This document shows, in pieces, positions 1 through 50,198 of a stretch of 50,198 nt of DNA (position 1 is the stretch's first letter; every line of letters starts with the position of its first letter). The stretch covers positions 1 to 50,198 of the forward strand of contig DASSFG010000305.1 in the NCBI GenBank assembly GCA_035694685.1, written 5' to 3'. A program made the position numbers and the translations under genes. The DNA is from Pirellulales bacterium (lineage in GTDB: Bacteria; Planctomycetota; Planctomycetia; Pirellulales; JAICIG01). Below the pieces are notes generated by a model that was not told the origin of the DNA, did no database searches, and saw nothing but the letters and a program-made list of their open reading frames with translations.

Positions 1-362
<362 letters not shown>

Positions 363-487
363 ATCGCTGGCGGCCGCAACCGCCAAGGCCACCGAATTTA
401 TGCGCGTGAAGCGAGTTCAGCTCTCGATCGCGAGTTGGACACCACACAAGCCACGACATAGAATACCTTCGTACATTATGAACCGGG

Positions 488-739
488 ATGCCTGCAATAA
501 TGGACCGAGAAATATCGATTGTCGATCGCGGACGAGGGCCGCAGCTTTCCACTAGTCGCATAACCATTCAGGATCTGTTCCCCTATTTCGAATCGGGTTA
601 TACGCCCGAACAGATCATTCGTGAGGCTATGCCGAGCCTTTCGGTGCCCGAGATCGAGATCGCTCGGCGCTATGTCGAGGAGCATCGCGAAGACGTGGTC
701 GCGGAAGACCGGCTAATTCGTGAGTGGAATGCGACATGA
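488..739 (+). CDS. DUF433-family small protein (antitoxin-like HTH)
   Basis: 83 aa. DRGRGPQLSTSRITIQDLFPYFESGYTPEQIIREAMPSLSVPEIEIARRYV matches the DUF433 pattern (G.P.i.gtRItv.dil......G.s.eeI...yP.Lt.edI.aAl.Y). Confidence 0.7.
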   Translation: MPAIMDREISIVDRGRGPQLSTSRITIQDLFPYFESGYTPEQIIREAMPSLSVPEIEIARRYVEEHREDVVAEDRLIREWNAT

Positions 740-836
740 CGAAACGCGCCAGAGGTGGAGGAAGTCCTACACAAGGGTCGGCAGAAGGTGATGGAGCGTC
801 TTGCTTACTACCGCCAGCTACGAGGCGAGGGCTCCA

Positions 837-1001
837 ATGGTGAAGGGCGTCCTGGCTGACGTAAATATTGAAGCGCACGTCGACTACATGATGGCGCTTG
901 TGCGAGCCGAGCCCTGGAGTGACCTGTGGCGGGAGCTTGGGCTAGTATACGCGACCTTCGCCGACGTTGGCCTTGTGCGCGAGGCACCCGACCCAAGATG
1001 A
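837..1001 (+). CDS. Small ORF downstream of DUF433, possibly a truncated or frameshifted partner gene
   Basis: ATG at 837 gives MVKGVLADVNIEAHVDYMMALVRAEPWSDLWRELGL... The ORF stops after 54 codons, and the +1 frame is then open from about 1003 into ORF 1060..1521. No motif recognised with certainty. Confidence 0.3.
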   Translation: MVKGVLADVNIEAHVDYMMALVRAEPWSDLWRELGLVYATFADVGLVREAPDPR

Positions 1002-1122
1002 ATGATGGCGACTCGGCATCACTGCGGACATAAACCGGTTACCGACGGCCCCGCTAAACTTGCCCGCCCGCCGCGACGATAATCTTTCGGGGGCTGTACC
1101 CACGAAGCCAGAGTCCAGCTTT

Positions 1123-1521
1123 ATGGTAACGGACGACCCCACCGAGGCAATCCGCGAGCATATCCAGCGAATTGTGGCGGTTTGCCGAAGATTTCCTCGC
1201 GATCGCCAGCGAAATGAAGTGGCCGCCTACTGCCAGCGGCTGCTGGCCGAAGGGGTGCAAGGTCCCACCGTTTCGGCCATCGAGCGACACTGCTTGGAGT
1301 GTCTGTTCATCGACGTGGGCCGGGGTCTTCCTTCGCCCCAAGCCATTGCGACCTACGCCGAGGCCATCGAGCGTGGTTGCCGCGAATTGCCGCCGGCTCA
1401 CTGGCCCAACCACGTGATTCAGACGCTCGTTTGGCTGGAAAAGGCCGGCATTGATCGCCAGATCGTGAACGCCGTCGACGACGAGGTTGAACGACGGCTG
1501 CGACTCGGAGCCTCTCGCTAG
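1123..1521 (+). CDS. Hypothetical protein
   Basis: ORF 1060..1521 with an internal ATG at 1123 (MVTDDPTEAIREHIQRIV...). The composition is non-repetitive and protein-like. No family recognised. Confidence 0.4.
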   Translation: MVTDDPTEAIREHIQRIVAVCRRFPRDRQRNEVAAYCQRLLAEGVQGPTVSAIERHCLECLFIDVGRGLPSPQAIATYAEAIERGCRELPPAHWPNHVIQTLVWLEKAGIDRQIVNAVDDEVERRLRLGASR

Positions 1522-1557
1522 TGGTTTGTCAACCATGTAAGGACGGATGGCGATGGT

Positions 1558-1634
1558 GTAGGGTGGGACGAGCGAAGCGAGTCCCACCATGCGAAATCAT
1601 AATGGTGGGACTCGCTTCGCTCGTCCCACCCTAC
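1558..1634. repeat. Palindromic repeat family A (GTAGGGTGGGACGAGCGAAGCGAGTCCCACC), perfect 33-bp inverted arms
   Basis: The arm at 1558-1590 is the exact reverse complement of 1602-1634, with an 11-nt loop. Each arm also contains its own GGTGGGAC...GTCCCACC hairpin. Other copies lie at 36752-36830 and, as a variant, 11535-11752. Confidence 0.95.
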
Positions 1635-1727
1635 GTGAACGCCGGCATCGATCACTCGAAGGTTGACGACGCACTAGTGCTCTGTCAGGTATCGACCTGG
1701 ACGGGCCCGGCGGAATAAGATCGACGA

Positions 1728-4700
1728 GTGAGCCTCTCGACGCCTTTTATCCATCGCCCAGTCGGCACCACGCTGTTGACGGCGGCCATTATGCTGGCCG
1801 GAGCGTTGGGCTACTTGCTGCTGCCTGTCTCGGCGCTGCCGCAGGTCGATTTCCCTACGATTCAGGTCACCGCGACGCTCCCAGGCGCCAGTCCTGAAAC
1901 AATGGCCTCGGCTGTCGCCACGCCGTTGGAGCGACAGTTCGGCCGTATCGCCGGCGTCACGGAAATGACGTCGGCCAGCTATCTGGGCATCACGCAGATT
2001 ACGTTGCAGTTTGATTTGAACCGCAACATCAACGCGGCCGCGCGCGACGTGCAGGCCGCCATCAATGCCGCCCGCGGCCGGCTGCCACCCAACTTGCCGC
2101 AAAACCCCACCTATCGCAAGATCAACCCGGCCGACGCGCCGATCATGATCTTAGCGCTGACCAGCGAGACGTACACCAAAGCCCAGATGTACGACGCCGC
2201 CTCGACGATCTTGCAGCAGAAGCTTTCGCAGGTGAAGGGCGTGGGCCAGGTGATGGTGGGCGGCGGCGCGCCGCCCGGCGTGCGGATCGACGTCAATCCC
2301 ACCGTCATGAACCACTTTGGCGTCGGACTGGACGACGTGCGCACTGCAGTGGGCAACGCCAACGCAAACCGGCCCAAGGGTCAAATTGCCGACGAAACGC
2401 GGGCCTGGTCGATCGCCGCCACCGATCAATTGCTCACAGCCGAGGAATACCGACCACTGATCGTCGTCTATCGCAACGGCGCCCCCGTGCGATTGGGCGA
2501 CGTGGCCACCGTCACCGACTCGGTCGAGGACCTGCGCAGCGGCGGGCTGTGCAATGGCGATCCTTCGATCATGCTCGTCATCTTCCGGCAACCAGGCGCG
2601 AACATCATCGAAACCGTCGATCGCCTGCACGCCATGCTGCCTCAACTAGACGCCCAAATCCCCGCCGACATTAACCTCATCGTGGCCCTCGACCGCACGG
2701 TGACCATTCGCGCGTCGGTTTACGAGGTACAGCTCACGCTGATCATCTCCGTGTTGCTGGTGATTCTCGTCGTGTTTCTCTTTTTGCGCAACGTGCGGGC
2801 GACGATCATTCCGAGCGTCGCGGTGCCGGCCTCGCTGGTGGGCACGTTTGGCGCGATGTATCTGGCCGGCTACAGTCTCGACAACCTCTCGCTGATGGCC
2901 TTGGCCATCGCCACCGGCTTCGTGGTCGACGACGCCATTGTGGTCATCGAGAACATCTCGCGGCACCTTGAAGAAGGCATGAGCCCCATGGCGGGGGCCA
3001 TGCGCGGCGCCAAGGAGATCGGCTTTACGGTGCTGTCGATCAGTGTTTCGCTGGTGGCGGTGTTCATACCCATCCTGCTGATGAGCGGCATTGTGGGGCG
3101 ATTGTTCCGCGAATTCGCGGTAACGCTCTCGGTGGCCATTCTGGTCTCGCTCGTGATATCGCTCACCACCACGCCGATGATGTGCGCCTACATGCTCAGA
3201 GAAGCGGCGAGCGAGCGGCATGGGCCGGTTTATGCGCTGTCTGAGTGGCTGTTCAACTTTATCGTCGGCTGGTATGCCCGCACGCTCGGCTGGGTACTGG
3301 GCCACCAGCGATTCACCATGCTGGTCACGCTCTGCTTGATCGGCATTACTTCCTATCTCTACGTGATCGTGCCCAAGGGCTTTTTTCCGCAGCAAGACAC
3401 GGGCCGCCTGTCCGGCAACTTGCTGGCCGATCAAGACACCTCGTTTCAGGCCATGAACTTCTTGATGAAGCGGTTTGCCGACGCAGTCATGGAAGATCCG
3501 GCGGTGGAAGGTTTGACCGTATCGACCGGCGGGCAAAGCGGCGCCACCAACGCCGCTCGCATGTTTATCACGCTCAAGCCGCTGGAAGTCCGCGGACTGC
3601 GCGCCGACGAGGTAATTGCCCGCCTGCGTCCCAAGCTGGCCCGATTGCCGGGCGCGACGCTCTTTATGTCGGCCTATCAAGAGCTGCGCATCGGGGGCCG
3701 CGCGAGCAGCACTCAATATCAGTACACGATTCGCGGCGACAACCTCGACGATTTGAGAATCTGGGGGCCCAAGCTGCGCGACGCCATGCGCAAGTTGCCG
3801 GCATTGGCCGACGTAAACAGCGACCAGCAAAACGGCGGCTTACAATCGGCACTGCAGATCGACCGTGTGGCCGCAGCCCGGCTGGGAATCACCATGCAAC
3901 AGATCGACGATACCTTGTACGACGCTTTCGGGCAGCGGATGGTCTCGACCATGTACAAACCCCTGAATCAATATCACGTGGTGATGGAAGTCGAGCCGAC
4001 GTTCTGGCAGAATCCCGACGCTCTGCGTCACGTATACGTCAAAGGCCAAAACGGCGCGGAGGTGCCGCTCAGCGCCCTGTATCGCTACACAACCGCGGCG
4101 ACGCCCATCTCGGTGAATCACTCCGGGCAGTTTCCTTCTGTGACCATTTCGTTCAATCTGGCGGCCGGCTTCGCGCTGGGCGACGCTGTGGAGCAGGTCA
4201 ATCAGCTTACCAATGAGATGGGGCTGCCCGAGTCGATTCAGGGGAGCTTTCAGGGCACGGCCCAGGCGTTTCAGGCTTCGTTGAGCAACCAACCGTGGCT
4301 GATTTTGGCGGCGCTGGTGGCGGTGTATATCGTGCTGGGCATGCTTTATGAAAGTTTCATTCACCCGCTGACGATCCTCTCGACTCTGCCGTCGGCGGGC
4401 GTCGGCGCGCTATTGGCTTTGCTGGTCTGCGGCATGGAGTTGAACGTCATGGGCTTGATCGGCATTCTGCTTTTGATCGGCATCGTGAAGAAGAACGCGA
4501 TCATGATGATCGACTTTGCTTTGGAAGCCGAGCGCGACCACGGCAAGCTGCCCGAGGCGGCCATTTACGAAGCCTGCCTATTGCGATTTCGCCCGATCAC
4601 CATGACCACCATGGCGGCGCTATTGGGCGCTTTGCCCTTGGCAATGGGTACGGGCAACGGCGCCGAGCTCCGCCGGCCGCTGGGCATTGCCATTGTCGGT

Positions 4701-4814
4701 GGATTGATCTTCAGCCAACTGCTGACGCTCTACACCACGCCGGTGGTCTACCTTTACATGGACCGCATGCAGCAGTGGTTTCGCCGCCGCCGGGCGACGC
4801 ACGAAGTGGCCTAA
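1728..4814 (+). CDS. RND-family multidrug efflux transporter, inner-membrane subunit (AcrB/MdtB/MdtC-like)
   Basis: 1028 aa. The N-terminus MSLSTPFIHRPVGTTLLTAAIMLAG...LPQVDFPTIQV, the 12-TM layout and the C-terminal block VKKNAIMMIDFALEAER...ACLLRFRPITMTTMAALLGALPLA are diagnostic for HAE1 RND pumps. Confidence 0.95.
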   Translation: MSLSTPFIHRPVGTTLLTAAIMLAGALGYLLLPVSALPQVDFPTIQVTATLPGASPETMASAVATPLERQFGRIAGVTEMTSASYLGITQITLQFDLNRNINAAARDVQAAINAARGRLPPNLPQNPTYRKINPADAPIMILALTSETYTKAQMYDAASTILQQKLSQVKGVGQVMVGGGAPPGVRIDVNPTVMNHFGVGLDDVRTAVGNANANRPKGQIADETRAWSIAATDQLLTAEEYRPLIVVYRNGAPVRLGDVATVTDSVEDLRSGGLCNGDPSIMLVIFRQPGANIIETVDRLHAMLPQLDAQIPADINLIVALDRTVTIRASVYEVQLTLIISVLLVILVVFLFLRNVRATIIPSVAVPASLVGTFGAMYLAGYSLDNLSLMALAIATGFVVDDAIVVIENISRHLEEGMSPMAGAMRGAKEIGFTVLSISVSLVAVFIPILLMSGIVGRLFREFAVTLSVAILVSLVISLTTTPMMCAYMLREAASERHGPVYALSEWLFNFIVGWYARTLGWVLGHQRFTMLVTLCLIGITSYLYVIVPKGFFPQQDTGRLSGNLLADQDTSFQAMNFLMKRFADAVMEDPAVEGLTVSTGGQSGATNAARMFITLKPLEVRGLRADEVIARLRPKLARLPGATLFMSAYQELRIGGRASSTQYQYTIRGDNLDDLRIWGPKLRDAMRKLPALADVNSDQQNGGLQSALQIDRVAAARLGITMQQIDDTLYDAFGQRMVSTMYKPLNQYHVVMEVEPTFWQNPDALRHVYVKGQNGAEVPLSALYRYTTAATPISVNHSGQFPSVTISFNLAAGFALGDAVEQVNQLTNEMGLPESIQGSFQGTAQAFQASLSNQPWLILAALVAVYIVLGMLYESFIHPLTILSTLPSAGVGALLALLVCGMELNVMGLIGILLLIGIVKKNAIMMIDFALEAERDHGKLPEAAIYEACLLRFRPITMTTMAALLGALPLAMGTGNGAELRRPLGIAIVGGLIFSQLLTLYTTPVVYLYMDRMQQWFRRRRATHEVA

Positions 4815-4868
4815 TTCGTTGCGGCCCGGAATCCGCGGGAGGGCCAATTCGTCTGCTACACCGACCAC

Positions 4869-4897
4869 ATGTCATCAGCCTACACGGACGTTATAAT
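4869..4897 (+). promoter_or_regulatory. Candidate sigma-70-type promoter for the vapBC-like operon
   Basis: ATGTCA (4869-4874), a 17-nt spacer, then TATAAT (4892-4897). An AAGGAG Shine-Dalgarno sits 8 nt before the ATG at 4928. Confidence 0.4.
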
Positions 4898-4927
4898 TGA
4901 GTTCACCACTACAAAGGAGCCGTATCC

Positions 4928-5164
4928 ATGCGACCAATCCAACTCGAATCTCAGGTCGGACCTGATGGCGTGTTACAGCTCGCCGTGCCGATCGGAACAT
5001 CCGAAGCCAACCGTCGCGTCATGATCACGATTGAACAGTCATCGCGCGACTTTGAACAGCAAACCAGCGCAGCCGGCCAACACGCGTCACTGTATGGATC
5101 GTGCGTCGGATTAGGTCTGGAAGAACCTCCTGATCTGCCTCTGCCTCCATTGCGTGTCGAATGA
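4928..5164 (+). CDS. Type II antitoxin (VapB-like) partner of the downstream PIN toxin
   Basis: 78 aa. It is preceded by AAGGAG, and its stop overlaps the vapC start (ATGA at 5161-5164). Position and size are typical of antitoxins, but the fold itself was not recognised. Confidence 0.65.
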   Translation: MRPIQLESQVGPDGVLQLAVPIGTSEANRRVMITIEQSSRDFEQQTSAAGQHASLYGSCVGLGLEEPPDLPLPPLRVE

Positions 5165-5571
5165 AGTACTTGCTCGATACGAATGCTTGCATTCGCTACC
5201 TCAATGGCAAGTCGGAGTTGCTTCGCCAGCGAATCGATAGCACCGGGGACGACGAGATCGTTGTTTGTTCGATTGTCGAAGCGGAATTGTTCTTTGGCGC
5301 GGCCAAAAGTTCCGACCCGCCAAAGACGTTGCAGCGTCAGCATACCTTCCTTTCGCGGTTTCTTTCTTTGCCGTTCGATTCAGCTTCCGCGGACGTATAT
5401 GGCCCGGTGCGGGCGGCGCTCGAGGTGGCGGGAACGCCCATTGGTGCGCACGATCTTCTCATTTCGGCCGTCGCGCTGACACGTCAGTTAACCGTGGTTA
5501 CCGCAAACACGGCGGAATTTCAGCGGGTGCCGGGGCTGCAGATCGAGAACTGGGAGGTCGCCGCTACCTAA
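5161..5571 (+). CDS. vapC: PIN-domain ribonuclease toxin VapC
   Basis: 136 aa. MKYLLDTNACIRYL... (first acidic residue), SIVEAELFFGA (Glu), AHDLLISAVAL...LTVVTANTAEFQRV (PIN D..n.f.r motif). Confidence 0.9.
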   Translation: MKYLLDTNACIRYLNGKSELLRQRIDSTGDDEIVVCSIVEAELFFGAAKSSDPPKTLQRQHTFLSRFLSLPFDSASADVYGPVRAALEVAGTPIGAHDLLISAVALTRQLTVVTANTAEFQRVPGLQIENWEVAAT

Positions 5572-5595
5572 GTCGATCGCGCAGCGCCGATCGAC
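5572..5595. terminator. Hairpin between convergent vapC and the AbrB-type antitoxin gene
   Basis: GTCGATCG (5572-5579) pairs with CGATCGAC (5588-5595). There is no U-tract, so function as a terminator is uncertain. Confidence 0.3.
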
Positions 5596-5610
5596 GCACG
5601 GATTGTGCCG

Positions 5611-5829
5611 TCACTCGGCAAGCCTCTTTAGCGCCTGGCTATATTGGCGATTGGTCTTCTCCAAGGCGGCCTGAAATCGCTCTTGCCTGCCGGCGGGGGT
5701 GACCACCAACGTTTGACCGTCGGTACTGATTTCCAGCGGCGTTTCCGGATCGATCTTCAGCAGGTCGAGCACGGGCTTGTCAAGGATCAGCGCCCAGTTG
5801 TCGCCATGTTTTGTCAGCTTCTGAATCAT
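5611..5829 (-). CDS. AbrB/MazE/SpoVT-fold antitoxin-like protein (solitary)
   Basis: 72 aa. MIQKLTKHGDNWALILDKPVLDLLKIDPETPLEISTDGQTLVVTP is the swapped-hairpin AbrB-type antitoxin pattern. No toxin ORF follows it on the minus strand. Confidence 0.7.
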   Translation of the reverse strand: MIQKLTKHGDNWALILDKPVLDLLKIDPETPLEISTDGQTLVVTPAGRQERFQAALEKTNRQYSQALKRLAE

Positions 5830-5928
5830 GCCACATTCTCCTCGCTCGTCGGACGTCTATCCAAGGTATCACCTGCACGAAGCCTGGCCAAGCTTACGCC
5901 TCCCAGAGAGGCCGTGTCAGTTCTGGTT

Positions 5929-6618
5929 CTATCTCACGCCCAACATCGTCTCCAATCCGAGCGGTTCGCGGCTGGCGAAGGGTTCGCCGTAGGCGACGCC
6001 GATCGTGCTGCCCCAGTAGGCAGCCTGATCGCGCCAGCGGTCGAGGAACGTCGGGGGATCGGTCGGGCGGCCGGTGACGAATTGGCTTTGATAGCACTCG
6101 ATCGCGGCCCGCTTGCGGTCCCAGTATCGGCTGATGTCGAGCACGAACGCCGGCGGCACGACCAGCTTGATGTGTACGCCGAAGTAATAAAACACGCGTT
6201 CCGGATGGTGCGGCTCGCCGGGCATGTCGGTCTTGGTCAGCTTGGCCCAAAAACGGGCCGCTTCTACTAATTCGGTCGCGGCGACGTGATCGGGGTGCGA
6301 ATCGACCCAATAGGGCGCGAAGAGCCAACGGGGCCGCGTCGTGCGAATGACGCCCGCCAGCTTTTCGCGGGCCTCGAGCGTCGCTTCCAGCCGGCGATTG
6401 GGCAAGCCCAGGTTCTCGCGCCACTCGACGCCCAGGATGCGTGTGGCCGCCTCCGTCTCCCTGGCCCTAATTTCCGGGCTGCCGTGCGGCGTCGGCTCCC
6501 CGTTAGTGAGGTCGAGGATGCCCACCCGCCAACCGTCGTCCCGAAAGCGCATGATCGCCCCCGCCATGCCGAGCTCGGCATCGTCAGGGTGCGGTGCGAT
6601 GATCAGAACGTCAAGCAT
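5929..6618 (-). CDS. PIG-L/LmbE-family N-acetylglucosaminyl deacetylase (BshB1-like)
   Basis: 229 aa. The motifs VLIIAPHPDDAELGMAG, LTNGEPTPHGSPEIRARE and DSHPDHVAA match the metal-binding signature AHPDD.E / HpDH of the family. Confidence 0.85.
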   Translation of the reverse strand: MLDVLIIAPHPDDAELGMAGAIMRFRDDGWRVGILDLTNGEPTPHGSPEIRARETEAATRILGVEWRENLGLPNRRLEATLEAREKLAGVIRTTRPRWLFAPYWVDSHPDHVAATELVEAARFWAKLTKTDMPGEPHHPERVFYYFGVHIKLVVPPAFVLDISRYWDRKRAAIECYQSQFVTGRPTDPPTFLDRWRDQAAYWGSTIGVAYGEPFASREPLGLETMLGVR

Positions 6619-6658
6619 GATTCCGTTCGTCTAGCGAAGTGGGTCAAGAGAGCGGCAC

Positions 6659-7645
6659 TTAGCGGAGTTCGCCTGCGCTAGGTCCAGCGAAAGGCGATGC
6701 AACCGGCTGCTGAATTCTGGCGGCTGCCGTCGGCTGTCCTGTCATGGCCAAATAGGCCACTGCCCACATCAGGGCAACAAAACCAATCGCGGGAAAGGCC
6801 CCGACACAACAGACTAAAGCACCCAGCATGCTTACGCCGATCGTGGCCAAAGCCAAGACAAAAAGCTGAAGCTTGTTGCCCGACGTGATCTTGCTCGACG
6901 TCGAGAGCGACTCCATGACGCCGAGTTCTCTGTCTACAACAAGATAAAACATCTGACTGTACATGAGCGCAAAGATAATTCCAGGCACGATCAAAAGCAG
7001 GATGCCGAATGTAACAGCTAGGTATATGAGAAACCGAGCCGCTAGGGCCACGGGCCAGAATCGAGCACCGGAGAATAACGCCCCGATTTCCGCGGGCTGG
7101 CCGCGGGCAACTTTCAGCATGTAGATCGCCATGCCCGCCTCGAGCCACGTGCCGAACAGGAACGCAAGCGCTTGGACAACAAGTTGAATGGTAAAAACGT
7201 CGGCAGGAGCAGGCTGGCCGCCGCGAGCACCCATTAGCGAAAAAGACACGACTTGCCCTACAACGAAACCGAAGCTGGCCTGGCATATCCAGAATACAAA
7301 GCCGACCAGGGCCATCATCCAGAAATCTTCTTTGAAAATGATCCACGTGCGATTGAGGACGTCGCCAGCGTCCAACGGTTGCGGCTGCAGCGGTCGTTGA
7401 ACCGTCTCGGAACCTGGGTACCAAGAAGCGCTCGCCGGTGACTGATAAGGATTGTCACTTTGTACAGGCGGTGCCGGCATGGCGGGTACCGCCGGCCGCT
7501 CCGTAAAGGGGTTTTGGGCGATGGCAGATTGGCCTGGGATCGCTTGCACGGCGTTGCACGATGGACAGCGGGCCTGTTTACCCGCGGCATCATCGCCTAC
7601 ACGCAACACCTTGCCGCACTGAGAACAAGGAAACTCGATCGACAT
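6659..7645 (-). CDS. Membrane protein: N-terminal zinc ribbon + Pro-rich linker + DUF975/YciC-like multi-TM domain
   Basis: 328 aa. MSIEFPCSQCGKVLRVGDDAAGKQARCPSCNAVQAIP (CxxC...CxxC), then a P/Q-rich linker and about 5 TM segments (LLLIVPGIIFALMYSQMFYLVVD pattern). Confidence 0.75.
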   Translation of the reverse strand: MSIEFPCSQCGKVLRVGDDAAGKQARCPSCNAVQAIPGQSAIAQNPFTERPAVPAMPAPPVQSDNPYQSPASASWYPGSETVQRPLQPQPLDAGDVLNRTWIIFKEDFWMMALVGFVFWICQASFGFVVGQVVSFSLMGARGGQPAPADVFTIQLVVQALAFLFGTWLEAGMAIYMLKVARGQPAEIGALFSGARFWPVALAARFLIYLAVTFGILLLIVPGIIFALMYSQMFYLVVDRELGVMESLSTSSKITSGNKLQLFVLALATIGVSMLGALVCCVGAFPAIGFVALMWAVAYLAMTGQPTAAARIQQPVASPFAGPSAGELR

Positions 7646-7694
7646 CTTGACGCTCGCCGGAAGAAGATTCTAATCACCAGGCAGCAACGCGCCG

Positions 7695-7754
7695 TCAGGC
7701 GGATGATAGCATGAACGCAACCGCGGCATTTTTCCAGTGGCCGCCGATAATTTC
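7695..7754 (-). promoter_or_regulatory. Conserved upstream leader/promoter block shared with the paralogous gene at 8754
   Basis: TCAGGCGGATGATAGCATG..CGCAA..GCGGC.TTTTTCCAGTGGCC..CCG..AATTT begins 50 nt upstream of the start codon. A near-identical block begins 49 nt upstream of the 8754 start. Confidence 0.4.
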
Positions 7755-7854
7755 TGTTTATGTTCCCGCGAACGGGATGCGATTCGATGTTCAGAATCGA
7801 GCATGAACCTAGGGCCGCGGTTCCGCAGGCTATTGAAGCTGCGATCACGGGAGC

Positions 7855-8754
7855 CTAGCGTGCCCCTGCAATCAATGCTGCAAAGAGGACTGCGTACATT
7901 GCAATGATCGAGCCACAGCAGACGATGACCGGTATTAATACCGCAAAAGTGGCCTTTCCACCGGTGGTTTCCTGCGCGTATGCGAAGCCCATTCCCGTCA
8001 GCACCAGTCCGAAGATCATTTGGATATGAGGGCCGCACAACGGTACAAGTCCCAGCGGGGTCGCACACCCGAAGCCATAATTAACCACACGATACGTTGT
8101 CTCAAAGGGTTGGTTGGCGCCTCCGACGATCATCAAACAGAGATGAAAAATGGCCGACAGCAAAAATGCCTGCATGATTATTCCGAGAGGAATACCGACT
8201 AAAAATACAATGAGCGTGACCACTAGCGGTGCGGCCACCTCCGCGCCTCCGTTTGGTTGGTTCGGAATCAACGCAAGAGCTTGAAATCCGAGCTGATAGC
8301 AACATGCGGCGAGGCCGGCCAGCATTCCACCGACAAAAGCAAAACCCAGAGGCGCCATCAAGCCACCTTCGCGACGCATCTCTCGAAACAGTAACTGCGG
8401 AGAAGAGTACGCCTGCTTGAGCGTGGCCATGAAGGAAGCAAACGAGGCGCCGTCGCGTTCCCACGGCGGCCCGGTGCGCGGTCCCCAATATTCAGTGAAC
8501 GGCGCCGGCGACGGCATCTCAGGGATCGACGTGGGTGACGCGTACGGATTGAGTGGGTCGGCGGTGGGCCTCGCACCGTATCCGCCCGATGGTCCTGCCG
8601 CCTGACCTGGGACTGGCGGAGGACCGCCGGCACCTGATGTAAAGGGTATGGGTTGCACGGAACCGCACGACGGACAGCGGGCCTGCTTGCCGGCGGCGTC
8701 GTCGCCAACCCGCAACAGTTTGCCGCACTGCGAACAAGGGAACTCGATCGACAT
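7855..8754 (-). CDS. Membrane protein: N-terminal zinc ribbon + Pro-rich linker + Yip1-like multi-TM domain
   Basis: The start is chosen at MSIEFPCSQCGKLLRVGDDAAGKQARCPSCGSVQPIP (residue 15 of ORF 7855..8796) by homology with 6659..7645. The C-terminal part PWERDGASFASFMATLKQAYSSPQLLFREM..., followed by 5 TM segments, resembles YIP1-family proteins. Confidence 0.75.
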   Translation of the reverse strand: MSIEFPCSQCGKLLRVGDDAAGKQARCPSCGSVQPIPFTSGAGGPPPVPGQAAGPSGGYGARPTADPLNPYASPTSIPEMPSPAPFTEYWGPRTGPPWERDGASFASFMATLKQAYSSPQLLFREMRREGGLMAPLGFAFVGGMLAGLAACCYQLGFQALALIPNQPNGGAEVAAPLVVTLIVFLVGIPLGIIMQAFLLSAIFHLCLMIVGGANQPFETTYRVVNYGFGCATPLGLVPLCGPHIQMIFGLVLTGMGFAYAQETTGGKATFAVLIPVIVCCGSIIAMYAVLFAALIAGAR

Positions 8755-8802
8755 GGAATGCTCGCGGGATGAAAACTGATTGACCATGCAGGCCATGCAC
8801 CC

Positions 8803-8864
8803 TCAGGCGGATGATAGCATGGTCGCAATTGCGGCGTTTTTCCAGTGGCCCACCGCAATTTTCG
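8803..8864 (-). promoter_or_regulatory. Conserved upstream leader/promoter block (paralogous copy of 7695-7754)
   Basis: About 60 nt are nearly identical to 7695-7754 at the same distance from the start codon. Confidence 0.4.
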
Positions 8865-9009
8865 TGGCTGGCCTGCGTAAAGACGGCATAGCAGACGGCG
8901 ATCCGGACAGTGCCCCGTCGTAACCGCGCTCGCGGCGTGATTCCATAGACCAGGGCAGTTGCCTTCGTTGTTCGGCACAACTCCGCAAACCCGTCGACTC
9001 GATTTTGAT

Positions 9010-9251
9010 AGCCGGCTTTAGCCGGGCTTGTCGCCCTTGCCGCCAGCTTTAGCTGGTGGTTGCCGGCACCGTCACGCTGTTGTCAGCCGGCTTTAGCCGG
9101 GCTTCTCGATGTGGCTTTAGCCCTTGGTCGGCGTTCAATGGCTAAAGCCGGGCCGAGAAGCCCGGCTAAAGCCGGCTCAAAGTTTCATAAACTTCCGCAG
9201 ACCACCAGCTAAAGCTGGTGGCAGACCAAAAAAAGCCGGCTAAAGCCGGCT
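9010..9251. repeat. Palindromic repeat family C array (GCCGGCTTTAGCCGG / CCAGCTTTAGCTGG units) forming a nested ~240-bp inverted repeat
   Basis: Four units with CTTTAG orientation (9011-9120) are mirrored by units with CTAAAG orientation (9140-9251). For example, CAGCCGGCTTTAGCCGGGCTTCTCG pairs with CGAGAAGCCCGGCTAAAGCCGGCT. Confidence 0.9.
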
Positions 9252-9308
9252 CATGCCCTGAACATTCCCGACCATTTTACACCACTGCCACCAAGGATTA
9301 TCGAAGCA

Positions 9309-10169
9309 CTACCTCGAGAAGCACAGCAGTGCGAAACTGCAGGCGTTGATGCAAAAGTGCAGCGTGATGCACGGCACCAGGCGATGCGTGCGCTGGTAGA
9401 GATAGCCTAACGCCAAGGAGAGAAAAAATAGCGGTATGGGCGCCGCTCCCTGCCCAAGGTGCAAGGCGGCAAACATCAGGGAAGCCACCACGATCGCGCC
9501 CGGCCACGGTCGGTGTTCAAGCGTGCCCGCCTCGGACAGCGGCATTTCAAACGGCGAGAGCAGCGTTTCCAACCAGCCTTGCAGCAACGCGCGAAAAAAA
9601 AACTCCTCGGCAATCGGGGCCACGACCACCGCCGATAGGCCACCCAGCAGGTAGAGCAACGGCGAGGGATGCTTCTGTAGAATCTCGATGATGGGATGCT
9701 GTTCCTCCACGAACTGTGAAAGAAATGCTTGCAAGCCATAGACCGGTGCGGCGACTGCCGCAAAGGCGACCAGCCCCAGGCGTACGTCAGCCAGCGGATA
9801 ATCACTGCGCCAGCCAAGATCCTCGGCCGTGACCTGCGCCCGGATCGAAAGCCAAACGACGGCGAAGCCGCAAGCCAAAAGGCTCGCCACCATGCCGATA
9901 GCCAAGGCCGCCGTGAACTGTTCAGCGCTGTCTGTGCCGCCTCCAGAAAGGCCGGGCATCCACATCGCCACGAGAAACTGGCAGGCGACATGCGATAACA
10001 GATAGACAAGCGCGACGAAGAGCACGTCGATGCCCTTCCACGGCGCCGGGCGGCGAGGTGTCAGCGGCAAACTGGGCAGCCCTTTGCGCCAACGCCTGGC
10101 GATGGCCGTCCAGGCCGCCACGCTCAGCGCCGTTAGCAGGGCCGCCAGCACGATCGTGGGGCCGTCCAT
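9309..10169 (-). CDS. CPBP-family intramembrane glutamic endopeptidase (CAAX protease / Abi domain)
   Basis: 286 aa and multi-TM. It carries motif 1 VVAPIAEEFFFRALLQGWL and motif 2 ASLMFAALHLGQG. Confidence 0.85.
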   Translation of the reverse strand: MDGPTIVLAALLTALSVAAWTAIARRWRKGLPSLPLTPRRPAPWKGIDVLFVALVYLLSHVACQFLVAMWMPGLSGGGTDSAEQFTAALAIGMVASLLACGFAVVWLSIRAQVTAEDLGWRSDYPLADVRLGLVAFAAVAAPVYGLQAFLSQFVEEQHPIIEILQKHPSPLLYLLGGLSAVVVAPIAEEFFFRALLQGWLETLLSPFEMPLSEAGTLEHRPWPGAIVVASLMFAALHLGQGAAPIPLFFLSLALGYLYQRTHRLVPCITLHFCINACSFALLCFSR

Positions 10170-10172
10170 AAG

Positions 10173-11432
10173 TTACTTGGCGGCCGTCGCATCCAAGCGC
10201 CGGCCAATGCAGTACAGCGCACGATCGCTGCGCAAGAAGAGTTGCCCTTCGCAGGGTGCGGGAGACGCGCGAAATACCTCGTCGCCTTCCGCATTGATCT
10301 TGTTGCGCGCCACCGCCTCGAAACGCGGTCCCGGCTTGACCACCAGCACGCTGCCGTCTTCGCTGAGAAAATAAGCCAGCCCCACGGCCGCCATCGGCGA
10401 CGCCGAAAAGTTGCCGCCAAGACGTTCTTGCCAAAGCACCTCGCCGTTGGAGGCCTGGTAGCATGTGGCCAGCCCCTCCATGCTGGTAACCAGGAGGTAC
10501 GGGTCAATCATGATCGGCGAGGGCAAATCGCGGCGGGACTTGCGCGGCGTGTGCCATGCCATCCGGGTTTTGGTGACATCGCCTTTGCCTCCCGGCTTAA
10601 CGGCATAGATGTCGCCGGCCAAGCCGTTCACGAGGTAAACGAGGCCACCGCCGGGCGTCGCAGTCGGCTCGCCGCGCCCGTTGAAACTGGCGCAGAACCA
10701 AAGCTGCTCGACCGAGGCTGGCTCGTAAGCCGTCACCCCTTCGTGACCGTTGAGCACCAATTCCTGCCGGCCGTCGACGTTGAGCAGAATGGGCGTGCTC
10801 CAGCCGCGATGATCGGGCCGCTTGACGCGCCACACCGTCTTGCCGGTTTGCTTATCGTAGGCGGCCAAAAAGGCGTCGCTGTCCGCATCGCCGTTTTGAA
10901 TCACCAGGCCACCAACGAGCACTGGCGACGCGCCCACTCCCCAAGGGTTGTCGAACGTGCCGAGATCGTTCGACCAAAGGAGCTCCCCGTCGAGCGAAAA
11001 CGCGTGCAATCCCGCACGGCCGAAGAAGGCGATCACTACTTCGCCGTCGGTCACGCAAGTCGGCGAGGCGAAAGTATTCATTTTGTGCAGTTCTTCCGGC
11101 TGCCCGTCGAACTCAATCGTCTGTTTCCAAAGCAGGCGGCCATCGCGGCGATCGAGGCAGAGTACGCTGCGCTGGCGGCCGCCGTTTTCGGCGGCGGTCA
11201 AGAAAATCTTCTCGTCCCAGATGACCGGCGACGACTCCCCGACGCCCGGCAGCGGCGTTTTCCAAGCGACGTCGTCATCGTCCCATTTGACCGGCAGCTC
11301 GGCTTCGGCCGAATGTCCATCGCCATTGGGCCCGCGCCACCGCGGCCAGCGCGTTTCCGCCTGCGCGGCCATCGCCAAAGAGGTCACGGTCAGCAGAGAG
11401 AAAATTGTCACGACCTTGCGGGAAGCGACCAC
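10173..11432 (-). CDS. Secreted PQQ-like (BamB-like) beta-propeller repeat protein
   Basis: 419 aa. There is a signal peptide (...TSLAMAAQA), then RWPRWRGPNGDGHS and repeated ...G.L.W...-type blades. Its stop lies 3 nt upstream of the CPBP gene start. Confidence 0.8.
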   Translation of the reverse strand: MVASRKVVTIFSLLTVTSLAMAAQAETRWPRWRGPNGDGHSAEAELPVKWDDDDVAWKTPLPGVGESSPVIWDEKIFLTAAENGGRQRSVLCLDRRDGRLLWKQTIEFDGQPEELHKMNTFASPTCVTDGEVVIAFFGRAGLHAFSLDGELLWSNDLGTFDNPWGVGASPVLVGGLVIQNGDADSDAFLAAYDKQTGKTVWRVKRPDHRGWSTPILLNVDGRQELVLNGHEGVTAYEPASVEQLWFCASFNGRGEPTATPGGGLVYLVNGLAGDIYAVKPGGKGDVTKTRMAWHTPRKSRRDLPSPIMIDPYLLVTSMEGLATCYQASNGEVLWQERLGGNFSASPMAAVGLAYFLSEDGSVLVVKPGPRFEAVARNKINAEGDEVFRASPAPCEGQLFLRSDRALYCIGRRLDATAAK

Positions 11433-11534
11433 GATGGGTTCTCCGTGTGGGAAGACTTTTGGGATCTAGATCAAAGCGAGTCGTCCAATATGGTAACGCC
11501 GGAAGGTGCCGGTAGGCAAACGGCGAGCGTCATC

Positions 11535-11752
11535 GTAGGGTGGGACAAGCAAGGGGAACGAGCGCCGGCTCGCCATCCCGGAATGTCGAATGACGAATGA
11601 CGAATGACGAAAGAATGACGAAATCCGAATGACGAATGCCTCTGAGCTTGGCCATTCTGGCTTAGTCATTCGGGCTTCTTTCGTCGTTCGTCATTAGACA
11701 TTCGTCATTTCCTGGTGGGCCGGCGCTCGCAAGCTCGCTTGTCCCACCCTAC
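11535..11752. repeat. Composite nested palindrome: family A-like termini enclosing family B (GAATGACGAA) repeats
   Basis: The left arm is GTAGGGTGGGACAAGC...GAGCGCCGGC...(AATGACGAATGACGAATGACGAAAGAATGACG). It is mirrored on the right by ...CGTCATT units...GCCGGCGCTC...GCTTGTCCCACCCTAC. The centre lies near 11640-11650. Confidence 0.9.
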
Positions 11753-11802
11753 ACGAGCAACACCACTTTACCCGCTCTTGTACAGCATTCCATTTCCCAC
11801 GT

Positions 11803-12858
11803 TCAAGACGGAACGAATTCCGTTCCACGGCCGTCAATTGGCTCCTTGTAGGCGGCGCCCGGCGTTTCGCGCACGTAGCGCGGCACCGCATAGCCGGGCA
11901 AACGTCGCCGTAACTCGGCCGTGATTTCGCGGCCGGCCGACTCCGGGACCTCGAAATGCGCCGCTCCCCTGACGCGGTCCAACTGGTGTAGATAGTATGG
12001 CATCACGCGCAACTCGACCAGCCGGCGGCAAAGCTCGACGAGCACGTCGGCATTATCGTTGATGCGCCGCAACAGCACCGCTTGATTAAGAAGCACGACG
12101 CCCCGATCGGCCAACTGCGAGAGGGCCGCGGCCACCTCCGAGCAAAGCTCCGCCGGGTGATTCGCGTGAACGACCACGATCGGCGTCAGCCGCGTTCCGC
12201 AAAGCCAATCCAGTAGCTCCGGGCATACTCGTTCGGGCAGCACGATCGGCAACCGAGTGTGAATTCGCAGCCGGCGAACGTGCGGAATCTCACCAATCTG
12301 CCCGACCAACTGAGCGAGCCAGGCGTCGACGAGCGTGAGCGGATCGCCGCCGCTGAGAATGACCTCTTCGATCGTCGGATCGGCCGCGATCTGATCGAGT
12401 GCCGGCTGCCAGGCCGTCAGCGAATGGGGCCCGTCGGAATAAGGAAAGTGGCGACGGAAGCAATAGCGGCAGTGAACGGCGCAGGCCCCGGTTGTCACCA
12501 AGAGCACGCGTCCGTAATACTTATGGAGCAAGCCGGGGGCGGTTTCCGCCTGACGATCGCCCACCGGGTCGGCCACGAAGTGCGGTGCCTCGCTCAATTC
12601 GTCGCTGAGCGGCAGCACTTGCAGCAGCAGCGGGTCGAGCGGATCGCCCGGCCGCATGCGGGAGACAAAACCTCGCGGCGCGAAGAGCGGAAAGTCGCGG
12701 GCGGCGCGACGGGCCGAAGCGATGTAATGCTCCGGCAGCCGCAGCAGGCGGCAAAGCTCGGCGGGATCCCGGACAGCCTCCTTCAGCGAGCTCTGCCAGC
12801 AGGGGGGCTTTTTTTCGATTTCCGCGCCGACAGGCGGCGGGGGGGCCGGTATAATCAA
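11803..12858 (-). CDS. epmB: EF-P beta-lysylation protein EpmB (lysine 2,3-aminomutase-like radical SAM)
   Basis: 351 aa. LHKYYGRVLLVTTGACAVHCRYCFRRHFPY carries the CxxxCxxC radical-SAM cluster of KamA/YjeK. The gene is divergent from efp. Confidence 0.9.
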   Translation of the reverse strand: MIIPAPPPPVGAEIEKKPPCWQSSLKEAVRDPAELCRLLRLPEHYIASARRAARDFPLFAPRGFVSRMRPGDPLDPLLLQVLPLSDELSEAPHFVADPVGDRQAETAPGLLHKYYGRVLLVTTGACAVHCRYCFRRHFPYSDGPHSLTAWQPALDQIAADPTIEEVILSGGDPLTLVDAWLAQLVGQIGEIPHVRRLRIHTRLPIVLPERVCPELLDWLCGTRLTPIVVVHANHPAELCSEVAAALSQLADRGVVLLNQAVLLRRINDNADVLVELCRRLVELRVMPYYLHQLDRVRGAAHFEVPESAGREITAELRRRLPGYAVPRYVRETPGAAYKEPIDGRGTEFVPS

Positions 12859-12905
12859 GGATTCGTTCCGTATGGATTGACGTTTGGGAGACTAGGAAAC
12901 CGATC

Positions 12906-13475
12906 GTGCCCAGTTACAACACTAGCGAATTTAAGAAGGGATTGAAGGTCCAAATCGACGGCGATCCCTATATGATGATCGAGTGCAACTTTGTGAAGCC
13001 CGGCAAAGGCAATGCCCTTTATAAGTGCAAGCTGCGCAACCTCCTGCGCAACACCGTGCTCGAACGCACCTACAAAGGCGGCGACTCGCTCGAAGCCGCC
13101 GACGTGGCCGAAATTGCCGCCCAGTATCTTTACCGCCAGGGCGACGCCTTCGTGTTCATGGACAACTCCAGCTACGAGCAATACGAGCTGAACGCCGACC
13201 AGGTCGACGATGCCTGGAAGTATCTCAAAGAGGGGATGGTCTGCAACATGGTGTTGTTCAACAACAACCCCATTTCCGTGACCCCGCCCAACCACGTGGT
13301 GCTGCGAATCGAATACTGCGAGCCGGCAGTGCGCGGCAATACCGCCACCAACCTGACCAAGCCGGTCAAGCTCGAGACAGGCGCCGAAATGGTCTGCCCC
13401 GCGTTTGTCGACATCGGCGACCTGATCAAAATCGACACCCGCACAGGCGAGTATCTCGAACGGGCCAAGGAGTGA
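12906..13475 (+). CDS. efp: Translation elongation factor P
   Basis: 189 aa with a GTG start. SEFKKGLKVQIDGDPYMMIECNFVKPGKGNALYKCKLRNL contains the KPGKG loop with the modifiable Lys. Confidence 0.95.
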   Translation: MPSYNTSEFKKGLKVQIDGDPYMMIECNFVKPGKGNALYKCKLRNLLRNTVLERTYKGGDSLEAADVAEIAAQYLYRQGDAFVFMDNSSYEQYELNADQVDDAWKYLKEGMVCNMVLFNNNPISVTPPNHVVLRIEYCEPAVRGNTATNLTKPVKLETGAEMVCPAFVDIGDLIKIDTRTGEYLERAKE

Positions 13476-14434
13476 GCTGGCGTCCGACCGCGACCTGGGA
13501 AATGCTTCGCTTGCGTGACGAGTTGCTGCGCAAGCTGCGCGCCTTCTTTCACGAGCGCGGATTTGTCGAGATCGAGACGCCGCTACTCTCGGCCGACGTG
13601 GTGGTCGATCGCCATTTGGAACCCTTTGCCGTCGATATGCCGTGCGGCGGCACGTCGCGTCGGATGTGGCTGCAAACGTCGCCCGAATTCGCCATGAAGC
13701 GGCTCTTGGCGGCGGGCAGCGGCCCGATCTTTCAAGTGACGCACGCTTTTCGCCAGTCCGAGCGGGGGCCGCGGCACAATCCCGAGTTCACGATGGTCGA
13801 ATGGTACCGCCCCGGCGACAACATGGCTGCGGGCGTACAATTGCTCAGCGAACTGGGCGACGCACTGCTCGGCCGCGGTCTCGCCGAAACGATGACCTAC
13901 CAAGCGGCTTTTAGGCAATACACCGGCATCGATCCGCATGCTGCCACTGCGCCGGCTTTGCGCGAGGTAGCGAACCAACGCGGCGGGGAGGTGCCCGACT
14001 CCATGACGAGCGACGATCGCGACGCATGGCTCGACCTGCTCCTGGTGGAGCTAGTCGAACCGAATTTAGGCCTCGGCAAACCGGTGATCCTTTACGATTA
14101 TCCGGCCAGTCAGGCTGCCTTAGCCAAAGTCCGCCCCGGCCCGCCCGCCGTGGCCGAACGATTTGAGCTTTACGTGGATGGCATCGAGTTGGCGAACGGA
14201 TATCACGAACTGCTCGACGCGGGAATCTTGCGCGAGCGCAACCGCGAGAACAATCGCCACCGCCGTGCCCAAGGTCAGGCCCCCTTGCCGGAAGAAAGCC
14301 GCTTACTGGCCGCAATGGAGGCCGGTTTGCCGGCATGTGCCGGCGTCGCGATGGGTTTCGACCGCGTGGTCATGCTCGTTGCCGGCGCGAGCGACATCGC
14401 CGAGGTTCTTCCCTTCCCCTTCGACCGCGCGTAG
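13472..14434 (+). CDS. epmA: EF-P-(R)-beta-lysine ligase EpmA (PoxA/GenX, truncated class II LysRS paralogue)
   Basis: The GTG at 13472 overlaps the efp stop (GTGA). VSWRPTATWEMLRLRDELLRKLRAFFHERGFVEIETPLLS parallels the E. coli EpmA N-terminus, and class II motifs are present (RHNPEFTMVEWY, GVAMGFDRVVML). The upstream part of ORF 13025..14434 is the efp shadow frame. Confidence 0.9.
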   Translation: MSWRPTATWEMLRLRDELLRKLRAFFHERGFVEIETPLLSADVVVDRHLEPFAVDMPCGGTSRRMWLQTSPEFAMKRLLAAGSGPIFQVTHAFRQSERGPRHNPEFTMVEWYRPGDNMAAGVQLLSELGDALLGRGLAETMTYQAAFRQYTGIDPHAATAPALREVANQRGGEVPDSMTSDDRDAWLDLLLVELVEPNLGLGKPVILYDYPASQAALAKVRPGPPAVAERFELYVDGIELANGYHELLDAGILRERNRENNRHRRAQGQAPLPEESRLLAAMEAGLPACAGVAMGFDRVVMLVAGASDIAEVLPFPFDRA

Positions 14435-14545
14435 GGCGCCGATTGACGTGCCAGGATCAAGCTTCTTTACACCGGCAGCTAGGGCACGTAAGCTCGGCGT
14501 CGTGTGCGTTCATTTTCTTGGAAAGACGAAAGGGAGCTGACAACC

Positions 14546-14989
14546 ATGCCAGGGCGACGACCTGCGAGCAATTGCCTTACTGCCAAGAGGGCCTTTTATT
14601 GCGCAGCTCTTCTAGGAGTCGTGTTGGCCGTTGCCGGTTGCGGTCGCAGCGACTCACCATCGCCGGCAAACCCTCCTGGTCCGGTTCAAGGTCAGGTGAT
14701 TCAGGGCCAGGTGACCAAAGCTCCCTCGCTGGTGGAAGCGAGACAGGGTTTCAAGACGGTCGTCCGGCCCGCGAGCGGCGAGAAGGAGCCTGTTCCCGAA
14801 CCGCCTCCAGAAGTATTCACCAAAGTCACCTATGAATCACTCTATTCGAAACTTGTGAATCGTCGTCTGGCGATAGGTCTCGCCAGGCTGCAAAAGCACC
14901 GAGGGGAAGGTCGGCTGGTTGACGGCGTCGGGATAGTGCTCGGCTTCGAGACAGAAGGCGTGGTGCTGCTTGTACACCGCCCCGCGTGA
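14546..14989 (+). CDS. Putative lipoprotein, probably a 5' remnant of a longer gene (the 3' part overlaps galM antisense)
   Basis: A GGGAG Shine-Dalgarno precedes the ATG at 14546, and the lipobox is LLGVVLAVAGC. Protein-like sequence runs to ...PEPPPEVFTKVTYE, which ends exactly at the galM stop codon (14837-14839). The remaining 50 codons lie antisense to galM. Confidence 0.35.
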   Translation: MPGRRPASNCLTAKRAFYCAALLGVVLAVAGCGRSDSPSPANPPGPVQGQVIQGQVTKAPSLVEARQGFKTVVRPASGEKEPVPEPPPEVFTKVTYESLYSKLVNRRLAIGLARLQKHRGEGRLVDGVGIVLGFETEGVVLLVHRPA

Positions 14990-15958
14990 TTCAAGCGAGC
15001 CGTCCAGGAAATTGCCGGTATAAAGCTGAATGGCAGGTTCCGTGGTGAAGATCTCCATCACGCGTCCGCTGGTTGGTTCCTTCACTCGTGCAGCCAGCGT
15101 CAGTTTGCCAGGCGAGTGCTGATTGAGCACGTAGCAATGGTCATAGCCATTCGGCTCGCCGGGCACCTGAGCAATTCGCTCACCGATGGCCTTCGGCATG
15201 GTGAAATCCATTGGCGTGCCCCGCACGCTTTTCAGCTCGCCCGTTGGGATCAGGTTGGCATCGACCGGCAGATAACGATCGGCATTGAGCGTTAAGACGT
15301 GGCCCAGCACGTCGCTCTTGCCGCCGTCGGCCAGGTTCCAATAGGTGTGGTTCGTTAGGTTAATGGGTGTGGTCTTGTCGGTAGTGGCGGTATAGTCGAT
15401 GCGCAGCTCATTGTCGTCGGTCAACGTATAGACCACGGTCACCGACAGCTTGCCGGGATAGCCTTCATCGCCATCGGGACTGACGTGTGTCAGCTTTACG
15501 CCGGCGCCGCCGTCGAGCGGCTCGGCCTTCCAAGGAGCTTTGTCGAAGCCCTTGACGCCGCCGTGCAGATGATTGGGGCCGTTATTGGTGGCGAGCTGAT
15601 ATTCGGCGCCATCGATCGTGAATCGGCCTTTGGCAATGCGATTGGCGAAGCGCCCGACCGTGGCGCCGAAATAGGGATGCCCCATCAGGTACGGTTCCAA
15701 TGAGTCGAAGCCGAGCGTGACCTCGCCCCGCTTGCCCTGGCGATCACGCATCTCGAATGAAGTGAGAATGGCGCCGTAGGTGATGATTTTGGCCGTGATG
15801 CCGCCGCCGTTCGACAGCGTATACTGCTCGACTTCGCGCCCGTCGGGCAGCTTGCCAAACGTCGACTTCTCGACCGGCATGTTTTCCTCCGCCGCAGCCG
15901 ATCGGCTGCCAGAAATCACAAGTGTGAGTAATACTGCAACCGCTAGAAATGCACGCAT
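14837..15958 (-). CDS. galM: Aldose 1-epimerase (galactose mutarotase), secreted
   Basis: 373 aa with a signal peptide. GATVGRFANRIAKGRFTIDGAEYQLATNNGPNHLHGG and the HTYWNL and FCLE motifs are diagnostic for mutarotases. Confidence 0.9.
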   Translation of the reverse strand: MRAFLAVAVLLTLVISGSRSAAAEENMPVEKSTFGKLPDGREVEQYTLSNGGGITAKIITYGAILTSFEMRDRQGKRGEVTLGFDSLEPYLMGHPYFGATVGRFANRIAKGRFTIDGAEYQLATNNGPNHLHGGVKGFDKAPWKAEPLDGGAGVKLTHVSPDGDEGYPGKLSVTVVYTLTDDNELRIDYTATTDKTTPINLTNHTYWNLADGGKSDVLGHVLTLNADRYLPVDANLIPTGELKSVRGTPMDFTMPKAIGERIAQVPGEPNGYDHCYVLNQHSPGKLTLAARVKEPTSGRVMEIFTTEPAIQLYTGNFLDGSLESRGAVYKQHHAFCLEAEHYPDAVNQPTFPSVLLQPGETYRQTTIHKFRIE

Positions 15959-16040
15959 GGGTGTCGCTCCTGTGGATTGTCACGAGTGTAGTTGCGAGCG
16001 ACGGGCGAAACAAGGCAGACGAGCGGAGTGCCGCGCCTTC

Positions 16041-16121
16041 GTTTAACCGCAGGCGGGTACCCTCTGGGTGCGGCCCGCGCGGGGGCGATCCTCGCGCGGG
16101 CCGCTGGCCCTGCGGTTAAAC
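16041..16121. terminator. Nested hairpin bracketed by GTTTAACCGCAGG / CCTGCGGTTAAAC, overlapping the pyrK-like stop codon
   Basis: A 13-bp outer stem (16041-16053 / 16109-16121) encloses an inner GGCCCGCGCG...CGCGCGGGCC hairpin. It lies between the pyrK-like gene and galM. Confidence 0.4.
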
Positions 16122-17042
16122 GATCGTCACCGACTTCGATTCCGGCGGTACTGCTTTGTCAAACAGGATGGATTGAGCGTCGAACACCGGGCCTTCGATA
16201 CAGGTGCGGCGATAGTCCCAACCGCCGCGGTCGTCGCGCACGCGGGCCACACAGGTGAAACAGACGCCGATGCCGCAAGCCATCGGTGTTTCCAGCGAAA
16301 GCTGGCAGCGCACACGATACGACGCTGTCATCTCGGCCACCGCCGCCATCATTGGCTCGGGACCACAACAGACCACACGGCACGCGGCGACGTCAATTTC
16401 TGCGGCGAGCAACTCGTCGAGCAGGGCCGTTACCAGCCCGCGTTGGCCGGCGGTACCGTCGTCGGTGCTCACGCGCACCATCGCTCCCGCCCGCTCGAAG
16501 TCGTCGATGCCGGCCAGGTAATCGCGCATGCGCGCGCCGTAGCAGAGCGTGACTCGCTCGGCCCAGGGAGCCGTGCGCGGCCATTCGCCGTACGCTCGAC
16601 GGCCGAGCGCTTCGCGCGTGACAGCCACGAAGGGCGTTTGCCCGATGCCGCCGGCAACCATGATCAGGTGCTGGGCTGGTTCGGGCGAAAAGCCGTTGCC
16701 CAGCGGCCCCCAAACTTCGAGCGTTTGGCCCGGCGAACAGCTTGCGAGTTTGCCCGTGAGCTTGCCGGTGACCAAATAAACAAGGTCGATTCCGATCGGA
16801 CGGCCCGCGGAGTCGAGCACGGTGTCGTAGAGCGCCAGCGGTCGGCCCAGCAACGGATCGTCGTATCCCGCGAGCCGTAACATGACGAATTGACCGGGAA
16901 CGATCTTCCCGGCAATTTCGGGACAGCGCACGCGAAGGCGATACGTATCGCGAGCCAGCCGAACGTTTTCTTCGACCGTCACCGCGCCAAACCAGGCACG
17001 ATCGGCATAGTTTGCGTGGGGCTGCACAGCGGAACCATTCAT
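16116..17042 (-). CDS. pyrK: Ferredoxin-reductase-type FAD/2Fe-2S electron-transfer protein (dihydroorotate dehydrogenase B PyrK-like subunit)
   Basis: 308 aa. It has an FNR-like fold (GQFVMLRL, MVAGGIGQTPF) and the C-terminal cluster motif METPMACGIGVCFTCV. No pyrD is adjacent, so the physiological partner is unknown. Confidence 0.7.
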   Translation of the reverse strand: MNGSAVQPHANYADRAWFGAVTVEENVRLARDTYRLRVRCPEIAGKIVPGQFVMLRLAGYDDPLLGRPLALYDTVLDSAGRPIGIDLVYLVTGKLTGKLASCSPGQTLEVWGPLGNGFSPEPAQHLIMVAGGIGQTPFVAVTREALGRRAYGEWPRTAPWAERVTLCYGARMRDYLAGIDDFERAGAMVRVSTDDGTAGQRGLVTALLDELLAAEIDVAACRVVCCGPEPMMAAVAEMTASYRVRCQLSLETPMACGIGVCFTCVARVRDDRGGWDYRRTCIEGPVFDAQSILFDKAVPPESKSVTIV

Positions 17043-17998
17043 CGCCGCTCGCCTGGTCGGAAACGAGCTCCCTTTTTTTGAGCCGATCGCTTGCGCCGTT
17101 CGCCTGGTGGACCGCTGGGGGCCGCAGGCCGCTCACGACTTGCGGTCGGTGAGGAGATGCGTTTGCTGCGACGCGGCTTGCCTGCCGACGTTCCGCGGGC
17201 CTTGCGTAAAGCCGCCAATTCGTCGCGACGCAAAGGGCGCCATTCGCCGGGAGCAATGTCTTTGAGGCGCAAGGGGCCGATCGCCACTCGTTTGAGCCGC
17301 ATGACTTTATGGCCCACCTTTGCCAAGATGCGGCGAATCTCACGATTGCGGCCTTCGGCCAGCACGATTTCCAACAAGGTGCTTTGCTTCAGCTCGTTGC
17401 GGACTTTGACGCTCGCCACGCGTGCCACGCCCTCCGCCAGCCGCACGCCCCGCCGCAGTGATTCGAGCACTTCAGCATTCGGATTACCGGCAACCAGGGC
17501 GTGGTAGGTCTTTTCGACGCCATACCGCGGATGCGTCAGCCGGTTGGCCAACTCGCCGTCGTTGGTGACCAGCATCAGCCCTTCGCTCGACAGATCGAGG
17601 CGGCCGACGGTAAACAACCGCTCTTTGGTTGCCGGCAACAGGTCGATCACCCGTGGCCTGCCGGAGGGATCGAAGTTGGTTGAAACAATGCCGACAGGCT
17701 TGTTGACAAGGTAATAGGCGCGCCGCGTCGGCTGCAGCGCCGCGCCGTCGACCCGGATTTCCTGCCGTTCGGCATCGACGCGCGTGCCGAGCTTGCGAAC
17801 GGTGCGGCGATCGACTTCAACACGACCGGCCAGAATCAATTCTTCGCAACGTCGCCGGCTGCCGATGCCTGCCGCGGCCATCACCTTTTGCAGCCGTTCA
17901 CCTTCCGCGGCGGCATTGGCTTCACCGCGCGCCTGGCGAGCCTCGGAGCCTGGGCGGTCTAGCATCGCGCGAGATCTCGGCCGGGTTGGTTTGCTCAT
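17039..17998 (-). CDS. rluB: 23S rRNA pseudouridine synthase, RluB/RsuA family, with an S4 domain and a basic tail
   Basis: 319 aa. The S4 domain reads GIGSRRRCEELILAGRVEVD, and the catalytic motif is TVGRLDLSSEGLMLVTNDGELANRLTHPRYG. Its stop overlaps the pyrK-like start (ATGA). Confidence 0.85.
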   Translation of the reverse strand: MSKPTRPRSRAMLDRPGSEARQARGEANAAAEGERLQKVMAAAGIGSRRRCEELILAGRVEVDRRTVRKLGTRVDAERQEIRVDGAALQPTRRAYYLVNKPVGIVSTNFDPSGRPRVIDLLPATKERLFTVGRLDLSSEGLMLVTNDGELANRLTHPRYGVEKTYHALVAGNPNAEVLESLRRGVRLAEGVARVASVKVRNELKQSTLLEIVLAEGRNREIRRILAKVGHKVMRLKRVAIGPLRLKDIAPGEWRPLRRDELAALRKARGTSAGKPRRSKRISSPTASRERPAAPSGPPGERRKRSAQKKGARFRPGERR

Positions 17999-18105
17999 AG
18001 CTTTGCTTACGCGGCTTATTGTTTACGCGACGTGACGGCAGGTAAGCTCAGCCTGGCGGCACGTTGGTCGGTTCGATCGTCGAACGCAGATGTCAGGTTC
18101 CGTCT

Positions 18106-18408
18106 TCAGCGAGAAATATCGGCTGGCGAGGCTTCCATCGGGGGCAATGAACTACCTGACACTGAAATGGTCGGCCCACTGTCCTGCCGCTCGTCTTCGG
18201 CGCCATGCTGACGCACAACAAGCTCCTGTAGATGGCGGCTCATTACGGCCATCAGCTCGTCGTCGTCGATATAACCGAGTCCCCGACCTACATGGATTTC
18301 TCCGAGAAATCCGAGATGGGCCAGCAATTGGCCAAGACGAACGTCGGGCGACAACGACCAGAGCTCAGCCAACATGGAGATCGCTTGATGCTGTAGGTCC
18401 GATGTCAT
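18106..18408 (-). CDS. Hypothetical 100-aa protein, translationally coupled to the upstream ParB/Srx-like gene
   Basis: Its ATG overlaps the upstream stop (ATGA at 18405-18408). MTSDLQHQAISMLAELWSLSPDVRLGQLLAHLGFLGE...; no family recognised. Confidence 0.55.
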   Translation of the reverse strand: MTSDLQHQAISMLAELWSLSPDVRLGQLLAHLGFLGEIHVGRGLGYIDDDELMAVMSRHLQELVVRQHGAEDERQDSGPTISVSGSSLPPMEASPADISR

Positions 18409-18701
18409 GGCAGCAAATCTCCGATTTTCGGGGCCGAGGCGAAAGGTCGCGGCAGCTTTCCGATCACTTCGACGTGGATCGTGGTCCCTGGGGCGAGCTT
18501 CGCGATGCGGCTTGCACGTGTCACACCATTATACAACATGAGGACGCCATCCGCACCCTCATAAACCCAAGGCGGCGGCATACCGTTCGCGCTGCGGCCA
18601 AAGAGCGCGATTTGCCGAGCAAGCTTGGCAGGATCCGCTCCTTGTTGGCGCGATGGCGGAACACGCAAATCAGCCGGATCGACATCGCGCAGCTCTGCCA
18701 T
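18405..18701 (-). CDS. Small ParB N-terminal/sulfiredoxin-fold-like protein
   Basis: 98 aa. DPADLRVPPSRQQGADPAKLARQIALFGRSANGMPPPWVYEGADGVLMLYNGVTRASRIA follows the ParB/Srx layout (l.....r.......kl..l..si...G...P..v....dg.y.l.dG..Ra.a). The assignment rests on pattern recognition only. Confidence 0.5.
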   Translation of the reverse strand: MAELRDVDPADLRVPPSRQQGADPAKLARQIALFGRSANGMPPPWVYEGADGVLMLYNGVTRASRIAKLAPGTTIHVEVIGKLPRPFASAPKIGDLLP

Positions 18702-18731
18702 TCTGAGAAAGCACTTACGATCGCGACTGAC

Positions 18732-19343
18732 CTACTTCTTGGCCTGCGCAAATCGCTCGCCCACTGCTGTCCAGTTGACGACGTTCCACCAGGCGGCGAG
18801 ATAGTCGGCGCGGCGGTTTTGATACTTGAGGTAGTAGGCGTGCTCCCAGACGTCGCAACCCAGAATCGGCGTGTTGCCGTGCATCAAGGGGTTGTCCTGG
18901 TTGGGAGTGCTTTCGACCACCAGTTTCTTGCTCTTGTCGAGGCTCAGCCAGGCCCAGCCGCTGCCGAAGCGGCCCATGCCCGCTTTGCTGAAGGCGTCTT
19001 TGAAAGCGTCGAAACCGCCCAGCTCGCTTTTAATGGCGTCGGCCAGGGGGCCGCTCGGTTCGCCGCCCGCCTTGGGGCCCATGATGGTCCAGAAAAGCGA
19101 GTGGTTGGCGTGGCCGCCGCCATTGTTGCGCACCGCTTGCCGGATGTTTTCGGGCACTTTGTCAATATTGGCGCACAGCGACTCGATCGACTGGTTGCCC
19201 AAGTCGGAATTGCCGAGGGCGTTGTTGACGTTCGTCACGTAAGCGGCGTGGTGCTTGTCGTGATGAATCTCCATCGTCTTGGCGTCGATGTGGGGCTCCA
19301 GCGCGTCGAAAGCGTAAGGCAGCGGCGGAACGGTATAGGCCAT
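18732..19343 (-). CDS. sodA: Fe/Mn-family superoxide dismutase (Mn-type signature)
   Basis: The start is chosen at [32 protein letters not shown] (ATG 19343, AGGAGGTG 7 nt upstream). The motifs [11 protein letters not shown] and [15 protein letters not shown] are present. Confidence 0.92.
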
Positions 19344-19532
19344 GGCATTCACCTCCTGAAGGTTTACAGCGTGGAAGACATCGCGCTTGGCAGCATAACG
19401 AATTGCCGGAAAACTGGGTAGGGGCCGGGCGGAAGGGCCGCTGTGATCTGAGACAGCTTGACATCTTCTTCGACAAACACCTAGCATTGAGGGTATCGCT
19501 TACGGCAAATCCCGCTTGCCTGGTCCCCAATC

Positions 19533-21212
19533 ATGAATGCCCATATCTCCCATGACTGGCGCTTCGCGCCAATCAGTCGGCGGTCGGCGGCTTTGGTCGC
19601 TGCACTTGTTGTCGCTGCCTGTTTATCTGCGGCTTCCGATGCCCGTGCCCTCACGCCCGAAAGTCCCGAGGTGAAGCAGGTCATTGCCAAGGGAATCAAG
19701 TATCTCGAGTCGGCCAAAACCGGGAATTGGGAAAAACATCCGGGCATGCAGTCGCTGATCGGTATGTGCATCCTCAAACAGTACGGCGAGAACGGAAAAA
19801 ACCATCCCAAGGTCACCGAGGCAATCGCCGTCATTCGTGCCTGCGTCAAAGAGAACCGCGTTCGCTGCGAAGAGGAGATTTATGACATCGGCATCACGCT
19901 GCTTTTCCTGCTCGACCTGGAAATGGCACACGCTGGCGACTTCAAACCGGAAATGGAAGCGCTGCTGAACATCCTACTTAGTGCCCAGAAGCCCCACGGT
20001 GGCTTTGGTTATCCGAGCAAACCGACCGGCGACACCTCGATGACCCAATACGGCGCCTTAGGCATGTGGGCATGCCAGATGGTTGGCCTGGCGGTTCCCG
20101 TCGAGAATTGGGAGCGTTTGATCAATTGGCTGCTGCGCACGCAAGACCCCTCGGGCGGATATGGCTATCAAGGGGTGGATCCCGGTAGTTTCACCCTCAC
20201 GAAACAGGAAGCCGTCCGGCAGAGCATGACGGCGGCGGCCCTGGGAAGCCTCACGATTTGCGCTGTGTCGACCCGGTTGTTCGCTGAGAAGGAAGCCGCG
20301 ACGGGGCCGACACAATTGAAAAAAGTGGTCAAGCAAGAATCGCTAGCAAAGAGTATCGATCTCAACCTGGTCAGCGAGGCGCTTCGACGCGGACAGGGAT
20401 GGGTTGCCAGCCACTATACGCCCAATTACAAGGTCGATCTCGACCCCACTGGCAACCTTTGGACGTATTACTACATGTATGCTTTCGAGCGCTATAAGAG
20501 CTTTCTCGCCGAGCTGCCAGGTGCGCCCAAGGACGACAACAAGTGGTACGACGACGGTTATGCACATCTGGCGAAAGTCCAGGGCAAGGACGGGAGTTGG
20601 GAGGCGACCCAGTATGAAATGACCGCCCCCAATACCGCCTTCGCGCTATTGTTTTTGTTCCGCTCGACGCAGAAGATCATCTCGCACGCCAAGGCGTTTG
20701 GCGGTGGATTGCTGGTCGGTGGACGCGGGCTGCCGGAAAATGCCAGTGACCTGGAGTTGGTTCAAGGCAGTCTGCGTGCGAAGGCGCTCAAAGGTCCGGC
20801 CATGGAGTTGCTGCAAAAGCTTGCCGACCCCAACGATCCGAAATTCGAGGAAGCCGTGCGAGGCATGGAGGAGCAAAGCCTGGTCGAAGAGGGCGACCGG
20901 CAAACGGAACTGCAAAAGCGGCTGCGCAAAATGGCTGAGGGGCAGTCGCCCGAGGCCCGAGCGGCGGCGCTCAAGTTACTGGGGCGAACCCGGAATCTCG
21001 ACAACGTGCCGCTCTTGGTCGAATCGCTGCGCGATAAGGATCCGCAAATTTTTTTGGCCGCTACTGACGCTTTGCGATTTATTGCGCGCAAGTTCCCGCC
21101 CGCCGGGCAATTCGGCGGTGCTGATGCCGAGGCGCAAAAAGCAGCCATCCAATACTGGAAAGCCTGGTACCGCGATATCCGTCCGGACGCGGAGTTCGAC
21201 GACGACAATTAG
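19533..21212 (+). CDS. Secreted prenyltransferase/squalene-cyclase-like alpha-alpha toroid repeat protein with C-terminal HEAT-like repeats
   Basis: 559 aa with a signal peptide. It has repeated QW-like motifs (AQKPHGGFGY, RTQDPSGGYGYQG, VQGKDGSWE) and a C-terminal ALKLLGRTRNLDNVPLLVESLRDKDPQIFLAATDALRFI. Confidence 0.7.
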   Translation: MNAHISHDWRFAPISRRSAALVAALVVAACLSAASDARALTPESPEVKQVIAKGIKYLESAKTGNWEKHPGMQSLIGMCILKQYGENGKNHPKVTEAIAVIRACVKENRVRCEEEIYDIGITLLFLLDLEMAHAGDFKPEMEALLNILLSAQKPHGGFGYPSKPTGDTSMTQYGALGMWACQMVGLAVPVENWERLINWLLRTQDPSGGYGYQGVDPGSFTLTKQEAVRQSMTAAALGSLTICAVSTRLFAEKEAATGPTQLKKVVKQESLAKSIDLNLVSEALRRGQGWVASHYTPNYKVDLDPTGNLWTYYYMYAFERYKSFLAELPGAPKDDNKWYDDGYAHLAKVQGKDGSWEATQYEMTAPNTAFALLFLFRSTQKIISHAKAFGGGLLVGGRGLPENASDLELVQGSLRAKALKGPAMELLQKLADPNDPKFEEAVRGMEEQSLVEEGDRQTELQKRLRKMAEGQSPEARAAALKLLGRTRNLDNVPLLVESLRDKDPQIFLAATDALRFIARKFPPAGQFGGADAEAQKAAIQYWKAWYRDIRPDAEFDDDN

Positions 21213-21877
21213 CGCTCAGGGTTGCGAGCCTCGCAGATCAGCCTCGAGTCGTCTCGCGTCTCCACACTGCATAGCTCGGAGATGTTGCTTTGGCCCCAAG
21301 CAACATCGGCGACTGCCTCAAACCCCGCTTCGCGCAAGCGGCGGTGGAGTTCCTCGCGGTCGTACAACCAGGCGTGTCCCCAGCTTCGAAACGCGATGTT
21401 CAGCATTTCCGCGCGCGTCTGGATAAACTCAAATTGCGGCCAGCGGAGCCAGTCCTGATCGCGCCAATCCGACGACACGTATTTGCTCACCAGGTACTCC
21501 AACGACGGCATCGCAATTCGTAACGTGCCACTCGGCGCCAGGACGCGGCGGCACTCGGCCAGCAGTGCCACTCCACGGTCCACGGGAAAATGCTCCAGTA
21601 CGTGCTCAGAATAAACCAGGCGGCAACTCCCGTCAGGCAAAGGCAGGCCGTCATTCAGATCCCACACGATGTCGACACGCGGCAAGCGCTGTCCGTCGAG
21701 ATTCACCCAGTCTTCGAGGTAGTTGGCGCCGCACCCAAAGTGCAGAAGCAGGGGCCACGGCTTTCGCGCGACGGCGGCGGCAACTTGCCGACGGCGCACG
21801 GCCAGTCGGGCGCGACGCCAGACTCCCTTGCCTGCGAGTATGCACTTTTCATAGACGCGTCTCGGTAGCCTTGGCAT
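21209..21877 (-). CDS. Class I SAM-dependent methyltransferase
   Basis: The start is chosen at MPRLPRR (residue 115 of ORF 21209..22219), because the upstream part overlaps the GT4 gene. Motif I is LLLHFGCGANYLEDWVNLD, followed by the post-I/II blocks VYSEHVLEHF and LAPSGTLRIAMP. Confidence 0.8.
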   Translation of the reverse strand: MPRLPRRVYEKCILAGKGVWRRARLAVRRRQVAAAVARKPWPLLLHFGCGANYLEDWVNLDGQRLPRVDIVWDLNDGLPLPDGSCRLVYSEHVLEHFPVDRGVALLAECRRVLAPSGTLRIAMPSLEYLVSKYVSSDWRDQDWLRWPQFEFIQTRAEMLNIAFRSWGHAWLYDREELHRRLREAGFEAVADVAWGQSNISELCSVETRDDSRLICEARNPER

Positions 21878-21941
21878 GCTCTGAGCGTAATCTGCCCTCG
21901 CTCGAACGGCAATTGTCAACGGCTCCGTCCGCCTGAGCGAC

Positions 21942-23207
21942 TTAGAGCACAAGTTGCTCGATCGCCCTGGCCAGTTCTTCAGCCTTTTCTGCGGCTTGGT
22001 GGCGCGAGCGCGCGTAACTCTGCAAGTTGGCGCCCAGTCGCTGGCGCTCGGCATCGTTCGAGAGCAGATGCCGCACCGCCTCGGCCATGGCCGGCAAGTC
22101 GTCATGCGCCACGATTCCACCCGCACGTCGCGAGAGAAGGCCGTCGGGGTCGACCGACAAGGCCACCACCGGAACGCCGTATTTGCCCGCTTGTAGAAAA
22201 ACGTGCGGAAACCCTTCATAGGCCGACGTGTTCACCAGCAGGGTGGCGCGGCTGACGTAGCCCTCGATCAGATGGAAGGGCACGAACTCGATCAACCGGA
22301 CGTTCGGGGGCAAACGATCCACCACTGATTGAAAGATCTCCGGCTGCCCCCGATTTACGATCATGACGAACGGCGTGGGCGCGCAGAGCCGCGCGAGGTC
22401 CAGGCAGAGATAGGGCCGCTTGTAATCGTCCGCCTTTCCGATCCACAGCACGAATCGTTCCGGTAAGTCGGCTGGCGCTTGCGGCGCGGGTTCGTGGAGA
22501 TCAATCGGCTGGGCTATCAACGTACTCTCTCGCTTAAATCGCTCCCCTAGCAACGCTTGCTGTTCGGTGGTTTGCGCGATAATCAAATCGGCATGTGCCA
22601 ATCCATAGTGGCAGAGGTGTCCGGGCTCGGCATAAAGGTTGAGGGCACGCGAACCGCGACGATATTGCGACAGCAGATCGTAGTCCGACTGAATCATCAA
22701 CAGGCTCTTACGCGCGGCGCGGCGGCAATAAGCAACCACCTCGGCGGTAACGTGATGCACGCCGAAGGTCAGATAGACGTCCGCCGCCGCCTGCTCGAGT
22801 GCGTGACGCCGTTGGGCGACGTCAAAGCGATGAAGGTAAATTTCTTTGCTCAGACGAGCGTCTGCCCAGGCCACCCCGCCTAGCGGGAGTTGCCAGGCCA
22901 GAGAGGCAGACCACGAGCTGACCGTCAGCCAGGGAAACGTGCTCCGCCGTTGAACCGCCGGCCGAAGCCGCTCCAAGAAACGCTCACTCCACCGGGCAGG
23001 CGAAGGCAACGTAAACAGCTCGACACCGTCGACGCGCTCGTGCTGTGGCTGGCCGCAATCAAACACGGCGAATGAGACTTGATATCCTGGCCGGCGAGCG
23101 AGTTGCCGTGCAAAAAGCCAGGCGTAGACCTCGGCGCCGCCAAACCGGCCCGGAGCATCGGGATTGAAAAGCGGGTAGGCATACGGGCAAACAAAACATG
23201 CCCTCAT
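21942..23207 (-). CDS. Glycosyltransferase, GT-B fold (family 4-like)
   Basis: 421 aa. The C-terminal block LVNTSAYEGFPHVFLQAGKYGVPVVAL is the E(x7)E-type GT4 motif. Confidence 0.85.
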   Translation of the reverse strand: MRACFVCPYAYPLFNPDAPGRFGGAEVYAWLFARQLARRPGYQVSFAVFDCGQPQHERVDGVELFTLPSPARWSERFLERLRPAVQRRSTFPWLTVSSWSASLAWQLPLGGVAWADARLSKEIYLHRFDVAQRRHALEQAAADVYLTFGVHHVTAEVVAYCRRAARKSLLMIQSDYDLLSQYRRGSRALNLYAEPGHLCHYGLAHADLIIAQTTEQQALLGERFKRESTLIAQPIDLHEPAPQAPADLPERFVLWIGKADDYKRPYLCLDLARLCAPTPFVMIVNRGQPEIFQSVVDRLPPNVRLIEFVPFHLIEGYVSRATLLVNTSAYEGFPHVFLQAGKYGVPVVALSVDPDGLLSRRAGGIVAHDDLPAMAEAVRHLLSNDAERQRLGANLQSYARSRHQAAEKAEELARAIEQLVL

Positions 23208-23258
23208 GACCGAAATTCCTAGGTTAGTTGGTCAGTACACATCAGCTATAATACGATC

Positions 23259-23936
23259 ATGGTCGAGTCAAATGCGAGACGGTCGCTGGTCATCTGGGGC
23301 ACCTCCGGGCACGCTCGTGTCGTGGCGGACATTGTGCGGCTGGAGAACCGCTATTCGATTGTCGGCTTTTTGGACGACTCACGCCGAAGCGGCGACGCGG
23401 TCGAATGGCATGACGCTACGGTATTGGGAGGGCGCGCGGCCTTGCCGTCGTTGGCTGACCAGGGCATTGCGGCCGTGCTCATCGCGATAGGAAGTCCGCA
23501 TGTACGACTTCAATTGGCCGAGTTGTCGAGGTCGCATGGTCTCGAACTGGCGACTGCCGTTCATCCGCGGGCCGTGATTGCCTGCGACGTCGCTGTTGGT
23601 CCTGGTTCGGTCGTGATGGCCGGCGGAGTCGTTAATCCCGGCGCCCGTTTGGGACTGGCGACCATCGTCAATACTTTGGCGAGTGTCGATCATGGCTGCA
23701 CGCTAGGCGAGGGCGCCACCATTTGCCCGGGCGCTCGGCTCGGCGGCAACGTCACCGTCGACCGCGGCGCCTGGGTGGGCATCGGCGCCACCGTGCGGGA
23801 GCGCATCCACGTCGGAGCGAACGCGGTGATTGGCGCGGGGGCGGTCGTGGTACACGACGTTCCGCCGTTGACGGTGGTCGTCGGCATACCAGCTCGCGTC
23901 ATTCGCACGCTCGACGCGCCCTGGTCGCCGGCTTAG
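23259..23936 (+). CDS. Sugar N/O-acetyltransferase, NeuD/PglD/VioB family (left-handed beta-helix)
   Basis: 225 aa. The N-terminus is Rossmann-like (LVIWGTSGHARVVADIV), followed by hexapeptide repeats (VGPGSVVMAGGVVNPGARLG...VGIGATVRERIHVGANAVIGAGAVV). Confidence 0.85.
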   Translation: MVESNARRSLVIWGTSGHARVVADIVRLENRYSIVGFLDDSRRSGDAVEWHDATVLGGRAALPSLADQGIAAVLIAIGSPHVRLQLAELSRSHGLELATAVHPRAVIACDVAVGPGSVVMAGGVVNPGARLGLATIVNTLASVDHGCTLGEGATICPGARLGGNVTVDRGAWVGIGATVRERIHVGANAVIGAGAVVVHDVPPLTVVVGIPARVIRTLDAPWSPA

Positions 23937-23962
23937 CTCGGAATGGCTCGATGCCCTGTTTA

Positions 23963-25192
23963 TTACTCAATGGGCAGTGCCGCGGGTAGTGTGGGCGGCC
24001 GCCGCTTGAATTCATCGGCAACCTCGGCCGCGTGCCGCACCGCCAATCGCATGAGCGCCGCCACCGCGGCGATTTCGGCGGGTTGCACCGCGGCGCCGGT
24101 AGGGAGCAACAGCACCCGGCGCGACACTTCCTCCGTAGCCGGCAACTGCCGTTCGCTCTGGCCATGTGGTTCACGGTAGGGAACCGCGCGGTGGCAGCCG
24201 GGATAGAAGTAGCGCCTGGCAAGAACGTTTTCGCTCCAGAGCAGAGCCACGAGCTGGTCGCGCGGCAGGCCGCAGTCAGGGCCCACTTCGATCACCACGT
24301 ACTGGAAGTTGCACTTTTCCTGTTCATCGTAAGGCAGCACGCGGATGCCTGGCAGCGCATGAAGCTCGCGGCAATACGCCTGATAATTCCGCTGGTTGAC
24401 TGCGATGAAGTCGTCCATGCTGTCGAGGTTGGTGAGGGCCATCGCCGCCGCCGCCTCGTTCATCTTGGCGTTGATTCCCAAGTCGGCCACGCGATCATAC
24501 CCGGAGAAGCCGAAGTTCCGCATGAGTCGCAAGCGGTCGGCCAAGGCGCGGTCGTTGGTCGTCACCGCGCCGCCTTCGAAGGCGTTGACGAATTTCGTGG
24601 GGTGGAAGCTGAAAATTTCGGCCAGTCCGAATCCGCCCACCATGCGACCGCGGTACGAGCAGCCAAAGGCGTGGGCCGCATCGAACACGAGCTTGAGGTT
24701 ATGCCGCGCCGCGATCTCTTCCAGGGCGGCCACTTCGCCGGGCCGTCCCCAAAGATGTACGGCTACGATGGCACTCGTCCGCGGCGTAATCAGCCGCTCA
24801 ACGAGAGGCGGGTCTATGCGGTGCGTCTCGGGGTCAATGTCGCAAAACACCGGTTCCAGTCCCAGCCAACGCGCGGCGTGGGCGGTTGCCACAAACGTAA
24901 ACGAGGGCATGACCACTTCACCGCTGAGGTCGGCCGCCCGGAAGAGAATCTCCAGCGCGGCGGTGCCGTTGCCGACGGCCACACAGTGCTCGACGCCGAG
25001 CAGACTGGCGACGCGCGATTCAAACTCGCGGACTAACGGACCGTCGTTCGATAGCCAATGCCGGTCGAGTGCCCCGCTGAGCCGCTCGAAAAGCCGCCGT
25101 CGGTCGCCAATGTTGGGGCGGCCGACGTGCAAAGGTTCGGCAAACTCGGGCCGCCCGCCAAAGATCGCCAACTCGTTTAATTTTGTTTTCAC
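23963..25192 (-). CDS. DegT/DnrJ/EryC1/StrS-family PLP-dependent sugar aminotransferase
   Basis: The GTG at 25192 overlaps the wzt stop (GTGA). The motifs are LAIFGGRPEF..., CVAVGNGTAALEI and SFHPTKFVNAFEGGAVTTND (PLP lysine). Confidence 0.88.
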   Translation of the reverse strand: MKTKLNELAIFGGRPEFAEPLHVGRPNIGDRRRLFERLSGALDRHWLSNDGPLVREFESRVASLLGVEHCVAVGNGTAALEILFRAADLSGEVVMPSFTFVATAHAARWLGLEPVFCDIDPETHRIDPPLVERLITPRTSAIVAVHLWGRPGEVAALEEIAARHNLKLVFDAAHAFGCSYRGRMVGGFGLAEIFSFHPTKFVNAFEGGAVTTNDRALADRLRLMRNFGFSGYDRVADLGINAKMNEAAAAMALTNLDSMDDFIAVNQRNYQAYCRELHALPGIRVLPYDEQEKCNFQYVVIEVGPDCGLPRDQLVALLWSENVLARRYFYPGCHRAVPYREPHGQSERQLPATEEVSRRVLLLPTGAAVQPAEIAAVAALMRLAVRHAAEVADEFKRRPPTLPAALPIE

Positions 25193-26484
25193 GCCGTGCC
25201 ATCTCCGCTGTTGTCCAACCGCGAAACCCATTCCGTCTCCCAATCGAGCGCCGGACGCACGACTCCAAGCCATTTGCCGTGCCAGCTCGTGCGCCGCTCG
25301 GAACTGTCCGCCACGGAGAACGACAAGATCGCATCGTGCCGGCTAAGCACGTACGCTTGATCGGCGACCACGAGTAATTGCACGAAGTAGACGCCGTCGT
25401 TGAGCAAGTGGGCCGGGACGCGGCAGCGACTGCGGAAGATCCCCCGAGGGAATGGCTGGTCGTAGTAGTCGTGCCCCGCAACCGGAAACGAATTAAAAAC
25501 CGTGACGCCTTCCGTATTAATCAGTGACACGCTCAGGTTCAATCGAGCGCCTTCCACCAGGTTCCGGTATTCGAATTCCAGGGTCAGTGCCGTATCGACG
25601 GTGATCACTTCGGAGACACCGCCGTCCGCCGGATAAACGCTCACCCTTCGCAAGCGGGCAACTTCGCTGCCGGGAGCGGTCGCCGGATCGTCCCAGGTGC
25701 GCACGTTCGCGGCCATCGTATCGTCGGACAGATACTTTTGAACCACTTCATGCGGCGGTCCCATTTGGCGGAGCGAACCGCTTTCCAACCAAACCACGCG
25801 GGTCGCAAGCGCTTGCACGGCCGACATGTTGTGGCTCACGAAAATAATTGCGCGGCCGCCGTCGGCCAGGCATTCAATCCGGCTTAGGCATTTGCGCTGA
25901 AAGGCTGCGTCGCCGACCGCGAGCACCTCATCGATCAGCAGAATTTCCGGATCGAGATGCGCGGCGACGGCGAACGCCAACCGCATTTGCATGCCGCTGG
26001 AATAATGCTTGACCGGCATGTCGAGAAACCGCTCGCCGTCGGCAAAAGCGACAATCTCATCGAACCTGGCCGCAATCTCGCGCCGGCTCATTCCCAAAAT
26101 GGCCCCGTTCAGGAAAATGTTTTCCCTGCCGGTCAGCTCCGGATGAAATCCGGTGCCGACTTCCAACAAACAACTCAGACGGCCTCGTAGGCGGATACGG
26201 CCCTCCGTGGGCGGCGTAATGCGGCTGAGCAACTTAAGCAAAGTGGACTTGCCTGCGCCATTGCGGCCGATGACGCCCAATACCTCGCCATCGGCCACCT
26301 CGAGCGACAAGTTGCGAAGTGCCCAAAGTTCCTGGCCAGCGTCCGCCGCCGGGCGACGCAGCCCGCGCAAAGCGGCCGCGCCCGCCCGCGCAATTTCTTC
26401 GCGCAACGTGCGATATGGCGCCGGCGCGCGCGTCGGCAACAAATACTTTTTCGATACGTTCTCCAAGCACACCAGGCACGACAT
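25189..26484 (-). CDS. wzt: Polysaccharide ABC exporter ATP-binding protein (Wzt/TagH-like) with a C-terminal Wzt-type carbohydrate-binding domain
   Basis: The start is at MSCLVCLENVSKKY (ATG 26484). It has Walker A GRNGAGKST, the signature YSSGMQMRLAFA and Walker B ILLIDEVLAVGD, plus about 170 extra C-terminal residues (beta-rich, ...TLEFEYRNL...VYFVQLLV...). Confidence 0.88.
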   Translation of the reverse strand: MSCLVCLENVSKKYLLPTRAPAPYRTLREEIARAGAAALRGLRRPAADAGQELWALRNLSLEVADGEVLGVIGRNGAGKSTLLKLLSRITPPTEGRIRLRGRLSCLLEVGTGFHPELTGRENIFLNGAILGMSRREIAARFDEIVAFADGERFLDMPVKHYSSGMQMRLAFAVAAHLDPEILLIDEVLAVGDAAFQRKCLSRIECLADGGRAIIFVSHNMSAVQALATRVVWLESGSLRQMGPPHEVVQKYLSDDTMAANVRTWDDPATAPGSEVARLRRVSVYPADGGVSEVITVDTALTLEFEYRNLVEGARLNLSVSLINTEGVTVFNSFPVAGHDYYDQPFPRGIFRSRCRVPAHLLNDGVYFVQLLVVADQAYVLSRHDAILSFSVADSSERRTSWHGKWLGVVRPALDWETEWVSRLDNSGDGTA

Positions 26485-26494
26485 CAACCGACTC

Positions 26495-27595
26495 CTAACG
26501 CGCCGCGTCCGGCGACCCTGCCGGCGAGCGCGGCACCGCTCGGCCGCGCCGCCAAATGGTTCTTGACGCGCGGTACAGCCGGGGAAAGGCAACTCGCGTC
26601 AGCGCCAACGCGACATCGCTCAGCTTAACGCGGGTCTTCGGCGAGGCGGCGACGGCTGCCCGAAAGAAGTGACGGAATGCGGGCCACCGACGCCCCTCTC
26701 GCTCGAGCTCAAGCCCCTGATAAAAGTGGGCTAGCCGCAGGCGACTGGCGCGGCTCAGGTGCCGCAAGCCATGTCCCATCGCCTCGTCGATTCGCCCTTC
26801 GGCCAGCATCAACTCGACCAGGTCGGCGTGCCACCGCGTGATGGTCTTTGACAGTCGCTTCCACTGGCGGGCGGTGAGCGCCTGTTTCATCAAGTCAGCG
26901 GTAGCGATCATGCCTTCGATCGTGCGTCGTTGCGGCAGTGACGACCAGACCCCGCCCGCGTGAATCCGGTATACGGCCATCACGCGATCGATATAGGCAA
27001 TCTTGCCGTGCCGCGCGTTCAGGACGTGGAGCGGCCAATCAGCCGCGCGCGTCGCGGTAAACCACGCCGGCCATTCGCCCAGAAGCCCGTTGCGGAACAT
27101 CGCGGTGCAGGTGACGATGGCATTGCCGTCGAGCAGCGAATCGACGGTGGTCAGGCGGCGCGGCCGACGAGCGTGCCAAATGAACGGCGGGCCTCGTCCG
27201 TCGTCGTACAGCGCCGTGGCATTGTGATGGCAAACGGCCACGTCCGGCGAGCGATCGAGCAAGCAGGCCTGGCGTTGGAGTTTTTCCGGGTCAGTCCAGT
27301 AATCGTCGCCTTCCAACAAGGCCACGTAGGTTCCGCGGCAGTGCGCCAGCACGTCGATCAGATTGCGGTGCATGCCGACGTTGGTGTCGTGCAAGACGGG
27401 CCGAATGCGGTCCGGGTGAATTCCGGCAAGCTCCACAATCGCGTCGCGCGTCCGATCGGTCGAGGCATCTTCGCCGACGACAATCTCGAACTCGAAAGAC
27501 GTCTTTTGCATCAGCGCACTTCGAATGGCTTGTTCGATGAATCGCTCCTGGTTGAACGCGATCATCGCTACGCTGACTTTAGGTGCTTGCTGCAT
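26495..27595 (-). CDS. Glycosyltransferase family 2
   Basis: 366 aa. VSVAMIAFNQERFIEQAIRSALMQ...FEIVVGEDASTDRT...YVALLEGDDYW carries the GT-A DxD / ED motifs. Confidence 0.88.
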   Translation of the reverse strand: MQQAPKVSVAMIAFNQERFIEQAIRSALMQKTSFEFEIVVGEDASTDRTRDAIVELAGIHPDRIRPVLHDTNVGMHRNLIDVLAHCRGTYVALLEGDDYWTDPEKLQRQACLLDRSPDVAVCHHNATALYDDGRGPPFIWHARRPRRLTTVDSLLDGNAIVTCTAMFRNGLLGEWPAWFTATRAADWPLHVLNARHGKIAYIDRVMAVYRIHAGGVWSSLPQRRTIEGMIATADLMKQALTARQWKRLSKTITRWHADLVELMLAEGRIDEAMGHGLRHLSRASRLRLAHFYQGLELEREGRRWPAFRHFFRAAVAASPKTRVKLSDVALALTRVAFPRLYRASRTIWRRGRAVPRSPAGSPDAAR

Positions 27596-27617
27596 CTCGC
27601 GACCGGCTCGTCTGTTC

Positions 27618-28493
27618 CTAAATCACGTCGGCAAACGAAGATTCGACGCGCCGAAAATAGAGACCCCCTGCCAGCAAAAGGGCCAGCACCGCGATCGTCG
27701 AGTAAATCAGGCGACGCCACGGCGCCGGTCGTCCCAGCAGGGTAGCCCTGAAAAACAGGATCAATCCGTCAAGTGGATTCAGCGCCAACCAGTTTCGGCG
27801 GCCACCTTCCTTTTCGGCGCCGCTTGCCACGGCGGGCTGAGGATCCTGGGCAGCGACTGCAGACGTAGCGTCTTCGTCTACGGAGCGGTCCAAATAGATG
27901 CTCGGCGTTGCAAAGAGCCAAAGCTGCATGAAAAAGGGCAATGCATAACGTACGTCACGGTAACGCACGTTTAGCGCAGCCAGCAGAATGCCTGAGCCAA
28001 GCGCGGCGAGCGCCAGCAGCACCACTGCCAACGGGGCAAAAACGATTGTCCAACCAGGCCGCTGATGATAATAGGACATGAGAGCCACCCAAACCAGACT
28101 TGCCGCGGCGAGGTCGACCGCACCGGCGGCCACCGCGGCGACCGGGATTGCCAACCGTGGAAAATAGATTTTCGTGACCAGCCGTTCTGCATTCACCACG
28201 CTCTGAGCGGCGCTGGATACCGCGGTAGCAAAAAAGCTCCAGGCCATCAGGCCTGTAAAGGCGAAAAGTGGGTAAGCAACGTCCGACGTGTGGCCGAATG
28301 GTAGACGCCCGATGACAAGTGTGAACACGAGCATCATGAGCGTCGGTTGCAACATGGCCCAGGCCGCCCCAAGCAAGGTTTGCCGATAACGTAGCTTCAC
28401 GTCTCGCCAGGCGAGAAAGTAGATCAACTCGCGCGATCGCCACAGTTCCGAAATGCCCAGCCCCTGCCAACCACAATCGGGCTCGATGACCAT
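27618..28493 (-). CDS. wzm: Polysaccharide ABC exporter permease (ABC-2 type, Wzm-like)
   Basis: 291 aa. LWRSRELIYFLAWRDVKLRYRQTLLGAAWAMLQP is the ABC-2 signature, and there are 6 TM segments. A hydrophilic insert of about 35 aa precedes the NPL..LI..FR motif. Confidence 0.88.
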   Translation of the reverse strand: MVIEPDCGWQGLGISELWRSRELIYFLAWRDVKLRYRQTLLGAAWAMLQPTLMMLVFTLVIGRLPFGHTSDVAYPLFAFTGLMAWSFFATAVSSAAQSVVNAERLVTKIYFPRLAIPVAAVAAGAVDLAAASLVWVALMSYYHQRPGWTIVFAPLAVVLLALAALGSGILLAALNVRYRDVRYALPFFMQLWLFATPSIYLDRSVDEDATSAVAAQDPQPAVASGAEKEGGRRNWLALNPLDGLILFFRATLLGRPAPWRRLIYSTIAVLALLLAGGLYFRRVESSFADVI

Positions 28494-28892
28494 GGCGACG
28501 GCTGCCTGCGAAAGTTCGCTATCGGCAGGACGGCTCGTTGAAGGCTCAGAGGTAATAGGATGTTCCTAACACAAAGTGAGACAACTTTGATTCTTGCTAG
28601 GTGCGGAGACGACGGCAACTATCGGTTGACTACCGATGCCCCATTTTGAGACATCTGTCGCGGTTTCTGCCGCTTGTGGTCAAACCGGCAGCGCGCCGCC
28701 GCTATCCTAACACCCGTAAGTTAGGTTGTACCGCCTTTGCCCTACAGCGCTAAAACTGCCTAAAAATGGGAATCCCAGCCGCGTTGGCGGTCTTTTCTGT
28801 GTATTGGCATGTCGATTGCATTCCCCAATTGGCAAAATCGGGTCGGAAAAGCTAACACACGGCAACATTCCTCGCTTCAAGGAGGTTCAGTT

Positions 28893-29135
28893 ATGGCGCG
28901 TAGCCCAGTTCAATTCGCCCAAAAGAAACCGTCGTCCTTCACGGAGAACGGAGTGCCGAGTCCCGACGAGATCCGCCGGCGCGCCGCCGAGATTCGTCGC
29001 TCGTGGTCACCTGAAGAGCGGCGGCAACGGGAAGTCAGCCGGTCAGGCTGGTCGTTGTTGCCGCTGATCCTTGGCAGCCCGCGTTCACTGGCGGCGTGTG
29101 CCACCGGCAGCGACCGCGCTCGCCGTGGACGGTAA
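28893..29135 (+). CDS. Small hypothetical protein (80 aa)
   Basis: A strong AAGGAGG sits 7 nt upstream of the ATG at 28893. MARSPVQFAQKKPSSFTENGVPSPDEIRRRAAEIRRSWSPEERRQRE...; no family recognised. Confidence 0.4.
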   Translation: MARSPVQFAQKKPSSFTENGVPSPDEIRRRAAEIRRSWSPEERRQREVSRSGWSLLPLILGSPRSLAACATGSDRARRGR

Positions 29136-29157
29136 AGGAGCCGAATAAACTCAGCTC

Positions 29158-29274
29158 GTTTAACTCGGCCGCCAGCGGCGGCGCGCGGCCGATGCCTCAC
29201 GGTCCAGCTCGCAACGGTTTCACTGCCCGCTATCAGATGAAGCCCTCGCGGGCGCCGTTGGCGGCCGGTTAAAC
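29158..29274. repeat. Inverted repeat bracketed by GTTTAACTCGGCCGCCA / TGGCGGCCGGTTAAAC between convergent genes
   Basis: Its terminal 7-mers (GTTTAAC...GTTAAAC) are the same as in the 16041-16121 element. It may act as a bidirectional terminator. Confidence 0.5.
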
Positions 29275-29294
29275 AAATGAGGCCGACGCGTTAT

Positions 29295-32027
29295 TCAGCG
29301 CCGGCTTTTCGTTACGGCTTTCAAGGCCGACGCGGTTAAGTTCTGGTGAATCGTTTGTAGTTCTACCCAGGGATCACGTTTGAGCTGATTCAGCCGCGCG
29401 GGCAAGTTCTCAACGTTGAAATGGTCGGCGCGCAAGTCGGTCTTCAGTTCGTCCCACTCCACGGGCACGCTCACCGGGGCGCCTTGTCGCGCACGCGTCG
29501 AGTAGGCCGCCACCGACGTGGCTCCCCGCTCGTTGCGCAAATAGTCGATAAAAATCCGGCCGACGCGACGGGCTTTCAGCGGATTCGTGGTATAGCGCTC
29601 GGGTGACTCATCGGCAATTCGCTGTGCCACGCCCTTCGAAAATGCCTTGATCTCAGGCCATTCATGCCGTCGCACGATCGGCACCACCACGTGCAGCCCC
29701 TTCCCGCCGGAAGTTTTTACAAACGACTCTAGATCGAGCGAGTGCAACACGTCGCGCACGCGCTCAGCCGCGTCGACCACGCGCCGCCAATCCATACCCT
29801 CTTCAGGATCGAGATCGAATACTATCCGGTCGGGCTTTTCGACGTTGTCTGCCCGCGAGCCCCAGAGATGGATTTCCAACACGCCCATTTGTACCAGCGC
29901 CACGATGCCCGCAAGGTCGTGTACTACAGGGTATTGCCCGACCTTGTTCTTCTCTTGAATGGCTACGCGGTCGAAGACGTCGGGGGCGCTTGCATCGAGG
30001 TGCTTTTGAAAGAAACAGGTCTTTCGCCGTCCCTCGGGGCAGCGCAGCAAACTCAGCGGCCGGCCGACCACGTGCGGCAGAATCCAATCGGCGATCTCAG
30101 CATAGAAATCTGCCAGGCCCAGTTTGGTGACGCCTTGTTCCGGATAGAGCAAACGATCGGGGTGCGTGAGCCGGACACCGGCCACACTGTTGCTTTCAAT
30201 CTCGCTGGCTGCCCGTTGCGCCTTGTTGCCCTTTTTGTGGTCGCTTGCCTTTGCCCTTTTGGCACTGCCGTTGGCCGACGCCGCTTTTGAATTCTTAGCC
30301 ATGTTCGGTAAATCTTGTGCCCGGTCGCGCGTGATACTGGCCGCCGGCTTGTCTTCGCGCAAGCCTTGAAACGAAGGGTGCCGCAGCCGGCCGTCGTCGG
30401 TCCAGCTTGAGAACTCCACCTGCCCCACGAGTTGCGGTTTGACCCAGTGTGCCTTGCGGGGCTTGAGCCGCGCAGGGAAATCGACAAAAGGCGATTCGTG
30501 CTGCGCCAGACCGTTGAGCCGCTTCCGCAGCTCGACGAGCAAGCGATCGTTGAACCCGGTGCCGACCTTGCCGGCATAGACCAAACCGCCGTCGCCTTGA
30601 TGATAGCCAACCAATAAAGCTCCTAGTCCGTGTCTGGCGCCTTCCGGGTCGGTGAAGCCGCCGATGACAAACTCTTCGCGGCGCACGCACTTGATTTTGA
30701 CCCAATCGTAACCGCGGCCGCCCAGATATGGACGATCGCGCCGCTTGGAAATGATGCCTTCCAATCCCATGCGGCACGCTTCAGCGAAGAATTTTTCGCC
30801 GTCCCCGTCGATGTCTTCGGCGTAGCGAATGACGCCGTGCGACGTATTGTGGCCGAGCAGCTCGGCGAGCACCGCCTTGCGTGTTTCCAAGGGCGCCGAC
30901 CGCAGGTCGTGGCCGTCGAGATACACGAGGTCGAAAGCGAAATACACCAGCTCACGCTGCCGGTTCGCTTGAAAGGCGTTTTGCAACGCTTGAAAACTGC
31001 TCAGGCCGTTAGGCAGCAAAGCCACCACCTCACCGTCGAGAATGGCCGACTCCGCCGGCAACTCGGCCGCCGCCGCGGCGATCGTAGTCATCTTGGAGGT
31101 CCAATCTTGATCGCCGCGGGTGATTAGCCGCACTTTGCCGCCCTCGAGGCGGCACAGAATTCGATAGCCGTCGAACTTGATTTCATGCCGCCATTGCGGC
31201 CCTTCGGGCGGCTTTTTGACGAGAGTGGCCAACTGCAAGTCGACACTTTGCGGCATCTTCGCCCGTTTGCCAGGCAATTCGTCGTGGGCTTGTTTTTTCG
31301 AACTTCGCCGGGACGATTTTTTCGCGCGAGCACCTTTTTTCGTCGGTTTCTTGGCGGTCGCTGCTTTTTTTATTGTCTTTGCCCTCGCTCTCACCGCCCG
31401 CTTCGCCGGCGCCTGCTTCGACTTTGCAGACCCATTGCTGGTCCATACGCGATCGTTATCACGTGCGATCTCGGCCAGCGTGCGGCCCGTCGTGACACTG
31501 GCCGGCTCCGCTTCCGTAACGTCGTATTCTTCCAGGGGCCGCGCCGTCTCGTCCCGCTCTTTGATCAGCAGCCAATTCGTGGCTCGCTCACCGGGCCGGC
31601 GCTGCATGCGCACCAGCGTCCAACCCCCTTTGAGCTTTTGTCCGTCGAGATGAAATTTCAGCTTGCCGCGGCGGTAGCCTTCGCTCGCATCGCCCTCGGC
31701 CTCCCAGGTGCCGTGGTCCCAAACCGCCACCGTGCCGCCGCCGTATTCCCCTTCGGGGATCGTGCCTTCAAAGTCGCCATACTCCAAGGGATGATCTTCG
31801 ACTTCCACGGCCAGGCGCTTCTCGCGAGGGTCGTAAGAGGGACCTTTGGGCACGGCCCAACTCTTGAGCACGCCGTCCAGCTCCAAGCGAAAATCATAGT
31901 GCAGCCGAGTGGCATCGTGCTTCTGCACGACGAAACTCAGCGCGCCGGCCTTGCGCCGATGCACTTTGCCCTTCGGTTCGGGCGTCTCTTTAAAGTGTCG
32001 CTTGCGGCGGTATTCAGCGAGTGGCAT
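29295..32027 (-). CDS. ligD: Multidomain ATP-dependent DNA ligase LigD (3'-phosphoesterase - ligase - polymerase/primase)
   Basis: 910 aa. The PE domain is FVVQKHDATRLHYDFRLELDGVLKSWAVPKGPS. The ligase domain has the adenylation motif EIKFDGYR. The Pol domain is LTHPDRLLYPE...FFQKH...DLDP. Lys-rich linkers sit between the domains. Confidence 0.93.
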   Translation of the reverse strand: MPLAEYRRKRHFKETPEPKGKVHRRKAGALSFVVQKHDATRLHYDFRLELDGVLKSWAVPKGPSYDPREKRLAVEVEDHPLEYGDFEGTIPEGEYGGGTVAVWDHGTWEAEGDASEGYRRGKLKFHLDGQKLKGGWTLVRMQRRPGERATNWLLIKERDETARPLEEYDVTEAEPASVTTGRTLAEIARDNDRVWTSNGSAKSKQAPAKRAVRARAKTIKKAATAKKPTKKGARAKKSSRRSSKKQAHDELPGKRAKMPQSVDLQLATLVKKPPEGPQWRHEIKFDGYRILCRLEGGKVRLITRGDQDWTSKMTTIAAAAAELPAESAILDGEVVALLPNGLSSFQALQNAFQANRQRELVYFAFDLVYLDGHDLRSAPLETRKAVLAELLGHNTSHGVIRYAEDIDGDGEKFFAEACRMGLEGIISKRRDRPYLGGRGYDWVKIKCVRREEFVIGGFTDPEGARHGLGALLVGYHQGDGGLVYAGKVGTGFNDRLLVELRKRLNGLAQHESPFVDFPARLKPRKAHWVKPQLVGQVEFSSWTDDGRLRHPSFQGLREDKPAASITRDRAQDLPNMAKNSKAASANGSAKRAKASDHKKGNKAQRAASEIESNSVAGVRLTHPDRLLYPEQGVTKLGLADFYAEIADWILPHVVGRPLSLLRCPEGRRKTCFFQKHLDASAPDVFDRVAIQEKNKVGQYPVVHDLAGIVALVQMGVLEIHLWGSRADNVEKPDRIVFDLDPEEGMDWRRVVDAAERVRDVLHSLDLESFVKTSGGKGLHVVVPIVRRHEWPEIKAFSKGVAQRIADESPERYTTNPLKARRVGRIFIDYLRNERGATSVAAYSTRARQGAPVSVPVEWDELKTDLRADHFNVENLPARLNQLKRDPWVELQTIHQNLTASALKAVTKSRR

Positions 32028-32033
32028 TAATAA

Positions 32034-32894
32034 CTAGTACGCCCGGCGATTGCGATTGGCCGCGACGGTGCGTCGCGAGCTCGTCCGGTAGGAACCCTGG
32101 TAGGGACGGTAGACCATATCTTCATAAGCCCCGCGTTTGGCAAAGTAAACGGCCCGTTCCTCGATGCGCTGAGGCGCGAGCGAGGGAGGATCGCTGCTCA
32201 TACCTCGCACGCCTCGCTGGTATTGGCGCGGCGGACGCAGGGCCGCATGGCCCGTGCGCTGGCCATTATGGCTGCCGTTCATTTCGTCGAGCAAAATCTC
32301 GGCCGGGTTTTCGTCGCCGCCTTTCGGCACGGGACCAACTCCGCGGCCTACCCTGCCATTGCCAAGCCCTCGCAGCGCGCGACTGCTGCCCGCTCCGCCG
32401 ATTCCGTTACGGCCGCCACCGAGAGCGGAACGGCCGGGAGAACCTAAGCTGCCCGACGGCGACTCTTGCGGCGAAAGCCCCATGCCCGGCATCGCGCCGC
32501 GGAAATAATTTTGCGGAATGCCGCTGGCGCCGGGGCCGGTCAAGATGTTGCCTTGATGGACCCCGCTGCCACCTAATCCCGTGTTGCCAATGCCGGATCC
32601 GCCCGTCGCTCCGACACCGCCGCTGGCAGTGCCGCCTGCTGCTCCGCCCAAGCCAGCAATGCCGCCCGTAGCGCCGCCGCCGATGGCCGCGCCTCCGGCG
32701 GCACCGCCCAGGCCTCCGATGCCACCGATGCCACCGCCCGCCATTCCGTTGGCGCCGCCGCCGCCGGCGACTCCTGCCCCGCCTGCAGCCCCTCCGCCTG
32801 CCCCGCCCGCCTGACCGAAGCCGGGCTTCGCCATCCACGCCTCCATAGCCAACGCTGCCGTCAGCAGCACGACGAAACGAAGAATAGTCCGCAT
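32034..32894 (-). CDS. Secreted glycine-rich low-complexity protein
   Basis: The start is at MRTILRFVVLLTAALAMEAWMA (signal peptide). About 130 residues follow of GGAGG/GGIGG-type repeats, then a non-repetitive basic C-terminus. Its stop lies 6 nt upstream of the ligD start. Confidence 0.55.
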   Translation of the reverse strand: MRTILRFVVLLTAALAMEAWMAKPGFGQAGGAGGGAAGGAGVAGGGGANGMAGGGIGGIGGLGGAAGGAAIGGGATGGIAGLGGAAGGTASGGVGATGGSGIGNTGLGGSGVHQGNILTGPGASGIPQNYFRGAMPGMGLSPQESPSGSLGSPGRSALGGGRNGIGGAGSSRALRGLGNGRVGRGVGPVPKGGDENPAEILLDEMNGSHNGQRTGHAALRPPRQYQRGVRGMSSDPPSLAPQRIEERAVYFAKRGAYEDMVYRPYQGSYRTSSRRTVAANRNRRAY

Positions 32895-32997
32895 ATCTGA
32901 TCCCCTAGAATTGAAATGTCTGCCTGGTGAAAGGAGCAACGCCCACATTCAATATCGCAAAGAACATGCCAGCAGCCGCGAAGCATCGAGGATTCGA

Positions 32998-33128
32998 TGC
33001 CGCTCGCCTGTGGCGAGCGGGAGGCGTGAGCCTCCCGGTGATGTCAACTCCTCTGAGCACCGCGACGCTGACAGGTTTACCAACGTATTACCGGCACACT
33101 GACGTGTGCCGCTCGCCTGTGGCGAGCG
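32998..33128. repeat. Palindromic repeat family E (TGCCGCTCGCCTGTGGCGAGCG), two direct copies plus a GGGAGGCGTGAGCCTCCC hairpin
   Basis: Identical 22-mers lie at 32998-33019 and 33107-33128. Each is a CGCTCGCC/GGCGAGCG hairpin. Confidence 0.85.
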
Positions 33129-33190
33129 AACCGTCGTACAATCTGGAAACGAATAAGCGATAGATCGACCCCTTGCACTTTGAAAACCAT

Positions 33191-33739
33191 ATGACGATCT
33201 CGCACCGCCGCAATGTGGAGCTAAAGGCCCGGGTCAATTCACTGGGGGCGGCGAAAGAAATCTGTCGAGAGTTCGCCCAATTCTCGGTCACCGAGCGTCA
33301 GACCGACACCTACTTTTGCTGCTCTCATGGCCGTTTGAAGCTGCGCGAGCGAGAAGGGTTGCCGGCGCAACTCGTGGGCTATGCTCGCGCCGATTCGACC
33401 GATCCGCGGCCTAGCGATTACTGGCTCGTTCCGGTCGTTGAAGCGGGTCAGCTTAAGGCCGCGCTCGTGGCGACTCTGGGCGTGCTGGTGGTGGTCGAAA
33501 AAGTGCGAGACGTCTTTCTTTACCAGAACGTGAGAATCCATCTCGATCGCGTGACCGAGCTGGGCGAGTTCGTCGAGTTTGAAGCGGTGCTGGCACCGGC
33601 AGACGATGAACGAGAAGCCGCAGAGGTCGTTTCGCAACTGGCCGCTCGGCTGCGAATCGAGTCGGCCCAGCGCGTTGACGGTTCTTACAGCGACCTGTTG
33701 CTGTCCGTTAAGGCAGCTCGCGCAGCCGCAGGTTCCTAA
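33191..33739 (+). CDS. CYTH-domain protein / class IV adenylate cyclase (CyaB-like)
   Basis: 182 aa from the ATG at 33191. RNVELKARV (ExExK-type start), RQTDTYF, GRLKLRE, VRIHLDRVTELGEFVEFE. Confidence 0.75.
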   Translation: MTISHRRNVELKARVNSLGAAKEICREFAQFSVTERQTDTYFCCSHGRLKLREREGLPAQLVGYARADSTDPRPSDYWLVPVVEAGQLKAALVATLGVLVVVEKVRDVFLYQNVRIHLDRVTELGEFVEFEAVLAPADDEREAAEVVSQLAARLRIESAQRVDGSYSDLLLSVKAARAAAGS

Positions 33740-34439
33740 ACTCCACCGGGGCGCCTTCCGATTCGAGGCAGAGATAGCCGCTGCGTGGGTCACAATCCCT
33801 TCCACCCGACACTTCTTCGCCGTTGACCCACAAGCGCACCTCGCCATTGATGGCCCGCACGTAGTAGTGGTTCCACTGGCCCACGCCTTTGCTCAGCTCT
33901 TTGCGCGGAAAGCTCCGCTGGCCGCTGGGGGCCTTCGGCTCGAACGGCGTCATCTTGGCGGCCTTGGTTGGAAAAACGTCGCCGTGCGTGGTGAACCAGT
34001 CGGCCTTCTTGCCGCTGCGTTTCTCGTATTGTTCCTTGAAACCGTGGTCGAGCACTTGCACTTCAATGCCCATCGGTAGCTCGCCGGGCTTGAGCGCGTC
34101 GAGCGATTCCTTAGTTCCCCACACGAACACGCCCGAATTGCCGCCCGACTGGAGGTGCCGCCACTCGACGACGAGCTCAAAGTTGGTGTACGGCGTTTGA
34201 CTGCGCATCACGCCCACCGGCTTCCCCGTGCAATGGATCACGCCCTCTTTCCACGACCATGTGTCACTGTCGCAGTTGACGTTGACGAAATCGCTTTCGC
34301 CGAGCTCCTTCCAGCCCGGCCCACTGCCGTCGATAAAAGCCTTGGACACTGTGGGTTGTTCGTCAGCGCGGGCCGCTGCCGCAATCGTGGCGACGGTTGC
34401 GAACAGGCACAATGCGAATTGACGGTGGGATGAAAGCAT
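33708..34439 (-). CDS. Secreted DUF1080 (3-keto-disaccharide hydrolase-like, concanavalin fold) protein
   Basis: 243 aa with a signal peptide. W..kdGvi....g.l pattern (WSWKEGVIHCTGKPVGVM), NFELVVEWR, NSGVFVW, GYLCLESEGAPVEFRNLRLREL. Confidence 0.8.
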   Translation of the reverse strand: MLSSHRQFALCLFATVATIAAAARADEQPTVSKAFIDGSGPGWKELGESDFVNVNCDSDTWSWKEGVIHCTGKPVGVMRSQTPYTNFELVVEWRHLQSGGNSGVFVWGTKESLDALKPGELPMGIEVQVLDHGFKEQYEKRSGKKADWFTTHGDVFPTKAAKMTPFEPKAPSGQRSFPRKELSKGVGQWNHYYVRAINGEVRLWVNGEEVSGGRDCDPRSGYLCLESEGAPVEFRNLRLRELP

Positions 34440-34592
34440 ACTTTGTCTCGTTCCTCAAAGACCGATCAGTTTACCCAGCTCGTACCACTGCCACGCCAGT
34501 GTAACTCGGCCGTGAGAAGATTTCACCGCCTGCGACCGGCAAATGCCGATATAGATTGCGCCTCTTTTCTCGGCGAAGACGGACCCCCCCTG

Positions 34593-36698
34593 ATGCTGGC
34601 GCTGCGCCGCTATCGAAAAACGCTGCTGGCAAGCGGGCTTATTGACCCCGCCGAGCTCCGCGCGTTCGAGATGTCGTTCCCACGTGGTCAACGGCCGACG
34701 ACGGCCGAGGGAATGGCGGAGGCCCTCATCCGGGTAGAAAAACTTACGCCTTTTCAGGCTGCGGAAATCGCCGCCGGCCGGGCGGCTGGCTTGGTGCTCG
34801 GCAATTACGTGCTGCTCGACCGAATCGGCGCGGGAGGCATGGGGCAAGTCTTCAAGGCCTGGCACCGGCGCATGCAGCGCACGGTGGCGATCAAGATGTT
34901 GCCCGACCAGGCCGCGGCGGGCGAAGCTTCCATCGCCCGCTTTCGCCGCGAAATCCTCTCGGCCGCGCAACTCTTGCACCCGAACATCGTGGCCGCTTAC
35001 GACGCCGACGTGGCGGCCGGCGTGCATTACCTGGTCATGGAATACGTCGCCGGGCAAAACCTGGCCGAACGACTACGCGAGCGCGGGCCATTGCCCGTGG
35101 CGCAAGCCGTCAAGTATGTTCTCGACGCGGCCCGCGGGCTGGCCTATGCCCATGCTCGCGGACTGATCCATCGCGACGTAAAGCCGTCGAACCTGATCGT
35201 CGACGAGACCGACGTGGTCAAGCTGCTTGATCTCGGCCTGGCACGTCCGGCTGCGGCGATTGCCGAAGCGGAGCTGACTTCGCCGGGCGACGTCGTGGGC
35301 ACGCTGGAGTACATGGCGCCCGAGCAAGCGACCGGGGCGGAGTCGGTCGACGGCCGCGCCGACGTTTACGGTCTGGGCTGCACGCTCTATCGACTCGTGA
35401 CCGGTCAGCTTCCTTACCGTGGCGGCTCACCGCAAGCCCTCATTGCCGCGCATCGCGATCAGAAGATGCCGTCGCTCTGTGCCGCCCGCGAGGACGTGCC
35501 GCGACCGCTGGACGCGATCTTCAAGCGTATGGTTGCCAAAAAGCCCGACGATCGCCAGCAGACGATGGATGAAGTCGTCGCCGCACTGGAAAAGCTGCGT
35601 TTGAACGGCCGCCCCAAAGCGTCTCGGACCAGCGACGCGGTCAGCCGGCGACCGGCGGCTTCGTCGCTTGTTGATGAACCATCGAGCGGCGACGATCTCG
35701 AGCTTGCGCCGACCGCCGCTGGGCCGCATGTTAACCAAGGCGAACTGGGGAGTCCTCGGGCCAGTGCTATGGCGGGGTCGGAAGAGGCACGCCAAACGTC
35801 GGAGCCGCCGTCACCGGTGGCGAGCCTGCCGCCAACTCGAGCGACTGTATCACCGCTGTTTGCCTTGCTCACGCTCGCCGCCGCCCTGGCGGGCTTGACG
35901 TCGCTGTCATGGTTCGAGTCCGGCGGTGCAAAGCCTTCGCGGCCTCGAGCGCCGCACGAGCCGGCATCAGCGTATCAAGCGGCCGTCGAAAGGCAACGCG
36001 CCTGGTCGCAGGCGCTGGGTGTGCCTGTCACGATGACGAACTCCCTCGGCATGCGATTCGCGCTGGTTCCTCCCGATGGCTCGCCGCAAGAAGCTTCAGC
36101 GGCGACGATCAACCCGCCTTTCTATTTTGGCGCCTTTGAGGTCACGGTGGCTCAGTACCGTCAATTCCTCATCTCGACGGGGCGTTCAGCCCGTGCGGCG
36201 CCGGCGGCCGGCGTGATGGCTCAGGGCGATCGACATCCGGCGACCGACCTCACGCCGACCGAAGCCGAAGCATTCTGCGCGTGGCTTGGCAGCCGCGAGG
36301 GAGCCGTCTATCGGTTGCCCAGCGAGCTGGAGTTCGCACGGGCCAGCGGGGCCGGCACCGTCGGCCAACAGTGGTTCGACAATTTCGCCGTCGACGCCCA
36401 TCGTTTTGCCTGGTATGAGGCGACCTCAGCAGGCCGGACGCATCAGGTCGGCCTGCTCGAAGCGAACCCGCTCGGCTTGCACGACATCCTGGGCAATGCC
36501 GCCGAATGGTGCCGTGCGAGCAGAGCACCGCTCAACGGTGCCGCAATCCCAGGCGAATCCGCCTATGTCTTGTGCGGCGGATCGTGGGCCTCGCCCCTCA
36601 ACGAACTGGGCGCCACACGGAGTGTCTCTCCAGCCGCCGCGACCGGCGGGCTGCGCCTCGTGCTGGAACTGCCCCTGGAAGCCCGCTGGCCGAGATAA
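34593..36698 (+). CDS. Ser/Thr protein kinase fused to a C-terminal formylglycine-generating-enzyme (FGE/SUMF1)-like domain
   Basis: The kinase motifs are GAGGMGQVFKA, VAIKML, HRDVKPSNLIV, DLGLAR and GTLEYMAPEQ. One TM segment follows, then the FGE-like blocks FEVTVAQYRQF, AEAFCAWL, YRLPSELEFARA and HDILGNAAEWC. Confidence 0.88.
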   Translation: MLALRRYRKTLLASGLIDPAELRAFEMSFPRGQRPTTAEGMAEALIRVEKLTPFQAAEIAAGRAAGLVLGNYVLLDRIGAGGMGQVFKAWHRRMQRTVAIKMLPDQAAAGEASIARFRREILSAAQLLHPNIVAAYDADVAAGVHYLVMEYVAGQNLAERLRERGPLPVAQAVKYVLDAARGLAYAHARGLIHRDVKPSNLIVDETDVVKLLDLGLARPAAAIAEAELTSPGDVVGTLEYMAPEQATGAESVDGRADVYGLGCTLYRLVTGQLPYRGGSPQALIAAHRDQKMPSLCAAREDVPRPLDAIFKRMVAKKPDDRQQTMDEVVAALEKLRLNGRPKASRTSDAVSRRPAASSLVDEPSSGDDLELAPTAAGPHVNQGELGSPRASAMAGSEEARQTSEPPSPVASLPPTRATVSPLFALLTLAAALAGLTSLSWFESGGAKPSRPRAPHEPASAYQAAVERQRAWSQALGVPVTMTNSLGMRFALVPPDGSPQEASAATINPPFYFGAFEVTVAQYRQFLISTGRSARAAPAAGVMAQGDRHPATDLTPTEAEAFCAWLGSREGAVYRLPSELEFARASGAGTVGQQWFDNFAVDAHRFAWYEATSAGRTHQVGLLEANPLGLHDILGNAAEWCRASRAPLNGAAIPGESAYVLCGGSWASPLNELGATRSVSPAAATGGLRLVLELPLEARWPR

Positions 36699-36751
36699 AC
36701 CGGTTGGGTAGTGTCTTAACACTGAGTTGTCCGGCAGAGGCGGCAATATCC

Positions 36752-36830
36752 GTAGGGTGGGACGAGCGAAGCGAGTCCCACCAAACAGCCAGCCGAACAG
36801 GTGGGACTCGCTTCGCTCGTCCCACCCTAC
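36752..36830. repeat. Palindromic repeat family A copy
   Basis: GTAGGGTGGGACGAGCGAAGCGAGTCCCACC (36752-36782) is the exact reverse complement of 36800-36830, with a 17-nt loop. Confidence 0.95.
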
Positions 36831-36939
36831 ACGTCCAGCAACACCTTGTTAAGCCACTACCAGCGGTTGCGGCGCGTGGCAGAAGCGATATACTACGGGC
36901 TTACCAAATTTCGACAAGGCGAACGTGAGGGAGTGCTCG

Positions 36940-37278
36940 ATGGCCAAGGCCTGCGAGGTTTGCGGCAAGTCGCCGCAGGTAGGCAATTCAATCACCACGC
37001 GCGGTAAGGCCAAGTACCTGGGCGGCGTGGGCACCAAGATTACCGGCATCACGCGGCGGAAATTCAAGCCCAACTTGCAACGCGTACGCGTGACCGTGCG
37101 CGGCTCGAACAAGAGCATGCGCGTCTGTACGCAGTGCCTGCGAAGCGGCGCCGTGACAAAGTTGGTGCGCGCCGCGCCGTTCAAACTGCCCGCCGACGCC
37201 AAGGCGCTCAGCAAAACGGAGAAAAAAACGGCCGCCAAGCCGGCGGCTAAGCCCAAGAAAACGGCCGCCAAACCATGA
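36940..37278 (+). CDS. rpmB: 50S ribosomal protein L28 with an internal insertion and a Lys/Ala/Pro-rich C-terminal tail
   Basis: MAKACEVCGKSPQVGNSI...RRKFKPNLQRVRV is the L28 core. The tail is KALSKTEKKTAAKPAAKPKKTAAKP. Confidence 0.88.
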   Translation: MAKACEVCGKSPQVGNSITTRGKAKYLGGVGTKITGITRRKFKPNLQRVRVTVRGSNKSMRVCTQCLRSGAVTKLVRAAPFKLPADAKALSKTEKKTAAKPAAKPKKTAAKP

Positions 37279-37565
37279 GCCTCGCACGCGCCGACGTCGA
37301 ACGGGTGTCGTTGCTGGCCCGCCTGCAACTGACCGAGGACGAGTTGACCGCCATGACCGAGCAACTCGGGCAAGTGGTTGGCTACATGGACCTGCTCTCC
37401 GAGCTCGACACGGAAGACGTCGAACCAATGGCCCATGCCGTCGAACTCTCCAACGTCTTCCGCCCCGACGAGCTGCGGGCCAGTTACGACCGGCTGGAAA
37501 TGCTGGCCCGCGCGCCACACGCCGATGGCGAGTTTTACCTCGTCCCGGCCGTGTTGGGCGAGTGA
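37275..37565 (+). CDS. gatC: Asp/Glu-tRNA amidotransferase subunit C
   Basis: 96 aa. VERVSLLARLQLTEDELTAMTEQLGQVVGYMDLLSELDTEDVEPMAH is the GatC pattern. Its ATG overlaps the rpmB stop (ATGA). Confidence 0.9.
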   Translation: MSLARADVERVSLLARLQLTEDELTAMTEQLGQVVGYMDLLSELDTEDVEPMAHAVELSNVFRPDELRASYDRLEMLARAPHADGEFYLVPAVLGE

Positions 37566-37749
37566 CCGTTCTGTTAACTGTTCGCGCAGTGGCGATATCA
37601 GCAATCGCGAGCCTGGTTATTCCGCGGCCCGTAGCCGACTTCCCGCGAGGTCTCGATTCCATAGCACCCGATGACGACGCGAACACCGGTAATTCGTCAA
37701 ATCTCCTGGCTCGCAACATTGCCACAACTATTGGCAATCGTGACCGCCA

Positions 37750-38175
37750 TTGCCGTCGCGAGATACTTTTCTTGGCAATCGAGGTGTGACCGTAGGTGCA
37801 GGCGTTTACCTGGGTTACTCAATCGGTTCGCGAATCGTGATACCGCGCCACCATCGACGAGGAGTCGCACTCGTCAAACAACAACGGTTCGCAGACGCGA
37901 TTCCTTTATTCAGACAGAGCCTGGATTTTTTTGACCGCCATTCCTGGATTGACCGATTCCGTTGCATTGTCCTCATGTCTCCGTCGGCTGTCGGTTATCG
38001 TGAAATGGCTCTGGCCAACATCGGATTCTGCTATTCGCAAATCGGTGACGGAGAGAACGCACGGCACTTTTACACCGAATGCCTTCGCCGATTCCCAGAA
38101 AGCGGGCTGGCTACGGCCGCATTACGCATGCTCGATTCTGGCAAGTCCGATAAACAGACAACTGCGGCTGTTTGA
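37750..38175 (+). CDS. Hypothetical TPR-like protein, possibly frameshifted at its 5' end
   Basis: LVKQQRFADAIPLFRQSL...ALANIGFCYSQIGDGENARHFYTECLRRFPES looks like TPR helices. The overlapping ORF 37671..37934, in another frame, encodes a TM-like segment (ISWLATLPQLLAIVTAIAVARYF). That segment would join near 37780-37790. Confidence 0.45.
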   Translation: MPSRDTFLGNRGVTVGAGVYLGYSIGSRIVIPRHHRRGVALVKQQRFADAIPLFRQSLDFFDRHSWIDRFRCIVLMSPSAVGYREMALANIGFCYSQIGDGENARHFYTECLRRFPESGLATAALRMLDSGKSDKQTTAAV

Positions 38176-38292
38176 TACCTGATCCGGCAGGGGAATACTA
38201 GTCCGCTTCGAGGGCAGTGCTTCGCTTTGCCATTCAGACTGCTCGGCTACTTTCATGCATTCCTTGTGGCGGTGCGATCGGCCGCCGCAGAT

Positions 38293-39000
38293 TCAGCCGA
38301 GGTAGGCTCGTCGAGCGGCTTCGTGGTAAGTGTACTCAAGGTCGATAGGAATGCGCTCGCTCGCCCCGAGGGCCAAGGGAACGACGGGCAATGGCTGACC
38401 TGCCTTAAGGGGCCGGCGCCAGAGGGCAATCACCGTCCCTTCGGGCACTGGCTCTCCAACACGGTAACTCACCGCGCAGGGGGTAGGACATGGCGGTTGG
38501 CTGAGGCCGAGATTGACGGCCAGCGCATCGACGAACGAGAAGCCCACCGGACGCGGCAAGACGTCAACCAACAGCAGATGCACCCCCTGACGCAGGTAAC
38601 CTGAATAGCGTCCCAGGTAGCGCTCCCGCGCCGCGGGGCGGTCCTTATTGCGCGGCGACACGATCTCCACTGCGGCGACGAGCGCGCCGTGTAGATCGAC
38701 GTGCAGGGCGCGTTGCGGATCGAGCGTGAACGTGGCGACCGTTTCTTCGTCGGGCTCGCTGCCGAAGTCGGGCGTAGTAGCGGGCGACGGCTGGGGCACC
38801 TGCTGGGCGCCCGTCGGCCAATTGCGCACGCTCATGTCGGGCCGGCCATTGGGCACATCGACGGTGAGCGCCGGCACCGAACCCAGGTACGCACGATATC
38901 CCTCGGGCAGCCGCGGCTGAACCCAGTCGAGAAGTTGGGCCAGCCAAATGAGGTGGACGCTGTCCCAGCCTCGGTCGTCCTTCCAGTCGTGAAGCGGCAT
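38293..39000 (-). CDS. DUF4058-family protein (Uma2/PD-(D/E)xK-like nuclease fold)
   Basis: 235 aa. The layout MPLHDW...HLIWLAQLLDWVQPRLPEGYRAYLG...AVEIVSPRNK is typical of DUF4058. Confidence 0.65.
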   Translation of the reverse strand: MPLHDWKDDRGWDSVHLIWLAQLLDWVQPRLPEGYRAYLGSVPALTVDVPNGRPDMSVRNWPTGAQQVPQPSPATTPDFGSEPDEETVATFTLDPQRALHVDLHGALVAAVEIVSPRNKDRPAARERYLGRYSGYLRQGVHLLLVDVLPRPVGFSFVDALAVNLGLSQPPCPTPCAVSYRVGEPVPEGTVIALWRRPLKAGQPLPVVPLALGASERIPIDLEYTYHEAARRAYLG

Positions 39001-39078
39001 GGCGCTACCTTGATGGAGACTGTATCAACGTAAATTTACCCGCGATTCGCGCCCGCGTAGAACAGCCTTCGGGCCACA

Positions 39079-40515
39079 TTATTTTTTCTCCGCGAACGCG
39101 TAGAGGCGCTCCGCAGTCCGAATGTACAGGCAATCATCGGCGATGGCGGGCGTGGCGGCGACGCGCTCGCCTAACTCGGGGTTTTTGGCGATGACCTTGG
39201 CTTTCTTAGCACCGGCTTGCAAAACCGTCACGACGCCGCTCGCCAGCGAGGTAACGTAAATGTGCCCGTTCGCCGCGACCGGTGAGGCGTAGTAATAACC
39301 CGTTTCGCCAGTTCGTTCGCGGTACACCTGGTCGCCGGTTTTTGGGTCGCAGGCGATGACGATGCCGCCGTCCTTGATCAACACGCACTGCCCGCCGTAA
39401 AGAATCACCGAGGCGATGTAGGGAAGCCCTTTGGTCTTCTTCCAAAGTATGTTCGAATCGGTCACGTCGCCCGAGCCGCCGGCCTTCATCGCGAAGGCAC
39501 TGTTCTTCCCTTCCGACATGAATTTCATGATCATTTCATACTCGTCTCGCGTGATTCGTCCGTCTTTGTTGGTATCCTGGTTATCGAAGAAGCCGTGCAG
39601 CGCTTTCTCGCCTTCGTCTCGCGAGATGGCCCCGTCTTTGTCTTTGTCGAGGTTGGTCAGCATGGAATCGAACGTGGGCATCGCCATCGGCTTTTCGTCG
39701 GCGCCGGAAGACGACGTGCCGGCGAAAAACAGCTTGCCATCGGCTATTACAGGCGAGGCGCAGCACCCTGAAGGCATACCGGTCACCGACCACTTTTCGT
39801 CGCCTGAACCTAGATCGTAGCCGATCATGCGAACATGCCCGGCAGCCGCGATCTGTGTGCCGGACGGAGTGTCCCAAATAACGGGGGTACACCAGGAGGC
39901 CATTGAGTTGCGCTTCCGCTCCCATTTGAGCTTGCCGCTGGCGATGTCGAGGGCCACGATTTTCGATTCCTTGATGTCGTCTCGGACCAGCACCGCGAGG
40001 TTGTCGGCGATGATGGGCGAGGCGCCGCTGCCGAACCCGCCGGCCGTGGCCGCCGCAGGCATTTCGTAATGCCACAGCTCTTTGCCGTTAAGATCATAGC
40101 AAAACAAGCCGCAGGAGCCGACATAGGAGACAATGTGCTTGCCGTCGGTGGCCGACGTAGACGCGGCCGGGCTGCCTTCAACTTTGTGGAAGGGCTCAAT
40201 CGCTTGAGCGGGGGCCTCGGTCCGCCACGCTTCTTGGCCGTCGGCGCGGCGGTAGGCAATCGTAAACAGCTTGCCGCCGTCAAAGGCCGTAACGATCAGG
40301 TTCTCGCCGGCCACGATCGGCGATGAGATGCCTGGCGGTACGCTCACTTTCCACTTGACGTTCTTATCGGGGCCGATCTCGACGGGCGGCTTTTGGCCCT
40401 CGGCGATGCCCGATCCGTCGGGACCGCGGAACCGCGGCCAAACAAGCGGCTCTTCGGCAGAACACGCCGCCCGAATGCAGCTCGTCGCCAAAACCAACGC
40501 GAACAAGATCTTCAT
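39079..40515 (-). CDS. Secreted PQQ-like beta-propeller protein with an inserted EF-hand pair
   Basis: 478 aa with a signal peptide. VWPRFRGPDGSG is paralogous to the gene at 10173..11432. Two canonical 12-residue Ca-binding loops, DKDKDGAISRDE and DTNKDGRITRDE, are encoded at 39541-39648. Confidence 0.8.
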   Translation of the reverse strand: MKILFALVLATSCIRAACSAEEPLVWPRFRGPDGSGIAEGQKPPVEIGPDKNVKWKVSVPPGISSPIVAGENLIVTAFDGGKLFTIAYRRADGQEAWRTEAPAQAIEPFHKVEGSPAASTSATDGKHIVSYVGSCGLFCYDLNGKELWHYEMPAAATAGGFGSGASPIIADNLAVLVRDDIKESKIVALDIASGKLKWERKRNSMASWCTPVIWDTPSGTQIAAAGHVRMIGYDLGSGDEKWSVTGMPSGCCASPVIADGKLFFAGTSSSGADEKPMAMPTFDSMLTNLDKDKDGAISRDEGEKALHGFFDNQDTNKDGRITRDEYEMIMKFMSEGKNSAFAMKAGGSGDVTDSNILWKKTKGLPYIASVILYGGQCVLIKDGGIVIACDPKTGDQVYRERTGETGYYYASPVAANGHIYVTSLASGVVTVLQAGAKKAKVIAKNPELGERVAATPAIADDCLYIRTAERLYAFAEKK

Positions 40516-40665
40516 ATTGCGCCTCCTTCAGCAAGGGTGGAGAGCGTCAATCATAGCGGCGCACGTTCGGGCTTGCCAGGATGTGTCGAGGTGGGCTCGC
40601 GGCATCCGTCGTGAAGCTTTGAACGAGCTTGTAAATTTCACTCGCGTTTTTTACAACCTGAGTTA

Positions 40666-42207
40666 ATGCCAAACCTTACCGAACTGACCGCCACCGAGTT
40701 GCTGGCTGAATTGACAGCCGGACGCGTGACCTCCACCGAGGCCACCCAAGCCTTCGTCGACCGCATCACCGCGCACGACGGCAAGGTGGGCGCCTTTCTC
40801 CGCTTTCAGGCCCTGCCGGCCCTGGAGCAGGCCCGGCGCATCGACCAGCGACGCGCGGCGGGCGAACCGCTCGGCAAGCTGGCTGGGTTGCCGGTGGCCG
40901 TCAAAGATTTGCTCTGCATGCGCGGTGAAAAGACCACCTGCGCTTCCGGCATCCTGGAAAACTTCGTCGCCCCCTACGACGCCACGGCCGTGGCCAAGCT
41001 CAAGGCCGCCGACGCGGTGCTGATCGGCCGCACCAATCTCGACGAATTCGCCATGGGTGGCTCGACCGAGAACTCGGCCTTCCAGAAAACACGCAACCCC
41101 TGGGATCTGGAGCGCACGCCCGGCGGATCGAGCGGCGGAGCGGCGGCCTGCGTCGCCGCCTCGATGGCGCCCCTTTCCATCGGCACCGACACGGGCGGCT
41201 CCATCCGCCAGCCCGCTGGCCTTTGTGGTGTGACCGGTTTGAAGCCCACTTACGGCCGCGTCAGCCGTTTTGGACTGGTGGCTTTTGCCAGCAGCCTCGA
41301 CCAGATCGGCCCATTGGCCCGCACCGCTCAAGACGCCGCACTGCTGCTCGAAGTGATCGCCGGACACGATCCCTACGACTCAACTTCGGTCGAGCGGCCC
41401 GTGCCGGCCTATAGCCAGATGGTAACGCAGCCGCTCCAGGGCCTGACGCTCGGGCTGGTGCGCGAGCATTTTGGCGAGGGGCTTGAGGCGGAGGTCGAAG
41501 CGGCAGTACGCGAGGCGGTCAAGGTCTATCAGTCACTCGGGGCCAAGGTCAAGGAGATTTCGCTGCCGCACAGCAAGTACGGCGTGGCCGCCTACTACAT
41601 CATCGCGCCCAGCGAGGCGTCGAGCAATTTGGCCCGCTACGACGGCGTTCACTACGGTTACCGCACCGACGAGATGGCGATGCAGACGGCCATGGCCGCC
41701 GAGCGAGCGCAGTTCGAGGCGGCGGGCGACCGCCGCGCGATCGATAACATGGATACGCCGCTCGTGCGGCTTTATCGCCGCAGTCGTGCCGAAGGCTTTG
41801 GCGCAGAAGTGAAGCGGCGCATTATTCTGGGCACTTATGCCCTTAGTGCGGGCTATGCCGACAAATTCTATCTCAAGGCGCTGAAGGTGCGCCGTTTGAT
41901 CCGCCAGGATTTCGACAAGGCGTTTCAAGAAGTGGATCTGATCGTTGGCCCCGTGACGACTAGCCCCGCATTCAAGATCGGCGAGAAGGTCAATGATCCG
42001 TTGTCGATGTACCTGGTCGATCTGTACACGGTGAGCGCGAACTTGGCGGGCATCGGCGGTATTGCCTTCCCCTGTGGATTCAGCGCCGGTGGGCTGCCCA
42101 TCGGACTGCAATTGCAGGCGCCGCCCTTCGAAGAAGAACGCCTGCTGCGGGCCTGCCACATGTATCAACAAGCCACCGATTGGCACCAGAGATGCCCCGC
42201 GCTTTGA
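40666..42207 (+). CDS. gatA: Glutamyl/aspartyl-tRNA amidotransferase subunit A
   Basis: 513 aa. It has the amidase signature GGSSGGSAAAVA-type block (PGGSSGGAAACVA), LAGLPVAVKDLLC and TNLDEFAMGGSTENS. Confidence 0.95.
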   Translation: MPNLTELTATELLAELTAGRVTSTEATQAFVDRITAHDGKVGAFLRFQALPALEQARRIDQRRAAGEPLGKLAGLPVAVKDLLCMRGEKTTCASGILENFVAPYDATAVAKLKAADAVLIGRTNLDEFAMGGSTENSAFQKTRNPWDLERTPGGSSGGAAACVAASMAPLSIGTDTGGSIRQPAGLCGVTGLKPTYGRVSRFGLVAFASSLDQIGPLARTAQDAALLLEVIAGHDPYDSTSVERPVPAYSQMVTQPLQGLTLGLVREHFGEGLEAEVEAAVREAVKVYQSLGAKVKEISLPHSKYGVAAYYIIAPSEASSNLARYDGVHYGYRTDEMAMQTAMAAERAQFEAAGDRRAIDNMDTPLVRLYRRSRAEGFGAEVKRRIILGTYALSAGYADKFYLKALKVRRLIRQDFDKAFQEVDLIVGPVTTSPAFKIGEKVNDPLSMYLVDLYTVSANLAGIGGIAFPCGFSAGGLPIGLQLQAPPFEEERLLRACHMYQQATDWHQRCPAL

Positions 42208-42225
42208 CGAGAGCCGAACAGGCGA

Positions 42226-42353
42226 GAATGACGAAGCACGAATGACGGAATGATGAATGAATGACTAAATCCGAAGCACGAAGCACGAAACCGGCCATTT
42301 GTCATTCGTGCTTCGTCATTCTTTCGTCATTCGTCATTCCGTCATTCGTCATT
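42226..42353. repeat. Palindromic repeat family B (GAATGACGAA / TTCGTCATTC units) in the gatA-gatB spacer
   Basis: The left half GAATGACGAAGCACGAATGACGGAATGATGAATGAATGAC is mirrored by GTCATTCGTGCTTCGTCATTCTTTCGTCATTCGTCATTCCGTCATTCGTCATT. A related copy lies inside 11580-11715. Confidence 0.9.
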
Positions 42354-42364
42354 GCTCCGAATGG

Positions 42365-44116
42365 GTGAGAAATTTGAGCCAACGCTACACAACCATCATC
42401 GGCCTGGAAGTCCACGTGCAACTGCTGACGCAGACCAAGCTGTTCTGCGGGTGCAGTACCAGGTTCGGCGCACCGCCGAATACGCAAACATGCCCGATCT
42501 GTACGGGCATGCCCGGCACACTGCCGGTGATGAACCGCCGCGCGTTTGAACTCGCGCTGCGCACGGCGGTGGCCCTCAATTGCCAGATTGCCACGTACAC
42601 CAAGTGGGACCGCAAGCAGTACTATTACCCCGACCTGCCCAAGGGTTATCAGATCAGCCAGTATGATCTGCCGTTCAGCTCTGACGGCTACCTCGAAATC
42701 AGCGACGCTAAGGGCCGCTTCGAGGCCAAACGCGTTGGGATCATCCGCGCACATCTTGAAGAAGACGCCGGCAAGAGCATGCACGACGAGAAGGCCGGCG
42801 CCGCCGATAGCAAGATCGACCTCAACCGGGCCGGTACGCCGCTGTTGGAAATCGTGTCGCAGCCCGACATGCGCTCGCCGGCAGAGGCCGCCGCCTATCT
42901 CGATGAGCTGAAGCTTTTGCTCACCTACCTGGGCGTGAGCGATTGCAACATGCAAGAGGGCAGTTTGCGGGTCGATGCCAACGTAAACCTCCACGTCGAC
43001 CAGCCCGACGGTCACCGCATTCCCACGCCGATCGTCGAGATCAAGAACATGAACAGCTTCCGCGCGGTTGAACGGGCCTTGGCCTACGAGGCCGGGCGGC
43101 AGTACGAAGCGTTTCAGCAGACCGGCCAACGGCTTGGGCAAGTGCCGAAGCAGACCCGCGGTTGGGATGACGTGGAGAGCGTCACGCGTGCCCAGCGGCA
43201 CAAGGAAGAATCGAGCGACTACCGCTATTTTCCCGACCCCGACCTGGTGCCGGTGACCGTGACGGACGAGCAGATTCAATCGGTGCACGAGGGGCTGGGC
43301 GAACTGCCCGCCGACCTGCGTCATCGGCTGGAACTAACCTACAACCTGACTCCCTACGACAGCGACGTGATCGTGAACAAGGGACGTTCTCTGGTTGATT
43401 ATTATCTTCAAGTGGCCGAGTTGTGCGGCGACGGCAAAATAGCCAGCAATTGGGTTACGCAGGACGTGCTCCGCGAGTTGAAAGACCGCAAACTGACGAT
43501 CGAAGAATTTCCGTTGCCTCCCACGGCATTGGCCGATCTGTTGAAAAAGGTGAAGGCCGAGGAGCTCGACACGACTCGCGGCCGCGAGGTGTTTCTGGCG
43601 ATGCTCGATGGCGGCAAATCGGCCGCCGCGGTGATGGCCGAGTTGGGCATCGAAAAAGTCGACGAATCGGCGCTCATCGAGCTTTGCAATGACGTAGTGA
43701 CGTCCAATCGAAAGCTAGTCGATGACATCCGCGGCGGAAAGCCGCAGGCCGCAGGCGCCTTCGTCGGCCACGCCAAGAAAAAGAACCCCAATGTGAATCC
43801 AGCGCGCGTCAGAGAGATTTGCGTACAAGAAACGTACACTTTGATCGCCACTTGGTTTGGCGACGTTGAAGGGCCTTCGGGAATGCCAGTGCCTTGGTGT
43901 CGGTATTTGATTGTAGCGAGCGGTGCCGCGACAGAAGGCACCGGGGTTGCGTCCATCTTGGGTATGACGGAAGACGCTGTTCCCGCCATCGAAAAGGTGA
44001 GGGTTCAATCTGGCGGCGCTCGCGCGGCAATCGCCTCTGCAATAAGCCACGTTGACGAACGCCATCCTGGCCTAAAAAAGCAGGCTGATGCGCCGCGAAA
44101 AGTTGGAGAGTCGTAA
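42365..44116 (+). CDS. gatB: Glutamyl/aspartyl-tRNA amidotransferase subunit B with an atypical ~94-residue C-terminal tail
   Basis: GTG 42365 (or TTG 42374) precedes YTTIIGLEVHVQLLTQTKLFCGCS. The GatB core runs through ...GHAKKKNPNVNPARVREICVQE, but the ORF continues to 44116. The upstream part of ORF 42299.. is a translation of repeat B. Confidence 0.9.
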   Translation: MRNLSQRYTTIIGLEVHVQLLTQTKLFCGCSTRFGAPPNTQTCPICTGMPGTLPVMNRRAFELALRTAVALNCQIATYTKWDRKQYYYPDLPKGYQISQYDLPFSSDGYLEISDAKGRFEAKRVGIIRAHLEEDAGKSMHDEKAGAADSKIDLNRAGTPLLEIVSQPDMRSPAEAAAYLDELKLLLTYLGVSDCNMQEGSLRVDANVNLHVDQPDGHRIPTPIVEIKNMNSFRAVERALAYEAGRQYEAFQQTGQRLGQVPKQTRGWDDVESVTRAQRHKEESSDYRYFPDPDLVPVTVTDEQIQSVHEGLGELPADLRHRLELTYNLTPYDSDVIVNKGRSLVDYYLQVAELCGDGKIASNWVTQDVLRELKDRKLTIEEFPLPPTALADLLKKVKAEELDTTRGREVFLAMLDGGKSAAAVMAELGIEKVDESALIELCNDVVTSNRKLVDDIRGGKPQAAGAFVGHAKKKNPNVNPARVREICVQETYTLIATWFGDVEGPSGMPVPWCRYLIVASGAATEGTGVASILGMTEDAVPAIEKVRVQSGGARAAIASAISHVDERHPGLKKQADAPRKVGES

Positions 44117-44150
44117 TCACAAATCTCACCACGGCCGCCGCACAAGATTA

Positions 44151-44409
44151 ATGCCAGTCGTTTCACAGTTTTACGACATCAGCATCCGGATGTTCTACAA
44201 CGATCATGCACCGCCGCACTTCCACGCCGTGTCGCGGCGACGAATTGTTCGTCGGTATCTCGCCGATTACAATAATGAAGGGCCACGCTCCGAGTCGCGT
44301 GCGCTCCATGGTGCTGGAATGGGCGGCTTTGCACCAGCAAGAGTTGATAGAGAACTGAGACCGGATGCGGCATGGCGATGCGCCAGAGCCGATTCCACCG
44401 CTTGATTAG
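44151..44409 (+). pseudogene. DUF4160-family gene inactivated by a frameshift and a TGA nonsense codon
   Basis: Frame 0 reads MPVVSQFYDISIRMFYNDHAPPHFHAV. The family-like sequence continues in the +1 frame from about 44230: (C)RGDELFVGISPITIMKGHAPSRVRSMVLEWAALHQQELIEN*DRMRHGDAPEPIPPLD. An in-frame TGA at 44356-44358 sits where a Trp (ENW) is expected. Confidence 0.8.
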
Positions 44410-44427
44410 TTCAGGGATGTGTTCTAC

Positions 44428-44730
44428 ATGTTTCCCACGATTCAACGCGTCAGCGTCCGGCCCGATCGGCAACTCCTGCTGCAGTACGCAGATGGCGAAG
44501 AGGTTCTCATCGATTTTCGCCCGGTGACCGAGCGTGGCGGCGTTTTTACCTCGCTGGCGGAGCCAGAATTCTTTGCTCAGGTCAGAATCGGCGATGGGGG
44601 GCGATACATCGAGTGGCCGGGCAACCTCGACTTTTGCGCAGACGCTCTTTGGCAAGAAGGCCGTCATCGCCGCACGGCCGTGGAAGAACCAATCTCTCAA
44701 AGGCATACCGCAGATTGCGACGTGCCGTGA
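44428..44730 (+). CDS. DUF2442-family protein (usual partner of DUF4160)
   Basis: 100 aa. IQRVSVRPDRQLLLQYADGEEVLIDFRPVTERGGVFTSLAEPEFFAQVRIGDGGRYIEWPGNLDFCADALW follows the DUF2442 pattern (v.....y.L.v.F.dG....vD......G.vF..L.d...F..v........i.WP...D..pe.L). Confidence 0.75.
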   Translation: MFPTIQRVSVRPDRQLLLQYADGEEVLIDFRPVTERGGVFTSLAEPEFFAQVRIGDGGRYIEWPGNLDFCADALWQEGRHRRTAVEEPISQRHTADCDVP

Positions 44731-44760
44731 GATTGTTCCCCTTGACGAGGTGCCGTCGGT

Positions 44761-46569
44761 TTAGACTTCGTTCGTGCCTTCCGTGGCGTCGTCGGTGCCG
44801 TTAACGTCGATTGGGGCGGCATTGGCTTCAATACTGGGCACCGTTCCGGGCAAAATCGCTGCAATGTGATCGAGCGCCTTAACAACGTCGAAGTGGATTT
44901 CATCAGGCGTGGCGATGTCAGCGAGCATGTAAAGGTCGCGCTTTGGCAGCGGAAACTGAGTCTTGCCAAGCAAATGGACGAGAAAGTCGCTGGCCTTAAG
45001 ATCCCTGAGCGCCGGAATGTCCTTGAGAAAGTCGATGCCGGCGGGAAAGTTAGCGGCGAACTCGTCGTCGACAAGCTGCTCGTCGGGCTGAGCGAACAAG
45101 GCACCCTCCGCGTGTCGGCTTTGCAGATACCGTTTGATGAGTGTTGGCATGAGCAGATAGTTCTCGATCTCGTACCTCCCCCAGAGGAACATCGCCAGCC
45201 CGGCCGGCGCCGACCACTCCCTGACCTGATCGGCCGCATCGCGATCGACAATCGCCAAACCGCGGATTTGTTCCTGAGCTAACCGCAAGCACTGGAAGTG
45301 CTTCTTGGCTTCGTCGAAGTTGCCCTTGCCGTGCAGCGGAACTACGTACGGAAAACGAAGAAAATCGGCCGCTCGATGTTTCAGGACGTTTGCCCAACTG
45401 TGCAGTAGCTTGTAGTCAGACTCGTCTTCGACATAGAGCACCGCGCGAACGTGGTCTGCCTGAAGCAGGTCAAGCGCGGTCAGACGTCGCAATGCTTCTT
45501 GCACTCGCTGCTTATCTTCTGGCCGTAACAAACGCCGTGGCGACTGGCCAATGAACGAGATGATTTGCTCCGGCTCCTCGCCACTTAACAGCACCTCTGC
45601 GTGAGTCGCCACGATCAACTTGCAACTGCGGCGGTGAGCGACCAGCCGCAGGTGATCGAAGATTTCACGCTGCAAGATGAAATGCAGGTGCGCGTCAGGC
45701 TCGTCAAGCAACAATACCGCCGCCCGACGAGCATGAAAGAATGCCAGCAGCAACAACACCTGGTGAAAACCGCTGCCGGCATTGGCAATGTCCAGCTTCG
45801 GCGGTCGTGAGCTCCGGTCGGCCGGATTCGGCTTGGGGCGGTATTCACAAACGACATAGGGTCGTGCGTCGGAGAACTCCGGCGGGAGCAGTTCACATTG
45901 AAATAACCGCTCAATGTCGCCTTGGAGTTCTTTCCAAGGCGGATTTCCGGGTTTCTTCTCGGACGCCTCCCAGATCTCAAGTAGTAGATTGCGAACGATT
46001 TCGCCCGGCTTCCCCTCGCCGACCAGTTTATGCTGGATGCCAGGGGCGTGACGCGGTTCCTGGGTGCCGATGCCCGAAAATGCGGGCACGTGCACGACGT
46101 TCAGGTCTTGAGCAAATTCCGGTAGCTCATCGATGGGCTGGGGATCATCGGGTGCCATGACGGGCCGGACGTACACCATCTTTTCATTTGCATACATGAA
46201 CTCAATGGTCAGCGATTCTTCGACCCGTCGCCCAACTGCGGAGGTCACTTGGATGTAAATCGGCGCGGATGTCGGCTGTTTCTTGCCGGGGACTTTCCTT
46301 GCGGTATGGCGATTCAGCCAGAGCAGGTTCATTTCTCGCAGCGGCAGAGCGGTGAATTCGTCAAGCACAACGCTGATGCGTCTTTTTCCACCGCTTTTTC
46401 CCCGTTCAGCCAGCCAACGTTTTAGAGCGAGGTGCCAGGCTGCAATCGCGTGCAGCAACGTGGTCTTGCCGGAGTTGTTGGGCCCAGCCAGCAAAATCGA
46501 AGTACCGGTGAGATCGAAGACCTGATCGGCAAATCGCTTAAATCGAACCACGCGGACCCGCGTTATCAC
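44761..46569 (-). CDS. ABC-type (AAA_21/AAA_15-like) ATPase fused to a Toprim/DUF4435-like nuclease domain (OLD-family / fused PARIS AriA-AriB-like)
   Basis: GTG 46569 has a GGAG 7 nt upstream. It carries Walker A GPNNSGKTT (res 29-37), signature-like AGSGFHQ (264-270), Walker B VLLLDEPD (285-292) and ATHAE (321-325). The Toprim-like motifs are LYVEDESDY (378-386), IVDRDA (440-445) and YEIENYLL (466-473). The 145 codons upstream within ORF 44761..47004 are judged non-coding. Confidence 0.75.
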   Translation of the reverse strand: MITRVRVVRFKRFADQVFDLTGTSILLAGPNNSGKTTLLHAIAAWHLALKRWLAERGKSGGKRRISVVLDEFTALPLREMNLLWLNRHTARKVPGKKQPTSAPIYIQVTSAVGRRVEESLTIEFMYANEKMVYVRPVMAPDDPQPIDELPEFAQDLNVVHVPAFSGIGTQEPRHAPGIQHKLVGEGKPGEIVRNLLLEIWEASEKKPGNPPWKELQGDIERLFQCELLPPEFSDARPYVVCEYRPKPNPADRSSRPPKLDIANAGSGFHQVLLLLAFFHARRAAVLLLDEPDAHLHFILQREIFDHLRLVAHRRSCKLIVATHAEVLLSGEEPEQIISFIGQSPRRLLRPEDKQRVQEALRRLTALDLLQADHVRAVLYVEDESDYKLLHSWANVLKHRAADFLRFPYVVPLHGKGNFDEAKKHFQCLRLAQEQIRGLAIVDRDAADQVREWSAPAGLAMFLWGRYEIENYLLMPTLIKRYLQSRHAEGALFAQPDEQLVDDEFAANFPAGIDFLKDIPALRDLKASDFLVHLLGKTQFPLPKRDLYMLADIATPDEIHFDVVKALDHIAAILPGTVPSIEANAAPIDVNGTDDATEGTNEV

Positions 46570-47456
46570 GTGAAAACTCCAAAAAATGGCCGGACCTGAT
46601 GTCGTTCGGTTTGCGCAGGCAGCAGCATGCGATGCTGTCGGCAAACCTGATTTTGTAGAATAGCAGAAAGGCACTAGCCCGTAAGCTGTTAGAGCTAAAG
46701 GATGGCCCTTCCGCAAAGCTCGCCGATAGCGTAGCTGGCTAGTCTTCGGATTATTACCGGTCGGAGCGAAGTTTTTTTGGCCAGCCGTGAACCTTTTGCC
46801 GCCACCTGCGTCGATTACAGTATCTACCGGGTTCATGACCCGGCCGAGGATACTGTTTTTTGGCCAGTCGCGCTTGACGCCAGCCGCCCGGCGTGACAGG
46901 CTTAGCTTTATGGGACGGGCGAAATTGGGTTCGCCCGCCACAGGAAACTTCTCTCCTATCGCGCCATAGCGCAAGAAGGTTGCCATGCGTACCATCCTCC
47001 GCACCTTTACCCGTCAGATTGTGGCTGGCCTCCGCCAGAACCGCCTGGGCGTGGTGGGTACGGTCGAGGTGCGCGGAGATAACTCCTTGCGCATGCGCGA
47101 CTTCTATCAACACGCCCTGCACGCCACGGGCAGGCTGATAACGGCCATCGAACGCCGTTTACAGCCGGCCCTGGCCCTGGCGCTGACAGCCGACCAGGCG
47201 AGTTCAAGCTCGCCCGCCGCACCAGCGCCGCGGTGCTGGCAGCCCAAACCGGCTGCCCAGCAACCTTCCGACAGACGGAGCTAAGCCTCGCCTCCGGGCG
47301 AACGTTCAGCACTGATCTTAGCGAAGGAAGCCGCAGCCGCCGGGCTCGCCGCGGAAAGATCCCCTACAGGCGTCTTTCTGCACCGACCGTAGCGCGAGCG
47401 TTTTTTCACGCGTGTTTCTATTGGCCGAAGTGTGTACGGCCGCAAAGGAGAGACCT

Positions 47457-48035
47457 ATGACCGCCCTGACTGAAGAACTGACGAACGAGAAGCTGGAGCT
47501 GGTGGCCCGGGTGCGCGCCGCCCAGGCGGGCGACCGGAACGCCTTCGGCGAGCTGGCCGAGCAGTTTGAGGGGGCCGTGTTTGCCACGGCCTTGCGCCGG
47601 CTGCGCGACCGAGGCGAGGCCCAAGAGCTGGTGCAGGAGGTGTTCGTGCAGGCGCTGCGCAAGATCGGCCAGCTCCGCGAGCCGGAGTGCTTCGGCGGCT
47701 GGCTGCGGGCCATCACCAACCGGTTGGCCATCAACCGGCAGGTGCGACGCGGCCCGGTGATCACGGCCGAGCGTGAAACGCTCGAGGCCGTCTGCCACGA
47801 CGCCGAAACGCCGCTGGGCAACGTGCTGGCGGCCGAACGCCGGCGTCAGGTGCGGGCCGGTCTGCGCCGGTTGGGCACGCTTGACCGCCAGACGCTGGTG
47901 GCCTTCTACGTGAAGGGCCAGTCGCTCATTGAGATGAGCACGGCGTTCCACTCGCCCGTGGGAACCATCAAGCGTCGGCTCCACGTGGCGCGTAAGCGTC
48001 TGGCGCGGGAGCTCGAGGAGCTGGCCCCGGCGTAG
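47457..48035 (+). CDS. ECF-type RNA polymerase sigma-70 family factor
   Basis: AAGGAGAG precedes the ATG at 47457. Region 2 is FGELAEQFEGAVFATALRRLRDRGEAQELVQEVFVQALRKI...FGGWLRAITNRLAIN. Region 4 is LDRQTLVAFYVKGQSLIEMSTAFHSPVGTIKRRLHVARKRL. Confidence 0.9.
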   Translation: MTALTEELTNEKLELVARVRAAQAGDRNAFGELAEQFEGAVFATALRRLRDRGEAQELVQEVFVQALRKIGQLREPECFGGWLRAITNRLAINRQVRRGPVITAERETLEAVCHDAETPLGNVLAAERRRQVRAGLRRLGTLDRQTLVAFYVKGQSLIEMSTAFHSPVGTIKRRLHVARKRLARELEELAPA

Positions 48036-48083
48036 GAGGTCTGATTTGCCCGGCCGGATCGCAGGTGATCCGGCCGGGCCTGG

Positions 48084-48431
48084 CTACTGGCGGAGTTGGG
48101 CGAGCGCGGCGGCGCGATCGGGATAGACTTGCCAGATCATGTCCAGCTTGCTGGCCCGCAACACGTCGCCACAGACCTCGTTCACCTGGCATAACGCCAG
48201 TTCGCCGTGACGGTCGCGCAAGCGCTTCCACGCCCGAATGAGCAGCCCGAGAAAATTCGAGCCGATAAACGTGGTGAGGTGCATGTCGAGCAGCACTTTG
48301 GGCGGCTCGGCTTTGGCCACCGCCGACAAAAGCTGGTCGCCAAATTCGTTGAGCTTCGCCACGTCGAGCGAATCGTATTGGGCGTCGACCTCGACGACCG
48401 TGATGCCCTCTTGATGGTACACCTTGGCCAT
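48084..48431 (-). CDS. STAS-domain anti-sigma-factor antagonist (SpoIIAA/RsbV-like)
   Basis: 115 aa. VLLDMHLTTFIGSNFLGLLIRAWKRL is the STAS core, with a Ser in the usual phospho-acceptor position (FIGSNFLG). Confidence 0.8.
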   Translation of the reverse strand: MAKVYHQEGITVVEVDAQYDSLDVAKLNEFGDQLLSAVAKAEPPKVLLDMHLTTFIGSNFLGLLIRAWKRLRDRHGELALCQVNEVCGDVLRASKLDMIWQVYPDRAAALAQLRQ

Positions 48432-48482
48432 GTCAAATAAAACTTCAGCGGTTGGTGGTTAAAATACACACAGGGCGTGCGT

Positions 48483-48592
48483 GTAGGTCAGGCTTTCTAG
48501 CCTGACGGAAGTTCGGCTGGAAAGCATGAGCCATGCTGATTTCCGTCAGGCTAAAAGCCTAACCTACCTTGCCGTCAGACCAAAAGCCTGAC
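48483..48592. repeat. Palindromic repeat family D (GTAGGTCAGGCTTT.TAGCCTGAC) between the REC-kinase and STAS genes
   Basis: GTAGGTCAGGCTTTCTAGCCTGACGGAA (48483-48510) is mirrored by TTCCGTCAGGCTAAAAGCCTAACCTAC (48541-48567). A third partial unit GTCAGACCAAAAGCCTGAC lies at 48574-48592. Confidence 0.9.
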
Positions 48593-49480
48593 CTAAGCCT
48601 CCCGTCGCTTAGTCATCGTAATCTCATTGCCCCGTTCGTTGTGTTGCACTTCGTCCATGAAGGCCCGGATGAGCATCAAGCCGCGGCCTGATGCCTTCTC
48701 CAGATTGGCCGGATCAGTTGGGTCGGGCACGGCATGGGGGTTGAAGCCCGGCCCTGAGTCGCGCACGACGAAGGTCATCTCCCGAACCCCCAGATTGGCC
48801 TCGAAGTGGATGGTGCGGTTGCGATACGGTTCTTCGCGGCGGCGCTCATCGGCCAATGCGTAGTACTTGCGCGTGTCTTGCTCGCGCAAGTCGGAACTGA
48901 CTTCCAGGTTGCCATGATAGAGCGCGTTGAGCAGCGATTCTTCCAAGGCGATGGCCATGCGAATACGGCCTGTTTCGTCGCAGAGCTTGAGCCGCGAGAT
49001 ATGCTGCTGCACGTGATCGACAATGGCAGGGATCAAGCTGGGATCATTGTCGAGCACGAAGGTCGAATGATGGCGCGTCACGCACTCCATCATCCGCGCA
49101 TGGTGCCGCTGCGCTCGGGCGGTGGCCAGCACGTTGTCGACCGTGTTGGCCAGGTCGCGAGCCAAGCGCGATTTGGGCACGTAACTGGCCGCTCCCGATG
49201 CCAGCGCCTGCACGGCGATTTCTTCGCTGCCCTGGGCCGTCATCAGGATGACTGGGATCAGTGGATACTTCTCGCGCACCTGGCGCACCAGTTCCAGGCC
49301 GCTCATGACCGGCATCTGCAGATCGGTCAGTACCATGTCGGGCGGCGAAATCTTGATTTGCTTTAAGGCATCGGCGCCGTCCACGGCGTAGAGAAAGGCC
49401 AGCTCCGGGTTCTTCTCGAGCACGCCTTGCGCCAGCCGCCGATCGACGGCGGAATCGTCAACAATCAATACGGTTGCCAT
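48593..49480 (-). CDS. Response-regulator receiver domain fused to an RsbW/SpoIIAB-like HATPase_c serine kinase (anti-sigma-type)
   Basis: The REC domain reads VLIVDDSAVDRRL...DMVLTDLQMPVMSGLEL...PVILMTAQG. The C-terminal domain has the N-box EESLLNALYHGN, the G-box RDSGPGFNP and GRGLMLIRAFMDEV. Confidence 0.85.
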   Translation of the reverse strand: MATVLIVDDSAVDRRLAQGVLEKNPELAFLYAVDGADALKQIKISPPDMVLTDLQMPVMSGLELVRQVREKYPLIPVILMTAQGSEEIAVQALASGAASYVPKSRLARDLANTVDNVLATARAQRHHARMMECVTRHHSTFVLDNDPSLIPAIVDHVQQHISRLKLCDETGRIRMAIALEESLLNALYHGNLEVSSDLREQDTRKYYALADERRREEPYRNRTIHFEANLGVREMTFVVRDSGPGFNPHAVPDPTDPANLEKASGRGLMLIRAFMDEVQHNERGNEITMTKRREA

Positions 49481-49632
49481 GTTGTCGCCGCCTGAAGAAG
49501 AAGTGTCCGCCTGCCACCGGCATTGTCGTCGCCGCCGCTTATTCTAGCACCCCCCCTTGCGGAAGCAATGTACCAGGCTGTTTAAATTTCTCGGCGTGCG
49601 GCGGCGCTCGATCGCGGCGGGCCCAAGGCAGA

Positions 49633-50198
49633 TTACTGGACGTCGTGGGGCACAAGGCAGCCGTCAATGAACGTGTAAAGATCGTCGCTGGGCGGCACGA
49701 GATCCGCGCGGCGCGCCGTGCGACGGAGATGATCGGCAAGTTCGTGCAAAAAGGCGTCGATGCGCGACGCTTGCTCTGGCTTGTCGGCCAGGTTGACGAG
49801 CTCGCCGGGGTCGGACTGCTCGTCGAAGAGCTCGATCGCGCGATGGTCGAGCGGGCGGGCCGTCGCGTAACCGTCTTCGCGCTGGCGGCGGCCAGTGATG
49901 TAAACGAGCTTGTAGCGATTGTCGCGAATCATCGCCTCTTCGTTCTCGGAGTATTCCACGATGACGTGTTCGCGGTGCTTCTCGGTCTCACCGTTGAGGA
50001 CCGCCGCCAGGCTGCGGCCCTGCACGGTGGCGGGCGTGGCGAGCCCGCAGCGATCGAGAATGGTCGGCACGATGTCGATGAATTCGACCAGCGCATCGCT
50101 GTGGCGGCCGGCCTGCGCGGCCCCCGGCAGACGAATGACGAGCGGAGCGCGCACGGCCGGTTCGTAGCAGCAGTGCTTCTCGAAGCGGCCGTGCTGGC
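49633..50198 (-). CDS. Sulfatase (arylsulfatase-family), C-terminal part; 5' end lies outside the window
   Basis: The frame stays open to the window edge. QHGRFEKHCCYEPAVRAPLVIRLPG...FIDIVPTILDRCGL...GRSL is the conserved sulfatase C-terminal core. Confidence 0.85.
   Translation of the reverse strand, partial: QHGRFEKHCCYEPAVRAPLVIRLPGAAQAGRHSDALVEFIDIVPTILDRCGLATPATVQGRSLAAVLNGETEKHREHVIVEYSENEEAMIRDNRYKLVYITGRRQREDGYATARPLDHRAIELFDEQSDPGELVNLADKPEQASRIDAFLHELADHLRRTARRADLVPPSDDLYTFIDGCLVPHDVQ

Follow-up and report, generated by a model that had tools for sequence, protein, structure and literature searches.

The locus analysed here raises the question of whether a single gene, in which an ATPase is joined to a putative nuclease, serves in defence, and whether its product belongs to the OLD nucleases or to PARIS. 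The gene lies on contig DASSFG010000305.1 of a Pirellulales bacterium, of which positions 1 to 50,198 were analysed; this stretch of 50,198 nucleotides is called the window. The first-pass annotation of this DNA had proposed a gene of 602 codons, and this is borne out by the start and stop codons and by the length of the homologues. Although the listing of open frames shows that the same frame stays open up to 47004, which would give a version of 747 amino acids, the start at 46569 is favored because homologues of about 600 amino acids are full-length and align from residue 1 (coverage 99-100%). The open reading frame contains no frameshifts or internal stops. An identical protein is recorded at NCBI for a Pirellulales MAG under the name 'AAA family ATPase'. 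All of the motifs quoted in the annotation were found at their places in the 602-residue protein (Table 1), far beyond what is expected by chance. The gene is intact, and its single product would be an ATP-driven nuclease of the OLD/PARIS type known from anti-virus systems of bacteria.

Table 1. Features of the fusion gene and its immediate surroundings. Positions refer to the window; conservation counts refer to 87 family proteins with 33-100% identity.
Feature	Position	Strand	Evidence or remark
ABC-ATPase/Toprim fusion gene, 602 aa (602 codons)	44761..46569	(-)	complete; GTG start at 46569, TAA stop at 44761-44763; identical protein and full-length homologues on record
Ribosome-binding site GGAG	46577..46580	(-)	7 nt 5' of GTG; read directly from sequence
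ABC ATPase half, residues 1-340	45550..46569	(-)	Pfam AAA_21 6e-15, AAA_15 1.6e-14; AF2 model matches TsOLD, GajA, PtuA
Walker A GPNNSGKTT, residues 29-37 (K35)	46459..46485	(-)	K35 kept in 86/87
ABC signature-like AGSGFHQ, residues 264-270	45760..45780	(-)	G267 and Q270 each kept in 86/87
Walker B / D-loop VLLLDEPD, residues 285-292 (D289, E290, D292)	45694..45717	(-)	kept in 86/87
H-loop ATHAE, residues 321-325 (H323)	45595..45609	(-)	kept in 86/87
Linker helices, Toprim fold, C-terminal helical domain, residues 341-575	44845..45549	(-)	AF2 model, Foldseek OLD matches, PADLOC AriAB/AriB
Toprim glutamate motif LYVEDESDY, residues 378-386 (E381, D385; ExxxD)	45412..45438	(-)	E381 kept in 81/87 (Asp in 4 more), D385 in 84/87
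Toprim DxD motif IVDRDA, residues 440-445 (D442, D444)	45235..45252	(-)	D442 kept in 85/87, D444 in 79/87
YEIENYLL, residues 466-473 (E467, E469, Y471), start of helical domain	45151..45174	(-)	E467, E469, Y471 kept in 84-85/87
Acidic C-terminal tail, residues 576-602	44764..44844	(-)	pLDDT 36-66 in both models; poorly conserved in alignment
DUF4160 gene	~44148-44405		frameshifted
DUF2442 gene	44419-44730		intact
orf99	46985-47284		divergent
ECF sigma gene	47412-48035		considered with orf99 as possible partner

The N-terminal half had been called an ABC ATPase, and sequence and fold searches agree with this. AAA_21 (56.5 bits) and AAA_15 (54.8 bits) both score above the Pfam gathering scores, and the half contains the Walker A, signature, Walker B and H-loop motifs that are expected of an OLD-family ATPase. 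The two scores also exceed the thresholds that were used for the ATPase of PARIS (AAA_15 ≥32 bits or AAA_21 ≥27 bits; PMC9122126). A large insert, at about residues 57-260, separates the Walker A helix from the signature motif; it carries conserved motifs of the family's own, e.g. DEFTALPLREMNLLW and GEGxPGEIVRNLL, and in this respect the family is unlike fused PARIS. Weak matches of the N-terminus to SMC_N and RecF are confined to the P-loop region.

The C-terminal half carries the acidic residues of a Toprim nuclease. Between 79 and 86 of the 87 proteins retain E381, D385, D442, D444, E467 and E469 as well as the ATPase residues K35, D289/E290 and H323. In the OLD protein from Burkholderia (BpOLD) the metal-site residues include E400/E404 and T506/E508 (PMC6755086). 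The ExxxD motif of E381/D385 resembles, and may correspond to, E400/E404, as judged from motif spacing and not from a superposition; by analogy with T506/E508 the E467/E469/Y471 motif probably provides the second-metal ligands. No lysine that is strictly conserved in the family corresponds to the catalytic one of class 2 OLD proteins; 52 of the 87 proteins retain K543, and 66 retain K525.

Sequence profiles of this half point to PARIS. DUF4435 (PF14491) is its top Pfam family and is found with E ≤0.1 in 10 of 22 family members (best 4e-5). The window protein itself reaches 11.9 bits over its whole length and 14.1 bits with the C-terminal half alone, which is below the 27-bit cutoff used in defining PARIS (PMC9122126). 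Pfam OLD-like_TOPRIM (PF20469) gave no match for the window protein and matched only two of the 22 members (E 0.04). Among 5027 defence models the C-terminal halves matched AriAB in 19 of the 22 members, AriB in 14, HEC-04 in one, and no others; that of the window protein matched only the PARIS models AriAB and AriB. The whole protein also has fused PARIS AriAB as its best PADLOC model (63.6 bits, E 3.7e-18), with an alignment that extends into the Toprim domain. The merge models for PARIS in DefenseFinder have cutoffs of 80 and 20 bits (PMC9122126). The matches to the PADLOC GajA model and the profile matches to OLD chains cover the ATPase motifs alone. A search of PDB sequences with an HMM profile of the C-terminal half returned no AriB or OLD chain and only spurious armadillo-repeat designs.

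Structural comparisons point to OLD. The best Foldseek matches of a full-length AF2 model (pLDDT 82.6) were class 1 OLD from Thermus scotoductus (TsOLD, 6p74; top match, E 5e-13) and chains of GajA, aligned over about 660 columns. A model of the C-terminal half alone (pLDDT 90.1, pTM 0.84) found significant matches in the PDB only to the OLD C-terminal regions 6njx, 6njw, 6njv and 6nk8 (E 8e-5 to 4e-3, TM 0.44-0.56), and in this domain-only search it was closer to the class 2 regions (6njx, 6nk8) than to 6p74. The TM scores to OLD structures are modest throughout (0.30-0.56). The structures of AriA/AriB (8UX9, 8V45-49) were absent from the top 50 Foldseek matches of both models; AriA turns up in sequence searches alone, through its ATPase motifs. 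Nothing significant was found for the C-terminal model among the viral structures in BFVD, where an RloB-like protein reached E 0.31.

The profile searches and the two AlphaFold models confirm the architecture that had been read from the motifs, namely an ABC ATPase followed by Toprim and a helical domain. Fold and conservation show a C-terminal Toprim with Glu and DxD in the same polypeptide as the ATPase, as in the OLD family. The earlier description of residues 370-480 as Toprim/DUF4435-like holds: DUF4435 is not significant in the window protein, yet the Toprim identity is established by the structure, by the family-wide matches and by the near-invariant E381, D385, D442, D444, E467 and E469.

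Single-gene fusions of PARIS were reported by Rousset et al. 2022 (PMC9122126), and such a protein (AriAB, proposed class 4 OLD) has the same arrangement as the window protein, an AAA_21/AAA_15-type ABC ATPase and then a DUF4435-like Toprim. If the window protein were a bona fide fused PARIS, its trigger would specifically be an anti-restriction protein, e.g. a DNA mimic like Ocr, and it would kill through cleavage of the anticodon stem-loop in tRNA-Lys or related tRNAs. AriAB outscores all other defence models both with the whole protein and with the C-terminal half, where the only other match in the family is the weak one to HEC-04. This favors the explanation, as do the ranking of DUF4435 and the niche inside BREX and restriction operons which relatives share with PARIS (see below). 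Against it stand the DUF4435 score, the failure of the fold searches to retrieve AriA/AriB when OLD C-terminal regions were significant, and an AriAB score that is low next to the 110.6 bits of a BREX-embedded fusion from Nostoc. Also, neither phages nor satellites carry the family. The release of AriB from the AriA scaffold cannot apply literally to a fusion. We consider this explanation possible, if on balance unlikely. To our knowledge no fused PARIS has been studied mechanistically; the literature on fused PARIS yielded nothing further beyond the papers cited here.

The structural matches suggest instead a strict class 1 OLD nuclease, of the type of P2 Old, Thermus OLD and the class 1 OLD of Vibrio cholerae. 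Such a protein would work solo as a DNA nickase or exonuclease directly on invading or replicating DNA and would not sense anti-restriction. Its acidic ExxxD, DxD and ExE pattern parallels the two-metal site of BpOLD, the C-terminal half matches OLD C-terminal regions alone, and the gene stands alone with no conserved neighbor, as class 1 is defined (PMC10568477). However, OLD-like_TOPRIM is essentially unmatched, sequence similarity to OLD chains is limited to the ATPase motifs, the profiles prefer DUF4435/AriB, the TM scores are modest and the class 2 lysine has no strict counterpart. In addition, relatives are embedded in methylation-based systems, which is typical of guardian modules. A strict class 1 assignment is therefore unlikely. 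The hesitation between OLD and fused PARIS in the first-pass annotation was justified, since the protein falls between both. Because it fails the curated thresholds of both DUF4435 and OLD-like_TOPRIM, we assign it to a distinct family of the OLD/PARIS superfamily and do not certify it as OLD or as PARIS. The same failures, with the absence of AriA/AriB from the top 50 folds and of AriB and OLD chains from the PDB sequence matches of the C-terminal profile, speak against the reading which we prefer below.

Other known systems differ more clearly. Gabija GajA, a class 2 OLD, has the ABC ATPase and Toprim fold in common with the window protein; unlike in Gabija, no UvrD-like, GajB-like helicase is adjacent to the window gene or to its close relatives. 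Inspection of the neighbors also upheld the earlier statement that no other partner gene is adjacent. In contrast to class 3 OLD of retrons, there is no reverse transcriptase among the neighbors and no retron ncRNA in 43500-48500; a search of this interval against Rfam with permissive thresholds found no match, which argues against a retron or other ncRNA partner. HEC-04 (Payne et al. 2024 preprint) likewise joins an ABC ATPase and an OLD-like Toprim in a single protein. It was found through its embedding in a methylation-based system, Hma, and it is experimentally protective, with a need for the Walker A and E/DxD residues (bioRxiv 10.1101/2024.01.29.577857). Some members of the present family are also embedded in Hma. 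However, the PADLOC HEC-04 model was unmatched by the window protein and matched only one of the 22 members (E 0.0026), which indicates that HEC-04 is a different family.

The window gene is surrounded by gatA/gatB, an ECF sigma factor gene and a gene for a STAS protein; DUF2442, DUF4160 and gatB lie downstream of it. The two small genes had been described as decayed and TA-like. Decay is seen in the DUF4160 gene, which is frameshifted, and not in the DUF2442 gene, which is intact. The fusion gene has a GC content of 57.1%, compared with 61.2% in the whole window and 64.3% in gatA; its GC3 is 66%, compared with 72-87% in neighboring genes, and its GC falls in the lowest 2.3% of 1.8-kb windows. 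The GC dip is real but mild: the lower GC reported earlier was found again, while the size given for it (50-58% versus 75%) was overstated, the measured values being 57% and 64%. The promoter scan found no sigma-70-like promoters around the gene, the terminator scan gave background-level matches, the repeat scan found no flanking direct or inverted repeats that point to a mobile element, and the tRNA scan of the window found none. The gene has no integrase, phage genes or defence island near it, and tblastn found no restriction, Hma or type IIG partners within the 50-kb window. This lack of restriction-modification and other such genes nearby is a point against a defence function.

The window gene and the six relative loci closest to it (73-86% identity) have seven different neighborhoods, and the gene is solo in all of them; apart from orf99 and the ECF sigma gene in one relative, they share no adjacent gene. 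It is thus not a syntenic core gene, and the earlier description of the gene as a stand-alone, probably immune or abortive-infection module is supported. Together with a GC and GC3 below those of the flanks, the changing placement speaks for mobility and independence. orf99 and the ECF sigma gene form one colinear block with the fusion gene in one relative with 86% identity. They were rejected as components of a system, as they are missing beside the five other close relative loci.

More distant members of the family occur in quite different surroundings. In 35 of 80 species-level loci the order is Mod-X-Res with overlapping or closely abutting genes, where a family member X separates Mod from Res in a type III-like restriction system of the BPTD_3080 family. 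A further six loci are hosted by Hma systems, and three more adjoin Eco57I-type (type IIG) enzymes. In a BREX-1 system a remote homologue with 26% identity is inserted between pglX and pglZ, the slot which PARIS occupies in the StySA BREX of Salmonella (PMC9009780). Altogether, about half of the loci sampled have the gene inside a restriction, Hma or BREX operon. This embedding of relatives, which was invisible to the first-pass annotation, strengthens the defence reading. The pattern is also that of PrrC in EcoprrI, an ATPase-nuclease which is nested in a restriction-modification operon and fires once restriction is disabled. The analogy is functional only; PrrC has a different nuclease domain, no homology is claimed, and the window copy is not embedded.

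Since one large clade of the family is nearly always found as Mod-X-Res with overlapping genes, the protein could be an accessory restriction-modification subunit which needs Mod and Res, and the solo copy in the window would then be orphaned and inert or decaying. The surroundings of the Res gene argue against this. In 57 informative loci the junction between Mod and Res carries X in 29, nothing in 13 and other inserts in 15, which indicates that X is an optional cargo and not a subunit. Furthermore, the solo clade keeps every catalytic residue in its seven separate contexts, evolves with a dN/dS of 0.04-0.08, and the window gene has no frameshifts or stops. An orphaned subunit is thus extremely unlikely.

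The strong purifying selection in the solo clade (dN/dS about 0.05) is compatible with another explanation, in which the protein has no immune function and, as a conserved housekeeping ABC ATPase-nuclease comparable to RecF/RecN/SbcC, repairs DNA or maintains the chromosome. Thousands of homologues of the window protein were found. The family spans more than 15 phyla and at least 487 species, and clustering at 50% identity divides it into at least 1375 clusters. Its hosts are mostly uncultured bacteria from soil and water, and identity across phyla is as high as 45-60%. No member was found in 50,697 phage records, and 72,556 plasmids gave three remote matches only. These features, the housekeeping genes that flank the gene in the window or in relatives (gatAB, ribosomal proteins, dnaE) and the weak SMC_N and RecF matches would suit a housekeeping protein. 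Yet the latter matches are restricted to the P-loop region, the gene composition is atypical for the contig, the placement is non-syntenic even among relatives with 73-86% identity, and about half of the sampled loci are optional cargo in restriction, Hma or BREX operons. A housekeeping function is very unlikely. Such conservation is nevertheless unusual for an immune gene, and the near-absence from phages and plasmids is unlike PARIS; both count against a defence function. Candidates for stand-alone C-terminal domains (P0157/L089 and P0208/L090) were set aside, because they lie on contigs of about 1 kb, too short for judgement.

Taken together, we favor, with a probability of roughly 0.65, a defence nuclease of the OLD/PARIS superfamily that works alone and as a single polypeptide, with the ATPase as sensor and switch and the Toprim half as effector. 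The two-domain architecture, the intact and conserved catalytic residues, the purifying selection, the solo non-syntenic placement and the repeated embedding of relatives as optional cargo in restriction-type operons are all observed; from here we infer defence function, trigger, oligomeric state, autoinhibition and substrate. In an uninfected cell the ATPase heads, which probably form a dimer or a larger assembly, would keep the two-metal Toprim site, with its helical domain, inactive. A phage or plasmid product would contact the large and highly conserved insert of the ATPase. Judging from where the relatives are encoded, this trigger would most plausibly be an anti-restriction protein or another sign of failed restriction. 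ATP binding or hydrolysis would then set the nuclease free, and cleavage of nucleic acid would abort the infection. For DNA as the substrate, nicked or degraded as by OLD and GajA, the chances appear about even; tRNA, as cut by AriB, may be the target with somewhat lower probability, and anything else seems improbable. Since it comes from a large, uncharacterised family with relatives that are often found within restriction-modification operons, the gene is a credible but unsurprising defence gene.

A more specific proposal, which is tentative and rather doubtful, is that the family forms a separate, unnamed class of the OLD superfamily which guards methylation-based restriction. Its members would combine a DUF4435-like Toprim core with an OLD-type helical domain and the family's own ATPase insert. 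They would travel as optional cargo in Mod|Res junctions of the BPTD_3080 type, within Hma and next to type IIG enzymes, while a sister family would do so in BREX. The guard would fire once anti-restriction proteins of a phage disable the host system. Solo copies, like the one in the window, would act in trans and guard systems elsewhere in the genome.

If the preferred reading of a stand-alone defence nuclease is true, the gene represents a very widespread defence family for which no tool has a specific model. It also bears on a question raised by earlier work on OLD proteins: is class 1 OLD or PARIS the better guide to how ATPase-Toprim fusions encoded by one gene behave? These findings extend current ideas and overturn none. 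The Mod|Res junction of the BPTD_3080 family looks like a natural cargo slot, and it could yield further defence genes if it were mined.

The window, 50,198 bp long, makes up one whole contig of a metagenome-assembled Pirellulales (Planctomycetota) genome. The gene was read from the sequence as an open frame of 602 codons with a GTG start. A mechanical ORF list gives a longer protein of 747 aa, as the frame is open upstream to position 47004. The alignment with homologues of about 600 aa begins at residue 1 with a coverage of 99-100%; therefore position 46569 is the true start. The additional 145 codons of open frame are, judged from these homologues, non-coding. A spacer of 415 bp with 55% GC separates the gene from orf99.

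Features of the window around the ATPase-Toprim gene, and intergenic elements elsewhere in it
Feature	Position	Strand	Remarks
ABC-ATPase/Toprim gene	44761-46569	-	GTG start 46569, TAA stop 44761-44763; 602 codons
GGAG	7 nt upstream of GTG 46569	-	read from sequence
Open frame upstream of the gene	46570-47004		145 codons
DUF4160-like gene	44088-44730 region		split across two frames right after PPHFHA motif
DUF2442 gene	44419-44730		intact; adjoins DUF4160-like gene
orf99	46985-47284	+	99 codons, conserved, no Pfam match; 67% identical in L004
ECF sigma factor gene	47412-48035	+	88% identical in L004
Block colinear with L004	44786-48080		3.3 kb; gene, orf99, sigma factor
REP/MITE-like element	1558-1634
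REP/MITE-like element	11535-11752
REP/MITE-like element	36752-36830
REP/MITE-like element	42228-42353

Residues 1-340 form an ABC-type ATPase, as the first-pass annotation had proposed. The Pfam models AAA_21 and AAA_15 score 56.5 and 54.8 bits, respectively, both above their curated cutoffs. The Walker A lysine K35, the signature residues G267/Q270, Walker B D289/E290, the D-loop D292/H294 and the H-loop H323 are each conserved in 86 of 87 family proteins, which are 33-100% identical. All motifs quoted in that annotation were found at the residues and nucleotides it gave.

The sequence signal for the Toprim half is weak when the window protein is taken singly. It lies below the curated Pfam thresholds of OLD-like_TOPRIM and of DUF4435; the latter scores 11.9 bits (E 0.19) with the whole protein and 14.1 bits with only residues 341-602; the cutoff is 27. 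When the C-terminal half was compared with 5027 PADLOC defence models, only AriAB (1.5e-5) and AriB (1.8e-4) matched. The same comparison with the C-terminal halves of 22 family members gave AriAB in 19, AriB in 14 and, weakly, HEC-04 in one. Among Pfam families, DUF4435 came first with this half (10 of the 22 members, best E 4e-5); OLD-like_TOPRIM was matched by only two (E 0.04).

The predicted fold is clear from the structure models. The AlphaFold model of the full-length protein (pLDDT 82.6, pTM 0.75) has as its top match the class 1 OLD nuclease 6p74 from Thermus scotoductus (E 5e-13, 658 aligned columns), followed by GajA, PtuA and retron ATPases. The C-terminal half modelled alone (pLDDT 90.1, pTM 0.84) returned only five high-probability Foldseek matches, all of them C-terminal regions of class 2 OLD proteins (Xanthomonas 6njx/6njw/6njv and Burkholderia 6nk8; E 8e-5 to 4e-3, TM 0.44-0.56, about 226 aligned columns). 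For neither model did AriA or AriB chains occur among the top 50 fold matches. The acidic residues E381-x3-D385, D442-x-D444 and E467-x-E469 are conserved in 79-85 of the 87 family proteins. From motif order and spacing we infer that they parallel E400/E404, D455/D457 and T506/E508 of Burkholderia OLD (PMC6755086).

By architecture the protein is an OLD family member, and by context the single gene corresponds to class 1 OLD; however, it falls short of the OLD-like_TOPRIM threshold. PARIS is likewise not reached, with DUF4435 below threshold and no retrieval against AriA or AriB structures. Because both Pfam thresholds failed and the PARIS structures were not retrieved, we place the protein in a separate family of the OLD/PARIS superfamily, to which fused PARIS comes closest; we do not count it as a verified PARIS system. 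How single-gene AriAB fusions should be classed is, according to a review of OLD proteins, not settled (PMC10568477).

The family is large. A word-indexed protein search returned 4497 proteins at E<=1e-3, the best 120 of which are mostly full-length (about 550-620 aa) and come from many phyla; a scan with one genome per species found a relative in at least 487 species. A profile search with the C-terminal half covered 1.84 billion cluster representatives and gave 1375 proteins at E<=1e-3. Among the best 150 of these, those of about 540-610 aa are fusions with the domain at the C-terminus, and most shorter ones resemble gene fragments. Two proteins of about 255 aa (L089 327-1094, L090 38-814) consist of the C-terminal Toprim and helical half only. 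They may be stand-alone effector versions, seen on contigs of about 1 kb; within that length, no same-strand ATPase gene precedes the one in L089. No curated model in NCBIfam or PADLOC and no source annotation names the family. The database labels the window protein 'AAA family ATPase', NCBIfam gives only sub-threshold matches confined to the ATPase motifs, and the best PADLOC score is 63.6 bits.

The neighbours in the window are gatA, gatB, a DUF4160 gene, a DUF2442 gene, a 99-codon ORF, and genes for an ECF sigma factor and a STAS protein. The split in the DUF4160-like gene reflects either a frameshift or an error of assembly. Near the ATPase-Toprim gene there is no helicase, reverse transcriptase or ncRNA, no repeats flank it, and the whole 50 kb contains no methyltransferase or restriction genes. 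The GC contrast reported by the first-pass annotation was overstated: the gene has 57.1% GC versus 61.2% for the window, a dip that still places it in the lowest 2.3% of equal-size windows. GC3 is 66% versus 72-87% in the neighbours.

The six closest relatives (73-86% identity) adjoin ribosomal protein genes, dnaE, DUF1501, peroxiredoxin, MFS transporter and other genes, so that together with the window seven different neighbourhoods are seen. L004, the locus of the 86% relative, shares the colinear block, with both flanks unrelated. Since this block is absent from the other five close relatives, orf99 and the sigma factor were rejected as parts of the system. The dN/dS ratio within this solo clade lies at 0.04-0.08, and synonymous sites are nearly saturated. 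Among the REP/MITE-like intergenic elements of the window, inverted pairs of YGTCCCACCCTAC give 6 matches versus 0.01 expected. Inverted arrays of the heptamer TTCGTCA flank one of these pairs and also occur between gatA and gatB. Three sites in L004 match a 44-nt core with 95-97% identity.

Distant relatives were analyzed by clustering the neighbours of 80 species-level loci, called by simple ORF picking and tblastn. At 35 of them the family member (X) lies between a methyltransferase and a restriction gene in the order Mod-X-Res, the genes overlapping (by 4 nt in L046) or closely abutting. Mod is a type III methyltransferase of about 900 aa (PADLOC MTase_III, 5e-154) and Res a BPTD_3080-family restriction endonuclease (NCBIfam NF046055, 1036 bits; cutoff 800). 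Most of these members lie at 33-38% identity; L025 (43%), L055 (50%) and L006 (51%) are closer. Hma systems hold a member at 6/80 loci (HmaB 1e-116, HmaC 2e-95), two of them beside an HEC-01A ATPase, and Eco57I-type IIG enzymes adjoin one at 3/80. In a rough neighbour-joining distance tree one deep clade is nearly all Mod-X-Res, and the sister group of the solo clade with the window includes two type III-embedded members.

A further 80 metagenome loci were gathered around the Res gene itself, of which 57 were informative. X lies directly upstream of Res in 29; Mod abuts Res with nothing between in 13, and 15 carry other inserts. This makes X an optional cargo, not a subunit, of a variable slot at the Mod/Res junction (L046 3212-10778; L092-L171). 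Some Mod/Res loci have a PD-T4-4_A-like ATPase with a 152-aa protein that matches nothing in Pfam, PADLOC or NCBIfam. In Nostoc sp. ATCC 53789, plasmid pNsp_c (L091, 70190-72067) encodes a 625-aa remote homologue (26% identity end to end, E 1e-30; PADLOC AriAB 110.6 bits, no Pfam DUF4435 match) between pglX and pglZ of a BREX-1 system. The same position holds a two-gene PARIS in Salmonella StySA (PMC9009780).

A housekeeping role instead of immunity would fit a conservation that is high for an immune gene, as well as the absence of the family from the phage collection and its near absence from the plasmids searched. Against it stand a placement without synteny and the way in which the relatives behave as cargo. 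It is established that the gene encodes an ABC ATPase-Toprim fusion which is intact, is maintained by selection and moves independently of its neighbours, and that methylation-based defence operons repeatedly harbour its relatives. Defence effectors of this make-up, as fusions or as pairs, are P2 Old, Gabija, retron OLDs and PARIS (PMC10568477); HEC-04, a different fusion, protects against phage and requires both active sites (bioRxiv 10.1101/2024.01.29.577857). Embedded ATPase-nucleases can provide a back-up that is set off once restriction is blocked; PrrC and the Ocr-sensing PARIS are examples (PMC9122126). On the favoured reading, the window protein would act alone as an abortive-infection nuclease under the control of its own ATPase, and anti-restriction factors could be the trigger it senses. 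As to its substrate, sequence profiles lean towards AriB, a tRNase (PMC12409363), and the fold search on predicted models leans towards the OLD DNA nucleases.

Apart from the GC contrast, the original observation and its interpretation as a defence nuclease are sound. The gene is an uncharacterised member of an already known sort of defence nuclease. Of the by-products of the analysis, the most useful is the slot for cargo genes in restriction operons of the BPTD_3080 type.
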